A stretch of 64,000 nucleotides of DNA from positions 4,177-68,176 of IMG/VR virus record IMGVR_UViG_3300021256_000100. One strand, 5' to 3'. Position numbers and translations under genes: made by a program. Source of the stretch: a virus (Duplodnaviria; Caudoviricetes). The stretch's first letter is position 1. Each line of letters opens with the position of its first letter. The notes under the pieces are model-generated. The model had not been told where the DNA came from. It saw nothing but the letters and a program-made list of their open reading frames with translations, and ran no database searches. Of the stretch, positions 1 to 64,000 are shown in pieces.

Positions 1-2
1 GT

Positions 3-278
3 CGTCACTACGGGGTGATTGGGGAGAGGGTTGAATTATATCTTCATATTGATCGTGTCTTTGAAAGCGAGTATCGTCGCAATAGTGGTTGGTATGGTAG
101 TTCTACATCCTATATGTATTTGATGCATGATGAAGCTGGTAATATTTTCAAGTGGAGTTCTTCTTGCTATTATGTAGAAGGAGAAGATGTTCATTTTCGT
201 GCGACGATTAAAGAACATACGGAATATAAGGGTGTGGCGCAGACAGTATTAACGCGTTGTACGAAAGTAAAGGAGTAA
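3..278 (+). CDS. Hypothetical phage protein, 5'-truncated (possible OB-fold-like C-terminus)
   Basis: Frame is open from the window edge to TAA 276-278; followed by AGGAG and the next gene. Confidence 0.6.
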   Translation, partial: RHYGVIGERVELYLHIDRVFESEYRRNSGWYGSSTSYMYLMHDEAGNIFKWSSSCYYVEGEDVHFRATIKEHTEYKGVAQTVLTRCTKVKE

Positions 279-280
279 AG

Positions 281-613
281 ATGAGAATACAGATTACTTA
301 TATTGCAGAGGATGGAGAAGAATTCGAAACTCTTAAAGAATGCCATGAATGGGAACGGAAGATTAATAGTCTTCCTGGCACTATTACATTCAAAAATGAG
401 GAAGGAATTCTTCTCTGTCCTCATGGCGCAGAAGAAATAGAGAAAGCTTATGACCATGCACAGTATATTTGTGTTTCACAAGGGGAAACTTGGAAAGAAG
501 ACCTCAACTTTTTACGTTGGTATTGGGGCTTTTGCCTTGATGGTATAGATGGTCCAGGAACTTATTCTTATAATAGAGAAAATATGGAATGGGAGAAGGT
601 GAAAAATGAATAA
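281..613 (+). CDS. Hypothetical protein
   Basis: AAGGAG RBS then ATG 281; overlaps next start. Confidence 0.65.
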   Translation: MRIQITYIAEDGEEFETLKECHEWERKINSLPGTITFKNEEGILLCPHGAEEIEKAYDHAQYICVSQGETWKEDLNFLRWYWGFCLDGIDGPGTYSYNRENMEWEKVKNE

Positions 614-956
614 TAATTTTTTAAGGCAATTGTGCTATACAATTGAGCAAGAGTATTGGAAGAGGTATTTGGATGATTATGCTGATTATGGCGATTCATC
701 TTCTATGACGAGAAAAAGATGGGAGGACTGGCAGGTTGCTGATGATATTACAAAGCAAATTCTAAATTCTATTGCTATTTCACCCGATTGGGAGGAGGAG
801 CCATGGAAGAAGCTTTGTGATCTTGTAAAGCAGGTGAATATTGATGAGCTGGTAGGACAGATTAGTCAGGATAGATTGAATGCATGGAGCGCCGCCTGGA
901 GAGAAGAAGTTTTTGATACATTAGAAGAGATGAAGGAATCAGTAGAAAAGAAATGA
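606..956 (+). CDS. Hypothetical protein
   Basis: 116-aa ORF with overlapping start/stop on both sides. Confidence 0.65.
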   Translation: MNNNFLRQLCYTIEQEYWKRYLDDYADYGDSSSMTRKRWEDWQVADDITKQILNSIAISPDWEEEPWKKLCDLVKQVNIDELVGQISQDRLNAWSAAWREEVFDTLEEMKESVEKK

Positions 957-1150
957 GAAGATATTCAGAAGAAGAAGTATTAGCTATTCTTTATCTTGCT
1001 GGTATTTATGGAGAAGAAAATGCTCTAGAGGCTTACAAAGAATTTACTGACTCTGTTTATAATATTCCTTATCGAGACATTAGTATTTGTCTTTCTAGCT
1101 GGGTACAGGCTAAGGAGTTGCAAGGCGCGCAGTATGAACTTTCAGAATAA
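953..1150 (+). CDS. Hypothetical protein
   Basis: Start overlaps upstream stop (ATGA). Confidence 0.6.
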   Translation: MRRYSEEEVLAILYLAGIYGEENALEAYKEFTDSVYNIPYRDISICLSSWVQAKELQGAQYELSE

Positions 1151-1166
1151 ATTATAAAAGAGGTTA

Positions 1167-1733
1167 ATGAAAATGAATAATGATATTTATTGTACTAGTA
1201 GTACATATAGTCCGTCGAATGCGTATCAAACAGAATTTGATCTTTATGGTCGTCTTTTTAATCCTCGGCGACCAGAATTGTTCGATGAGGTAAAAGATAT
1301 TACTCTTATCAAAGAAAAAAATGGACGAGAGTGTGGAGTTATTATTGATTTTAAAAATGGTAATAGACAAAAAGCAGTTTGTGTAGGAGAAGATGAATTT
1401 AACTTAGAGGTTGGTATTACTATTTGTCTCACTAAGTATCTGGCGGAAGCATATTTTCATGCCAAAAATGGTTCTGCTACTTATAATAAAGCTGTTGAAA
1501 AATGTGTTAAATTTTTGGATAAAAAAGATTTAAAGAAACGCGAAGAAGAAGAAAAGGAAAAGCACATCAAAGCAGCTAAGGTCAAGCGCGCAGAAAAGAA
1601 AGCTCGTAGAGAGGCGCGGCGCCTTGTCCAGATGAGAGAAGACGCAATTAATGTAATGACCGAAGCTTATGTAAGAGCAATGCGTCAGTTTGAGGAAGAA
1701 AGACAAGATAGATTGTCTGATGATTTAAAGTAA
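1167..1733 (+). CDS. Hypothetical phage protein with K/R/E-rich coiled-coil C-terminus
   Basis: GAGG RBS, 188-aa ORF. Confidence 0.7.
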   Translation: MKMNNDIYCTSSTYSPSNAYQTEFDLYGRLFNPRRPELFDEVKDITLIKEKNGRECGVIIDFKNGNRQKAVCVGEDEFNLEVGITICLTKYLAEAYFHAKNGSATYNKAVEKCVKFLDKKDLKKREEEEKEKHIKAAKVKRAEKKARREARRLVQMREDAINVMTEAYVRAMRQFEEERQDRLSDDLK

Positions 1734-1758
1734 GGCGCGGAAAGTTAGGAGGGTTGGC

Positions 1759-2028
1759 ATGGAACAAGAAAAGGAAAAGAAATCCGTAGTTACGCTTGAA
1801 GAAAAGTGGGCAGTTATTGGATTGCCTGAAAATGCAGTTAAGATTGAGTTAATTGTTACGTTTTTTGATTCGGAAAAAGACGAATTGTGTAAGTGCTCGA
1901 AAGACCTCAGCATGAAAGAAATCAAAGATGCTTTTAGAAAGGCTGAGGACTATATTGATGAAGATGATAAGTTCGTACTTACTGAAAAAGGAAAAGAACT
2001 TTTAAAGGGGCTTGAAAATGATAGATAA
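1759..2028 (+). CDS. Hypothetical protein
   Basis: AGGAGG RBS. Confidence 0.65.
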   Translation: MEQEKEKKSVVTLEEKWAVIGLPENAVKIELIVTFFDSEKDELCKCSKDLSMKEIKDAFRKAEDYIDEDDKFVLTEKGKELLKGLENDR

Positions 2029-2545
2029 AGCTACGAAAGATGCAAACAAAAAGCTCGTTGAAAGATTCCCCTTCTTGATTCCAAGAAATGAATGGAGCGG
2101 TAAGAAGATAACTGAAGGAGCCGGGTTCTGGCCTGGCTCCCCAGATAAGGTTCCAGAGTATGACTATGAGTTTACTGCATTGGATGATATGCCCATAGGA
2201 TGGCGAAAAGCTTTCGGTGAGCAGATGTGCGAGGAATTAAAAGAAGCACTGGATAAATGTGAGCTTTCGGATAAAGAAAAAGAGTGGTATGGGGATTGGT
2301 ATCCTATTCAAATTAAGGAAAAATATGGTTCATTGCGCTTTTATCCTAGCTGGAGTACAGAAGATATTGAAAAAATTCTTCTAAAATATGAACGTTTATC
2401 TGAGGTAACATGTATTGAATGCGGCGCGCCCGCAACGAAATACACAGTTGGATGGATTTCACCGTATTGTGATAAGTGTGCGTCTAAGTATGACACCGTC
2501 ATAACAAAGGAGGAATATTTTGATAAGAATTTTTGGGAATTCTAA
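2018..2545 (+). CDS. Hypothetical phage protein (QIKEKYGSLRFY motif, C-terminal CxxC...CxxC)
   Basis: ORF overlaps upstream gene; motif familiar from phage hypotheticals; possible Zn ligands. Confidence 0.7.
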   Translation: MIDKATKDANKKLVERFPFLIPRNEWSGKKITEGAGFWPGSPDKVPEYDYEFTALDDMPIGWRKAFGEQMCEELKEALDKCELSDKEKEWYGDWYPIQIKEKYGSLRFYPSWSTEDIEKILLKYERLSEVTCIECGAPATKYTVGWISPYCDKCASKYDTVITKEEYFDKNFWEF

Positions 2546-2671
2546 TATTTTTTAGTGTCGCGCGCAACGTACGCAGATAAGATTTTCCAGAAAATTTGAG
2601 TTTCAAAATTTTGTATTTTTCTTTTAAAAAAACTACATTAAATATGTAAGGAGACTTATATATATAATATA

Positions 2672-2930
2672 TAAGGGGAAAAGCTTCGCTTTCCCTTAGA
2701 ATTTTTTTTGAATAGCGAGCGTCCTCCTTCCGTGGAGCGCGAAGCGCGGAGCGGAAAAGGACGCGGGTCCGCAGGACGCCCGCGCGGCGAGCGCGCGTAT
2801 ACGCCAGCGTATACGCCAGCTTATTAAAAGGGGGCGTAGGGAAAAAACCTACGCCGGTGGCGAAGCCAGACGTATTAAGGGGAATTTTTCTACGAAAAAA
2901 GGCGAAGCCAGACTTAGACTGGCTTCGGTT
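2672..2930. other. GC-rich hairpin cluster with GNA triloops (origin-like)
   Basis: GCGC-GAA-GCGC 2737-2747 inside GCGTCCT...AGGACGC; TCC-GCA-GGA hairpin; GGCGAAGCC twice; GGCGTAGG/CCTACGCC inverted repeat; GCGTATACGCCAGC twice. Confidence 0.5.
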
Positions 2931-3066
2931 AGGGGTAGTATATCGTGTTCGGGGCAGGACAACCTATGGTGCAGAGACATAGGGGCATATATAGGACTTT
3001 ATGGGAATTTAGCAGAATTTAATAGAATTTGGAGTGTACTTAGCCCAAATTTTACAGGAAAGCAAA

Positions 3067-3145
3067 CTTATAAGTATATAAGTAAGTATATAAGTAAGGA
3101 GAACTTATAAGCGTATAAGTAAGCGTATAAGTATGCTTATAAGTG
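3067..3145. repeat. Degenerate TATAAGT(AAG) tandem repeats
   Basis: Repeated TATAAG core (about 7 copies) seen directly. Confidence 0.8.
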
Positions 3146-3290
3146 CGAAAAATTTTTTTGAAAAAATTTTTGAAAAAATTTCGAAAAAAATTCCGAAAAA
3201 ATTTCGTAGAAAAATCCGAGAAAATTTCGTAGAAAAATTCGTAAAGAAAATTGTATAAAATTCTTTACGAAATTCCTGGCTTACCTATTT
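3146..3290. repeat. Phased A/T tracts (GAAAAAATTT-like units, about 10-13 bp spacing)
   Basis: Seen directly; spacing near the helical repeat suggests curved DNA. Confidence 0.7.
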
Positions 3291-3317
3291 CCTTCGAAAT
3301 TTTCTCTATAAAAAACT

Positions 3318-3346
3318 TTGCTTTTTCCTCAAAGTTATTATATAAT
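3318..3346 (+). promoter_or_regulatory. sigmaA-type promoter
   Basis: TTGCTT-N17-TATAAT. Confidence 0.65.
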
Positions 3347-3416
3347 ATTTATAGAAAGTGAGAGAGGAACTCCCCACTTACTATTAAGGCTTACTCGTCA
3401 GATTGGAGGCTTATTC

Positions 3417-3635
3417 ATGAGCAGAGGAACTCCCAAAGAGGAAAAAGAAGCGCAGCTTGCGCGCAAACGTAAAAAGTCCAAAAAAGCCTACGAAGAAGAC
3501 CTGAAAAATCAGCGAGTTATGATTCCTTGGAATACTGGTACAAGAGTTCATGATAAGACTCATGCGCAGAAGCGTCAAAAATCAAAGCAACGACTGCGCG
3601 AGATGCAAATGAAGGGTAAAGAGGCTGATATGTGA
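3417..3635 (+). CDS. Small basic hypothetical protein
   Basis: GGAGG RBS, ATG 3417, K/R-rich 72 aa. Confidence 0.65.
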   Translation: MSRGTPKEEKEAQLARKRKKSKKAYEEDLKNQRVMIPWNTGTRVHDKTHAQKRQKSKQRLREMQMKGKEADM

Positions 3636-3681
3636 GCGCCGCTTCCTTTCAATTAATGTTACTCAGTAGGCTAAAGAAAAT

Positions 3682-3710
3682 TTGAAAAATTCTTAAAAGT
3701 CTGCTATAAT
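3682..3710 (+). promoter_or_regulatory. sigmaA-type promoter
   Basis: TTGAAA-N17-TATAAT. Confidence 0.7.
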
Positions 3711-3819
3711 ATTTATAGAAAGTGAGAGAGGAAAACAAATAAACCTCTCCCCTGCGCCTGGCGCACAAATCAACTAAATTAAATTTGGGTCGCGACCTAC
3801 GCGAGAAGGAGAAAAAACC

Positions 3820-4176
3820 ATGACTAACCGTGAATTCTATGAAGCTATTGTCAATGCCAACGTTACCGAAGAGCTGCGCGAGTTTGCACAGGCCGCAATT
3901 GAGAAGCTGGACCACACCAATGAAGTCCGCAAGGTAGCTACTGCGAAGAAGGCTGCTGAGCGTGAGGCTGAGCGTGCGCCGATGCGCGAGGCCATTATGA
4001 ATGTTATGACCGACGAGCCGAAGACCGCCACCACCCTTATTGCCGAGGCTGGTGTGGAGCTGAAGCCGCAGGCGATTCCGTCCCTGCTGAAGGCGATGGT
4101 CGAAGATGGTACTGTTGTTAAGACTCAGATTAAGGTTACTGGAAAGGGCAAGCAGGTTGGCTACGCTCGTGCGTGA
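3820..4176 (+). CDS. Putative winged-helix DNA-binding protein (paralog of 8542-8883)
   Basis: AAGGAG RBS; highly biased codons; C-terminal helix-helix-wing pattern (..LLKAMVEDGTVVKTQIKVTGKGKQVGY). Confidence 0.6.
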   Translation: MTNREFYEAIVNANVTEELREFAQAAIEKLDHTNEVRKVATAKKAAEREAERAPMREAIMNVMTDEPKTATTLIAEAGVELKPQAIPSLLKAMVEDGTVVKTQIKVTGKGKQVGYARA

Positions 4177-4228
4177 GTCACAGCTTGTGAGTGAGTTGCG
4201 GAGACAGGAAGTCTCCTAAGAGATCAAG

Positions 4229-4262
4229 GGAAGCGGTCATAACGACCGCTTCCTTTCTTTTT
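4229..4262 (+). terminator. Rho-independent terminator
   Basis: GGAAGCGGTC-ataac-GACCGCTTCC then T-rich tract. Confidence 0.8.
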
Positions 4263-4327
4263 GCGCGATGAAAGTTTGAAAACAAAATAAAACTGCGGTA
4301 TACTAAAGAGGGAAAATAAAATAAAAG

Positions 4328-4590
4328 GGACTTTGCAGCTGCAAAGTCCTTTCTTTATTATAGGAAGCGGCCGCTTCCCAGCTGCCATTGTCCAGCTGCG
4401 CAGCTGCTTTATTCTGAAAATTTGACGGCGCGTTGCAGCTGCGGCCCAGCTGCTTAAAATTTGACAGCTCCCAGCTTCGCAGCTGCTATTAAAATTTGAC
4501 TTCCCAGCTGCAGCTGCTTTGCAGCTGCCAAAATTTGACATCCAGGGACGCGCGCTTTAGTGCGGTGACGCGGTGACGCGGTGATATGGT
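4328..4590. repeat. CAGCTG / AAAATTTGAC degenerate array with palindromes
   Basis: 10 CAGCTG; AAAATTTGAC at 4417, 4456, 4491, 4530; 22-bp palindrome 4328-4349; 16-bp palindrome 4363-4378; GCGGTGAY three times at 4562-4585. Confidence 0.85.
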
Positions 4591-4644
4591 ACCACGTTAC
4601 CACTTTACCATGGTGAAGTGCCGCAGAAAAAAATTTTTTCGGGC

Positions 4645-4679
4645 TTGACATTTGACAGCCAGCGTGATATAATTATAAT
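4645..4679 (+). promoter_or_regulatory. Two overlapping perfect-consensus promoters
   Basis: TTGACA 4645 +17 TATAAT 4668; TTGACA 4652 +16 TATAAT 4674. Confidence 0.65.
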
Positions 4680-4761
4680 GGGGAAAATTTGACGCGCGGC
4701 CCGGGCATGAATACGATGAGAGATCCGCCCGGGCACGGTTAGACATATCTAACTGGGGTAG

Positions 4762-4790
4762 AAAAGGGGACGCACTCAGAGAGTGCGTCC
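4762..4790 (-). terminator. Terminator ending the tRNA transcript
   Basis: GGACGCACTC/GAGTGCGTCC 10-bp stem, CCTTTT follows on the - strand. Confidence 0.75.
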
Positions 4791-4826
4791 AAAACAGAAA
4801 GGAAAACACAAAAATTAGGTAAAAAG

Positions 4827-4897
4827 CGGGGATAGATGGACTCGAACCATCATTAAGTGATTAACAGTCACTCGTTCTACCCTTGGACTATATCCCC
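4827..4897 (-). tRNA. trnN: tRNA-Asn(GTT), CCA not encoded
   Basis: GGGGATA/TATCCCC acceptor stem; AGTGA-CTGTTAA-TCACT anticodon arm; GATGG-TTCGAGT-CCATC T-arm. Confidence 0.93.
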
Positions 4898-4937
4898 GAA
4901 GGTTGCGGTTTTAAGGGTTGACCGCAAACCCTGGCGG

Positions 4938-5303
4938 TTATGCGACCGCCTCACGTTCTGCCTTGGCTTTCGCCTTGGCTTCACGTGCCGCCTTATCCTT
5001 GGCGATTTTCTTCGCCTTGGCTTCGGCTGAGGCTTTCGCCTTTTCTGCCTTGGCTTCACACTTCAACTTGAAGTCTTCCGCCATTGCGTACCCATCATAG
5101 GGGTCACCATCACGAGAGCCAGTGGGAATTTTGAAGGTCAAGACAAGAAATTCATCCTCACCATTTGCATCCACGCAGGGGAGAGCAATCTCATTAGAGC
5201 CAGTTACGAGGATTTCCTCGCCATTTTCCGCAAGGAACTTGGATACCATTTCGATGTAGTGGTTACGAAGAGTGTCACGAAGAGTTTTTTTGGAAGTTGC
5301 CAT
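4938..5303 (-). CDS. Hypothetical protein with Ala/Lys-rich tail (paralog of 7982-8329)
   Basis: Own promoter, AAGGAG RBS, shared motif F(K)xPxGSRDGDxYDGYAMAE. Confidence 0.75.
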   Translation of the reverse strand: MATSKKTLRDTLRNHYIEMVSKFLAENGEEILVTGSNEIALPCVDANGEDEFLVLTFKIPTGSRDGDPYDGYAMAEDFKLKCEAKAEKAKASAEAKAKKIAKDKAAREAKAKAKAEREAVA

Positions 5304-5577
5304 AAGAGGAATCTCCTTTCTTGATTTGTACCTATATTATACCATACCCCGAAGGGTTTGTCAAGGGGTTTTTCAAAAGTTTTTTGAAAAATCTTTGCAA
5401 TCCACAGACCCCGTTAAGAGGTAACTTTCTCTGCGGTCGAGGACATCTTTACTGTTCCATCGCCCCTTGACAAGTATTATAATACCACAAACCATGAAGA
5501 AAGTCAATACCTTTTTAAAAATTTTTTAAGTTAGGCGCGACTAATCTCGCCCGGGCGCCCGCCTCGGCGCCGGTGGG

Positions 5578-6219
5578 TTACTTCCAAAGTAACCCATCGG
5601 TAACGCCTCGGCGAAGGCACTCACACAAGATTTCTTTCTCGATGCGCACATCGTCCAGACCCTTGTGGACTTCCTCGAAAGTGTTGTCACCAGTGAGGAA
5701 GCGGTAGAGGATTTCGGCGGTAAAGCGGTTCTGACCATTCTTGGTGTGATAGTCGTTGACCTTGCAGAAGTCACAGTAAGCTTCATCGGCGCCGAAGGCT
5801 TGGCGTGCCATTTTTAAGGTGTCACAGACCTTCACTCCATAGGGGAAGAAGAAGCGATATTTGGAAGAGGTCAGATACCGCTGAGTCAGATTGCAAGAGA
5901 GATAATCAAATCGTGCATTGTGCGCGTAGATTTCTTTGATGTCGTAGGCTTTGCAGTCTGCGGCCAAGGCTTTCTTGATAGTGAAGAGTCTTGCGAGCTT
6001 GCGGTCGCCGCTCTTGATTTCTTCCCAGTAAGAGGGGATTTTCTCAGCGAAGTAAGCGGTTTCCATCCATTCTTTATCGAGGAAGACCTCAGCTACAGCG
6101 TAGCTTTCGCTTTTAAGAATCTCGCCTGTTTCGGTTTCTACAACCGCCCATCCGATATCATAGCAGATAGGTTCTTCGATAGAGTTGGTGGTTTCAGTGT
6201 CAAGTACGATTACTTTCAT
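5578..6219 (-). CDS. DEDDh-family 3'-5' exonuclease
   Basis: ExoI LDTET, ExoII AHNARFD, ExoIII HKGLDD motifs. Confidence 0.82.
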   Translation of the reverse strand: MKVIVLDTETTNSIEEPICYDIGWAVVETETGEILKSESYAVAEVFLDKEWMETAYFAEKIPSYWEEIKSGDRKLARLFTIKKALAADCKAYDIKEIYAHNARFDYLSCNLTQRYLTSSKYRFFFPYGVKVCDTLKMARQAFGADEAYCDFCKVNDYHTKNGQNRFTAEILYRFLTGDNTFEEVHKGLDDVRIEKEILCECLRRGVTDGLLWK

Positions 6220-6343
6220 GGTGGTTTGTTTTCCTTTCTCCATTTGATATATAGAGTATATCATAGAAAGAGAGAAAAGTCAACCCCTTTTTAAAAATTT
6301 TTTTCTTTTTTACTTTAGTGTGGTGAAGTGCGCGCCCGGGCAC

Positions 6344-6475
6344 TTAGCACTCGAAAAAGGTAATGTTGTAAGTTCCGTCTTCCTCTCGATAGATCATAAC
6401 ATTATAACCTTCGTCAAGAAGGGAATTGATTAAATCAATTGCGCCATGTAAGTCTTTACAATATATATCTCCCAT
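6344..6475 (-). CDS. 43-aa hypothetical protein (below ORF-track cutoff)
   Basis: AAGGAGG RBS; MGDIYCKDLHGAIDLINSLLDEGYNVMIYREEDGTYNITFFEC. Confidence 0.65.
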   Translation of the reverse strand: MGDIYCKDLHGAIDLINSLLDEGYNVMIYREEDGTYNITFFEC

Positions 6476-6592
6476 TTTCCTCCTTATAAAAAGGGAAGAA
6501 AACTTCAAAGAAGTTTTCGGTAAATTGAAGGGAGTGAAGTCGGCCTTTAACCTACCTACTCATCAACTTGCGTTTTCTTCCCTTTTAATTCT

Positions 6593-6796
6593 TTATCTGA
6601 CTTCGGCCAGCTTCGCCTTAATGGTAGCAGGCGCGACCTTATTTTTCAGCTCCGTCTGCGCGAAGTGGTTGATGACCTCTTGCAGGGTGCAGGCGTTGTA
6701 CCAGCCACCGCCATACTGTGTCCAGTCGCCAAAGCGACCATATTTAACAGAGATGATGCAGTCGATAGTATTAACCTTAACGTAGATTTTCTTCAT
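6593..6796 (-). CDS. Hypothetical protein
   Basis: Own promoter and AGGAAAGG RBS. Confidence 0.7.
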   Translation of the reverse strand: MKKIYVKVNTIDCIISVKYGRFGDWTQYGGGWYNACTLQEVINHFAQTELKNKVAPATIKAKLAEVR

Positions 6797-6951
6797 GGTG
6801 GTAATTTTCCTTTCCTTAACTTTGTAACTACATTATACTACAAGAGTTATAGGAAGTCAACCACTTTTTGAAAATTTATGAGATAAAAAGTGCATAAATT
6901 ATTTGAGAAAATTTGTGCAAGTTGACGGATGCGCCCGGGCACGAACGAGTC

Positions 6952-7140
6952 CTAAAAATCGGACTCGTCCATTTCATTTGCAAAATTTTGGTTGTCATAG
7001 ACGAGGAAGAAGATTTTGCTTCCTTCGTGTTGCGCCTGAAGTTCAATTGCTTCTTCAAGACTGCGGCAAGGAACACCTGCGAAGGTTCCGTCTTCTTTGA
7101 CTACACAATACAATTCATCAAACCAATCGAAATCACGCAT
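6952..7140 (-). CDS. Small acidic hypothetical protein
   Basis: Coupled to upstream gene; GAGGAGG RBS. Confidence 0.65.
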   Translation of the reverse strand: MRDFDWFDELYCVVKEDGTFAGVPCRSLEEAIELQAQHEGSKIFFLVYDNQNFANEMDESDF

Positions 7141-7142
7141 TT

Positions 7143-7379
7143 TTATTCCTCCTCCTCTACACCTTCGGACTCAATAAAAGCATCATGAAAGCAACTTTCT
7201 AATTTACTCCAAATTATATCAAGCGCCTTTTGTTCTGCTTCATCGTGTGTTTCTGCGGATGGCAACTCTTTTAATGTGGTCTCCACCGCATCAAGCACTT
7301 CTTCATCTGCATAAAAGCAATCGCTTAACATTTTTATTAACTCATCAATCGCCGCCTGTCTACTGATTAAATCATCCAT
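7143..7379 (-). CDS. Small acidic phage protein (MDDLISRQAAID-type N-terminus)
   Basis: Own promoter; N-terminus common in Bacillota phage hypotheticals. Confidence 0.7.
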   Translation of the reverse strand: MDDLISRQAAIDELIKMLSDCFYADEEVLDAVETTLKELPSAETHDEAEQKALDIIWSKLESCFHDAFIESEGVEEEE

Positions 7380-7486
7380 TTTCTTTGTCCTTTCTCAATT
7401 TGTAACTATATTATATCACACGAAAGAGAAATTGTCAATACCTTTTTCAAAAAATTTTTCGCGCGCCCGGGCATTGAGAAGGCGAA

Positions 7487-7669
7487 CTACAGTTCGCCAT
7501 CCTCGTCGGTGAATTCACAAATTGGGCAGATGAATTTTGCTAATTCGTATTCGTTCCAATCGCATTCATAAATTGGTTCGCCGCACTCTGGACAATTATA
7601 GAATCTTTCTTCCCAATCTACATAACCACCATAGACTTCTTCAACAATTTTTGCATTTGCTTCCCACAT
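7487..7669 (-). CDS. Zn-ribbon protein
   Basis: CPECG...CPIC; own promoter. Confidence 0.7.
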   Translation of the reverse strand: MWEANAKIVEEVYGGYVDWEERFYNCPECGEPIYECDWNEYELAKFICPICEFTDEDGEL

Positions 7670-7704
7670 TTTTATTTTTCCTTTCCTTTTATAAGACTAT
7701 TATA

Positions 7705-7887
7705 TCATTCTTCTTCTTGATTGTCAAGAGTTTTCTTCAATTTTTGTTTATTTTTTCTGCGCGCTTTGCGTTTGAAAATTGCTTCAAGTTTCTGTCTGTC
7801 TTTGATAAAAACAAAACGAGGACAGTTTAAATCCCATGCGGTATAATCTTTTACGGTAGACTTCTTTAAATCATCCATTGCTTTCAT
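7705..7887 (-). CDS. Small basic hypothetical protein
   Basis: Own promoter, AGGAG RBS; 3' end carries the next -35 box. Confidence 0.6.
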   Translation of the reverse strand: MKAMDDLKKSTVKDYTAWDLNCPRFVFIKDRQKLEAIFKRKARRKNKQKLKKTLDNQEEE

Positions 7888-7981
7888 CTCCTTGATTTGT
7901 AATTACATTATAACACAAGAAGGAAAGATTGTCAATACCTTTTTTTGAAAAATTTTGCGCCCGGGCCATTGACGCGAAGGA

Positions 7982-8329
7982 TTAACCTTCGCGCTTTGCT
8001 TTGGCTTCGGCCTTTTGCGCGCGCATTTTCTTGTCGCGCTCAATTTTTTCCGCCTTTTTCTTGGCGGCCTCCTCGGCCTTACGCGCCTTGGCCTCGCACT
8101 TCATGCGATATTCCTCGGCCATCGCATAACCATCATAAAGGTCGCCATCACGAGAACCTTTCGGCACCTTGAAAGTCATAACCAAATAACCTTCTTCACT
8201 ATCTTCACCTATAATAGGAACACACAGTTCCTGAGAACCAGTACGCAGAACATCGTACTGAAGTCCTTCAAGAAGGACTCTAACATCATCCATCAAATGC
8301 GCGCGAGTTTTATCAAATTTAGTTGCCAT
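7982..8329 (-). CDS. Hypothetical protein (paralog of 4938-5303)
   Basis: Shared motifs; own promoter. Confidence 0.72.
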   Translation of the reverse strand: MATKFDKTRAHLMDDVRVLLEGLQYDVLRTGSQELCVPIIGEDSEEGYLVMTFKVPKGSRDGDLYDGYAMAEEYRMKCEAKARKAEEAAKKKAEKIERDKKMRAQKAEAKAKREG

Positions 8330-8541
8330 AATTTCTAACCCCTTTCTGTTTTCTGAAAACATTATATCATTTTTTGCTAATCTTGTCAAGCACTTTTTAG
8401 GAAAATTTTCAACTTTTTTCCTTTTTGATATTTATATTATATCATATATTTCAGAAAATTTCAAATTTAAATTTTGGAGGAAGCGGTTGACGCCCGGGCG
8501 CCAAGGCGCACCCGAAGGTGCGCCGAAGGAGGCGAAGGTGG

Positions 8542-8883
8542 TTAGGCAAGGCGATAAGCCTTGACCTTTCCACGCTTCGGAACCTTGACCTCTTCAGAGG
8601 TAAGCACTCCATCCTCAACCAACTGACGGCAGAGAGCAGAAGCTTTCTGAGTGGTGATTTCGCAACCAGTTGCGATGTCAGCCGCAACCGCATTGGCATT
8701 TTCGGTAAGGAAAGCAACGATAGCTTCCTTGATAGGAGCATTGGCGAGAGCCACCTTAGAAGGCTTCGAGGAACGAGCCTCATTACGCTTGTCAAGCTTG
8801 GCGATAGCTTCCTGAGCGAAAGCAGTCAGTTCGTCAGAAACATTAGCGGATACGATAGCGTTGAAGAATTCACGATTGGTCAT
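8542..8883 (-). CDS. Putative winged-helix DNA-binding protein (paralog of 3820-4176)
   Basis: MTNREF N-terminus; ADIATGCEITTQKASALCRQLVEDG resembles an HTH followed by a wing. Confidence 0.65.
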   Translation of the reverse strand: MTNREFFNAIVSANVSDELTAFAQEAIAKLDKRNEARSSKPSKVALANAPIKEAIVAFLTENANAVAADIATGCEITTQKASALCRQLVEDGVLTSEEVKVPKRGKVKAYRLA

Positions 8884-9169
8884 TTTGAACCTCTTTCTAT
8901 CCACACTATGCAGTGGACGCAAAGTTTTTTATTTACAGAGGGGAGTTACTTTTCTCAACCCTTACTGTACTTATATTGTAGCACACTCTTTCGAGTTTGT
9001 CAAGCACTTTTTTCAACTTTTTTTAATTTTTTTTGCTTGACCTTGGTGGGGTGCTTTCCCTTGGAACAATTATATAATACCACAGACTGCCCCAAATGTC
9101 AACACTTTTTTTGAAAAAAATAAAAAAATTTTGAGTTAGTCGGCGCTAACCGCGCCCGGGCACTTGGCG

Positions 9170-9397
9170 TTAATCTTTAAAGATTAACGCTATTGTTTCA
9201 GGTAAAGTACGTTTAGGAATGAAAAGATCCGAATGGACATACCAGTGAAACATTAACTCACCTGTACCTGCATCAGTTATAGTTACGTCTGGGAAAGTGT
9301 CTATTAAAGCAGGCACAACTTCGAGAGAAGATTCATCTTCGGCCTCGAAGTGAATTTCAAAGTTATCATTTTTTACATCTACTAAATAAGTTTTCAT
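9170..9397 (-). CDS. Small acidic hypothetical protein
   Basis: Own promoter; DAxTGE motif shared with 10709-10891. Confidence 0.65.
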   Translation of the reverse strand: MKTYLVDVKNDNFEIHFEAEDESSLEVVPALIDTFPDVTITDAGTGELMFHWYVHSDLFIPKRTLPETIALIFKD

Positions 9398-9490
9398 TTT
9401 TTTACTTCCTTTCTTTTGATAGTCTAATTATACTATATCCCCTATAAAAAGTCAATACCTTTTTAAAATTTTCCAGACTTTCTGCACCGA

Positions 9491-9922
9491 TTAGAGTCGG
9501 CGCAGAACCTCTAAAATTTCAGTTACATTATAAGCAGTTCCATTCCAGTTATCACGATTTCTTTTTTCATCGTCAAAGAGGATTCCAGTTCTTCCAACTT
9601 CTTTGGGAGTGCCATAAGCAATGATATCAATCCTGTCAAAGTTCACGCTTGCGAGGTGGCGATGAAGCCATTCCTTTTTAGCTTCGGTTACAAGCTTGTC
9701 ATATTCAGCGGAGCTTCCTTTTGACAGCCAGCTCACGATTCCGATTGTATATCCGTCAGCTTGCAGGCGGTTCAGCAGGCGCGCCAGCGTTGCCAGGCGG
9801 AGCAGAGGCTTCGCAACCTTATAGGGGGTGGGATCGTTAGCCATCAACATCTCAAGCCAGTTTTCAACCCCATACAAATCGGCGATTGTGCCGTCCATGT
9901 CAAACCAAATCTCTTTCATCAT
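9491..9922 (-). CDS. HAD-superfamily phosphatase (5'(3')-deoxyribonucleotidase-like)
   Basis: Motif I FDMDGTIAD, motif IV ILFDD. Confidence 0.75.
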   Translation of the reverse strand: MMKEIWFDMDGTIADLYGVENWLEMLMANDPTPYKVAKPLLRLATLARLLNRLQADGYTIGIVSWLSKGSSAEYDKLVTEAKKEWLHRHLASVNFDRIDIIAYGTPKEVGRTGILFDDEKRNRDNWNGTAYNVTEILEVLRRL

Positions 9923-10071
9923 GTTTCTTTTCCTTTCCTGTTTTCTGATATAATGATATCATACTTTTATTGATTTGTCAACCCTTTTTAGAAACTTTTT
10001 TCGGAAGCGGTCAACCCCGCGCGCCCGGGCACTTCCGGGACTCGTTCGACAAAAGAAAAACCTCGGAGTTT

Positions 10072-10554
10072 TTACGCTCCGAGATTTTTCAGAGTCCGCT
10101 CGTCTGTGAACGTTGCCTTGAGGAACTTGACCTGAAGGTGAATCTCGTTGACTACGATGTCACCGCACTCGGTGAACTTTGCGCTTTTCTTCTCGGACTG
10201 GTGTCCACCGAAGACTTCTGCGGACAGTCTCTCGAAGATTTGTCCTCGGTTCCACTTCGTGGTGCGGAACTCATTCTCGAGGTAGGTTTTGGTGCAGATG
10301 GGCTTGATAACCGAGGCGCTTTCGATGATGAGGGCGATTTGCGCTTTGTTCGGCTTGTACTTAAGCTGAATCGTTCCGCCGTTTCGGGAGCTTGCGCAAT
10401 CGAGGCAGGTGATGTAGGGGAGGATCGGTCTTGCATCTTCGACCCAGGCGCCGTAGACCATTCCGTTTGCTTCGTATCCGAAGATGTAGGAGTGGGTATA
10501 TGCAAGTTTGTTGTAGTTGGTGATGAGGTAGTTGTGAATGGCTTCGTTCTTCAT
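10072..10554 (-). CDS. Hypothetical protein, possible PD-(D/E)XK-like nuclease (QxK variant)
   Basis: NRGQIFE...GDIVVNEIHLQVK. Confidence 0.5.
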   Translation of the reverse strand: MKNEAIHNYLITNYNKLAYTHSYIFGYEANGMVYGAWVEDARPILPYITCLDCASSRNGGTIQLKYKPNKAQIALIIESASVIKPICTKTYLENEFRTTKWNRGQIFERLSAEVFGGHQSEKKSAKFTECGDIVVNEIHLQVKFLKATFTDERTLKNLGA

Positions 10555-10708
10555 TGTGTTTGTTTTCCTTTCGTTTTTGTACCTTTATTATAGCACGGGG
10601 TGGATTAGATGTCAATATCCTTGAGGGAAAAAGTTGCACAATTTTTCTATTTTGTTTTTGTGCAAAATGCCGACCGCGTGCCCGGGCAGATGCCGAGGGC
10701 GCGCCGAG

Positions 10709-10891
10709 TCAATCGACGCAGTTCTCGGCGATAACCTCCCCAGTTTCGGCGTCAATCATGACGCAATCTTTGTTAACCAGTTCGGCGAATTCGCAAGCCT
10801 TGCAAAAAGCTTCGTATGCGGCTTCGCATCCGCTAACAGTGCCAATTTCGGTCCAGAGATTTTCGGCATCCCAAAGTTCAATAGTGAACAT
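10709..10891 (-). CDS. Small acidic hypothetical protein
   Basis: Own promoter, GAGGAG RBS. Confidence 0.68.
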   Translation of the reverse strand: MFTIELWDAENLWTEIGTVSGCEAAYEAFCKACEFAELVNKDCVMIDAETGEVIAENCVD

Positions 10892-10945
10892 TTTCTTTTC
10901 TCCTCTCTTTTGATGGTTTAAGTATATCATATATTGCCGGACTTG

Positions 10946-11239
10946 TCAAGCATCTTTAAAAATTTTTTTCCATTCTTTTTCCCAATTAACACGATAACCG
11001 AGGTGGAAAGTTCCCGCTTTTTTGAAATGCTTTTTATAGATGTACTCAAAAATGTTGTTCATAAAACGGATTTCAAGTGGACTTTCTTCCCTATCATCAA
11101 CTAAAAGTCGCAGGGAATCGGGAGCATAACCGTGATTTAATGCGCTTTTTGGATTTCTAATTGCACGAGGACTGTAAAAATAGTAATAGGTGTAAAATCC
11201 GAAGTTATCCATACATTTCATTTCATAAAATCCACTCAT
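10946..11239 (-). CDS. Hypothetical protein (aromatic/basic)
   Basis: Own promoter, AAGGAG RBS. Confidence 0.65.
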   Translation of the reverse strand: MSGFYEMKCMDNFGFYTYYYFYSPRAIRNPKSALNHGYAPDSLRLLVDDREESPLEIRFMNNIFEYIYKKHFKKAGTFHLGYRVNWEKEWKKIFKDA

Positions 11240-11301
11240 TTTCTTTTCTCCTTTGCTTTTGTTGTCTTTATTATAGCATGTTATATCCGGTTTGTCAACA
11301 C

Positions 11302-11400
11302 TTATTTATCTAAAAATTTCTCAAGAATGTCAAGAAACTTTTCTTGTGCAAAAACTCCTACAATTATCAAACCAACAAAACCAATTATTCCAACTAACAT
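11302..11400 (-). CDS. 32-aa single-pass membrane peptide (not in ORF track)
   Basis: Own promoter, AAGGAG RBS; MLVGIIGFVGLIIVGVFAQEKFLDILEKFLDK. Confidence 0.6.
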   Translation of the reverse strand: MLVGIIGFVGLIIVGVFAQEKFLDILEKFLDK

Positions 11401-11529
11401 TTTCTTTTCTCCTTTGCTTTTGTTGATTATATATTATCATATTTCCCGGATTCTGTCAAGTACTTTTTCAAAATTTTTCTATTAATTTTGGGAAGCGGTC
11501 GGCGCCCGGGCAGATAGAAAAAAACGGCT

Positions 11530-11910
11530 TCAGATTTTTTCCTGAAACCATTTTCTCATTTTATTTGAGTCATTTTTAATTCTTACTTTAGATTTTCCAG
11601 TTTTGCTATCTCGATCGATGTAACTGAAGTTTTTCAGAAAATCTTCAAATTCTTCAATTGTCATTTCGTAATAGAAATTTTCGTTTGCAAATCCGAAGAT
11701 GTAACCTTTGCAATTATCTTCTTTTGCCATCGATGCTTTGGGACTTTTTACTTGCCATCCTTCAACATCTCCGCCTTCGGCGCCTGGTTTGTTATTTCTT
11801 TTGGAAGGAATTCCAGTTAATTCATATCCAACTTTCCATTCAACTTGTTCGCCTTTGTTGTAACCTTCGGGGCATTCGGGACAATTTTTTGTGAAGAATT
11901 TCTGTTTCAT
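11530..11910 (-). CDS. Small putative PD-(D/E)XK-like nuclease (paralog of 13516-13896)
   Basis: CxxC, NKGEQVE...GDVEGWQVKS. Confidence 0.5.
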   Translation of the reverse strand: MKQKFFTKNCPECPEGYNKGEQVEWKVGYELTGIPSKRNNKPGAEGGDVEGWQVKSPKASMAKEDNCKGYIFGFANENFYYEMTIEEFEDFLKNFSYIDRDSKTGKSKVRIKNDSNKMRKWFQEKI

Positions 11911-12028
11911 TTTTCTTTTTCCTTTCCTGTTTTGTAACTACATTATATCACACGATGCCCGGTCTGTCAACCCCTTTTTCTAAAAAAATAAGTTTTTTTC
12001 AAAAAAAAATAAGAGGAATATCCTCTTA

Positions 12029-12310
12029 TTATTTTTGATAGTCATGATGTATTTTTCCATCAACAACATAGGTAACATTTTCGTAACCATCATATTCATC
12101 AATTTCCCAATCTGTACAATTGTCAGGAAATTCTACAACCCGAAGTTTTGCGCAGACACCAGACATTTTTTCTGCATCTTCCTCGACCAACTTAATCAAT
12201 TTCGGGTCATTTCGGGGAACTTCTTCATAGCAAGAGGTAAGTCCCAATTTTTCTACCGCAAAATCCGAGAAACTAAAACCACCAAAGCAACGATTAAGGA
12301 CAATTTTCAT
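12029..12310 (-). CDS. Conserved phage hypothetical protein (KIVLNxCFGGF type)
   Basis: Recognisable motifs KIVLNRCFGGF, RNDPKLIKLVEE, EYDGYE. Confidence 0.72.
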   Translation of the reverse strand: MKIVLNRCFGGFSFSDFAVEKLGLTSCYEEVPRNDPKLIKLVEEDAEKMSGVCAKLRVVEFPDNCTDWEIDEYDGYENVTYVVDGKIHHDYQK

Positions 12311-12439
12311 TTTTTATCTCCTTTCATTTTCTAATAAGATTATATCATATTTTTATTTCTTTGTCAACTCTTTTTTTGGGAAGGAAGCGGTCGTCCGGGC
12401 ATTCTTCCGCTGAAAAAAGAGAGAATTTTCTCTCTTTTT

Positions 12440-12709
12440 TCAGAACTTTTTTACATTGGCAACTTCATCATCATAAATATTTAATTCAGTATGATTATTA
12501 TACATAATTAATCTAACTTTATCTCCACGCTTAAAATCTTTTCCATAAAATTCCCAACAATTCCCATTTGTATCTTTTGCGCGGACTAAATCTCCAATGA
12601 CCATGGTGACTTCCGCTTTTTCAGAATAATGCGTTTCTGCATAACCAACAGAATATACTGCAAATAATATTACACAAATAGCTATAAAATAAGTAATATA
12701 CTTTTTCAT
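12440..12709 (-). CDS. Secreted/membrane-anchored hypothetical protein
   Basis: MKK plus hydrophobic N-terminal segment; own promoter. Confidence 0.68.
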   Translation of the reverse strand: MKKYITYFIAICVILFAVYSVGYAETHYSEKAEVTMVIGDLVRAKDTNGNCWEFYGKDFKRGDKVRLIMYNNHTELNIYDDEVANVKKF

Positions 12710-12816
12710 TTCTTTTGCTCCTTCGTTTTTCTTTATTATATCATAGTTTCAAAAAGAAATCAAGCTTTCTTTTCTTTTTCGGAAGCGGTCGCGCCATTAG
12801 CTTGTTGCGCTGCTTT

Positions 12817-12978
12817 TCAGCAGCGCGCATTGCAGATAATTACTCCATCAATCTCAGTAGCTACTTGCATAGCTTTAGCTTCATCAGCATATGCTCCATA
12901 GAACCAAAGCTCTCCGTCGCACTCTGTAGCGACCATGAAGCCGTAGTCTTGCGCGTAGGTAGGCATGTTGTTAATCAT
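12817..12978 (-). CDS. 53-aa hypothetical protein (not in ORF track)
   Basis: AGGAAAGG RBS; MINNMPTYAQDYGFMVATECDGELWFYGAY... Confidence 0.65.
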   Translation of the reverse strand: MINNMPTYAQDYGFMVATECDGELWFYGAYADEAKAMQVATEIDGVIICNARC

Positions 12979-13132
12979 CGTTGTCTTTCCTTTCCTTTTG
13001 ATACATCCATTGTATCATAGCTTGAGTCCTAATAACTGGACTCCTGTCGGAAGCGGCCGCCCGGGCACTAGCTTCGCATTAGAGACCGCTTGCTAGCATA
13101 GCTAGCAGACTCTATCTTCTTCCTTTTGCTTT

Positions 13133-13178
13133 CCGTTTCGCTCTTGCTCATCAGTGTCGGACTCTTACCGACAGACGG
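13133..13178 (-). ncRNA. Type III hammerhead ribozyme HHR1
   Basis: - strand: CCGUC^UGUCGG-UAAGAGU-CCGACA-CUGAUGA-GC-AAGA-GC-GAAA-CGG; canonical core, GUC cleavage triplet. Confidence 0.9.
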
Positions 13179-13199
13179 CTTAGCTGGCTGGGAAGATTT

Positions 13200-13436
13200 T
13201 TAATCTTCCCAGACCTGATGCTCGTAATCGGTTGCAGGCTCTTCGAGGTCTTCGAAGGTCCAGACCCAAGTTTCGGTGTATTCGTGTCCGAAGGATACTT
13301 CGTATTCCCAGGCGGTCTCTTCTTCGCGGTCCCAGTCGTATTCAACGCAAACCTTCTTGACTTCGACTTCTTCCCGACCGTAGCCCATGCGCTCAGCGTA
13401 TTCGTAAACTTGCTCTAAGGTGTAGTACTCAAACAT
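13200..13436 (-). CDS. Highly acidic 78-aa protein between HHR2 and HHR1
   Basis: AAGGAG RBS; 25 D/E versus 5 K/R. Confidence 0.75.
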   Translation of the reverse strand: MFEYYTLEQVYEYAERMGYGREEVEVKKVCVEYDWDREEETAWEYEVSFGHEYTETWVWTFEDLEEPATDYEHQVWED

Positions 13437-13457
13437 TTTCTTTTCTCCTTTTCTGTG

Positions 13458-13505
13458 TGGGTTTCGCTCTTGCTCATCAGCGCCGGACTCTTACCGGCGG
13501 ACCCA
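13458..13505 (-). ncRNA. Type III hammerhead ribozyme HHR2
   Basis: - strand: UGGGUC^CGCCGG-UAAGAGU-CCGGCG-CUGAUGA-GC-AAGA-GC-GAAA-CCCA. Confidence 0.92.
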
Positions 13506-13515
13506 GGCGGGAGGC

Positions 13516-13896
13516 TCAGGCCTTCGCCTGTAGCCATTCCCTCATCTTCTTCGTATCGTTCTTGATTCGAAGCTTTGCCTTGCCTGTCTTGCTATCTTTG
13601 TCAAGGTAGCTAAACTCGGTTAAGAAGGTTTCAAACTCTTCTATTGTCATGGTGTAGAAGAAGTCTGTATCAGCAAATCCGAAGATATAGCCTTTGCAAT
13701 TGTCATTCTCTATCAAGGAAGCTTTCGGACTCTTGACCTGCCAGCCTTCGACGTCGCCGTCTTCTGAGCCCTTTCTGTTGTTAGCTTTGGCAGGTGTTCC
13801 GGTCAGTTCATAGCCAACTTTCCATTCGACTTGCTGACCCTTGTTATAGTTGGTCGGGCAGGTCGGGCAGGTGGTGGTGTAATAGCGTTTTTCCAT
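13516..13896 (-). CDS. Small putative PD-(D/E)XK-like nuclease between HHR3 and HHR2 (paralog of 11530-11910)
   Basis: AAGGA RBS, ATG 13896; CPTC, NKGQQVE...GDVEGWQVKS. Confidence 0.55.
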   Translation of the reverse strand: MEKRYYTTTCPTCPTNYNKGQQVEWKVGYELTGTPAKANNRKGSEDGDVEGWQVKSPKASLIENDNCKGYIFGFADTDFFYTMTIEEFETFLTEFSYLDKDSKTGKAKLRIKNDTKKMREWLQAKA

Positions 13897-13917
13897 CGTA
13901 GCGTTTTCCTTTCTGTT

Positions 13918-13967
13918 TTCCGTTTCGCTCTTGCTCATCGGCGTCGGACTTTTACCGACGGACGGAA
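13918..13967 (-). ncRNA. Type III hammerhead ribozyme HHR3 (U4C core variant)
   Basis: - strand: UUCCGUC^CGUCGG-UAAAAGU-CCGACG-CCGAUGA-GC-AAGA-GC-GAAA-CGGAA. Confidence 0.8.
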
Positions 13968-13972
13968 TCGGC

Positions 13973-14101
13973 TTACTTGCCGATTGCCTTTTTAATTCGA
14001 TTGAAAAGCTTTTTAGCTTCTTTGGCTTCTTTGGCTTCGTTGGCTCTTGTGTTTCTTTTGTTCCATTCTCTGATTTCTTCATAGGTTAAATTTTCGAACA
14101 T
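13973..14101 (-). CDS. 42-aa hypothetical protein, first gene of the ribozyme-punctuated transcript
   Basis: AAGGAAG RBS; promoter TTGACG-N17-TAACAT at 14155-14183. Confidence 0.6.
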   Translation of the reverse strand: MFENLTYEEIREWNKRNTRANEAKEAKEAKKLFNRIKKAIGK

Positions 14102-14384
14102 TTTGGTTACTTCCTTTCTATCTGTGTTTTTGTGTTCTCTTAAGAACTGTCTATATGTTACCATATATTTTTCATGCCGTCAATACCCTTTTTAAACTTT
14201 TTTTCGCTTTTTTCTTGCTTCTCTGTTTTGCACAATAAAACCCGTCACGGGCGGGGGTTGGTTGTGCAAAATGACGGTAGCGGAAAAGTGTGTTTTCGTT
14301 CGGTTAGCCTCGACTAACTCACAGTACGGGGGATGATTTTAGGAAATTCGATTGCATGCAATCGAACGGCCACGGGCCCTGGTA

Positions 14385-14480
14385 ACAAAATACTTCGAAA
14401 TAAAAAAACAAAATACTTCGAAATAAAAAAACAAAATACTTCGAAATAAAATTTTCATCCCCAAAACTTCGAAATTTGAC
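14385..14480. repeat. 23-bp tandem repeat ACAAAATACTTCGAAATAAAAAA, 3 copies plus a degenerate copy
   Basis: Units at 14385, 14408, 14431; partial at 14462. Confidence 0.9.
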
Positions 14481-14504
14481 TTTTACTCCAAATTCGTATA
14501 TACT
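14476..14504 (+). promoter_or_regulatory. Promoter upstream of the virion operon
   Basis: TTGACT-N17-TATACT. Confidence 0.65.
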
Positions 14505-14562
14505 AATGCCAGACAAAGAAAAAAATACGCCAGTATCGACTGGCTTCTACACGAGGCATACA

Positions 14563-15870
14563 ATGAACCGCTTACAACTAAACTTTGCACTCCCCACGAA
14601 AGAAGAACGCGTTGAATTCGCCAGTCGCTATCTGGACACGATTCGCTTCCAACCTACCGAAGACGAACTCGACACGATCGCCAAATATATACTATGGGGA
14701 AAAGATCCAAAAACTGGCCTAAATGGCCGCCAGGAAGGCCTAGAGCTCGAAACCCGCTACAAAACATGGGACGCACAAAAAACAGAATCACTTGACGCCT
14801 TAATCGAAAATCCAAACTTTTCAGAGGCAATACTGCGGAGCCCCTCAAATCCTCCGTCAAAAATTCCTCGCGAAATCTTTTCTCGCTCCGAAGCTCGCCA
14901 AAACGCCCCTTCTCACATCCTCGAAGCTTTGGAAAGTCTTTGGCGCGAAATCGACGAAGCAGAACTCACCATAAACTTCTACGAACTCGCGCACGAAAAA
15001 CGCAAAACAGAACCTCGCGCACAACTTCTAAATCGTTTCTCTTCCCAAGAAATCGAAGTAATCAAACAATCATCCGCAAAACTTCAACCCTATGCCTATC
15101 TCAAATTAAAGCACAAACTCGTAGAATTGCGCCGTGAGCAATATAACTATAAGGATTCGTATAAAGAGCCCCATCTTTCTCAGCCAACTTTTAACTATAT
15201 AGAGAATTTGGGGCCGACCTTCGACACTGATATAAGTGTTTATCCCATAGGAATTTTTGCGCCGGGCGCCCTCTACGAAAAAATTTTTAATGAGGAGAGA
15301 TTCCCAGAGCCAAACGACTTTTCCGAAGAAGAACTAGTCCAACTTTCAAAAATTTTATGGACGCCAACAAATCAAAAAAACTTTTTTGATTTTTGTAATA
15401 GTGATCATTTGTACGAGCTTTTCGGAATGTGGGAAGATTTTAACGAACCAAACGATTCCCCATTTTCTAATATTGGATTCTTTATGCGCGCGGCCTCTAT
15501 GTATAAGAAGCTGGCGAATTTAGATCCGATTTTAGAGGACGTTTTTGAAATGAAGGTTAAGAAAATGCAAAATCAAGACATCGCAAACTTCATTAATAAG
15601 AAATATGGGAAGAAGTATCGCGCCAATTATATTTCTACTTTGTACTGTAAGAAGTGTTTGGGATCAATAGCAAAAGCTGCGAAAAGACATAGAGATGTTT
15701 TGGAAAATATATTTTTCCCTGAAAACTTTAAAAAGTGTAAAGATTGTGGGAAAGTTTTACTTGTAGATGAAGAAAATTTTGTTAGACGAGCAAGGTCTAA
15801 TGATGGATTTTCTCCGCGTTGCAAGAAATGTGAAAAGATTAAAAGGGAGAAAAAAAATGAAGTTAGATGA
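14563..15870 (+). CDS. Hypothetical protein with C-terminal HTH-like segment and Zn finger
   Basis: GAGG RBS before ATG 14563; CKDCG...CKKC. Confidence 0.65.
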   Translation: MNRLQLNFALPTKEERVEFASRYLDTIRFQPTEDELDTIAKYILWGKDPKTGLNGRQEGLELETRYKTWDAQKTESLDALIENPNFSEAILRSPSNPPSKIPREIFSRSEARQNAPSHILEALESLWREIDEAELTINFYELAHEKRKTEPRAQLLNRFSSQEIEVIKQSSAKLQPYAYLKLKHKLVELRREQYNYKDSYKEPHLSQPTFNYIENLGPTFDTDISVYPIGIFAPGALYEKIFNEERFPEPNDFSEEELVQLSKILWTPTNQKNFFDFCNSDHLYELFGMWEDFNEPNDSPFSNIGFFMRAASMYKKLANLDPILEDVFEMKVKKMQNQDIANFINKKYGKKYRANYISTLYCKKCLGSIAKAAKRHRDVLENIFFPENFKKCKDCGKVLLVDEENFVRRARSNDGFSPRCKKCEKIKREKKNEVR

Positions 15871-16144
15871 AAAGTTTATGAGAGAAATCTCTAGAATTAA
15901 AAGTCCTGAAATTTTTTTAGGTGTGGCAAAAGTTTTAGGGGTAGGGCTTTTAGGAGAAGAAAAAGACGAAAACGGAAAGTTTATACCCAAGGACTTTGTT
16001 GATATTTTTGGAGAGCTAATGGAAAAATATTCGGGCGCGCAGCGTCAAATTAAAAAGGAGTTATTGAACTTATTAGAAAAGGCTAATAGGAGTGGTGATA
16101 ATGGCAATAGTTCCAAAGATCCCAAAGAAAACCTCTCTAAATAA
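15857..16144 (+). CDS. Hypothetical protein
   Basis: GGGAG RBS; overlaps both neighbours. Confidence 0.6.
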   Translation: MKLDEKFMREISRIKSPEIFLGVAKVLGVGLLGEEKDENGKFIPKDFVDIFGELMEKYSGAQRQIKKELLNLLEKANRSGDNGNSSKDPKENLSK

Positions 16145-17084
16145 GGTTTGCGCCCAGTGCGGCGAGACCTTATTTGAAGGGGACTTTTCAAAGACTCACT
16201 CTATTTTTTACCCAGACGGACTTTTACCTATTTGTAATGATTGTATAGAGAAGTATTTGCGCGAGGCCGATTATGCCTGGGATGCAATAGATAAGGTTTG
16301 CCAATGGGCAGATATTCCTTTTATTGTAAAAGAGTGGACTCGATTAGAAGATTTAAATGGTAAAGGAAAAACTTGGGCAGTTTATGCAAGAGTTTTCGCG
16401 GCAGATATCTATCAATCGATAGGATGGGCAGACTACTTTAAGCAATATAAGAATTTGCGCGAAGTGGGTATGATAGAAGATGAGATACCTTTAGTTCATG
16501 AGCATAAATTGGCAGAATTACGAAAAGTTTGGGGAGGTAATTACTCCGAAGAAGAACTTTTCTATCTAGAGGACTTGTATAAGGGTTTATTAGTTACTCA
16601 AAACGTTAATGGCGCATTGCAGATTGATCAGGCCCGAAAATTGTGTAAGTTTTCTTTAGAGATTGATAGTAGAATTCGCGCAGGCGACAAAGATGTTGAT
16701 AAATTTCTATCTTCTTATGATAAGCTTGTAAAGATAGCTGAGTTTACACCTAAGAATACTAAAAATGCAGTTGATTTTGATTCTTTTGCGGAAGTAGGTA
16801 TGTGGCTAGAGAAACGAGGGCGCCAGAATAAGTTCTATGATAATACCACAAGAGATATTATTGATGAATCTTTAAAGAATATTGAGAACTATAATCAACG
16901 GTTATATATTAATGAGGGTGGCATTGGTGACGAAATTACACAAAGACTGCGCGCGTTGCAAGGAGCAGAAGAACTTGAAGAAAACGTATTCGATTTAAAG
17001 AAAGAATACGATTTAGATGAGTATGATAGTGCGGGATATGAAGTAGAAGAAGAATTTGATGTGGGGGCAGGAGATAATGAGTGA
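16101..17084 (+). CDS. Zn-finger protein upstream of TerL (possible terminase small subunit)
   Basis: CAQC...CNDC; position directly before TerL. Confidence 0.5.
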   Translation: MAIVPKIPKKTSLNKVCAQCGETLFEGDFSKTHSIFYPDGLLPICNDCIEKYLREADYAWDAIDKVCQWADIPFIVKEWTRLEDLNGKGKTWAVYARVFAADIYQSIGWADYFKQYKNLREVGMIEDEIPLVHEHKLAELRKVWGGNYSEEELFYLEDLYKGLLVTQNVNGALQIDQARKLCKFSLEIDSRIRAGDKDVDKFLSSYDKLVKIAEFTPKNTKNAVDFDSFAEVGMWLEKRGRQNKFYDNTTRDIIDESLKNIENYNQRLYINEGGIGDEITQRLRALQGAEELEENVFDLKKEYDLDEYDSAGYEVEEEFDVGAGDNE

Positions 17085-18882
17085 GCAAGAAATTATTAGA
17101 TTGCGCGAACCCTCTCCTACTCTTAACACAAGACAGAAAATATTTCGAGACGGTATAGAATTGGAAAAGGGTGTAGTAATTACACCCGATTGGCTAGAAA
17201 AGAATGAAGAGCTTTTATATGACTGTTGGCAAATTTTTTCTGCTTATCCTGATATTTATTTGGATACTATTAAACCGAAAGATTCTAATTTTGAACTTTT
17301 CCCTTATCAAAGAATTTTTCTGCGCGCGTGCATGCGTTATACCACGATCTATATAACTGCGGCGCGAGCTACCTCTAAGACTTTTTTATCTATACTAGCC
17401 AAATATCTTCAATGTATGTTTGTCCCTGGGCATATCGGCTCTATCGTAGCGCCCAACAAAAATCAGGCCGCGAAGATTTCCAAACAAAAAATAGAAGAGA
17501 TTTGGCGTATTTGGCCTCTTTTAAAGAATGAATTAGAAGTTTATCAAGGCGGCCCGCATGCTAATTTTGGTAAAGATTATTGCGACCTTTTCTTTAAGAA
17601 TGGAAGTAGACTTTCTATTGTTGGCGCGTTAGATTCTGATCGTGGTCTTCGTACACATGCGACGCTTATAGATGAAACTCGCGACCAGGACGGCGACATG
17701 ATTAGTGAAGTAGTTTTACCTCAGATGAACGTTTCGCGTCGTATGGCTAATGGTTTAGTTAATCCTTATGAGAATATTAATACACAGGTCATTTATGCGA
17801 CTTCTGCTGGCATGAAATCTTCTTTTGCGTACGAGGCGCTTATTGATACTTTTGAAAAGGCTATTATTGACCCAAAGCATAATTTTTGCATAGGCCTGGA
17901 TTATCGTATTCCAGTTCTTCATGGGCTTATCGATGCGAAATACGTGCGAAATTTAAAGCTTTCTCCTTCTTATAATGAGTTGACATTTGCTAGCGAGTAT
18001 ATGGGGGTTTGGCAAGGTGGCTCTGACGAGTCTTGGTTCAATTTTGAGAAGCTTTCTAAATATCGACGATTAAAAAATCCAGAATGGAAGCAAAAATTTG
18101 TAGGGGATCCGAAAATTTTTTACTTATTATCAGTGGACGTAGCTCGCGTTGTCGGCGGAGACCAGTCAGTTATTTGTGTTTTTAGAGTTAATGTGCGAGA
18201 TAATAAATATTATTCTACTTTGGTGAATATAGAAGTTTTAGGTAAAACAGACCAATCTAAAACTTTCGATCAGCAAACCATTGATATTAAAAAAAGCATA
18301 GAAAAATATCGTCCGAGAGAGGTCGTTATAGATATTAATGGCTTGGGACGAGGTATTGCAGATTTAATGATTCGAGAGCAAATAGATGAATTTGGGAATG
18401 TTTATCCTGCCTATGGCTTTTTTAATAATAGTGACTATAAAAAGATTCAGCCAAAAGATGCGCCATGTATTTTATATGGAATGATTGCTAATGGCGCGCT
18501 TAATTCTAAAATTCACGGAAATGCTTATACTAGGTTGAATAATGGCCTAGTTCGTTTTCTTATTACCGAACAGGAAGCCAGATCCGCGTTGCTAGCCACT
18601 AAAACCGGTGCGCGCATGCCTTTTGAAAAGCGCGTTAAGCGCTTGATGCCTCATGAGCTAACAACAAAGCTTTTTGACGAAATGGCGAACTTAAGGCTTA
18701 AAAGAACCGGTTTAGATATTACATTGGAGCAAATCAATTCTCGTTTTCCGAAAGATAAGTATTCTGCCTTTGCTTATGGTCAATGGCGAATAAAAGAGTT
18801 AGAGGAAGAAGCTTTTCGGCGTCAAAAGCGTTTTTCGGGTAATGGAGAACGTAGATTGATTTTCTATACAGGAGGAGTATAA
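17077..18882 (+). CDS. terL: Terminase large subunit
   Basis: Walker A-like AARATSKT, Walker B LIDE, RNase H-like SVDVAR; first gene of packaging block. Confidence 0.88.
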   Translation: MSEQEIIRLREPSPTLNTRQKIFRDGIELEKGVVITPDWLEKNEELLYDCWQIFSAYPDIYLDTIKPKDSNFELFPYQRIFLRACMRYTTIYITAARATSKTFLSILAKYLQCMFVPGHIGSIVAPNKNQAAKISKQKIEEIWRIWPLLKNELEVYQGGPHANFGKDYCDLFFKNGSRLSIVGALDSDRGLRTHATLIDETRDQDGDMISEVVLPQMNVSRRMANGLVNPYENINTQVIYATSAGMKSSFAYEALIDTFEKAIIDPKHNFCIGLDYRIPVLHGLIDAKYVRNLKLSPSYNELTFASEYMGVWQGGSDESWFNFEKLSKYRRLKNPEWKQKFVGDPKIFYLLSVDVARVVGGDQSVICVFRVNVRDNKYYSTLVNIEVLGKTDQSKTFDQQTIDIKKSIEKYRPREVVIDINGLGRGIADLMIREQIDEFGNVYPAYGFFNNSDYKKIQPKDAPCILYGMIANGALNSKIHGNAYTRLNNGLVRFLITEQEARSALLATKTGARMPFEKRVKRLMPHELTTKLFDEMANLRLKRTGLDITLEQINSRFPKDKYSAFAYGQWRIKELEEEAFRRQKRFSGNGERRLIFYTGGV

Positions 18883-18886
18883 GTTA

Positions 18887-20371
18887 ATGAAAGAAAGGCC
18901 AGTTGATTTAACAATCTTCCAAAAAATCCCTAATTTAGTGGTCGCAAAAAACGAAGATTCTTGGAATGACTTTTTCTTCAATAGACATCGTAGCAAAAGA
19001 AAAACATATACCCTACAAGAAATAGATAACATTTTAGAGGATTCTTCATTAACTTCTCAGCAAACTCTATCTCGTTATTATTATGAAAGAAATGGTCTTT
19101 ATAAAAAAATAATTCTTTATTATGCGTCTCTTTTGACTTATTCAAGTTTATTAATTCCTAATCCAAGTATTGGTAAACGACTCTCCTCTTCTTATATACA
19201 AAAGAGATATTTTTTAGCACTTAATTATTTAGAAAAGGCCAATTTAGTCGAATTAATGACAAGAATGACGCTGAGAACACTAATTGATGGTTGCTATTAT
19301 GGTATAATTCAGACTTTAGACAAAGATAATTTGGTATTATTCGATCTTCCTTCTGCATATGCTCGTTCCCGTTTCAGGGATATTTATGGAAATGATATTG
19401 TAGAATTTGATGTAACCTATTTTGATTCCATTACGGAGGAAAGCAGTCTTAAGCAAGCTTTAAAAATTTATCCCAAGGATGTATCAAACCACTATAATAA
19501 ATTTAAAAAAGGAAAGGTTAGCTCTCCTTGGGTGGCTTTATCATCAGACATTGGGGTGTGTTTTTCCTTCTTTGACGACTGTAGGCCAATTTTTCTAGAT
19601 ATCATTCCTGCGACAGTTCAATATGACGACGCTGTAGAAACTGAGCGAGAAAAGGAATTAGAAGAAATTAGAAAGATTATTGTTCAGAAAATCCCCCACT
19701 TATCGGATGGACAACTTTTGTTTGAACCAGAAGAGGCCCTTGAAATGCATCGAGGAGCCGTAAAAATGATGGGGGTAAATGCAAATCTTTCTGTTTTGAC
19801 CACTTATGCTGATGTAGACGCGATTGTGTCTAAGACTTCTGCAGATAATCTTTCTAACTCTCTTGAAAAAATGCTGCAGAACGTATATTCAGAGGCAGGA
19901 GTAAGTGGACAAATTTTTGCGCCGACCGGCTCACAAGCGCTAAGTACATCTATTAAGAATGATATTTCTGTTATGATGATTTTAGCGAACAAATATGCCC
20001 GCTTTATAGGGTATATTGTTAATACTCTTTTTTCTAATGCTAATATTAGTTTTAAGTTTATTATTTTGCCGGTAAGTTTGTATAATCAAAGCGACTATAT
20101 TTCTGATACTTTCAAATTAGCTCAAAGCGGATATAGTTATTTACAGGTAGCTGCCGCGGTAGGGTTAGGCCAGAACGAGTTAAGGAATATCAAATCTTTG
20201 GAAAATGATGTATTAAAATTAAGAGACATTTTAATCCCTCTTTCTTCTGCGTATACAGAATCAGCAGATGATTCTAAAGAGGTTGGCGCGCCAGAGAAGA
20301 AACTAGAGGAAAAAGCCGTCAAAACAATTCAAAATGAAGAATCATTAGATCGCCAAGGAGGCTCTGAATAA
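18887..20371 (+). CDS. Portal protein
   Basis: Size and position after TerL. Confidence 0.75.
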   Translation: MKERPVDLTIFQKIPNLVVAKNEDSWNDFFFNRHRSKRKTYTLQEIDNILEDSSLTSQQTLSRYYYERNGLYKKIILYYASLLTYSSLLIPNPSIGKRLSSSYIQKRYFLALNYLEKANLVELMTRMTLRTLIDGCYYGIIQTLDKDNLVLFDLPSAYARSRFRDIYGNDIVEFDVTYFDSITEESSLKQALKIYPKDVSNHYNKFKKGKVSSPWVALSSDIGVCFSFFDDCRPIFLDIIPATVQYDDAVETEREKELEEIRKIIVQKIPHLSDGQLLFEPEEALEMHRGAVKMMGVNANLSVLTTYADVDAIVSKTSADNLSNSLEKMLQNVYSEAGVSGQIFAPTGSQALSTSIKNDISVMMILANKYARFIGYIVNTLFSNANISFKFIILPVSLYNQSDYISDTFKLAQSGYSYLQVAAAVGLGQNELRNIKSLENDVLKLRDILIPLSSAYTESADDSKEVGAPEKKLEEKAVKTIQNEESLDRQGGSE

Positions 20372-21745
20372 ATGGATAAAAATATGTTGGAGTTTCCGAT
20401 CGAAATCTACGGACAGATAGAAAAAGTAAATGACGTTTTAACAAAAGCGAGATGTCGAATTTTTTATAAGTTGGGCAATAGAAACGGCACTTATATAACT
20501 GACGAATTCGCTGAGGAACTTATTTCTACTTTGCACTACGTTCCTGTTAAAGGAATCTATCAGGGAGATGACTTCACTGATCATGGCAATAGCAGAAGAG
20601 AAGGACGCATTTATGGTGTTGTCCCCGAAAACAATAATTTCGCCTGGGAAGAACATCTGGATGTGGACGGTGTAGAGCGACTTTATGCTTGCTCTGATGT
20701 ATATCTCTTTACCGCCCTTTATCCCGAGGCCTCTGAAATTGTTAGTAAGGGTCTTTCTATGGAGCTTTACGAGCCGTCACTGCAATATCATTTAGAGATA
20801 AAAGAGGGTATTAAATATGCTGTATTCGATCATGGTAGTTTCTTGGGATTACAAGTTCTAGGAGATGATGTCGAGCCATGCTTTGAGGGAGCTTCTTTCT
20901 TTTCTCTTCAAAAGGATATTGAGGATGCTGTTCGAAGGATTAAAGAATATAGCAATATAGGAGGAAAATCGGGAATGCCTAAAATAAACTTTAAGCTTTC
21001 TGATGACCAGAAACGTGAAGGTATTTGGACATTACTTAATGACGAATACACTGAAGAAGGTAATTGGACTGTAAGCTATGCTATTTGCGAAGTTTATGAC
21101 GATTATGTTCTTGCTTTAAATTACGGAACTGGTAATTTTGAAAGAGTTTATTATACGAAGAACGATGAAGAGGATTCTATTTCTCTTGGAGAAAAAGTCG
21201 TTGTTTATATTGTAGATGTTACTGAAAAAGAAAAGGGTACTTTAGAAACTCTGCGTCACCTTAATGGAGACAGTTATGAATTAGTTAATGAAAATTTAAC
21301 TAATGCTGATAAAAACGCGAGCGATTGTGCGGAATTTAGCACCAAAATTGAAGAGTTAAATGAAACAATCGTTACTTTAAATACAGAAGCAGAAAGCGCG
21401 CAAGCAAAGATCAGCGATATTCAACAGCAATATGATCTGGCTTCGCAACAAATTACTGCACTTTCTACAGAGAATGAAGCTTTAAAAGTTTATAAGAAAT
21501 CTATCGAAGACCAGTTAAAAGAGACTGTGGTAGCTGAGTATACTGACAAACTTTCCGAAGAGATCTTGGATACTTACCGTGATAAGTTTGATGAGTATAC
21601 AACAGAAGAATTGGATATGCATCTTGCTTATGAACTTAAAAAGTCAAATTCCTCTGTTTTCACTCAAACACCTAATAATGGAGTGCTTCCGAAAGATATG
21701 GGTCGCTCCGGTGTAGAAGAAATTTTAGCTCGTTATAAACGATAA
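20372..21745 (+). CDS. Prohead protease/scaffold fusion
   Basis: N-terminal protease-like domain (GLSMEL), acidic coiled-coil C-terminus, position before capsid genes. Confidence 0.68.
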   Translation: MDKNMLEFPIEIYGQIEKVNDVLTKARCRIFYKLGNRNGTYITDEFAEELISTLHYVPVKGIYQGDDFTDHGNSRREGRIYGVVPENNNFAWEEHLDVDGVERLYACSDVYLFTALYPEASEIVSKGLSMELYEPSLQYHLEIKEGIKYAVFDHGSFLGLQVLGDDVEPCFEGASFFSLQKDIEDAVRRIKEYSNIGGKSGMPKINFKLSDDQKREGIWTLLNDEYTEEGNWTVSYAICEVYDDYVLALNYGTGNFERVYYTKNDEEDSISLGEKVVVYIVDVTEKEKGTLETLRHLNGDSYELVNENLTNADKNASDCAEFSTKIEELNETIVTLNTEAESAQAKISDIQQQYDLASQQITALSTENEALKVYKKSIEDQLKETVVAEYTDKLSEEILDTYRDKFDEYTTEELDMHLAYELKKSNSSVFTQTPNNGVLPKDMGRSGVEEILARYKR

Positions 21746-21760
21746 TGGAGGTTACGTCAA

Positions 21761-22315
21761 ATGAGTGTCAAAAGAATGACTATTGACGGTTATGGTCAGA
21801 TTGAATTAAACAACTGCGCCTTCCGTCGTGACGGTCGTATCGAGGCACAGTGCGCCCCTGATACTACCGATTTTTCTACTGCTATGGTAGAAAATGGCAT
21901 GTTACTTGCGGTAGACAACGTAGCTCGCAAGGTTGCGTTCCCTACTGATGGTTCTTTGCCGATTGCTCTTACTTATAGCGCTGAACATATGTATGATGAA
22001 AGAAAACCTGGTCTGAAGAACTTTGCGCTTAAGGGTCAGGATGATTTCTATCCTCGTCTTGGTTATCTTGCTGTCGGCGACAAGTATACTACAAACTGCA
22101 TTAGTTATGATGATACCGAATGGGCTAATGACAGCGCCCTTGCTTCCGCTCTGGAGTCTTATGCTAGCACCGCGCTGTATGCTGGTATCGCTGAAGATGG
22201 TTCTCATAAGATTTCTGCTACTGCGCCTACTGTCGGACCGAAGCTGCGTGTTGTAGAATATACCACAATGCCTGATGGACAGCCGGCTGTTAAGCTGCAA
22301 GTCTATTCTTGCTAA
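21761..22315 (+). CDS. Head decoration/minor capsid protein
   Basis: High-expression codon bias; precedes major capsid gene. Confidence 0.55.
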   Translation: MSVKRMTIDGYGQIELNNCAFRRDGRIEAQCAPDTTDFSTAMVENGMLLAVDNVARKVAFPTDGSLPIALTYSAEHMYDERKPGLKNFALKGQDDFYPRLGYLAVGDKYTTNCISYDDTEWANDSALASALESYASTALYAGIAEDGSHKISATAPTVGPKLRVVEYTTMPDGQPAVKLQVYSC

Positions 22316-22330
22316 TAGGAGGGTAATAAC

Positions 22331-23404
22331 ATGACTATAAAAGAACTTAAAGAGATTGCCCTTCATGCTGCGAAGGGAACTGTTCCTGCTTGCTATGCAA
22401 ATCAGAATATTGATGTAAATGCTGCTTTTGTTGATGGTCTGGCTGAACTGGCTGGTTCCGTTAATCAGTTCATGAAGAATCGTTACGATATTTATGATAT
22501 TATCATAGAGACCGTTGACGAGATTATGCCTAAAGAGGTTATTGCTGCTCTGAGTCCGTTCGCGGAAGTTCAGATCGTTCCTCAGGGTCAGAAGGCTATG
22601 TTCAAGCGTCGTGTCGGTAGACAGCGCGCTAAGAAGTTCCTTACTCAGGTCGGTCTGTCTGGTGTTTATGAGACTTTCCGTCTTGATTCTGATACTTTTG
22701 AACTGGCTGCTCATGCTATTGGCGGCGGTGCTACCATCGACTTTGAGCGTATGCTTGACGGTGCCGAGTCCCTGGCTGAAGTTGTTCAGATTATTACTGA
22801 AGGTTTAACCGACGCTGTATTTATCGAAGTTCAGAAGGCGCTGCGTGCGGCACTGAATGTTTCTACTCGTCCTGCTGCCAATAAGCAGATTGTTAGTGGT
22901 TTTGATGCTGACAAGATGGTAGCTCTTATGAACGTTGTTCGTGCGTATGGTAACGGTGTTGTTATTTTTGCACCTCCGGAATTCGTTGCGGCCATGGGTG
23001 CGGACGCTATTGTTCCGATTACCTCTTATGGTAATCCGGCTGCGGCAGGTATCCAGGGTGTTTATTCTCCGGATGACATCGAAGCCATCCATAGAACTGG
23101 TTATATTAATATCTTCCGTGGCGCGCCGATCGTTCAGATTCCTCAGTCCTTTATTGATGAGACCAATACCAAGACTTGGATTGATCCTCAGATGGCCTAC
23201 ATTCTGCCTACAGGCCGTGAAAAGGTTGTTAAGGTTGTTCTTGAGGGTGCCACTCAAATTAAGGACCACGAGAACAAAGATAATTCCATGGAAGTTTATG
23301 CATGGAAGAAAATGGGTTGCGCTATCTTAACCCATTACGACTGGGGTATTTATCAGAATACTGCTATTACCCAGACTTATAATGGTACCCCATACGGTTT
23401 TTAA
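22331..23404 (+). CDS. Major capsid protein
   Basis: 357 aa, strongest codon bias, followed by terminator. Confidence 0.82.
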   Translation: MTIKELKEIALHAAKGTVPACYANQNIDVNAAFVDGLAELAGSVNQFMKNRYDIYDIIIETVDEIMPKEVIAALSPFAEVQIVPQGQKAMFKRRVGRQRAKKFLTQVGLSGVYETFRLDSDTFELAAHAIGGGATIDFERMLDGAESLAEVVQIITEGLTDAVFIEVQKALRAALNVSTRPAANKQIVSGFDADKMVALMNVVRAYGNGVVIFAPPEFVAAMGADAIVPITSYGNPAAAGIQGVYSPDDIEAIHRTGYINIFRGAPIVQIPQSFIDETNTKTWIDPQMAYILPTGREKVVKVVLEGATQIKDHENKDNSMEVYAWKKMGCAILTHYDWGIYQNTAITQTYNGTPYGF

Positions 23405-23413
23405 TTAATATAG

Positions 23414-23438
23414 GGGAGGAGTAACCCTCCTCCCTTTT
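23414..23438 (+). terminator. Rho-independent terminator
   Basis: GGGAGGAG/CTCCTCCC stem plus TTTT. Confidence 0.75.
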
Positions 23439-23467
23439 ACTTTTTACTAAAAGGAGTTAAAGGAGTA

Positions 23468-23947
23468 ATGAATAAAGACAAAGTTGTTGTTAAAAATATG
23501 ACAAATTCACCTGTTACTATTATGTCTCAAATGTTAAGCTTTAAGAGAGAAATCGCGCCAAAGGGTGCAGAAATTAGCATTGACAAAGAGATTTTTGAAC
23601 AGTTAATGTATGAATCCGGCATTCAATACATGATTAATAGCGGAATTCTTTATATAGAAGATATGGAAACCAAGAAAGAGCTTGGTATTGAACCCGAAGA
23701 CGCAGAAGAGCCAGTAAATATTATTGTACTGACTGACAAACAGCGTCGGCAGTATATGGTAAATTTGTCCCTCAAAGCCTTTAAAGAAAAGGTTGATCAA
23801 TTAAGCTATGAGCAGATTGAAGAGTTGGCTGATTATGCAATTGACAATAAGCTTATGGACTTTGATAAATGTGAGTATATTAGGGAGAAATGCGGCCGCG
23901 ATATTATCACTGCTATTCGCTTAAGCAGACAGAATAAGGAGGGTTAA
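23468..23947 (+). CDS. Virion morphogenesis hypothetical protein
   Basis: AAGGAG RBS, position in operon. Confidence 0.6.
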   Translation: MNKDKVVVKNMTNSPVTIMSQMLSFKREIAPKGAEISIDKEIFEQLMYESGIQYMINSGILYIEDMETKKELGIEPEDAEEPVNIIVLTDKQRRQYMVNLSLKAFKEKVDQLSYEQIEELADYAIDNKLMDFDKCEYIREKCGRDIITAIRLSRQNKEG

Positions 23948-23950
23948 TAA

Positions 23951-24373
23951 ATGACCTCTTTTGATGTTGTATATACCGCTTTCTTAAGTAAGATTTTGGA
24001 TGATGAGTGGGAATATTGGGATGAAGAAGAAGTGGAAAAAGATCTTTTTACGCTTCTCCAGGCCGCGATAATGAGGTTTAAATTCCCAAGAGTTTCTTTA
24101 GAATATACAGAAGAAGGTTTTAATGATAATCTAACTAATGACGAAGTACAGATTTTGGCTTCTTATATGAAGTGTGAATGGCTAAACAGAACTATTTTAA
24201 CATGGGAAAATGTTAAGCCGCTTTATGATGAGAGAGACTTTTCTCAAGCCAATCTTCTGGATAAGTTTAATGCAATGCTAAGTGCTGAACAAAAAAACGC
24301 TGCGAAATTGGAGGCGATTTATTACCGTTCTATAAATAAAACGCCTTTTCCATATCGCAATTTGGCGGGATAA
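23951..24373 (+). CDS. Putative head-tail adaptor
   Basis: Helical 140 aa after capsid genes (positional inference). Confidence 0.5.
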   Translation: MTSFDVVYTAFLSKILDDEWEYWDEEEVEKDLFTLLQAAIMRFKFPRVSLEYTEEGFNDNLTNDEVQILASYMKCEWLNRTILTWENVKPLYDERDFSQANLLDKFNAMLSAEQKNAAKLEAIYYRSINKTPFPYRNLAG

Positions 24374-24375
24374 AA

Positions 24376-24630
24376 ATGCTTGACGTTCAAGAAGGGTATA
24401 ATAATAGATTGAAGAATAAACTGTTCGGCCTACTTTGTGAATTTGAAAAAAATGGCGAGTGGGAACAGTTTTTGGATGCAATCATTATAGAGATTCAGGG
24501 TATACCTGAAGAAGACCGGACAATAAATTACTTAGCTCTTTGCAATAAAATTAATATGCTTCGTTATTTAAGATATGAATATTTCAGAAAAACCATCTTT
24601 GATTGTATGAGTCTATTATCAAAGGGGTAA
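24376..24630 (+). CDS. Hypothetical protein
   Basis: Tightly packed ORF. Confidence 0.6.
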   Translation: MLDVQEGYNNRLKNKLFGLLCEFEKNGEWEQFLDAIIIEIQGIPEEDRTINYLALCNKINMLRYLRYEYFRKTIFDCMSLLSKG

Positions 24631-24632
24631 AA

Positions 24633-25352
24633 ATGGAATATTATGATATTTATAAACAACGATTAAATAGATATGGTATAGATTATCAGTCTAGGATTCA
24701 GCACAAAAGAGAAAAGGAGTTTCGCCTTTATCTTTCTAAAAGTGTTTATAAAGTTAAAATTGAATATGGTGATAAAACCATTATAGGAAGTTTTGAACGA
24801 TATAAACAAGATGAAACAGAAACTTTCCACTATCTTTTGGTTAATACTTGGGTAACTTTCGAAAATGGAACTATCTTAGAGATACCAGATAAAGACGGTA
24901 TACCTAGACCCTGGATGGTCTATTGGCTTGAAAATATAAAAGCTAGTGGATACAATAGATATGTAATGTTAAAAATGAGTCACTTTTTAACATGGACTGC
25001 TAGGGATGGTTCCGCGCAGTCTTCTTGGGCGTATATGTACGGACAAGAAGATAATATGTTAAAAGACGAACTGAAGTCACGAAGCAGAATGGACACTCTT
25101 TATACAGAAAACTTAAAATCAAGTTTCTTTGTTTTGCCTCGTAATCAGTTTATAAAAAAAGATGATTATTTTATTATAGGCGAAGATCCTTTTCAGGAAT
25201 ACTATAGAGTAACAGGTTATGATATTCAGTCTTCTGATGGGGTTGAATATGTAACCGTTGACCCTGTTTACGAATACGACCTTAGCGCCGCCCCTACGAA
25301 AAAGGAAGGGGATAATGATGAGGATTTCTTTTGGCTGGAAAAGGGAAAGTAA
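24633..25352 (+). CDS. Putative head closure/neck protein
   Basis: Positional inference. Confidence 0.45.
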   Translation: MEYYDIYKQRLNRYGIDYQSRIQHKREKEFRLYLSKSVYKVKIEYGDKTIIGSFERYKQDETETFHYLLVNTWVTFENGTILEIPDKDGIPRPWMVYWLENIKASGYNRYVMLKMSHFLTWTARDGSAQSSWAYMYGQEDNMLKDELKSRSRMDTLYTENLKSSFFVLPRNQFIKKDDYFIIGEDPFQEYYRVTGYDIQSSDGVEYVTVDPVYEYDLSAAPTKKEGDNDEDFFWLEKGK

Positions 25353-25367
25353 AGGGGGTGAGGATCT

Positions 25368-25856
25368 GTGGTTAGAAATTTAGGAGAACTAGGTTTAAGT
25401 TTACAAAAAATAATTACTAGACTCGTTGCTAATCAAGATTTATTAAAATTACTGTATTACACAGGGAAGGATCCTCTCAATGAGCCAGATTTGACCCCTG
25501 AGCAAATAAAAGAAGAGATCTTTGAAAAATTAGTAAAGATAGTTCCTCGTGTTGGCCCAAAAGAAACGGCACAAAGTTTAATTTCCTTAAGAGTTGTGAG
25601 AGGAATTACCAATAGGCAAAATTCAGAATTTCGAAATTTTTCTTTGGGCATAGAAGTCTTTGTGCCATTAACTCAGTGGATTATAAAAGATAGTAGTCTG
25701 CGCCCCTTTAGAATCATGGGAGAAATTCAAAAAAGTCTAAATGGGAAAAACGTTAATGGTCTTGGGAAAATAACTGGAGGAGATTTTTCCTTGAACTTTT
25801 TAACGGAAGAAATTTCTTGTTATGAAATGACTTTTGAGATTGTAGATTATGAGTGA
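25368..25856 (+). CDS. Putative tail terminator/neck protein
   Basis: Positional inference, upstream of tail tube gene. Confidence 0.45.
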   Translation: MVRNLGELGLSLQKIITRLVANQDLLKLLYYTGKDPLNEPDLTPEQIKEEIFEKLVKIVPRVGPKETAQSLISLRVVRGITNRQNSEFRNFSLGIEVFVPLTQWIIKDSSLRPFRIMGEIQKSLNGKNVNGLGKITGGDFSLNFLTEEISCYEMTFEIVDYE

Positions 25857-26586
25857 TGCAAATTTTATTCTTGGCTTTCCGGTTGAGTTTAAGAAAATTT
25901 GTTTAGTTTATCCTCCGAAAGTAAAAGATGTAGCCTCGAATGAAAATTTTGGTCTGTTTACAAGATTACTAACACTCTCACAGGAAGAAATAGAAGACGA
26001 ATACGTCGAATCAAACTTAGATCCAAAAGATGCTTTGACACCTTTCGAGTATTTGTTAAATGGGGCTTATAATAATTCTAATTTTAAGAATTCTATAGAA
26101 GAAGCTTTTAAGTTTTATATCCATGAGCCTGTTTTTTTATTACCAGAACAGAAACAAATTATAATCGGTGATGTTTATCAAAAAAATGCCCTACAGAAGA
26201 TTAGATTTTTAAAGGAAGAAGATTTTTTTGATTTTCAAAATCTTGTGCGGCAGTCAGTCGGATATCCGACATTGGAGCCACCGAATCCTAACGAGGACCC
26301 TAGAGTTAAGGCAATAAAGGCTAAGGGACGATATAGAGATCGAATAAAAGCCAAACAGGGGAAAGGATTAAACTTAAGAAGTATGATTGCATCAATTTCT
26401 TGTATGCAAATGGGATTAAACCCACTTAATATTGGAGAGTTAAGCTATGTTGCAATGTCAGATTTGCTTACGATATATCAGCATAAAGAGAAATATCAAG
26501 TTGATATAGAAAGCTTATTAGCTGGCGCGGATAGCAAAAAAGTACAACCTAAATATTGGATTAGGAATTTAGAAGATTTAAAATAG
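25849..26586 (+). CDS. Hypothetical protein (possible tail assembly chaperone)
   Basis: ORF in tail block. Confidence 0.5.
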   Translation: MSDANFILGFPVEFKKICLVYPPKVKDVASNENFGLFTRLLTLSQEEIEDEYVESNLDPKDALTPFEYLLNGAYNNSNFKNSIEEAFKFYIHEPVFLLPEQKQIIIGDVYQKNALQKIRFLKEEDFFDFQNLVRQSVGYPTLEPPNPNEDPRVKAIKAKGRYRDRIKAKQGKGLNLRSMIASISCMQMGLNPLNIGELSYVAMSDLLTIYQHKEKYQVDIESLLAGADSKKVQPKYWIRNLEDLK

Positions 26587-26598
26587 GAGGCTATATAA

Positions 26599-27345
26599 AT
26601 GGCTAATATCTTAGCAAAGTATGGTATAAAAGAAGTTGCCGACGTTATGTTTTATAACATTCAAGAAGATGGAACTGCCGGCGCGCCTGTACTATATCTT
26701 GACACTTTAAAAGTATCTACTATCGAGCAGACTGCAGAAGAAGTAAGTGCTAATGGTGGTAAGGGTAATCCTCCTCTGATTGTTTGGGATTATGGTAAGG
26801 ACATTACTGTAACCCTGGAGGATGCATTATTCTCTGCCAAGTCTATGGCTATCATGTTTGGTGATGGTACTGTTGATACTTCTCTTTCTTCTCTGAAGAA
26901 GACAATTGCTTGGACTGCCTCTTCCGTCCAGACTGCGCCACCGTCCACCTTTAAGGGACCACAGGGTAAGGTATATGCAGTTCCGACCGGCGCTTCAACT
27001 TATGACGGTGCGGGAGCGACTACTACTTCTTATAACGCTGGAGAGGTTTATTATACAACCTTTGATATGCCGATTAAGGAAGCTGGCGTTGTCGAAATTT
27101 CTGCTAATTCTTTCCCTGGTACCTACTATGTAACTGGTGATACATATGCCCGTTCTGAAATTACTGGTAGCGACGAGTTCTTCCAGTTTATTATTCCGAA
27201 GGCTAAGGTCCAGTCTGAGAATACCATTACACTTGAAGCTGAAGGCGATCCGTCTGTATTTAACATGAACCTTCATGTTCTTCGTCCGGCTGGTGGCGGC
27301 GCGATGATGAAGCTTGTTAAGTATGATATGGAAGTTGCTGAATAA
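26599..27345 (+). CDS. Major tail (tube) protein
   Basis: High-expression codons; KYGIKEVADV, TLEAEGDPSVFNM motifs; terminator follows. Confidence 0.72.
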   Translation: MANILAKYGIKEVADVMFYNIQEDGTAGAPVLYLDTLKVSTIEQTAEEVSANGGKGNPPLIVWDYGKDITVTLEDALFSAKSMAIMFGDGTVDTSLSSLKKTIAWTASSVQTAPPSTFKGPQGKVYAVPTGASTYDGAGATTTSYNAGEVYYTTFDMPIKEAGVVEISANSFPGTYYVTGDTYARSEITGSDEFFQFIIPKAKVQSENTITLEAEGDPSVFNMNLHVLRPAGGGAMMKLVKYDMEVAE

Positions 27346-27367
27346 GGCTGATTATTTCTAAAAAGAG

Positions 27368-27395
27368 GTGGGGACTATTTTAGTCCCCACTTTTT
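27368..27395 (+). terminator. Rho-independent terminator
   Basis: GTGGGGACTA/TAGTCCCCAC plus T tract. Confidence 0.8.
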
Positions 27396-27412
27396 CTTAG
27401 GAGGTATTTTAT

Positions 27413-28201
27413 ATGGAAATGTTTTCCTTCAAAGAATTTGAAGATGTAAGACTAAAAGCTACTTATGATATAGAGATAGGAAATCGTTTGATTCAAGCCG
27501 GAGAAACAATAGCAAAATTTGATAAGATTTTTATTTCTGGCTTATCAGAAACGGTGAGTAGAATTAGTGCAAATGGTGGTTTTGATAACCGCGCACGAGT
27601 TTATTGGGAGACTACTAAAGAGCAAAGGTTGAATTTTTCTCAGGGAGTTTTTTCTAGGGAACAATTTGCTTTACTTAGTAATTCAAGAATGATTGAAAGT
27701 GGCGCGGCAGATCCAGTAGAAGTTACAGAACGTGAAGAACTAGAAAGCGACGAAGAAGGAAATATTGTTTTAAAAAGGACTCCTTTAAATTCTAATTCGC
27801 TTTTTGTTTATAACAAAGAGACCGGAGAGAAAATAACGAATTTTACTATTGAGGAGAATACTTTAAATATTGGAACTTCTTTTTTAGAAGTAATAGTTGA
27901 TTATACGTATAATTATACGGGGAAAACAACCATTTTTAAGATAGGACAAAAACTATTAACTGGTTTTGTTGAGTTAGAAGGCAGGACAAGGATTAAAGAG
28001 GATGAAAATGGTAACGTTGTTACTGGATTGATTAAGATTCCTCGATTGCGATTAATGTCTGATTTATCTATAAGGCTGGGGACAAGTGCAAATCCAGTAG
28101 TCGCAAACTTCGCGGCAGTAGGTGTCCCAGTGGGGTCGAGAGGAAACACTTATGTAAGTGAGTTTTACTTTTTAAGTGATGATATAGAAAGCGACTTATA
28201 A
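27413..28201 (+). CDS. Second tail-tube-like protein
   Basis: Similar size and motif layout to 26599-27345. Confidence 0.5.
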   Translation: MEMFSFKEFEDVRLKATYDIEIGNRLIQAGETIAKFDKIFISGLSETVSRISANGGFDNRARVYWETTKEQRLNFSQGVFSREQFALLSNSRMIESGAADPVEVTEREELESDEEGNIVLKRTPLNSNSLFVYNKETGEKITNFTIEENTLNIGTSFLEVIVDYTYNYTGKTTIFKIGQKLLTGFVELEGRTRIKEDENGNVVTGLIKIPRLRLMSDLSIRLGTSANPVVANFAAVGVPVGSRGNTYVSEFYFLSDDIESDL

Positions 28202-28208
28202 GATGATT

Positions 28209-28239
28209 ATGGCATTAATCTAAGATTAGTGCCATTTTT
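28209..28239 (+). terminator. Rho-independent terminator
   Basis: ATGGCATTAATC/GATTAGTGCCAT plus T tract. Confidence 0.65.
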
Positions 28240-28260
28240 ATTTTTAGAAGGAGGTAGGAG

Positions 28261-31200
28261 ATGGCAGATTCGAGAGTAATAGAAGTAACATTAAAAGCAG
28301 TTGCTGATATGAAAGATGTTGCTTCTAACGTCGAGCAAATTAAAAGAAGCTTAAATGGATTAGTGTTGCCTAAAGGACTAGAGAGTCAATTTACGAAAGT
28401 TTTTTCTAATTTGGAATCAAATATAGATAAAGCTAGTGATAAATTGGCTGCAGGTTTTAAGTCCAAGGGTGATGCCAGCTCTTATGAAAAAACAACCAAT
28501 CAAATTGTTAAAGACTTAACTACTATGTCTCAGTTAATGGGGCATATAGATACTTCTAAGTTAAACTTTCAGGTAAATGCTGACGCTCTTAAGACTATAA
28601 ACCAAGATATAGCAACCTTGCAGTCAAGACTGGATTCATTAAGAACTGAAAGATTACAAGCATTAGAGACCGTTAGAAATAGTCCTCCTTCTGGCGCTGC
28701 GGCCTGGACGAATTTTTTTGAAGCTATTGATAGAGGCACGGATGGAGTAAACGACGCTGAAAAAGCGTTAAGGGTGCTGCAGCAACAGGTTCAGAAAGCC
28801 ACTTTACATGCTGGAAGCGTAGATAATCTTAACGAGAAGTGGAAAAATTACGCTAATGCGGTAGAAATATGTAAGCAGGCTCTAGGTCTTTATAACGGAG
28901 AAAATAAAGAAGTTGCTTCTCTTGAGGGAGAAATAACTCAGAAGATCAACGAAAGAGAGCGGGCGCAAGAAGACGCTAACGTTAACGGTAGAAGAAGCGT
29001 AGAAGGATTAGTAGATGCTACAAAAGATGCAAATGAAGAAGAAAAGAAATTTGTACAAGGAACTGAGGAATCTGCTAAGGCACAGGCCAACTTAAATTCT
29101 GAACTTGAACAATTTAAAAGTCGAATTTCTTATTTCTTCGGAATGACTAATGCTGTTATGCTCTTCCGGCGCGCATTACGGTCTACTTTTGATACTATTA
29201 AAGATCTTGATGCGGTTATGACTGAGACAGCCGTTGTTACGGAATTTGACGTTGGCGATATGTGGTCTCAGTTGCCAGAATACACCGAAAGAGCGAATAA
29301 GTTAGGTGTTTCTATTCATGACGCCTATGAGGCCGCTACTCTTTATTATCAGCAAGGCTTATCAACTAATGAGGTCATGGCTGTTTCTAATGAAACATTA
29401 AAGATGGCCCGTATTGCGGGACTGGATGCTGCTGAAGCAACCGACCGTATGACGAATGCTATGCGTGGTTTTAACATGGAAATCACCGAGGCGAATGCTC
29501 AGAATGTCAATGATGTGTATTCCAATCTAGCCGCAAAAACTGCATCTAATGTAGATGAGATTTCTACCGCTATGACAAAAGTGGCATCTTTGGCGAATAA
29601 CGCTAATATGTCCTTTGAGAATACTGCGGCTTTTCTTTCTCAGATAATTGAAACAACTCGTGAGTCTGCTGAGACTGCGGGTACCGCTCTTAAGACTGTT
29701 ATTGCTCGTTTTTCTGAAGTTAAGGAGTTATACAGTGAAGGAGAGCTGCTTGGAACTGATGAAGAAGGACAGGAAATTGATGTAAATAAAGTCTCCAAGG
29801 CTTTGCGTACTGCCGGTATTAACCTTAACGAGTATTTGACTGGCATGAAAGGACTTGACGAAATTTTCATGGAGCTTTCTGCCAAGTGGGATAGTTTGGA
29901 TCAGGTACAACAAAGATATATCGCTACGATGGCAGCGGGTTCTCGTCAGCAGTCTCGTTTTATTGCATTAATGCAAGACAACGCACGTATGACTGAATTA
30001 GTTGGCTATGCGACCGATGCGACTGGTGCTTCTCAGCAGCAGTTTGAAAAAACTTTAGATTCTTTAGAGAGTAAGGTTAATCAGTTAAAGAACAGTTGGA
30101 ATACCTTTTTGATGGGTATTGCTAATAGTGATATTATTAAAGGTGCAGTTGATCTTTTAACTAATTTTTTAGATGTCCTCAATAATGTCTCTAAAACTAT
30201 GCCGGGCTTAATGAAATCTTTGGCTAATATAGGCATGCTTTTAGCTGGTTTTAAAATTAGCAGAGCTATTATAGGAAAGATTTTCCCTTCTATTGCGGCC
30301 TCTTTTAAGAAGCAAAGTGCTCTGATGGGGCAAGAAAGCGGAGAGCAAACTGGAACTAGTTGGGTTAGTGGCTTTAGACAAAAATTTAGTTTTAAAAATA
30401 TTTTTGGCGGGCAGGAATTTACTCAAGAACTTAATAATCAACTTAACGGAGCACTTTCTAAGCTTGATCTTGATGATGTAAAAAAGCAAGAAATTCAAAC
30501 TATTTATGAAGAGCAGGGCTTCGAGGCTGCCAATGCTAAAGCGAAGGAATACGGCGCGAATCTAGATCAGTTAGATGCAAAAGCTAAACAGTTTCAAGGA
30601 ACTCAGCAGACAACAACGCTTAGTCTTAGTAAAATGGGCGGTTCCATAATGGCTTTAGGTGGAAGTCTTATGTTGATTTCTAATTTGTTCGACGATGGAA
30701 CAGAAGATGGAGAAAATTTTGCAAAGACTATTTCTAAGATTGGCACTTATATGCTTGGTATTGGTGCGGGAATAACCGTACTTGGAAAAGTGTTATCTTT
30801 TTTTAAGGTGCAAGTTGTTACTTCTGCTTTTCAGGTCGGCACAAGTATTTCTGCAGCAGGTAAGATTGCCCAAGTAGGCTGGGGATGGATAGGTCTCGTA
30901 GTTGCAGGAATTGTCGGGTTAGTAGCTTTGGTGGTAAAATGGTACAAATCCATGAAAGCTAATTCTCCGGAAGGCCAACTTAAAAAGGCTCAAAAAGCCA
31001 CGGAAGAAGCCAAAGAAAAAGCCGAACAAGCAAAACAAGCTTACGATGATTTAAATAGTTCTATCAGCTCTTTAAAAGATCAATACTCTACCTTAGAAAC
31101 TTTAACTAAAGGGACAGAAGAGTGGAGAGATAAGGTTAAAGAGACAAATGAAAAAGTTCTGGAGTTGATTGGCTCTTATAGTGAATTAGCTAATTATGTT

Positions 31201-34200
31201 GACTTTAAAAATGGTGTTTTAACTATAGATTTAGAGGGAGAAGAAGTTTCTCAAATTTTAGATCAATATTGGAAAAATAGCGTTATTTCTTCTAGCGTTG
31301 CTACGTTGGCTGAAGAAAATGAGAAGATTGCTGATATAGAGGTTAAACGTGCGAAAGTTATGGAGAAAACCTATGGTCAGCTTGTCAGTACTGCTGGTTC
31401 TAGAACAGAACGTTATAATGTAACAAATAATAGGGGCCAAAAGCAGAGCATTTGGAGCGGTGAGTCTCGCAATACACAATATGATTTTACAAAAGAACGC
31501 GATTTACTTGCTCGGGCGCTCGCAAAAGATGCCGAGGCATTATCTCAAATAGAAGACGATTTTGGAATAGCAATGAAAGACATCGCTAATCCAGTAAAAT
31601 ATGCTAATGATTTTATAGCTCAGATGGGGCAATCCTCTGACTTTAAGGCTATATCTGGACTTAATTCATTAGAAGGCACAGTTACAGAAAAAAATATAGG
31701 GATTTTAGTAGAATATGGACAAACCTTAGTAGAAGCAAATAAACTTCAAAGCTATTATAATGATCAGATTAAAAATAGTGCTTTAGTAGTTTCTGAATTA
31801 AAGGAAGAAGACAAGGAATATGCTAAAAACTATATGAGTGATAGTAGGATAGATGCTTTAGAAAGGCAGATTTCCAAAGAATTAGATGCTGAAATAGAAG
31901 ATCCTGTAGAACTTGCAGAATTAAGAAAGGATTATGCAAAATTATACCAATATGATAATTATGAAGATTATAAAAAGAATAATGATAATAAAGATGTAAG
32001 TAATACAGATTTAAAAAATGCTTTAATAGGCCAAAGAACTATCGAGCGCGTTTCTACTATGATGGAAAATTTTTCTACTCGATTAGAAAAAATGCCCGAT
32101 CTATTAAAGAGAGTATATGAATCTCCTGAGGGACAAGGACTTACTTTAGCGGACGTTGAAAAAACTACAGAAGAGCTTTATGCTGAAGCGACGAGGAAAC
32201 AGGCGGAAAGTGATTACAATGCTTTTACCTCCTGGTTAAATTCGATGGAAGGCCTAGACGTAATTCAAGCTAGAAACCTGGCGACTGAACGTTTTTCTAG
32301 CGCAAGAGAAACTTTAACCGCAAATGGAATAGACTTATCTTCAGAAGATTTTTTACGAAGCATCCCTGCAGATGCTTTAGATGGCTTTGTTGGACATCTT
32401 ATTTCGGTCATTACTTCCAGTGGCCCGGAAGCCGCGAAGGCTCTTACAGACAGTCTTAATGAGGTTATGACAAATGGAATGATCCCCGAAGAATTTCAAA
32501 GAACCTTTTTAAGTCAACTGAGTCTTTTAAATTGGAATGATTTAGATGCGGTAGAAGGATTTGCTGGCGATCTTAAAGAAATGAGGATAGTAGTAGATCA
32601 GAATAATCCTGCATGGCAAACTTTTATTCAACATTTAAAGGACGGCGCGGACTCTGTTCGTAATATTGATTTGACTTCTTTCATAGAGCAAGCGGATAAA
32701 ATTGGTGCAATAACAAGAAAAATCGAATCTGGAGATCAGGAACGTTCTTTCACAAAAGAAGAATATGAAGCTATTGCTTCAATAGCGCCTGAAATAGCTA
32801 GTCGTTTTAATTTAGATAGTGAAGGTAACTATACATATATTGGCGAATCTATGGAGGGTTTGGCAGAGGCATTAAGAGAGAATACTGTAGCAGTTTTAAA
32901 TGATACTAGAGAGCAGGCAGCTACCGGGAACGCCGTTGGCGAGCTAATGTCCAACTCTAAATTTGCACAAAGGTTAGAAGAAGGCGCGAACGAGGAAGAT
33001 CTCTTAAGTGATTTAATAAATAATGCCGTTCTTCAGGGCATAGATTTATCTAATTTAAAAATAGAGGGATTAAGTAATGATACCCCTGTTAGCCGGCTTT
33101 CTAATGACCAAGTATCTGCTTTTATAGAGCAACTTTTAGCTGTTTTACAAAAATATAATGAAGGTCAATATAATGTTGATGCCGAGAATGCTGCTGTAGG
33201 CCAAGCGCGGCAGCAGTCAATGCAGCAAAATGCTTCCATGGTAAGTGGTGAAAATGGTGACGTTTTTGCGAGTGCTGTAGAGGCTGAAGCATATCAGCTT
33301 GGAATTGCAGAAGAGCATATCGCGGCATACGTCCAACAGCTTCATAGTTTAGATGCTGTAGAGAAACAGAATGCGGCCAATAAATTAGTAAGTCTTGCGA
33401 ATACGCAAAAAGAGATTGAATTATATGATCTTGAAGCGGAAGAAGTTAAAGAACTAGCGGAACAATTAAGAATTAGTAATGAAAGTTTAGATCCTGCTTC
33501 TGCCATGGCTGTAGCAACTTCTCTAACAAGAATGGAGAAAGGCTATGAATCTTTAATAGATACATATGATGAGTGGATTGAGCTAATAGACGATTCTGGT
33601 GGGGTCGTTAAAAAGATGAGTGCGAACCAGGCCAAGACTTTCGCAGAATTAAAGAATTCTATTAAAGAAGTTCTTGCGGTATCCGACGATATACCGGACA
33701 GTTTCCTTAAAAATGCAGAAAATTTAGATTTAATAAAAAGTGCTGCCGATGGCAGTGTAGAAGCTTTAATCGAACTGAGAAAAAATTTAGCTGAGGCAAT
33801 TTATATTGAGGTGAAGCCGCGGTTAGAAACAGAAGAATTTAATGAGGCATATACTCAATTTTATAATTGGCTCATGGCTCAGGATCTTAGTATAGAGGCT
33901 GGAGCATACTTAGATTCGTATCCATATTTGAACGAGTTGTCCAATATGATGGCGCAGTCTAACAAGTTTGCCAATGAGATAACTCGATTGGCAGATTCGC
34001 TTGGCTTTGAGATACAATACGAAACTAAGTATATCACCATGCCATCAATTTCCTATCCTCCTGGTAAGGGAGCGAATGGTGGTATGATGTCTCCAAACAT
34101 CGACTACTCTAATATGGTCCCAAAAGCGATTAAAGTTCCCAAGTTTGTCTCTAAGGGAAACTATACTAGTAATTTTTCTCCTTCCGGTGGAGGTTCTAGA

Positions 34201-36030
34201 AAAGGCTCTGGTGGAGGTGGCGGTAAAGGCTCCAAAGGTTCAGGAGGAGGAGGAAGTTCTGGAAGCGACTCCAAACCATCTTACTGGGAAAACCCCTATG
34301 ACGAACTCTTTAATCTTCAAGAAAAAATAAATGAAGCACTTCGAGTTCGTGAAAAACTTGAACGTCAATATCAAAAACTTCTCAAATCAACTTCCACTTC
34401 TCTTACTCAAATTCGTAAGGGCTATACAGAAATAGTAGATCATCTAAAACAAGAAAAACAATATCAAAAAGAACTCGCAAACGGACGTAAACGACAAATT
34501 AATAATGCAGGTAGTCAAATTTATACGGATGACGACGGCAATAGAAAAACCTATAGCCAGATGGGCGTTACTAAGTATGCTAATTATAATTTTAGTACCG
34601 GACTTTTACAAATTGATTGGGAAGGTCTAGAAGCTATATCGAGAGATTCAAGTCGAGAAGAAGAAGGCAAGGCCGCAGAAGCATATATCAATTATCTACA
34701 GGAATTAGTAGATCAGTTTGAAGAGACAGATGAAACTATAGCTGGAATAGAAGAGGAAATAGAAAATATTCAGCAAGAAGCCATAGATAGCTATATATCC
34801 TTCGAGGAAAGAGTCCAGGAGGCCTTGATTACAAAATATGAAGAACAGATAGATCAATTTGAAAAGCTTTCCGATTCAGTTAAAGACTCGATGGATAAGG
34901 TTATATCTGGAATTCAAGAGCAAATTGACAATGAGCGTCAAGCACGAGAAAACGAGCGGACTGAAGAGGATATAGCAGACAAAGAAGCGAGATTAGCTTA
35001 TTTGCAAAGAGATACCTCCGGCGCGAATACGACTGAAATCTTAAAATTGCAAGATGAACTTTCTAAAGCAAGGGAAGATTATCAAGATTCTTTAATTGAT
35101 CAAGCGATTGATCAAATGAGCAAAGATGCTGACTTGGCGGCCGAGCAGAGAGCTAATCAGATTTCTGTAATGCGAGAGCAGTTAGAGTTATCAAAAGCTA
35201 ATGGAGAGCTTTGGAACGAAGTTTATAGTTTAATTAATAATGCTTTCAATAAAAAGGGTAGCCTTAATATAAACTCTGAACTAATTAAATTACTAAAAGA
35301 GACCGAAGCTTTTGAGGCTATGAGTGCTTTTGGCCAAGATGAATGGATTAAAGAAGTAGTAGAAGCTTTTAATAATGCTCAAAAAGGGCTCACGGCCGGT
35401 AAGGCAGAGAAAGCGGGAGCGCATCAGAACACCGCGCCTACTCCGAAGCCTGCGGCTACAACGAAGCCAACTACAAGCAGTTCTTCTACGAGTTCTTCCA
35501 AGAAGAGTACACCTACTCTAACCGAAGATATAAAAAGACACGTCGCGGCTGCGATTTGGAATGGTAGTTATGGTTGGGGAACCGGGGATACTCGTAGAAA
35601 TCGTTTAACAGAAGTTTTTGGTGCCAACAATGGTATTCAAGCTCTTGTTAATCAAGGCGTAGGCAAGTCTGGAATAAGTCCTGCGGGTTACAGTTATTCA
35701 GATATGCGTAAGAGATTTAAGGGATACAAAACTGGCGGTCTTGCAGATTATACAGGTCTTGCTTGGTTAGATGGTACTAAATCTAAACCAGAGATGGTAC
35801 TTAATGCCAAAGATACAGAGAATCTCATTACATTAAAAGATATTTTGGCGGCTTCTTTAAGAAATACTTCTCAAAGTGGTAATGGCTCTGGAGATAATTA
35901 TTTCGATATAAAGATAGACGCAGAAATCGGATCTGACTATGATGTAGATCAGCTAGCAAATAAGATTAAAAGACAAATTCAACAAGATGGATTGTACAGA
36001 AACGTTAATACAATAAGTCACTTACGATAA
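28261..36030 (+). CDS. Tail tape measure protein (2589 aa)
   Basis: TP901-like core (LKMARIAGLDAAEATDRMTNAMRGF, AGTALKTVIARF), long helical body, hydrophobic segments. Confidence 0.92.
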   Translation: MADSRVIEVTLKAVADMKDVASNVEQIKRSLNGLVLPKGLESQFTKVFSNLESNIDKASDKLAAGFKSKGDASSYEKTTNQIVKDLTTMSQLMGHIDTSKLNFQVNADALKTINQDIATLQSRLDSLRTERLQALETVRNSPPSGAAAWTNFFEAIDRGTDGVNDAEKALRVLQQQVQKATLHAGSVDNLNEKWKNYANAVEICKQALGLYNGENKEVASLEGEITQKINERERAQEDANVNGRRSVEGLVDATKDANEEEKKFVQGTEESAKAQANLNSELEQFKSRISYFFGMTNAVMLFRRALRSTFDTIKDLDAVMTETAVVTEFDVGDMWSQLPEYTERANKLGVSIHDAYEAATLYYQQGLSTNEVMAVSNETLKMARIAGLDAAEATDRMTNAMRGFNMEITEANAQNVNDVYSNLAAKTASNVDEISTAMTKVASLANNANMSFENTAAFLSQIIETTRESAETAGTALKTVIARFSEVKELYSEGELLGTDEEGQEIDVNKVSKALRTAGINLNEYLTGMKGLDEIFMELSAKWDSLDQVQQRYIATMAAGSRQQSRFIALMQDNARMTELVGYATDATGASQQQFEKTLDSLESKVNQLKNSWNTFLMGIANSDIIKGAVDLLTNFLDVLNNVSKTMPGLMKSLANIGMLLAGFKISRAIIGKIFPSIAASFKKQSALMGQESGEQTGTSWVSGFRQKFSFKNIFGGQEFTQELNNQLNGALSKLDLDDVKKQEIQTIYEEQGFEAANAKAKEYGANLDQLDAKAKQFQGTQQTTTLSLSKMGGSIMALGGSLMLISNLFDDGTEDGENFAKTISKIGTYMLGIGAGITVLGKVLSFFKVQVVTSAFQVGTSISAAGKIAQVGWGWIGLVVAGIVGLVALVVKWYKSMKANSPEGQLKKAQKATEEAKEKAEQAKQAYDDLNSSISSLKDQYSTLETLTKGTEEWRDKVKETNEKVLELIGSYSELANYVDFKNGVLTIDLEGEEVSQILDQYWKNSVISSSVATLAEENEKIADIEVKRAKVMEKTYGQLVSTAGSRTERYNVTNNRGQKQSIWSGESRNTQYDFTKERDLLARALAKDAEALSQIEDDFGIAMKDIANPVKYANDFIAQMGQSSDFKAISGLNSLEGTVTEKNIGILVEYGQTLVEANKLQSYYNDQIKNSALVVSELKEEDKEYAKNYMSDSRIDALERQISKELDAEIEDPVELAELRKDYAKLYQYDNYEDYKKNNDNKDVSNTDLKNALIGQRTIERVSTMMENFSTRLEKMPDLLKRVYESPEGQGLTLADVEKTTEELYAEATRKQAESDYNAFTSWLNSMEGLDVIQARNLATERFSSARETLTANGIDLSSEDFLRSIPADALDGFVGHLISVITSSGPEAAKALTDSLNEVMTNGMIPEEFQRTFLSQLSLLNWNDLDAVEGFAGDLKEMRIVVDQNNPAWQTFIQHLKDGADSVRNIDLTSFIEQADKIGAITRKIESGDQERSFTKEEYEAIASIAPEIASRFNLDSEGNYTYIGESMEGLAEALRENTVAVLNDTREQAATGNAVGELMSNSKFAQRLEEGANEEDLLSDLINNAVLQGIDLSNLKIEGLSNDTPVSRLSNDQVSAFIEQLLAVLQKYNEGQYNVDAENAAVGQARQQSMQQNASMVSGENGDVFASAVEAEAYQLGIAEEHIAAYVQQLHSLDAVEKQNAANKLVSLANTQKEIELYDLEAEEVKELAEQLRISNESLDPASAMAVATSLTRMEKGYESLIDTYDEWIELIDDSGGVVKKMSANQAKTFAELKNSIKEVLAVSDDIPDSFLKNAENLDLIKSAADGSVEALIELRKNLAEAIYIEVKPRLETEEFNEAYTQFYNWLMAQDLSIEAGAYLDSYPYLNELSNMMAQSNKFANEITRLADSLGFEIQYETKYITMPSISYPPGKGANGGMMSPNIDYSNMVPKAIKVPKFVSKGNYTSNFSPSGGGSRKGSGGGGGKGSKGSGGGGSSGSDSKPSYWENPYDELFNLQEKINEALRVREKLERQYQKLLKSTSTSLTQIRKGYTEIVDHLKQEKQYQKELANGRKRQINNAGSQIYTDDDGNRKTYSQMGVTKYANYNFSTGLLQIDWEGLEAISRDSSREEEGKAAEAYINYLQELVDQFEETDETIAGIEEEIENIQQEAIDSYISFEERVQEALITKYEEQIDQFEKLSDSVKDSMDKVISGIQEQIDNERQARENERTEEDIADKEARLAYLQRDTSGANTTEILKLQDELSKAREDYQDSLIDQAIDQMSKDADLAAEQRANQISVMREQLELSKANGELWNEVYSLINNAFNKKGSLNINSELIKLLKETEAFEAMSAFGQDEWIKEVVEAFNNAQKGLTAGKAEKAGAHQNTAPTPKPAATTKPTTSSSSTSSSKKSTPTLTEDIKRHVAAAIWNGSYGWGTGDTRRNRLTEVFGANNGIQALVNQGVGKSGISPAGYSYSDMRKRFKGYKTGGLADYTGLAWLDGTKSKPEMVLNAKDTENLITLKDILAASLRNTSQSGNGSGDNYFDIKIDAEIGSDYDVDQLANKIKRQIQQDGLYRNVNTISHLR

Positions 36031-36031
36031 A

Positions 36032-36064
36032 ATGAGAGGACCACTATGTGGTCCTCATTTTTTT
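36032..36064 (+). terminator. Rho-independent terminator
   Basis: GAGGACCAC/GTGGTCCTC plus T tract. Confidence 0.75.
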
Positions 36065-36122
36065 GTAAGCAAGCTTAAGAAATATTACTTTAAAAAGAGA
36101 GAGTAAAAGGAGGGAAAAAGTT

Positions 36123-37040
36123 ATGGGAGATTTTTATGGCTTCACTTTTAAAGGGCACCATTCTGCCGACCTTAATATTGTACGTGTAAGTGATGGAAAT
36201 AGATATAATGATCTTTTAGTTCCTTCCTTTCAAGATAAAACCGTACAAATTCCCGGCGGAGATGGTACCTATTTTTTTGATTCTTTTTATACTGAAAGAA
36301 CTTTCTCTGTTAATATAGCATTTGATAGTATAACAGAAACCAATTTGCGCGAAATACGTAATATCTTTAGCGCAAGAAATATAGGAGAACTAATATTTGA
36401 TGAGGCGCCATATAAAGCTTATTGGGCAAAGGTGCAGTCGGCGCCGCAACTAACTTATCTTTGTTTCGATGAGAAAAGAGCGGGCAAAACAGTTAGAATT
36501 TATAAAGGCGAAGGAACCATTCAGTTTGTTTGTTATTATCCTTTCGCTCATTCAGTGCATAAATTCTTAAACGAGTACAGTGAAGCAAATAAAGAAGAAT
36601 GGAAAGCTGCTAGTGGGATGTTAGAAACGAATTCCTTTGAAAATAAGATTTTGGATGAGCCTTTCTTAGAAAATGGCACCTATAAAATTCGAGTCTATAA
36701 TCCTGGGGATATAGAAGCTGATTTCTGTCTTTATTTAGCTCTTAATGAAGGCACGAACGAATCTTTCACGGTGAGTTTGGGGCCGCGACAGTTACAATTT
36801 TCTGATATAGTAAAAGAAGAATCTAATACTGATAGCTACATTCGTATAAATACGAAAACAAATTTAGTAGAAGGGTGCAATGAGCACTACGAACCAACCG
36901 GTAGTTTATACAATTCTTATATAACTGCTGGAGATTTCTTTAAGATACCTAACAACATCTCTAGTACGGATACTTTGGATACAAATATCACTACGGAGGG
37001 GCGTGTTCATAAAATTGAATACAATTATTTCTATTATTAA
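36123..37040 (+). CDS. Distal tail protein (Dit-like)
   Basis: Follows TMP; FYGFTFKGHHS...IPGGDGTY...GELIFDEAPYKAY. Confidence 0.75.
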   Translation: MGDFYGFTFKGHHSADLNIVRVSDGNRYNDLLVPSFQDKTVQIPGGDGTYFFDSFYTERTFSVNIAFDSITETNLREIRNIFSARNIGELIFDEAPYKAYWAKVQSAPQLTYLCFDEKRAGKTVRIYKGEGTIQFVCYYPFAHSVHKFLNEYSEANKEEWKAASGMLETNSFENKILDEPFLENGTYKIRVYNPGDIEADFCLYLALNEGTNESFTVSLGPRQLQFSDIVKEESNTDSYIRINTKTNLVEGCNEHYEPTGSLYNSYITAGDFFKIPNNISSTDTLDTNITTEGRVHKIEYNYFYY

Positions 37041-37053
37041 GGAGGTGACATAA

Positions 37054-43719
<6,666 letters not shown>

Positions 43720-43727
43720 GGTGGAAC

Positions 43728-44342
43728 ATGAAGATACTTATCGCAGTTCCTACTTTTGAAACCATATACCCCGATACATTTAAAGCGATTTACGATCTCG
43801 ATAAAGGCGACCATGAAGTTATATTTGACTTTGTGCGAGGCTATGATTGCGCTACGGCAAGGAACAACATCGTTCAGAAAGCCAAAGCAGAGAATGCAGA
43901 CTATATTCTCATGGTAGACAACGATGTGACCTTGCCGAAAGATGCACTAATAAATCTTTTAGAAGGTTCAAACGACGTTTGTTTAGGAGCGTATCCACAA
44001 AGAAACGCGTACAACATGTACGAGGGCAAAGTTTGTTTGTACCATTTAGGTGAACACAACTACACCAATTTGTTTTCGGGTGAAGAGTTGCGAATACTCA
44101 GAGAAGCTGGCGAAAACAAAATAGAGATCCACGGCGGTGGTATGGGATGTGCGCTTATCAAGACGGAAATTTTTGATAGAATCGAATATCCCTGGTTTGA
44201 TTGGGTAAACTACAAAGACTTAGGAATTTTGTCAGAAGACTTATATTTCTGTGAACAATGTATGTATAACGGCATTACTATTTATGCGGACACAAGAGTT
44301 TTATGCGGTCATATGTTCCGACATCTTCAGGAGGTGGTGTAA
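43728..44342 (+). CDS. GT-A fold (family 2-like) glycosyltransferase
   Basis: ILIAVP, ARN, DND (DxD), GMGCALI, SEDLYFC motifs. Confidence 0.8.
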   Translation: MKILIAVPTFETIYPDTFKAIYDLDKGDHEVIFDFVRGYDCATARNNIVQKAKAENADYILMVDNDVTLPKDALINLLEGSNDVCLGAYPQRNAYNMYEGKVCLYHLGEHNYTNLFSGEELRILREAGENKIEIHGGGMGCALIKTEIFDRIEYPWFDWVNYKDLGILSEDLYFCEQCMYNGITIYADTRVLCGHMFRHLQEVV

Positions 44343-46241
44343 ATGGTGTCCCAGACAGGTAGTCTTGATTTCAAAGCTGCAAGGCAAGCTTATATTAAGG
44401 CATCCAGTGCGCAAGATGCCATCGATAACCTGGAAATCGGCGGGAGAAATCTAGTTCTTGGTACGTCTAGCGAATGGTATGCGTTTAATGTTTCTGATGG
44501 TGTAAATAAATGTTTGCCAGTATTTGGATATCCCAATCAGACAGGCGGATATTTAGAAGTACCAAGTATCCTAGGAATAAAAGCGGGAGACAGAATCCAA
44601 GTAAGTTTCGACATTAAATTTGGTGAAAATTGGGCGGCTACGGGAACTGGAACATCTCATAGCTACATGCAAGGTTCTGCTAATAACCCAAACAGTTGGG
44701 GAGGACTAAGTTACACAGCAAATGGTGGCGGTGGCAATCTGGAAACAGAACTTGTTGAAGCTATGTCGAGTAGCAACAAGACAGCCCACTTAAGCACATG
44801 GTTTGTCGTAGTTGGTCAGCATTTGGATGGAACATATACTGGACGTACTCATACCAACATACGATTTGATTACTATTCTGGTACGGCATATATCAAAAAT
44901 GTTATGGTAGAAAAAGCGTCTAAACCTAGCGCATGGTCTCCTGCTCCCGAAGACTTAGAAGCGTCAATCGAATCCGTAAACGAACGCTCGGTCGAGTATA
45001 TAGTAGGCACTCAAACAGCTGCTACTGGTTCTTGGACAGGAGTGACGACCGATTCTGAACTTAAGACAGGAAAGACAATCGCATACAAGCTTCCATATGC
45101 CGGTTCAGGTAATGCTTCTTTGACCCTGACTTTAGCGGGGGGCACGACCACTGCTGCTATTCCGGTATATTTAAGTAATACAAGAGTAACCACGCAGTTT
45201 CCAGCGAACTCTGTCATTCAGATGACGTATGACGGAAGCAATTGGAGAGCCACGGCGATTCCGGATAATAACACCTACGATAGAACGAGAGTAAACAATG
45301 CTTTTACTGCTGTATCAGCCATTACTGCTAATCATCTGATTTGTGGCACGGACTCAGGCTATCAGCATATTGCTGCTGGCGTGTCATTTGACATAGGGCA
45401 TCCGATTCTTTATGCCGTTTCTGCTATCGCAGCTAATGCGACAGGAACAAATAACTATCTGGCGTATCCGAGTGTCAATGCTTCTACGAGTGGAACGATA
45501 GAGTCCGGCGCTGCCAAAAAGACGTTATATTTGAAGGGTACGGTGTCGGCTTCAACTTTTACTGTTGCTAGTTCTCCTTTCATGACAACTGTTATTCCTA
45601 CAACGGAAGATGGGTATTTCTACATTCCACTTGGAGTAATGTATTCCACAACTCAGATATATTTCGAATCTTCTAATCGTCTGTATGCGTACGTAAACGG
45701 CTCATTCCAGGCGGTCGATGTTGCTGGTCAGATTCTGGCTATTCAATCCATCAATAGGTTGAACTCTTTGGAGCCTATCGTGGAACAGCACTCTGCTAAC
45801 TTCGATGTACTGGAAGACAGTATCATGAGCAATGTCGAGGCGAACTACACAAGAGCGGACGAATTCAATACTTATGTAGATAACCAGCAATCTTCGTTGA
45901 CACAGCTGTCAAATAGCATTACGGCGCAGTTTAATGAGTCACGGGAACTGATTAGTAGTGTTAATGGTGCTTTGGAGACTTACAAAGATGATATTTCTAA
46001 ATACATTAGATTCTCCGCTGAGGGAATTGAAATAGGAGAAGAGGGCAATGCTCTTACTCTTAAGATAGATAATGACGAGATCGGTTTCTACAAAGAGGGC
46101 GATCAGATTGCGTACTGGGATGGTTCCACGTTGTATACGGGCAATGCCTGGATCACGTTGGAAAGACAGTTTCGTATTGGTAATTTTGCAGCGATCCCTC
46201 GTTCGGACGGATCTGTATCATGGTTGAAGGTAGGTGAATAA
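44343..46241 (+). CDS. Tail fibre/host-specificity protein
   Basis: GGRNLV, KPSAWSPAPED motifs; siphoviral C-terminus. Confidence 0.7.
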   Translation: MVSQTGSLDFKAARQAYIKASSAQDAIDNLEIGGRNLVLGTSSEWYAFNVSDGVNKCLPVFGYPNQTGGYLEVPSILGIKAGDRIQVSFDIKFGENWAATGTGTSHSYMQGSANNPNSWGGLSYTANGGGGNLETELVEAMSSSNKTAHLSTWFVVVGQHLDGTYTGRTHTNIRFDYYSGTAYIKNVMVEKASKPSAWSPAPEDLEASIESVNERSVEYIVGTQTAATGSWTGVTTDSELKTGKTIAYKLPYAGSGNASLTLTLAGGTTTAAIPVYLSNTRVTTQFPANSVIQMTYDGSNWRATAIPDNNTYDRTRVNNAFTAVSAITANHLICGTDSGYQHIAAGVSFDIGHPILYAVSAIAANATGTNNYLAYPSVNASTSGTIESGAAKKTLYLKGTVSASTFTVASSPFMTTVIPTTEDGYFYIPLGVMYSTTQIYFESSNRLYAYVNGSFQAVDVAGQILAIQSINRLNSLEPIVEQHSANFDVLEDSIMSNVEANYTRADEFNTYVDNQQSSLTQLSNSITAQFNESRELISSVNGALETYKDDISKYIRFSAEGIEIGEEGNALTLKIDNDEIGFYKEGDQIAYWDGSTLYTGNAWITLERQFRIGNFAAIPRSDGSVSWLKVGE

Positions 46242-46243
46242 GT

Positions 46244-48298
46244 ATGGCATCTTGTAGTGCAAATGGCTCGAATGGGCATCATAAAATTACACTAAATGTG
46301 ACACAGGGTTCACAGAGTACCGCTAATAATACGACAACCATTAACTATAGTGTTGTACTTTCTCCCCTGGATGACGGATGGGATTGGCGCTATAACAACT
46401 CTGACCCGTTTACATGTTCTTACACGATCAACGGTACAACACGAACCTGTACGTTAAGAGTGTATGATGGCAGTTCTACAGTTACGCTTGCTTCCGGCTC
46501 TCAGACTGTATCGCATAATTCAGATGGTACAAAGAAGGTAAGCTTTAGCTTCTCTGTTACGTCTCAGAGCGCATCATATTTGATTGGTAATTGTAGCGCA
46601 AGTGGCTCTATCACGCTTACTACGATTCCAAGAGCATCAACATTCACTGCCTCGAATGGCACGTTGGGAACTTCTCAGACCTTCACTGTAACACGAGCGT
46701 CCACAAGCTTTACCCATACTCTTACCTATAAGGTCGGTTCTAAAACAGGAACGATTGGTTCTGCGAAAACCACAGGGAATCTCACCTGGGAACCTCCGAC
46801 TTCATTGGCTTCTCAGAATACGACCGGATCAAGCTTGTCGTGTACCCTTACGCTTACCACATATAGCGGAAGCACAAGTATCGGCACATCGAGCAAAACA
46901 ATTACTCTAACAATTCCGGCCGGCAATCCATCATTTACTTTAGGTACATCGGATACCAAGGGATATCTTTCAACCTATAGCGGATATATCAAAACAAAGT
47001 CCGTTATACGAACCTCCCTTACAAGCGTTTCATGTACCTATAGCGCATCCGTCAAGTCTTATTCTGTAACATACAGAAAGACAAACGCATCAGGTGCTTC
47101 GTTGGCAACCGGATCTACCGCCACTACAGATTGGACTCCAAACTGGGCAGGAACGGTGCATATTACGGCGAGGATTACCGATTCCAGAGGAAGATATACT
47201 GAAAAAACCACAACGGTAACTGTATTGGATTATGCTAATCCGGTCATCAATACGCTTACCGTTGGAAGATATTCTGATTCCGCTGGAACCACCAAGGACG
47301 ATGCCGGAGAGTATGCGAAAATAACATACTCCGGAACCTACACATCTTTGTCAAACAAAAACTCTGCTAACATTACCATCAAATACAAGAAGCACTCCGA
47401 TTCAACCTGGGCTACGGCAGTAAATGCCTCGACTACTTTGTCTGGCAGCACTCCTGCGTTCGCAGCAAATGCCGGTTCTACTTACGATGTTATTGCCGAG
47501 ATCAAGGATAATTTCAACACCACCGCAATTACCAAAACCGCAACAATTTCTACTGCGGCTGTTCTAATGCACTGGAGGGCGGATGGAAATGGTATTGCGT
47601 TTGGAAAGATGGCGGAGACTTATGATGCTATGGAAGTTGGTTATTCGTGGATATACATGAAGAGAAACTCAGAGCCTGCTTTAGTAATGCACAGAACGGA
47701 TACAGATAACATGGGCGGCATGTATCTGTGGAAAAGCTCTGACGGAACAAACCCGGCGTTTGCGTTTCGGTTTAAGGCGGCAGGGGAATCAGATTGGACT
47801 TATTCGGCAGCCATAACGAAAGACCTTATTCGCCCTTACGCAAATAAACAAACGTCTCTTGGCACATCGAGTTTGCAGTGGAAGAATATATATGGCGAGA
47901 CAATTTACGAAAATGGAACAAGTCTTGCAAATAAATACCACCCTAAAATGGAGCTTACCAATTTAGGATCTACGTCAAGTAAGGCCGTTGCTAACAACAC
48001 GTGGGTCACCGTTCAAACCAATACCTTTACTGAAGCTGGTACTTATCTTATTATCGCTTGGGCCGATTGGACTTCTAGTTTTAATAATCAAACTAATTTT
48101 AGACTTCGTTTGTCGCGCTCAGGGGACTCGTCAGTGGCAGACCGTACGGTAAGGTTTAATGCGTCTAGCGGCGGAGGTGCCGTTAACGCTGTGTTCTGGT
48201 CTGTTTCTGCCAATGACGTCTTGAACATGGACGCATGGCAGGCGTCTGGGTCATCAAAGAACGCCCACACAGCGGGGCATTGGTTAAAGATTGGCTAA
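46244..48298 (+). CDS. Siphovirus minor tail protein (DUF859-like)
   Basis: S/T-rich; LTTIPRAS and ITDSRGR motifs. Confidence 0.7.
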   Translation: MASCSANGSNGHHKITLNVTQGSQSTANNTTTINYSVVLSPLDDGWDWRYNNSDPFTCSYTINGTTRTCTLRVYDGSSTVTLASGSQTVSHNSDGTKKVSFSFSVTSQSASYLIGNCSASGSITLTTIPRASTFTASNGTLGTSQTFTVTRASTSFTHTLTYKVGSKTGTIGSAKTTGNLTWEPPTSLASQNTTGSSLSCTLTLTTYSGSTSIGTSSKTITLTIPAGNPSFTLGTSDTKGYLSTYSGYIKTKSVIRTSLTSVSCTYSASVKSYSVTYRKTNASGASLATGSTATTDWTPNWAGTVHITARITDSRGRYTEKTTTVTVLDYANPVINTLTVGRYSDSAGTTKDDAGEYAKITYSGTYTSLSNKNSANITIKYKKHSDSTWATAVNASTTLSGSTPAFAANAGSTYDVIAEIKDNFNTTAITKTATISTAAVLMHWRADGNGIAFGKMAETYDAMEVGYSWIYMKRNSEPALVMHRTDTDNMGGMYLWKSSDGTNPAFAFRFKAAGESDWTYSAAITKDLIRPYANKQTSLGTSSLQWKNIYGETIYENGTSLANKYHPKMELTNLGSTSSKAVANNTWVTVQTNTFTEAGTYLIIAWADWTSSFNNQTNFRLRLSRSGDSSVADRTVRFNASSGGGAVNAVFWSVSANDVLNMDAWQASGSSKNAHTAGHWLKIG

Positions 48299-48336
48299 GA
48301 ATCATATATAGATATAAGGAATGAAAGGTATATTTT

Positions 48337-48609
48337 ATGAGCAAGATTAATACTAACACTGTGAGACTTTACAATGACATTATTTCTTTTATTGAGAATT
48401 GCGAACTGCCAGCGATTAATGTTGAACTGGTAATTGAAAAGATTCATAGGGAAATACATGACATTGTTGAGAAAGAAGTGGAGAGGGAATCAAAAGAAGA
48501 GGCGTCTCAAAACGCCTCCTCCCCTCTTGATATAATGAATGGGGAGCCAATGATGACTCCATCCGAAGAAACAAACGAAAATTCCGAAGAAAATCAAGGC
48601 GTCGCCTGA
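48337..48609 (+). CDS. Hypothetical protein
   Basis: ORF with AAGG RBS. Confidence 0.55.
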   Translation: MSKINTNTVRLYNDIISFIENCELPAINVELVIEKIHREIHDIVEKEVERESKEEASQNASSPLDIMNGEPMMTPSEETNENSEENQGVA

Positions 48610-48622
48610 GGAGATGATTTTT

Positions 48623-48715
48623 ATGAAAGATGAACGTGAAAACATTAACGTTGAAGAAGAGACAAATGAAGAAATGCTGAAAGAACTCAGCAACAACAAG
48701 GGAGATGAAGAATAA
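48623..48715 (+). CDS. 30-aa acidic micro-ORF coupled to the endolysin
   Basis: GAGGAG RBS; TAATG overlap with endolysin start. Confidence 0.45.
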   Translation: MKDERENINVEEETNEEMLKELSNNKGDEE

Positions 48716-49794
48716 TGGTAACTTATACTAATTCCAAACTTGTTTCTTATACAAGACTTAGCCCGAATCATTCGGGTCAGAGAACGCAGAACATCTATAT
48801 GATCGCTCCGCACTGTGTTGTTGGTCAGGCGTCTGTTGAAACTCTCGGCAATATCTTTGCGCCGACATCTCGTCAGGCATCTTGTAACTATGGTATTGGT
48901 GCAGACGGCCGCGTAGGCATGTACTGCGAGGAAAAGAACCGCAGTTGGTGTACGAGCTCTAACTGGGTCGATCAACGTGCCGTTACTATCGAATGCGCCA
49001 GTGACGCCAAATCTCCGTATGCTTTTAATAACACTGTATACAATAAGCTTATTGACCTTTGCGTAGATATCTGCAAGCGCAATGGAAAGAACAAGGTTCT
49101 GTGGCTTGGATCTCGCGCGAAGACCGAGGCGTATAAGCCGAAGTCCAACGAGATGTTATTCGTTGTGCATAGATGGTATGCAAATAAGAGTTGTCCTGGC
49201 GATTGGCTGATGGCGAGAATGGATGATTTGACCAAGAGAGTCAATGCCAAGCTTGGCACTACTACTGCTCCGGCTGTATCTCAGTCTACCACGACCGCCG
49301 CTCAGAATAAGAGTTTCCCCTCTACTCCGTTCTTGGTTCAGGTCCTTGTCTCTGACCTTAACATCCGCAAGGGTGCTGGCACTAATTATGCCTCCGTCGG
49401 TCATACTGGCAAGGGCGAGTTCACTATTACTAAGGTAAGTAACGGTTGGGGCTACCTCAAGTCTGGAGCTGGTTGGATCTATCTTGGCAACGCTTCTTAT
49501 GTCAAGATTGGCAAAACCGTTGCTTCATCCACATCCGGCTATAGTCCCAGTAAGGTTGCGGACGCCAAGGGCAAGAACAGCGCATACAATGGTAAGTATA
49601 CTACTACTGCCGACTTGAATCTGCGTTATGCTCCAAACGGCGAGATCATTACTGTTATGCCGAAAGGTACTACTGTATATAACTATGGTTGGTATACCCA
49701 GGATGGCAACACAATTTGGTTGTCAGTTCAAGCGACCGTTAAAGGTAAGTCTTATACTGGCTACTGTGGTAAAGGATATCTTAAGAAAATCTGA
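48715..49794 (+). CDS. Endolysin: Amidase_2 domain plus SH3-like cell-wall-binding domains
   Basis: IAPHCVVG, TIECA, VHRWYANKSCPG; two LNIRKG/LNLRY SH3-type repeats. Confidence 0.88.
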   Translation: MVTYTNSKLVSYTRLSPNHSGQRTQNIYMIAPHCVVGQASVETLGNIFAPTSRQASCNYGIGADGRVGMYCEEKNRSWCTSSNWVDQRAVTIECASDAKSPYAFNNTVYNKLIDLCVDICKRNGKNKVLWLGSRAKTEAYKPKSNEMLFVVHRWYANKSCPGDWLMARMDDLTKRVNAKLGTTTAPAVSQSTTTAAQNKSFPSTPFLVQVLVSDLNIRKGAGTNYASVGHTGKGEFTITKVSNGWGYLKSGAGWIYLGNASYVKIGKTVASSTSGYSPSKVADAKGKNSAYNGKYTTTADLNLRYAPNGEIITVMPKGTTVYNYGWYTQDGNTIWLSVQATVKGKSYTGYCGKGYLKKI

Positions 49795-49865
49795 TTATTG
49801 GCCCCGGTAGGGTTATACTCTGCCCTATCGGGACTTTTATTAAATAAATATGTGAGGTGAAAGAC

Positions 49866-50174
49866 ATGAAAATTATTAGAGGCACTACACCGACGTTTGT
49901 GTTCACCTTCAAAACTGTGTCTCCCTCTGACATCACTAGTGCGTTTCTTGTCGTTAAGCAGTTAGGAAAGATAAGGATTTCCAAAGATATTTCTGCTGCA
50001 ACTATTGAGGAGAATTCAATCGAATGGACGATTACGCAAGACGAATCACTCACTCTTTCTATTGGCAGACCCACAGAGATACACTGCGACTGGGTAGCGA
50101 ACGACGGAACTCGTGGGCATAGCGTTCCGGCGCTCTGCGATGTGTTTCCAGGCGGGAAAGAAGAGGTGATTTAA
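49866..50174 (+). CDS. BppU N-terminal-like baseplate protein
   Basis: IIRGTTPTFVF motif. Confidence 0.5.
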   Translation: MKIIRGTTPTFVFTFKTVSPSDITSAFLVVKQLGKIRISKDISAATIEENSIEWTITQDESLTLSIGRPTEIHCDWVANDGTRGHSVPALCDVFPGGKEEVI

Positions 50175-50398
50175 TGCGCAAAGAAGATTACGAGACCGTT
50201 GTAATTGACGGAGAATTCAACCTCAAAAATGTAATCGACGGAGAAGTGTATGAAGTCCAAAAGGTGTCAAAAAACTATGAGGTTCTTATCAACAAACCTC
50301 AGATTAATTCTGTTGAATTAATAGGCAATAAGACATTCGAGGAGTTGGGTTTAGTCGAACTCGATGGCGATGATCTTATAAGAATTCTTAAGGATTAA
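50174..50398 (+). CDS. Hypothetical virion-associated protein
   Basis: LINKPQINSVELIGNKTFEELG motif; coupled start. Confidence 0.55.
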   Translation: MRKEDYETVVIDGEFNLKNVIDGEVYEVQKVSKNYEVLINKPQINSVELIGNKTFEELGLVELDGDDLIRILKD

Positions 50399-50411
50399 GG
50401 AGATATAAATT

Positions 50412-50972
50412 ATGGCTGAAAAGAAATATTTAGGCTCAACTTCGTTGGCTCTTCTTTGGGAAAAGATTAAAAACAAGCTCAATACGAAGGTTGACAAGGT
50501 TGATGGTAAAGGCCTTTCATCTAATGACTATACGTCTGATGAAAAGACAAAATTGGCTAATATTGCTTCCGGCGCGCAAGTAAACGCTCTTGAAGGAATT
50601 CTAAAGAACGGTGATACGGTACCGATTACAAACAAGATTGCTAATATTTCGGTTCCTACTAAGCTGTCGGATCTTACGAACGACAGCGGGTTTCAGACGG
50701 CTACTCAAGTTAGTACTGCGATTTCAGAAGCGGTTGCTGATATTACATCGTTTGAATTTGAGGTTGTCCAGTCTTTACCTGCAACAGGACAAGCAGGAAT
50801 CATTTATCTTGTTGCGCATTCTCACGGAGCCGGGGACGCATATGACGAATATATTTGGACTGGCTCAACATTTGAGAAGATTGGAAATACAGATGTTGAT
50901 TTATCGGGGTATCAGCTTTCATCTGAGTTGAAAGAGATTACAACCGCAGAAGTTGACGAGATTTGCGTATAA
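50412..50972 (+). CDS. Head/tail fibre-like protein
   Basis: KVDKVDGKGLSSNDYT, PTKLSDLTNDSGF repeats. Confidence 0.62.
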   Translation: MAEKKYLGSTSLALLWEKIKNKLNTKVDKVDGKGLSSNDYTSDEKTKLANIASGAQVNALEGILKNGDTVPITNKIANISVPTKLSDLTNDSGFQTATQVSTAISEAVADITSFEFEVVQSLPATGQAGIIYLVAHSHGAGDAYDEYIWTGSTFEKIGNTDVDLSGYQLSSELKEITTAEVDEICV

Positions 50973-50981
50973 GGAGGTGAA

Positions 50982-51209
50982 ATGATGGCAACAAAAAAAT
51001 ATGCAAGTATTACTGCCATCTCTGAACTTTGGGCAAAAGTAAAAGCAATCGTTCCAACAAAGACCTCTGACCTTACCAATGATAGTGGATACGTCACAGC
51101 GAATACGACATACACAATATCGATGAGCGGAAACAGGATATCGTTAAATCCAAGCACAGGAACAGGAACGTACATTGACCTTCCTGTGTACGATGGGAGC
51201 GTGACCTAA
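50982..51209 (+). CDS. Small fibre-like protein related to upstream gene
   Basis: LWAKVK and PTKTSDLTNDSGY shared with 50412-50972. Confidence 0.6.
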   Translation: MMATKKYASITAISELWAKVKAIVPTKTSDLTNDSGYVTANTTYTISMSGNRISLNPSTGTGTYIDLPVYDGSVT

Positions 51210-52783
51210 TGAGTTCAACAGTTACATATAAAGGAAATACACTCACGACAGTTGATAATCAAACGAGAGTTTTAAGCACAAAGGGCAAGTATCTTGAGGA
51301 TGATATTACTATCGTTGATGTTAGTGGTGGCGGTGGTGGTAGTTCTTCTGCTGAGAAAAAGCAAGTCAACTTTATTGATTATGATAGCACAATCCTGTAC
51401 TCCTACACAGCAGAAGAAGCACAGGCTTTAACCGAATTGCCAGCAAATCCGTCTCATAGTGGACTTATCGCACAAGGATGGAACTGGAGCTTGGAGAATA
51501 TTAAGTCTCAACTTACAAATGTCGGTGGTGATGTTTGGGTAGGACAGATGTATGAGACGGAGAGCGGAAAGACGGAGATTGACATTAACGCCGACAATCC
51601 TGATTTCCTGAGTCCGTATTTGGCGATTTGTCCGAGTGGTGCTTGCACTATTGATTGGGGCGATGGGACTGCTACAGATACTGTCACAGGGACATCGTAT
51701 ACTGCGCTTAAGTATACGCCTCATGTATATGCAACAACTGGGCGATATACGATCAGTATTGATGGACCGATGGGGTTTTATTGCAACTCCAGCAGTTATA
51801 GCGCACTATTAATGGACAAAGCATCTCTGTCAAGTAGAAGAACCTATTCCCAATATGTTGAGGCAATACGATGTGCGGATGAGACCAAGATAGCGCAATA
51901 TGCGTTTCAGAATTGTTATGCGCTTCAATCAATCACTATACCTGATGGCGTGACAAGCATAGGAAGCAATGCGTTCGGCAACTGTTATGCGCTCCAATCT
52001 GTTACTATACCCGATGGAGTGACGAGCATAGAGAACAGTGCGTTCAACAAATGTTGCTCCATTAAGTCTATCAGCATACCAAATGGGGTCACGAATATAC
52101 ATACCGGTGTGTTCAACAACTGTTACTCCCTTCAATCTATTACTATTCCTGATTGGGTTACAAGTATAGAGGATAATACGTTCTCTTACTGTTATGCTCT
52201 TCAGTCCATCACTATACCAGATGGAGTGACAAGCATAGGGGCCAGTGCGTTCTATTCTTGTTATGCGCTTCAATCAATCACTATACCTGATGGAGTGAAG
52301 AGGATAGGAAGTAGTACGTTCCAGAACTGTTATACTCTTCAATCAATCACAATTCCTAATGGAGTTACGAGCATAGGGAGTAATGCGTTCCTCAACTGTT
52401 ATGCTCTTCAATCAATCACAATTCCTAATGGAGTTACGAGCATAGGGAGCTATGCGTTCAGCTACTGTTCTGCGCTTCAATCAGTCACTATACCTAATGG
52501 AGTGACAAGCATAGGGACACAGGCGTTTATTGATTGCTACGCCCTCCAATCTGTTACTATACCTGATAGCGTGACAAGGATAGGAAACAATGCGTTCCAG
52601 AGATGCTATTCCATCATGGAATACCATCTTCTCCCAACGACACCGCCGACTCTTGCAAACACAAGCGCTTTTGCTAACATTGTCGCAGGAACTATCATCT
52701 ATGTCCCTCAAGGCTCTCTCGAAGCATACAAGACTGCGACAAATTGGTCTACATACGCATCTTATATGCAGGAGGAACCATAA
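51209..52783 (+). CDS. BspA-type leucine-rich-repeat (LRR_5) protein A
   Basis: About 11 repeats of [22 protein letters not shown]. Confidence 0.9.
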   Translation: MSSTVTYKGNTLTTVDNQTRVLSTKGKYLEDDITIVDVSGGGGGSSSAEKKQVNFIDYDSTILYSYTAEEAQALTELPANPSHSGLIAQGWNWSLENIKSQLTNVGGDVWVGQMYETESGKTEIDINADNPDFLSPYLAICPSGACTIDWGDGTATDTVTGTSYTALKYTPHVYATTGRYTISIDGPMGFYCNSSSYSALLMDKASLSSRRTYSQYVEAIRCADETKIAQYAFQNCYALQSITIPDGVTSIGSNAFGNCYALQSVTIPDGVTSIENSAFNKCCSIKSISIPNGVTNIHTGVFNNCYSLQSITIPDWVTSIEDNTFSYCYALQSITIPDGVTSIGASAFYSCYALQSITIPDGVKRIGSSTFQNCYTLQSITIPNGVTSIGSNAFLNCYALQSITIPNGVTSIGSYAFSYCSALQSVTIPNGVTSIGTQAFIDCYALQSVTIPDSVTRIGNNAFQRCYSIMEYHLLPTTPPTLANTSAFANIVAGTIIYVPQGSLEAYKTATNWSTYASYMQEEP

Positions 52784-52977
52784 TGATCAAAACAGAAAAC
52801 TACACAAGAAATGACGGCGTAATCCTCATCCGCACCTATTCCGACGAAGACTACATGATTCGCCAAAATGAAACTGGTGCTTTATATTGTGAGGCCGTTG
52901 ATCCGCAGAACTCAGGCAGAACCTATGAGGAGACGGACATAAAAATAGAATTTGAAGAAAACGAGGTGGTCGAATAA
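52783..52977 (+). CDS. Small hypothetical protein
   Basis: GGAGG RBS, TAATG overlap. Confidence 0.6.
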   Translation: MIKTENYTRNDGVILIRTYSDEDYMIRQNETGALYCEAVDPQNSGRTYEETDIKIEFEENEVVE

Positions 52978-53044
52978 TGGTAGTAGCAAAAGTAACGCTT
53001 TATCAACAATTCTATTACAATAAATATTATGAGGAGGATTTATT

Positions 53045-54457
53045 ATGGAAAAACAAGATATCATGGATTATGTATTAAAAACACCGGAAAATACTAATCC
53101 GGCTATATTAAAGAGCATGTTGGATCAATTAGAGGAAGGCTCTGGTGGCAGTGGTAGTTCTTCTGCCGGGAAAAAGCAAGTCAACTTCATCGATTATGAC
53201 GGCACAATCCTGTATTCATATACGGCAGAAGAAGCACAAGCTTTAACTGCTCTGCCTGAAAATCCGTCTCATAGTGGACTTATTGCTCAAGGGTGGAACT
53301 GGTCTTTGGAGAATATTAAGTCTCAGCTTACGAATGTTGGTGGAGATGTTTGGGTTGGACAAATGTACGATACGGAAAGCGGAAAGACGGAGATCGACAT
53401 TAACGTTGATAATCCCGATTTCTTGAGTCCATATTTGGCGATTGCGGTTAATGGCACTTGCACTATCGATTGGGGCGATGGAACTGCTACGGATACCGTG
53501 ACAGGAACATCGTATGATACGCCTACGTTTACGCCTCATGTGTATGCAACGACAGGGCGATATACGATTAGTATTGATGGTCCGATGGGGTTTTTTGGCG
53601 GCTCGTCTTTGAATGGATCCTTATTAACGGACAAAGCGTCTCTGTCAAATAGAAGAACGTATTCTCAATATGTCGAGGCAATACGATGTGCGGACGGTGT
53701 GCACATAGGGGCTTGTCCGTTCAGCGGTTGCTTTGCACTCCAATCAATCACTATTCCTGATGGAGTCACGAGCATAGTGTACGATGCGTTCCAGAACTGT
53801 TATGCTCTTCAATCAATCACTATTCCTGATGGAGTCACGAGTATAGGGAACGGTGCGTTCAATTACTGTTATTCCCTTCAATCAATCACTATACCTAATA
53901 GTGTGACGAGTATAGGGGGTGGTGTGTTCTATAGCTGTTATGCGCTTCAATCAATCACTATTCCTGAAGGAGTCACAAGCATAGGTGGCAATACGTTCCA
54001 GGCCTGTTATGCACTCCAATCAATCACTATTCCCGATGGGGTTACAAGCATAGGTAGCAATGCGTTCTATGGCTGTTCTACTCTTCAATCAATCACTATA
54101 CCTGATAGTGTGACGAGCATAGGAGGGAATGCGTTCGCTTACTGTTCTGTGCTTCAATCAATCACCATTCATAATGGGGTTACGAGTATAGGGGATTATG
54201 CGTTCGATAACTGTTATGCGCTTCAATCCATCACCATACCTGATGGAGTGAAAAATATAGGAAGCAATGCGTTCGGCAATTGCCCTTCAATCATGGAATA
54301 CCACTTCCTCCCAACGACACCTCCAAAGCTTAACAAAAACGCTTTTACTGGCATAATCGCAGGTACCATCATCTATGTTCCTCAAGGCTCTCTCGAAGCC
54401 TACAAGACGGCAAATAACTGGTCTAACTATGCATCCTATATGCATGAAGAACCGTGA
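53045..54457 (+). CDS. BspA-type LRR protein B with N-terminal [20 protein letters not shown] peptide
   Basis: About 9 LRR_5 repeats; paralog of 51209-52783. Confidence 0.9.
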
Positions 54458-54577
54458 TGATAAAACAGAACTTTTAATAAGCCCGAAACAGTCCTTCTAA
54501 TCTCAGAAATTCGCCTTATCTGTCCTTCTCTCTGCTCTACCATTGTGGTAGGATAAAGCAAAAAGGAGGACAGTATA

Positions 54578-54748
54578 ATGCGAGGACATATTCCAAGTAA
54601 AGAACTTGAGGATGCAATCATCTTTTTAGATCACGCATGGTTAGAGACGGAGGAACAGTATTACAAAGGGGCAAGAAACTTGCTGATGTTTATACTCGCT
54701 CACGAGGGAAAAACATTATCTGTGAGCGACAACAAACACGAGGCATAG
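54578..54748 (+). CDS. 56-aa hypothetical protein (not in ORF track)
   Basis: AAGGAGG RBS. Confidence 0.5.
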   Translation: MRGHIPSKELEDAIIFLDHAWLETEEQYYKGARNLLMFILAHEGKTLSVSDNKHEA

Positions 54749-54799
54749 CACTGCTATGTCCTCTATAATTTTGTTACCACAATATGAGGAGGATTTATT

Positions 54800-55360
54800 A
54801 TGGAAAAACAAGATATTATGGATTATGTATTAAAAACACCGGAAAATACTAATCCGGCTATATTAAAGAGCATGTTGGATCAATTAGAGGAAGGCTCTGG
54901 TGGAGGAGGTGGCAGTGGCGGTGATGTTATTTCAGGTGATGTAATTTATAAATTTAGAGAACCAAAAACCGATATTGATTTTACATCAAATGATAGATAT
55001 CAGCCAAAGATTGAAGAAGTAATCATCAAAAACATTGGTGGAAAAGCACATATCCAACCCTATTTATCAAGCTTTGAACGGGTCATTGTTGAAGCGCCCT
55101 TGTCTATTCCTAACGGTGGTCTTGGCGCTTTTTACTCAAATAGCAACAATTATGAAACTCGTTACCTTTATCTTTCGGATAAAATCGTAAGCATGGAGGA
55201 TTACGCGTTTTCCGATTCACGTATTAGCGGAAACGTTGTTGTTGATTGCGGTTTTTCGGAAGACAAATTTCCTACAGCAATGGCAAAAGCTGTTGAGTTA
55301 GGAATTGAAGTAAATTACAACATTCCAGAACCTAGAAGCATAGGCGGTGTTGCCGAATAA
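54800..55360 (+). CDS. Protein sharing the N-terminal 35 aa of 53045-54457, different C-terminal domain
   Basis: Near-identical RBS and 5' sequence over about 120 bp. Confidence 0.75.
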   Translation: MEKQDIMDYVLKTPENTNPAILKSMLDQLEEGSGGGGGSGGDVISGDVIYKFREPKTDIDFTSNDRYQPKIEEVIIKNIGGKAHIQPYLSSFERVIVEAPLSIPNGGLGAFYSNSNNYETRYLYLSDKIVSMEDYAFSDSRISGNVVVDCGFSEDKFPTAMAKAVELGIEVNYNIPEPRSIGGVAE

Positions 55361-55459
55361 TGAAAATTCTAATAAACCTGAAACAGTCCTTCTAATCTCA
55401 GAAATTTGACTTTCTCTCAAAAATATGTTATTATATTAACATATAAGGAGGGAAAACAA

Positions 55460-55843
55460 ATGAACTTACCAATACAAAAAGCTTTCAAACTTTTAGATGC
55501 TTACGAAAAAATTCGTACTCAAAAATTACCAATAAAAACCGCGTATAAATTCACAAAAATCTTCTCTGAAATAGAAAAAGAAACAGATTTCTACTACACA
55601 AAATTAAAAGAAATAATAGACTCATACGCGGCGAGAGACGAAAATGGTCAGATGATACCTGCCGAGGATGGTAACGGCGTAAAAATAAAAGAAGATTCCA
55701 TCCCCGCTTGTCAGGCTGAAATAAATGAATTAGCCTCATTAGAAGTTATTTTGCCAGACATCTATTTCTCCCTAGAAGAAATGGAAAAGCTTGAATTAAC
55801 AGTAGATGAATTTTCTTTATTCCTACCTTTCATAAAAGAATAA
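55460..55843 (+). CDS. Hypothetical protein
   Basis: AAGGAGG RBS; TTGACT promoter-like element upstream. Confidence 0.65.
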   Translation: MNLPIQKAFKLLDAYEKIRTQKLPIKTAYKFTKIFSEIEKETDFYYTKLKEIIDSYAARDENGQMIPAEDGNGVKIKEDSIPACQAEINELASLEVILPDIYFSLEEMEKLELTVDEFSLFLPFIKE

Positions 55844-55868
55844 GAGAGCCATTTAGGCTCTCTTTTTT
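55842..55868. terminator. Bidirectional terminator between convergent blocks
   Basis: AAGAGAGCC/GGCTCTCTT plus T tract. Confidence 0.75.
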
Positions 55869-56586
55869 ATTCCCAATTCACTATTTCATTTTGTTTTCTA
55901 AAAGCGTCCGCAGCATATTTCCCTATGCCTATAGCATCTGACTCATCATCAGTCACACTAATATCAAACCATTGCTTCACAAGCAACTGCATGGAGCGCT
56001 TTTTGTCGTTTCTTTGCTTCCCTTTGACGCCACAGTGCGCGCGCCAGGTATTTGTAGGACATACCTTACAAGGAATTCCTAATTCATAACAAAGATCTAA
56101 TAATACGCCTTGAAGTCTGGCTAAGGTCTGAAATGTGGTAACTCCAAAATTTTGTTGATATTGGATCCCTTCTATAGCTACGATATCTGGCTTCCAATTC
56201 TCTATCATACAAGTCAACCAAACCTTTACATCATTAAATCTTTTTACTTCATCTTCTGAAGAAGAATTATATACTCCATACCTTACAAGATTATTACCAT
56301 CAAAAACCGACCATCCAGTATTATAAGTTGCTTGGTCTAGCGCGAGAACTCTGTTCTCGCCTTTTTTCTTTTCTACTAAAATGGGTTTATTTATCTTTAA
56401 TGTGTTCTGCTTGCACACAGGGCACTCGCGCCGCGTACGTATTTTTTTCCAAGGCGCGAATACCTTGTGGCCCTCAGCGCACAAAAACTCCATTTCTGTA
56501 TCTAAATTTTTATATTCTGTTGATAGAACCTGCCACCCTTCTTCTTTTAATGTTTGAGAGATTGACTCTAAAGTAATTTTAGACAT
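55867..56586 (-). CDS. ruvC: RuvC-like Holliday junction resolvase with N-terminal Zn ribbon
   Basis: VLALDQAT, VAIEG, DDESDAIGIG motifs; CAEGH...CPVC. Confidence 0.75.
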   Translation of the reverse strand: MSKITLESISQTLKEEGWQVLSTEYKNLDTEMEFLCAEGHKVFAPWKKIRTRRECPVCKQNTLKINKPILVEKKKGENRVLALDQATYNTGWSVFDGNNLVRYGVYNSSSEDEVKRFNDVKVWLTCMIENWKPDIVAIEGIQYQQNFGVTTFQTLARLQGVLLDLCYELGIPCKVCPTNTWRAHCGVKGKQRNDKKRSMQLLVKQWFDISVTDDESDAIGIGKYAADAFRKQNEIVNWE

Positions 56587-56590
56587 TGTC

Positions 56591-57502
56591 TTATAGGCCT
56601 GTACTACCGAAGCCTCCACCTCTGTCTTCACCAATTCCACTTACGTTTTCTACAGTATAAAAAGCGGCCTTTGGAACTTCGCACAAAACTAGTTGCGCAA
56701 ACTTCTCTCCCTTTCCAATATAGAAGTTAGAGCCATATTGTATAGAAGTAACCTTTAAGTGGTCTACCTTTCCTTCTGAATCTAATACTTCTTCAAATTT
56801 TATATCTTTAATTGGAGGTTCTACGTTTTCAATTATTACCTTAATTTCGTCTCGATATCCCTGATCAATTGTTCCAGGTGTGTTTGCAACTCGTAATTTT
56901 GTTTTGAGCGCGCGCCCACTCTTGGGACGAACTTGCAGTTCATATCCTGGCGGCAGAGCAACCTTAATTCCGGTAGGTACTAAAACAGTTTCTCCCGGTG
57001 CGACTACAATATCATCCAAAGCAAACACATCCATTCCGCTATCTGTCTGATGAGCGTACTGCGGTACACTTGCACCCGGCGCGCATAGCTGGATTGGAAT
57101 CTTAACGATTCTCTTAGAAATACCTTCTGTATCGTTCACTGCAGTGGCAATAGAGGCAAAGATTTGCTTTAAAAAGTCTCTTTTTGCAACTGACAAACTC
57201 ATTTTGTCGATTTCCTTTTCCAAGGTGACGAAAGCTTCTTCTACGTCATCTGCCTTAAGTCCTAACGCATTAAAGGACTGAACCAATCCAATTTTATCGC
57301 TTGGATTGTTAAGGCTCTGCTGGTAGGACTGCATTACTCCAGGCGCGACCAAAACGAATTGATCTTCGGGAAGCGCTAGAAGTCTGAAGAGGCCTTCCAT
57401 TAGGTCTCCACTACCCTCTTTAAGTTCCGCAGTCTCTTCTAAAGATTTTAATGCCTTCTGCAGTTCATCTTGTGTAATTTTGGTTGTCTTCGAAGCTTCC
57501 AT
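56591..57502 (-). CDS. dut: Trimeric dUTPase with N-terminal extension
   Basis: SGMDV, RPKSG, GTIDQGYRDEI, RGGGFGSTG motifs. Confidence 0.92.
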   Translation of the reverse strand: MEASKTTKITQDELQKALKSLEETAELKEGSGDLMEGLFRLLALPEDQFVLVAPGVMQSYQQSLNNPSDKIGLVQSFNALGLKADDVEEAFVTLEKEIDKMSLSVAKRDFLKQIFASIATAVNDTEGISKRIVKIPIQLCAPGASVPQYAHQTDSGMDVFALDDIVVAPGETVLVPTGIKVALPPGYELQVRPKSGRALKTKLRVANTPGTIDQGYRDEIKVIIENVEPPIKDIKFEEVLDSEGKVDHLKVTSIQYGSNFYIGKGEKFAQLVLCEVPKAAFYTVENVSGIGEDRGGGFGSTGL

Positions 57503-57729
57503 TACGCCAAATCCTCCCAAAGATTGGCAAAGGTCTGAGTTACTGTAACAACCCAAACTTCTCCAATAATTTCTCCCTTGGACTTTTTAGTCTTATACTC
57601 GTAACCAGCTTTTTTTACTACATATCCTTTGCTCGCGGCCTCTGTTCTAAAAGCCTCGATCATGTCCTTCGCTTCAACTTCAGTGCTAGCGCAAAATTTA
57701 CTTGTGGTTTCTAATAGCATTTCCTTCAC
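57502..57729 (-). CDS. Hypothetical protein
   Basis: Coupled ORF. Confidence 0.6.
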   Translation of the reverse strand: MKEMLLETTSKFCASTEVEAKDMIEAFRTEAASKGYVVKKAGYEYKTKKSKGEIIGEVWVVTVTQTFANLWEDLA

Positions 57730-58319
57730 TCTCCTGTAATAAGTTTACTTTGCGGCAATGTCTCTATCCATTCACAGAAACTTCTCCATTCTGGAAGTCT
57801 GTGGTTGCGTCGCTGATGATAAATGGTTTTCAGTTGCCGATAATTGGTAGTCATTCCCGCGGTTAACTTAAAACCGCAAGGATTGGAATATAAGATTTCC
57901 AAATATTTTTCTTTTTTCTCTTCTTCATCAGCCGCATTATACTCTGCCACTTTTTCTTTCATTATCGCTATAATTCTTGGATCAACATAATCAATATATG
58001 CCGCATCTAAATCGAACTTTGTAATTCTATGCATTGTACTTTGCGAACTAACAAAATCAAAGAAATGATATCTTTCAGCCTCTGTCCAAGCCTTAACAGT
58101 AAAAGTTAAATCAAATTGAACAATTACTCCAGTTAACCATTGATCGTGTCCTTCTCCCTGAGGAGAAGTGGCCAGTTTCTCTATGCCCTTTGTCAACTCA
58201 ACATTTAGCGTTTCAGGCGCCACCGACATCGGAAACTTCGCGCGCCGTATACTTTCCTCTAAACCATACACAGTACACTTAGAAACTGGTCCATAATCTT
58301 TAACTTTTAAATCACTCAT
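57726..58319 (-). CDS. Divergent ThyX-like (flavin-dependent thymidylate synthase-like) protein
   Basis: GHDQWL, ERYHFFDFVSSQSTMH, TNYRQL, RRNHRLPEW; nucleotide-metabolism context. Confidence 0.55.
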   Translation of the reverse strand: MSDLKVKDYGPVSKCTVYGLEESIRRAKFPMSVAPETLNVELTKGIEKLATSPQGEGHDQWLTGVIVQFDLTFTVKAWTEAERYHFFDFVSSQSTMHRITKFDLDAAYIDYVDPRIIAIMKEKVAEYNAADEEEKKEKYLEILYSNPCGFKLTAGMTTNYRQLKTIYHQRRNHRLPEWRSFCEWIETLPQSKLITGE

Positions 58320-58845
58320 TTTCTCCTCTATAAAATTTAGCATATTGATTATCGCTTGATAAATTCACTCCTAAAATTTCATCATAATGAGGTTCATTAT
58401 CGGGGCGAAATCTACCAAATTTTACTATGATGTTTCCACTATTTTTAATGTTTTGCCAATATTGTTTTTGTATTTCTTTAGGATATCTGGTACCAAACTC
58501 GCCGTTTTCTATTTCTTCTTCTGTATATCCAGTATATATTACAATTAGATCATTGCACTTATATTGTCTTCTTATACAATCAATAAAAGAGAATAAATCA
58601 AATTCACTATCAAAGGGTTCTAATCCGCCTAAAACGAAAGCTTCTGTTATGGGATTTTTGAGATATCTTTCTATAAGACTTTCTTTTGAAAACTCTTTTA
58701 TAGGCTCATTAGCGAGACTCCAATTTTGGCAAACTTGACATCCACTTTCCTTATCACACTTAAAGGTACAAGTCGGAAACGCTATATACATTGACGGAAG
58801 CTTAAAATTTATAAAATCCTCCTCAATGACTCCCTTTATTTTCAT
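58312..58845 (-). CDS. nrdG: Anaerobic RNR activating enzyme (radical SAM)
   Basis: CTFKC...CQVCQN, LGGLEP, YTGY, SSDNQYA; next to nrdD. Confidence 0.85.
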   Translation of the reverse strand: MKIKGVIEEDFINFKLPSMYIAFPTCTFKCDKESGCQVCQNWSLANEPIKEFSKESLIERYLKNPITEAFVLGGLEPFDSEFDLFSFIDCIRRQYKCNDLIVIYTGYTEEEIENGEFGTRYPKEIQKQYWQNIKNSGNIIVKFGRFRPDNEPHYDEILGVNLSSDNQYAKFYRGENE

Positions 58846-59071
58846 TTCTTCCCTCTTCCAATCCTTTTAAATATCCACTTGTGTAGCAATCATCAGAGTA
58901 TTTTTTAATATTGTTCCAGACGCTAGGAAATAAGAAAAGTAGTATAAATTGAAGAGTTATTTTCTCATTACCATCTAAATTTTCAAGCTTCTTATTTAAC
59001 ATACGAATCCGCTTTACAGGAACAGATGGCATTGTCTCAGTGGTCTTTACTTTTTTATTTAAATGCTCCAT
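58823..59071 (-). CDS. Hypothetical protein
   Basis: Coupled ORF. Confidence 0.55.
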   Translation of the reverse strand: MEHLNKKVKTTETMPSVPVKRIRMLNKKLENLDGNEKITLQFILLFLFPSVWNNIKKYSDDCYTSGYLKGLEEGRNENKGSH

Positions 59072-59541
59072 TAGGCTCTCTCACCTTTTTCATTTAAGGG
59101 CATCCATTCTCGAAGCTTGCCCTCTTCTTGTCTCTGCTCTGACCAAGTAATTGTCGGTACATAAAATCCAACTACTCTCGTATATTCCAAATATTTTGGC
59201 TCCTTGCAATGCGGACAGACATCTCCGTAAAAACTATGATGATTTTTACACTGAGAAACTTTTCCGTTAAAAGCGAAGTATGTTACTCCTTGCCGCGCGA
59301 CCCAGTTCAGCATATGCCACGCCTGCTCAAAAGAGGAGAACGGCGCATCTACATTAATATGTTCTATTGAGCCTCCGCTGCAGTAAGAGTCAAAAGCGGC
59401 GCAGATTTTTGTTCTTTCAGCAATCGTAGCCTTAATACCAAGAGGGATCCACTGATTTCCATAAAGTGGTAAATCTTCAACGACTTTCTCTGGGTATAAG
59501 TATTTATCGGCTGTTTGCATCTTCGCTGCGGCTTGTTCTGC
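59071..59541 (-). CDS. nrdD: Anaerobic ribonucleotide reductase, exon 2
   Basis: SGGSIEH, CxxH...CPHC, YTRVVGFY glycyl-radical motif. Confidence 0.9.
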   Translation of the reverse strand, partial: AEQAAAKMQTADKYLYPEKVVEDLPLYGNQWIPLGIKATIAERTKICAAFDSYCSGGSIEHINVDAPFSSFEQAWHMLNWVARQGVTYFAFNGKVSQCKNHHSFYGDVCPHCKEPKYLEYTRVVGFYVPTITWSEQRQEEGKLREWMPLNEKGERA

Positions 59542-60756
59542 CATTCTATTACTTTTATGACCAAATTACATCTTTCTGTAAGCGAATATTATATGGTTCT
59601 AGTTCGCTTTGGTGAGTAAGAAACCATCTTTTAAAAGCGCGACTTTCAAAACATATATCTTCATCATATATTATTTTAAATTTGTAATTATGCTCTTTAC
59701 AAAATTGGTCTGCGCCTTCTAACTCCATTTGCCAACGTTTTTCATCTTCCCAATTAAGATGTGCTTTTGGCTTTAATTCAATTAATAGTTCATTATTAAC
59801 TAAAATATCTGGAGTATAATGATGGTTATTAGGAAGTTTTATTTGAAATGGTTCTACTATATAATTCTCAACTTTTTCGTTTTTTTCTAATTTTAATAAA
59901 TAACTAAGTTCTAAAAAACTTCTAAAATAAAAATCGCGTTGATTTTTAATTGAAAAGAAATATCCATTGTAGCCACGTCCCATTTTCGCGTTATCATATT
60001 TACCATCCTTCCATGCTTGAGATAGTTTCTCCCGAGTCTCTTGAGATACTTCATGCGTCGAATAGTAGGCTTTTAAACTTTGCGAAATTTTGTCGCGCAT
60101 TTCAGGTGTTCTTTCATAAACACCCCATCTACGTTTTCCCTCTAAAGCTTTACAAATATTTTGAATACGTTCTTCTGAGAAGGTTGTGCCGTATGATGAA
60201 TTGCGCCGACCGGCTCGTGAATTAGTATCTATTCCTCTAGCCCTCAAATGTTTGGCCATAGTAGCGTAGCATACATTATACAACGCTGCGATTTCTCCGA
60301 CAAGCAAATAGTAATCATTAAATAAAGTCTCTATCGCAGTTTCGTCTTTATTTAATATCATGTTAATAATTGCTTTATCTTCGATTACTAACTCTGGTTT
60401 CTTATAGTTATTTATTTTAATTTGTGTATCAGTCATTTCAATTTGACCAATCACTTTTCCGGAACTATTTTTAATTTCCATTTCAAAATCTCCTAATATA
60501 TAATTTGGCGGAAACGGTTCTTCTTTAAGGGGTCTGGCTACCTCTGACCATTTCTCTCACCTTTCTATATATAAGTGAGATTAGACTATCGCATCTCCAA
60601 AAAATTGATATAAATTTGGAGGTTCCACATTTAGTCGTTCACGCTGTATTCAAACTTGCGCCCTGTCATCCTTAGCATAAAAGGATTTCCAAGTCAATTA
60701 GTGGAACTTTTCTAATGACGGTTTATGAATTATGCCGCCATGTGCCCACACATTTT
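59542..60756 (-). mobile_element. Group I intron (1215 nt) in nrdD
   Basis: P1 GUGCCU/GGGCAC with U-G at the 5' splice site; terminal G; P3 GUUCCAC/GUGGAAC; P7-like GACUA/UAGUC; splicing restores NIEQVP-AEQAA in frame. Confidence 0.92.
59555..60481 (-). CDS. Intron-encoded putative homing endonuclease (NUMOD3-like repeats plus TnsA-like PD-(D/E)XK domain)
   Basis: RTPEMRDKISQSLK, SQETREKLSQAWK; FRSFLE...YTPDILVNNELLIELKP. Confidence 0.72.
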   Translation of the reverse strand: MEIKNSSGKVIGQIEMTDTQIKINNYKKPELVIEDKAIINMILNKDETAIETLFNDYYLLVGEIAALYNVCYATMAKHLRARGIDTNSRAGRRNSSYGTTFSEERIQNICKALEGKRRWGVYERTPEMRDKISQSLKAYYSTHEVSQETREKLSQAWKDGKYDNAKMGRGYNGYFFSIKNQRDFYFRSFLELSYLLKLEKNEKVENYIVEPFQIKLPNNHHYTPDILVNNELLIELKPKAHLNWEDEKRWQMELEGADQFCKEHNYKFKIIYDEDICFESRAFKRWFLTHQSELEPYNIRLQKDVIWS

Positions 60757-62211
60757 AGGCACCTGCTCTATATTAATCTTATAATTTTTATCTAATACAA
60801 AATTATCAATGCAATTTTTAATTACTTTAAAAATTTTCTTGCCGAGTTCAAAAGCTTCTTCTTTATAGGTAGTATTGCCTAATTCATCGACTTCTACATA
60901 GCCAAAAGTCTTCAACGCTTCATAAATTCCGTTAACACCAACGGTAGAATATAAATGTTCAAAATCAATAAGGCCCGAAGAAAAGTTAGGTAATAATCCC
61001 TTCTCTACATTTCTTTGAATGATTGTGCGCTGGACATGCAAGATTTTTAAATTCATTTCTGTTAAGTCTCTTAGCCTTACCAAAAAATCTTTTTCGTCCT
61101 TACTCTGATAAGCGACTCGCGCGATATTCAAGGTAGACACTTTGACGGATCCAACCTTTAAGGCGCTACCACCGATTGAGTTGAAGTAAAGATCTGTCAC
61201 ATCTGATTTTAAACGGCAACAATTAGAAAGACTATTAACCGTACTATCTGTAAAGAAATTGAAAAGATTCCATTTTCTTGAGGCTTCACATGCCCACTTT
61301 GCAAATTCCTCATCTACGAATTTCCCGTCTTGATAAAGAAGAGACGCTGTCAATACTGGGAAGGTAAAAATGTTTTCTTCTCTAATAGAATTAACAACAT
61401 CAATAAAGTCTTTTTGGAACTGAATAATTTCCTCTTCTTCATCTATCATGAAAGCGCCATCTGGAAATTGGGCGCCACCAAAGATAGCCTCAAAGTAAGG
61501 ATGATCAAATACACTTACGTTTGTAAAAGCCGCTTGGTCTGAGCGTACCCATGGCTGGTTGAGACGATAAATTAATCCCTGAAGCTGCTGTCGTTTATAA
61601 GTTTCGGGGTCTTTTGTATAATACCCTGCTTTTACATCTCTACTCCAGTAATAGTACAAATACGGAATTAAGTTGGGTAATCCGCATGCACCCGACTGTC
61701 GTCTGGCAAGGAAAGCGATAGTTTCCATTAGAATTTGAACGAAGCTGTCAAGGTGCTGCGCGGGCTTCGCATTGTAGTTATCAATAAAGAAAAGTCCTCT
61801 CTCTACAATATCCTTTATATCGTATGCAAAACAATAGCTAATAAAAGTGGCTGTATTAAAGTCGTGCAAATAAATAGCATAACTCCACATAAGCTCCATG
61901 GCCTTGTTAGCATCTTTAAAGCCATATTGCTTATTTAACTCATAATAAAGTTTGTTAAAGGCCATTAGCTTCTGATGCGGCTTAGACATTTCTGACATTA
62001 ATGTAACTACGTCTTTTTGAGAAATGTTCGCATTAGAGTCAACGGATGCATTGGCAACGTTATCAGAATCTACAAAATTGTCAATGAATTCTGTAAGACT
62101 TAATTTTTCATCATTAAGACCTTGTAAACGTAGAAATTCTTCACCATAAGTCTCAACCATTTTGTTAAATTGTGTTTGAAAATTTTTCTTTGTCTTTATA
62201 TTGATATTCAT
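60757..62211 (-). CDS. nrdD: Anaerobic ribonucleotide reductase, exon 1
   Basis: QSGACG, FTNVS, SNCCRL, GSVKVSTLN, TVGVNG motifs. Confidence 0.9.
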
Positions 62212-62456
62212 GCTTTTACCTCACAACTATCACACTCAGGTAAGATTTCTTCTGCGTCCCAGGCTTTAATCCAATTTACTGCTTCTTTAAAGTCCAATAT
62301 TTTTTCATCTACTCCAAGGGCTGGCGCGCTTTTGATGCCAAGAGACAACATTTTCTGCACATCTGTCTCTTCTGTAAATTCGATATTTTTTTCTCGCAAT
62401 TTGGCTTCTAGAACACTACATCTTGGGCAATGTGTTGAGTACAAAGTAATTTTCAT
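62208..62456 (-). CDS. Glutaredoxin/NrdH-like redoxin
   Basis: YSTHCPRC, SAPAL; next to nrdD. Confidence 0.8.
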   Translation of the reverse strand: MKITLYSTHCPRCSVLEAKLREKNIEFTEETDVQKMLSLGIKSAPALGVDEKILDFKEAVNWIKAWDAEEILPECDSCEVKA

Positions 62457-62650
62457 TTTCCGCTCCTTTTTCTGCAATAAATGCAAAAGCCATCTTCTCT
62501 ATATTCATGAGGACAAATGCTTTGCAAATATTTTATTTTTTCTTGTGCTTCGCGCACTTCATTATTCAAAACAAAAAAAGAAGGGGTTAGACTATTAGCA
62601 ATAAACTCGCTTAAGTCATCTATTTTCTTTCTTATTTCAATCCCATTCAC
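62453..62650 (-). CDS. Small Zn-ribbon protein
   Basis: CPH...CIYC. Confidence 0.6.
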   Translation of the reverse strand: MNGIEIRKKIDDLSEFIANSLTPSFFVLNNEVREAQEKIKYLQSICPHEYREDGFCIYCRKRSGK

Positions 62651-63782
62651 TAATAAATTTTCCTCCTTTTAATAAAACCGAGTCCCATTCATAGAACATC
62701 TTAAAAAATGGATAATTTTTCTCTCTAACATACTGAAATATATCTCTTGTCTCCTCTATTGAAACAGTGACATTTTGAAAGGCCCAGTTCGTATAGTGTA
62801 GTTTAGAATTACTTCTACAAAAAGCATAAAGGGTTTGCCGAAGTGGCGGAAAACCTTGTTTCCATTGAAAACTTATCCAACAATTCAAAAGCTCTATAAA
62901 TTTTTCTAGTTCTTTTGTTTTGAAAAAACCGTCATCGTAAGTAAGTAGAATTTTTACTCCTGCCTTTCGTAAAAATAAAGCCTGGACAAAAATTTTTGGT
63001 AGCACGTTTATGAAAAAATCGTTCTCATCTTTACTTCCGTTGGTAATGTTATAGTAGACTTGACGTGCCATTCTTTTATTGTCGAAACATAAATGATAGA
63101 GTACTTCATCTTCCATGCATCCATGATATTGTAGAAAAAAAGCGTTAGGTATTGTAACTATTTCCATCCATTTTTTTAATTCTTCTGAAGAATAAATATT
63201 GATTGGAAACTTATTACCCACAGGATATGGATTAATTCCAAAACGGGTTACATATTCTCTTTGATTTTGTAGCCGTTTTATTAAATCATAAGGTTTTAGC
63301 GAGGCTAAATCATAATCGTGCAGAAAAATTCCAGTGGGTTTATTTTTAAATTGTTTTTGTAAGGATTCAAAAGATAACAAGTTTTCCGAATCCGGCGCCA
63401 GACGCATATGCGCGCAATTTAATATTCTCTTTATTTGAGCCAATTCATTTTTTGTCTTCCCGAAATGGTCGATATACCTATCATATATATGCATATCAGG
63501 AACTGTGTTTTCTATTTCTGGTGGAAGCTGTTTGTATTTCTTTGGATTAAAGGCTCGGCCGCCATATTCACAATTCTGAAGAAAAAATTCTTTTGGATAA
63601 ATTCCGTCTTCGTAATCTTTTCGTATTATAAAACGACCATAGCGCGCTGGCGTCATTGCGGGCGCCAGCAACGCTATCTCTTTATGATTTCTGTAGTAAG
63701 TAACAAGTTTAGCGCATTCTAGATTGGGAACGACGTTCTCGTAATGAAAAAAATCATAATCATACGCAGCAATCGTACTCAT
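62637..63782 (-). CDS. Hypothetical protein
   Basis: 381-aa ORF, coupled on both sides. Confidence 0.7.
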   Translation of the reverse strand: MSTIAAYDYDFFHYENVVPNLECAKLVTYYRNHKEIALLAPAMTPARYGRFIIRKDYEDGIYPKEFFLQNCEYGGRAFNPKKYKQLPPEIENTVPDMHIYDRYIDHFGKTKNELAQIKRILNCAHMRLAPDSENLLSFESLQKQFKNKPTGIFLHDYDLASLKPYDLIKRLQNQREYVTRFGINPYPVGNKFPINIYSSEELKKWMEIVTIPNAFFLQYHGCMEDEVLYHLCFDNKRMARQVYYNITNGSKDENDFFINVLPKIFVQALFLRKAGVKILLTYDDGFFKTKELEKFIELLNCWISFQWKQGFPPLRQTLYAFCRSNSKLHYTNWAFQNVTVSIEETRDIFQYVREKNYPFFKMFYEWDSVLLKGGKFISEWD

Positions 63783-64000
63783 TCGTCATCATTCCTATTA
63801 TCAATTATAATTCTTCCATCTTCGATTGCGCTAACTGTCTCTACCAAATGAAAAGGTGTATTCTTATATTTTTTGGCTCGGAAACCATCTTCGTCACGGA
63901 TTCCAGTTACGATAATTTTATTGCCTCTTGAAAATTCACTTTTTCTTAATACGTGCTTGTGTCCATCTGCGCCTTTCTCGGCATCCTGTTTATCATAATT
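63779..64000 (-). CDS. 3' end of a probable DNA polymerase III alpha-like gene (partial)
   Basis: Open frame NYDKQ...SEFSRGNKIIVTGIRDEDGFRAKKYK resembles the C-terminal OB region of phage DnaE; recalled by eye, not searched. Confidence 0.5.
   Translation of the reverse strand, partial: NYDKQDAEKGADGHKHVLRKSEFSRGNKIIVTGIRDEDGFRAKKYKNTPFHLVETVSAIEDGRIIIDNRNDDE

Follow-up and report, generated by a model that had tools for sequence, protein, structure and literature searches.

Three type III hammerhead ribozymes among the small early genes of an uncultured gut phage

What do hammerhead ribozymes do in phage genomes? A 2019 review repeated the hypothesis that they process transcripts and called the role of bacterial and phage hammerheads "largely elusive" (PMC6765202). 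The locus described here sharpens that question. In an uncultured gut phage, three type III hammerheads lie within 835 nt of one another, intergenic and on the coding strand, and a single lineage provides natural variants with 0, 1, 2 or 3 ribozymes. A core variant that weakens the ribozyme (U4C) recurs, and the flanking elements follow a consistent order (hairpin, cut, stem I hairpin, ribosome binding site), both of which sharpen the question further. The reading that we favor, and consider likely, is that active type III hammerheads cut an early transcript into separate, hairpin-protected single-gene mRNAs. The window, by which we mean the whole 64,000-nt stretch that was analyzed, comes from an IMG/VR virus record estimated to be 59% complete, and its relevant features are collected in Table 1.

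Table 1. Elements of the ribozyme unit, in the order of transcription (positions in the window).
Feature	Positions	Strand	Description
Unit promoter	14155-14183	-	TTGACG-17-TAACAT, TG before -10, 9/12 consensus matches
ORF A	13973-14101	-	42 aa, basic, pI 9.9
Hairpin across ORF A stop codon	13966-13985	-	7 bp; -12.9 kcal/mol, z -3.2
HH3, type III hammerhead	13918-13967	-	C17 at 13961; core CCGAUGA (U4C, 13940); stem III 6 bp
ORF B	13516-13896	-	126 aa, conserved phage protein family
Hairpin across ORF B stop codon	13509-13541	-	just before HH2; -22.2 kcal/mol, z -2.8
HH2, type III hammerhead	13458-13505	-	C17 at 13500; canonical core; stem III 5 bp
ORF C	13200-13436	-	78 aa, very acidic, pI 4.05; 25 D+E vs 5 K+R
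Hairpin across ORF C stop codon	13188-13212	-	11 bp, 13 nt before HH1 cut; -21 kcal/mol, z -5.1
HH1, type III hammerhead	13133-13178	-	C17 at 13174; canonical core; stem III 4 bp; no ORF behind
Leader remnant after HH1	13109-13132	-	A-rich, Shine-Dalgarno-like; no start codon at usable distance

Structure of the three hammerheads and of their subfamily

In the 5' to 3' direction each copy opens with a stem III strand whose last letters are GU; C17, stem I, the 7-nt core, stem II, GAAA and the second stem III strand follow. The topology is the same in all three, with three helices of which stem III is open and stems I and II are closed by hairpin loops. An earlier, sequence-only reading of this DNA had placed the three hammerheads on the - strand and named their GUC cleavage triplets and cut coordinates, all of which proved right, and the predicted cuts fall at 13174/13173, 13500/13499 and 13961/13960. 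Its description of the helices also agrees with what we find in each copy, namely a stem I of 6 bp, which is GC-rich and carries a 7-nt loop, a stem II of 2 bp (G10.1-C11.1 and C10.2-G11.2) with an AAGA loop, and GAAA. The arithmetic behind the two products predicted between the ribozymes, 461 nt and 326 nt, is correct. All three copies contain G12-A13-A14, A15.1-U16.1, G10.1-C11.1 and a residue other than G at position 17, and these columns, including residue 17, are invariant across 44 family members. The CUGAUGA core had been claimed for every copy; this is true of HH1 and HH2, where C3-U4-G5-A6-N7-G8-A9 is complete, whereas HH3 deviates at U4 alone. The same U4C change is found in four members (HH3 of the window, L033, L079 and L116); outside this set, a viroid has been reported to carry it (cited in PMC3088659). 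The variant "considerably decreases activity in vitro" yet suffices in a viroid in vivo (PMC3088659). Because U4C weakens activity, HH3 may cut slowly.

Chance does not readily produce this arrangement. The 18-mer that all copies have in common is present three times, where 0.03 occurrences would be expected. A generic type III descriptor, composed of the core, three helices and GAAA and making no use of the family's own sequence, matched exactly the three hammerheads on both strands of the 64-kb window; on 100 random 64-kb sequences of the same dinucleotide make-up it gave a mean of 0.06 matches and a maximum of one. A search with the Rfam hammerhead models, which the sequence-only reading had proposed as a check, was less favorable. 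At gathering thresholds Rfam reported a tRNA alone in the window and no hammerhead either there or at eight related loci. With relaxed thresholds HH1 was assigned to RF00008 (Hammerhead_3) at 25.9 bits (E 0.008), the best of the three and well short of the gathering score of 48.5, which is a curated cut-off and not a biochemical criterion. HH2 was weakly assigned to the type II model (21.9 bits), and no hammerhead model was listed for HH3. We note that a relaxed Rfam assignment of HH3 as an alphaproteobacterial L2 leader (26.3 bits against a cut-off of 37.8) is spurious. The window copies share with RF00008 type III the open stem III, the core, the GUC site and the hairpin-closed stems I and II, but they differ from it in their scores below gathering, in a stem II of 2 bp with a 4-nt loop and in a stem I of 6 bp. 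Since the Rfam threshold misses the whole subfamily, these ribozymes are invisible to routine annotation and under-annotated in phage genomes. Minimum free energy (MFE) folding of single sequences did not return the hammerhead fold and gave mainly the stem I hairpin; such failure is usual for short stems, and we do not take it as evidence.

The shared 18-mer led to 39 viral contigs, almost all of which show this architecture, and in total we collected 44 distinct members of a phage hammerhead subfamily with a 6-bp stem I, a 2-bp stem II and an AAGA loop. In a set of 27 distinct sequences without gaps, standard pairs make up 95.8% of the stem cells, compared with 24-43% once the 3' partners are shifted by 1-3 columns. 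Double changes occur in 8 of the 14 pairs, four in stem I and four in stem III, and the covariation score is 0.378 versus 0.089 for shuffles. Addition of copies from relatives and bacterial MAGs brought the set to 44 distinct sequences, in which 93.3% of cells are paired. Orthologous copies also show compensatory differences, the first stem I pair being U-A in HH1 of the window and C-G in L105. The claim of selection on structure is thus borne out by compensatory changes that keep the stems paired in both sets. Stem II and loop II do not vary in the collected sequences; stem II is without covariation support because it is invariant, in part since the collecting pattern covers it. Loop I follows the pattern U-A-N-N-A-G-U with positions 1, 2, 5 and 7 invariant, a conservation that suggests constraint and fits a tertiary role, and no Watson-Crick pseudoknot between loop I and loop II is possible. 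A covariance model (R1), built from the 27 ungapped sequences, finds three copies in the window (HH3, 78.2 bits; HH2, 75.8 bits; HH1, 72.7 bits) and likewise three in the whole 68-kb virus record. Taken as sequence motifs, the three elements are well supported as genuine hammerheads.

The subfamily extends beyond the viral contigs. A scan of genome contigs with the 18-mer returned 59 stretches, about five of which are hammerheads, on contigs of Caproicibacter, Paludibacteraceae, Prevotellaceae and two Clostridia MAGs; the other stretches were rejected as coding sequence that spells the same letters by chance. In other gut metagenomes, what contigs share with the stretch is mainly the ~45-nt ribozymes, within unrelated flanks, which shows that the motif, as recognized from its sequence, is widespread in gut metagenomes. 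No RNA run is listed as containing the stretch. Two RNA runs from the source sample contained next to none of its words, and no contigs from the one that was aligned (X21) could be placed; contigs, in any case, do not register RNA ends. One gut metagenome contig (run X6) joins position 13178 to 13508. It may represent a relative that lacks ORF C and one ribozyme, although the short side of the junction is 28 nt and the ribozyme copies are near-identical, and we place no weight on it.

The transcription unit and its predicted processing

Terminase and portal genes lie on the + strand of the virus record, and the ribozyme unit is the first leftward early transcription unit, or operon, of the phage. 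It runs in the order promoter, ORF A, HH3, ORF B, HH2, ORF C, HH1 and a leader remnant of 24 nt, and the position of the promoter is conserved in the relatives L111 and L116. Downstream on the - strand, from 12763 down to 9074, stand ~10 near-perfect promoters of the form TTGACA-17-TGnTATAAT, about one per small gene. The consensus listing for the - strand contains no promoter between 14155 and 12763. The ribozyme stretch is the only part of the early array without internal promoters, and the promoter at its head is weaker than those of its neighbors. By this listing, the claim that the genes between the ribozymes have no promoters of their own and depend on the one at the head of the unit holds. 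The - strand listing of terminator-like sites has none between 14240 and 12030.

The sequences on either side of the cuts are themselves patterned. As Table 1 lists, a stop-codon hairpin precedes each cut, and none of 200 shuffles was as stable as the one across the ORF C stop codon. The pattern holds family-wide: in 42 members, the 50 nt up to the cut have a mean folding z of -2.76, with 27 of the 42 below -2, compared with a mean z of -0.53 and 12% below -2 for random windows of the same loci. On the other side of the cut, the last stem III pair and the ATG (13896 for ORF B, 13436 for ORF C) are 21 nt apart in both cases; the distance of 26-27 nt that had been given between HH2 or HH3 and the start codon holds when A15.1 is taken as the starting point. 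With a strict script, a Shine-Dalgarno sequence and a start codon were found within 32 nt downstream in 28 of 44 members, and in ~10 further members it is contained in, or directly adjoins, the 3' strand of stem III. Because a ribosome binding site and start codon follow the ribozyme in most members, we regard the subfamily as a 5'-leader element of the downstream gene.

Taken together, these features suggested to us a route by which the unit may be expressed. Polymerase would start at the 14183-14155 promoter and transcribe all three ORFs and all three ribozymes into one RNA. Each ribozyme would fold once the 3' strand of its stem III has emerged and would cut after C17 while transcription continues, whereupon the short stem III (4-6 bp) would dissociate. 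The upstream piece would then end in a 2',3'-cyclic phosphate a few nucleotides past the stop-codon hairpin, and the 5'-OH of the downstream piece would directly adjoin the GC-rich stem I hairpin, with the ribosome binding site ~40 nt further on. The predicted products are monocistronic mRNAs, each with a constant folded leader in front and a hairpin protecting its 3' end, insulated from their neighbors and presumably poor substrates for decay that depends on a 5'-monophosphate. HH1, which has no gene behind it, may serve as a 3'-end-forming cut that blocks read-through into the next promoter-led cassettes. Both the cleavage and its effect on stability or translation are inferred. RNase E, in its 5'-monophosphate-dependent mode, and RNase J1 require an accessible 5' end, and because of this the structured ends should slow decay; the leader being constant, translation should likewise be insulated from the upstream context. 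Such benefits of stability and insulation are argued from the decay rules of E. coli and Bacillus and may apply to the host of this phage.

A leader of this kind has been engineered. In E. coli the hammerhead leader RiboJ gives ~2-fold more transcript and 2-10-fold more protein (PMC6206723). Like the elements described here, it places a hammerhead directly upstream of the ribosome binding site; self-cleavage, as is predicted for those elements too, strips off what lies upstream, so that the RNA starts with a structured 5' end. RiboJ differs in being synthetic and in being made from a plant satellite RNA ribozyme with an added hairpin; the likeness is therefore one of working and not of membership.

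Natural precedent also exists, and here the sequence-only reading, which did not know the ORF-ribozyme-ORF layout as a characterized phage system, has to be corrected. Perreault et al. 2011 described it in prophages, where multiple hammerheads often flank single genes or short blocks whose identities vary, and proposed that long phage transcripts may be processed into single-gene mRNAs (PMC3088659). The same work reported a stem II of two base pairs as common and showed cleavage in vitro for arrays of C. scindens, A. caulinodans and A. tumefaciens, for the last also in vivo, including transcripts with two and three ribozymes (PMC3088659). The layout has thus been known in phage DNA since 2011, and the present locus is a new example, not a new kind of system. 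It resembles those clusters in having several hammerheads on one strand within 1-2 kb, intergenic, with a 2-bp stem II and flanking small phage genes. The earlier clusters, in contrast, come from prophages of cultured bacteria and were cleaved experimentally, whereas this one is known from the sequence of an uncultured phage contig. What it adds is a comparative series of 0-3 copies and a contrast with neighboring genes that are led by promoters.

Ribozyme number, cargo and alternative readings

ORF B has at least 160 homologs in the protein database, at 60-94% identity, all unnamed proteins and on contigs of up to 152 kb. We retrieved 18 loci around eight of these homologs and searched them with R1 (Table 2). 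The locus is syntenic: ORF B opens the early array or lies close to its start, and a gene of ~440 aa is oriented divergently to it. Two other routes to relatives gave nothing. With blastn, positions 12000-15000 had no match in the deposited phage collection, and no relative could be confirmed when back-translated patterns of ORF B and ORF C were searched for in viral contigs.

Table 2. Hammerheads and gene order at loci related through ORF B.
Loci	Hammerheads	Arrangement
L102-104, L112-113	0	none near ORF B
L108-110, L114-115	1	after ORF B, then unrelated 45-aa or 44-aa ORFs
L105-107	2	after ORF B and after ORF C; without ORF A and HH3
L111 (ORF B 94% identity)	2	one on either side of ORF B; no copy behind ORF C
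L116-117	2	ORF B, U4C ribozyme, acidic 61-aa ORF (unrelated), second ribozyme, leader remnant
L118-119	2	unrelated 53-aa ORF, ribozyme, ORF B, ribozyme
Window	3	ORF A, HH3, ORF B, HH2, ORF C, HH1

A search of related contigs for conserved ribozymes with different cargo had been suggested together with the original claim, and this is the pattern that emerged: ribozymes are kept and the cargo ORFs differ. The comparison of gene orders shows that small ORFs have apparently been swapped at ribozyme boundaries among related phages. The ribozymes are dispensable, since relatives have none or one at the same locus. The leader remnant after HH1 is similar to the leader found behind the second hammerhead in L111, and it is missing from L111 together with HH1; in the alignment of the window (or L116) with L111 the two form a clean indel of ~70 nt. 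The second hammerhead of L111 has the stems of the first, which suggests conversion between hammerhead copies.

Findings of this kind could also be read as the marks of passenger modules, in which the hammerhead and its A-rich leader would be a recombination-prone repeat that travels with small early ORFs and whose cleavage is neutral. A copy number that varies from 0 to 3 at the orthologous locus, the clean indel, the apparent conversion in L111 and the metagenome contigs that match the ribozyme alone within unrelated flanks would all suit such a repeat. Neutral decay, however, would not yield compensatory pairing and an intact core in 44 distinct copies, nor does neutrality fit a position ahead of the ribosome binding site and a hairpin before the cut that recur at unrelated loci. 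On balance we consider the passenger reading unlikely.

We give far less credence to circular mRNAs, that is, to the 461-nt and 326-nt pieces being joined by a host RtcB-type ligase into translatable circles that a mismatched stem III protects from re-cleavage. The chemistry would be right, as 5'-OH and 2',3'-cyclic phosphate ends are what RtcB joins, and in the window neighboring stem III sequences differ, so that a junction would pair at 2 positions only. Alternating stems are not a conserved feature, however, because the two consecutive hammerheads of L111 have an identical stem III, and a layout of hairpin then cut, and of cut then ribosome binding site, fits linear mRNAs. For arrays of this type, a search by Perreault et al. 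for spliced or circular products was negative (PMC3088659). The resemblance to plant retrozymes that had been drawn for this locus is superficial. In plant and animal retrozymes, as here, direct-repeat hammerheads bracket a unit RNA of a few hundred nucleotides; retrozymes, though, are eukaryotic non-coding retroelements with long terminal repeats, primer-binding and polypurine tracts and proven circular RNA intermediates (PMC4918200). Those hallmarks are absent from this phage contig, where the repeats are ~48 nt long and the bracketed RNAs carry ORFs with ribosome binding sites. More likely than circular mRNAs is that, in this phage group, the hammerheads would act as exchange boundaries of small early-gene cassettes and as stand-ins for the per-gene promoters that the rest of the array uses.

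It is scarcely credible that the ~48-nt repeat is not a ribozyme at all and only looks like a hammerhead, whether it would act in the DNA, as a binding site for a protein or as a terminator-like hairpin. The Rfam scores below the gathering threshold (HH3 unmatched) and the stem I hairpin given by MFE folding would allow it, but all three copies, on one and the same strand, have the invariant positions in the right order and spacing, with HH3 off at U4 alone; the two halves of stem III covary across a distance of 40 nt, and no U-tract follows the hairpin.

The predicted proteins of the ribozyme unit

Searches of Pfam and PHROGs matched ORFs A, B and C to no family. ORF A is conserved in L111 and absent in L105 and L116, where the promoter runs directly into ORF B; the 53-aa ORF found in its place in L118 was considered as a counterpart and is unrelated. 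The start of ORF B is fixed at 13896 because the promoter of relatives lies directly upstream of the corresponding ATG. A longer frame of 188 aa (13516-14082), which reads through HH3, was rejected as a gene on the same grounds, the promoter and ribosome binding site of relatives directly preceding the ATG equivalent to 13896.

ORF B had been called nuclease-like. Although nothing in Pfam or PHROGs bears this out, a weak structural likeness to PD-(D/E)xK enzymes speaks for it. The AlphaFold model is confident (pLDDT 88, pTM 0.83). Foldseek of this model against the PDB found nothing, and the best rows of an exhaustive structural aligner were mostly PD-(D/E)xK endonucleases, led by NhoI (Z 5.9) and continuing with HhaI, I-Ssp6803I, HinP1I, MspI, MutH and Hjc, with all Z values below 7-8, a range that the tool calls common for unmatched models. 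Four residues, E24, D48, Q53 and K55, are invariant, and by likeness to HinP1I we assume that they could form a D...QxK variant of the PD-(D/E)xK site. We therefore treat the nuclease-like fold of the model as a weak lead.

The window also contains a paralogue of ORF B at 11530-11910, with 69% identity, which has its own consensus promoter and no ribozyme and so provides a natural contrast to the ribozyme-flanked ORF B.

A ribosome-binding site within stem III

The hammerheads of one sub-lineage of viral contigs (L002, L004, L010, L020, L024, L025, L031 and L037) have a stem III of 6 bp whose 3′ strand takes in the greater part of the Shine-Dalgarno sequence (GGAGG), with an ATG placed 7 nt beyond it. 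In this arrangement, cutting and loss of the stem III 5′ strand could expose the ribosome-binding site, and translation would then be switched on by hammerhead cleavage in this sub-lineage.

Variation in the catalytic core and loop II

Four members carry a U4C variant of the core and are otherwise intact: HH3 of the window's ribozyme unit (13940) and the hammerheads at L033:7598-7654, L079:6751-6807 and L116:1455-1511, the last of these at an ORF B locus of a related phage. In contrast to the C4 of HH3, its ortholog in L111, the relative with 94% ORF B identity, has U4. A second change, U7A (CUGAAGA), is present in hammerhead copies from three of the related-phage loci (L105, L116 and L118). 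The recurrence of both variants may reflect tuning of the cleavage rate. The hammerhead at L118:3394-3451 has a 5-nt loop II (UAGGA) in place of AAGA on an unchanged 2-bp stem II, and is the sole member with a divergent loop II among the family members seen.

Genes and punctuation around the ribozyme unit

ORF B belongs to a family with at least 160 homologs that is conserved in phages, with C10, P11, P14, E24, D48, Q53 and K55 among its invariant residues, and the two copies in the window share 69% identity. The predicted model of ORF B is confident and its fold matches are weak (best Z 5.9), the majority of the top-ranked ones being PD-(D/E)xK restriction or homing endonucleases.

Features of the window in and beyond the ribozyme unit
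Feature	Position	Strand	Remark
ORF B paralogue with its own promoter	11530-11910	-	126-aa phage protein family
ORF B copy, ribozyme-flanked	13516-13896	-	126-aa phage protein family
Terminator-like hairpin, then U-run	14240-14252	-	just upstream of the ribozyme-unit promoter, same strand
Gene for 464-aa protein	14476-15870	+	divergent from the ribozyme unit
Very long ORF, 2589 aa	28261-36030	+	structural region
Very long ORF, 2221 aa	37054-43719	+	structural region

The - strand at 9074-12763 holds some ten promoters with a near-perfect TTGACA-17-TGnTATAAT sequence, or roughly one for each small ORF; this early-gene array is built of promoter-gene cassettes. Past HH1, the hammerhead that follows ORF C, a short palindromic hairpin, GCCCGGGC and CCGCTTCC occur at ~13040-13108, and relatives show the same punctuation. 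The terminator-like hairpin, which is kept in L111 and L116, falls in the region that separates the early array from the divergently oriented + strand gene. The 464-aa product of that gene is syntenic across all relatives, where it measures 441-452 aa, and its PHROG matches (Lar-like, sigma factor and endonuclease VII) are weak, with E of ~1e-4 to 1e-2, and fall chiefly near the C-terminal end.

In a single contig from the gut metagenome run X6, positions 13178 and 13508 are fused and an additional T is present; the junction is ambiguous because its short side is only 28 nt and lies within the repeated ribozyme. This contig may represent a relative without ORF C and one ribozyme.
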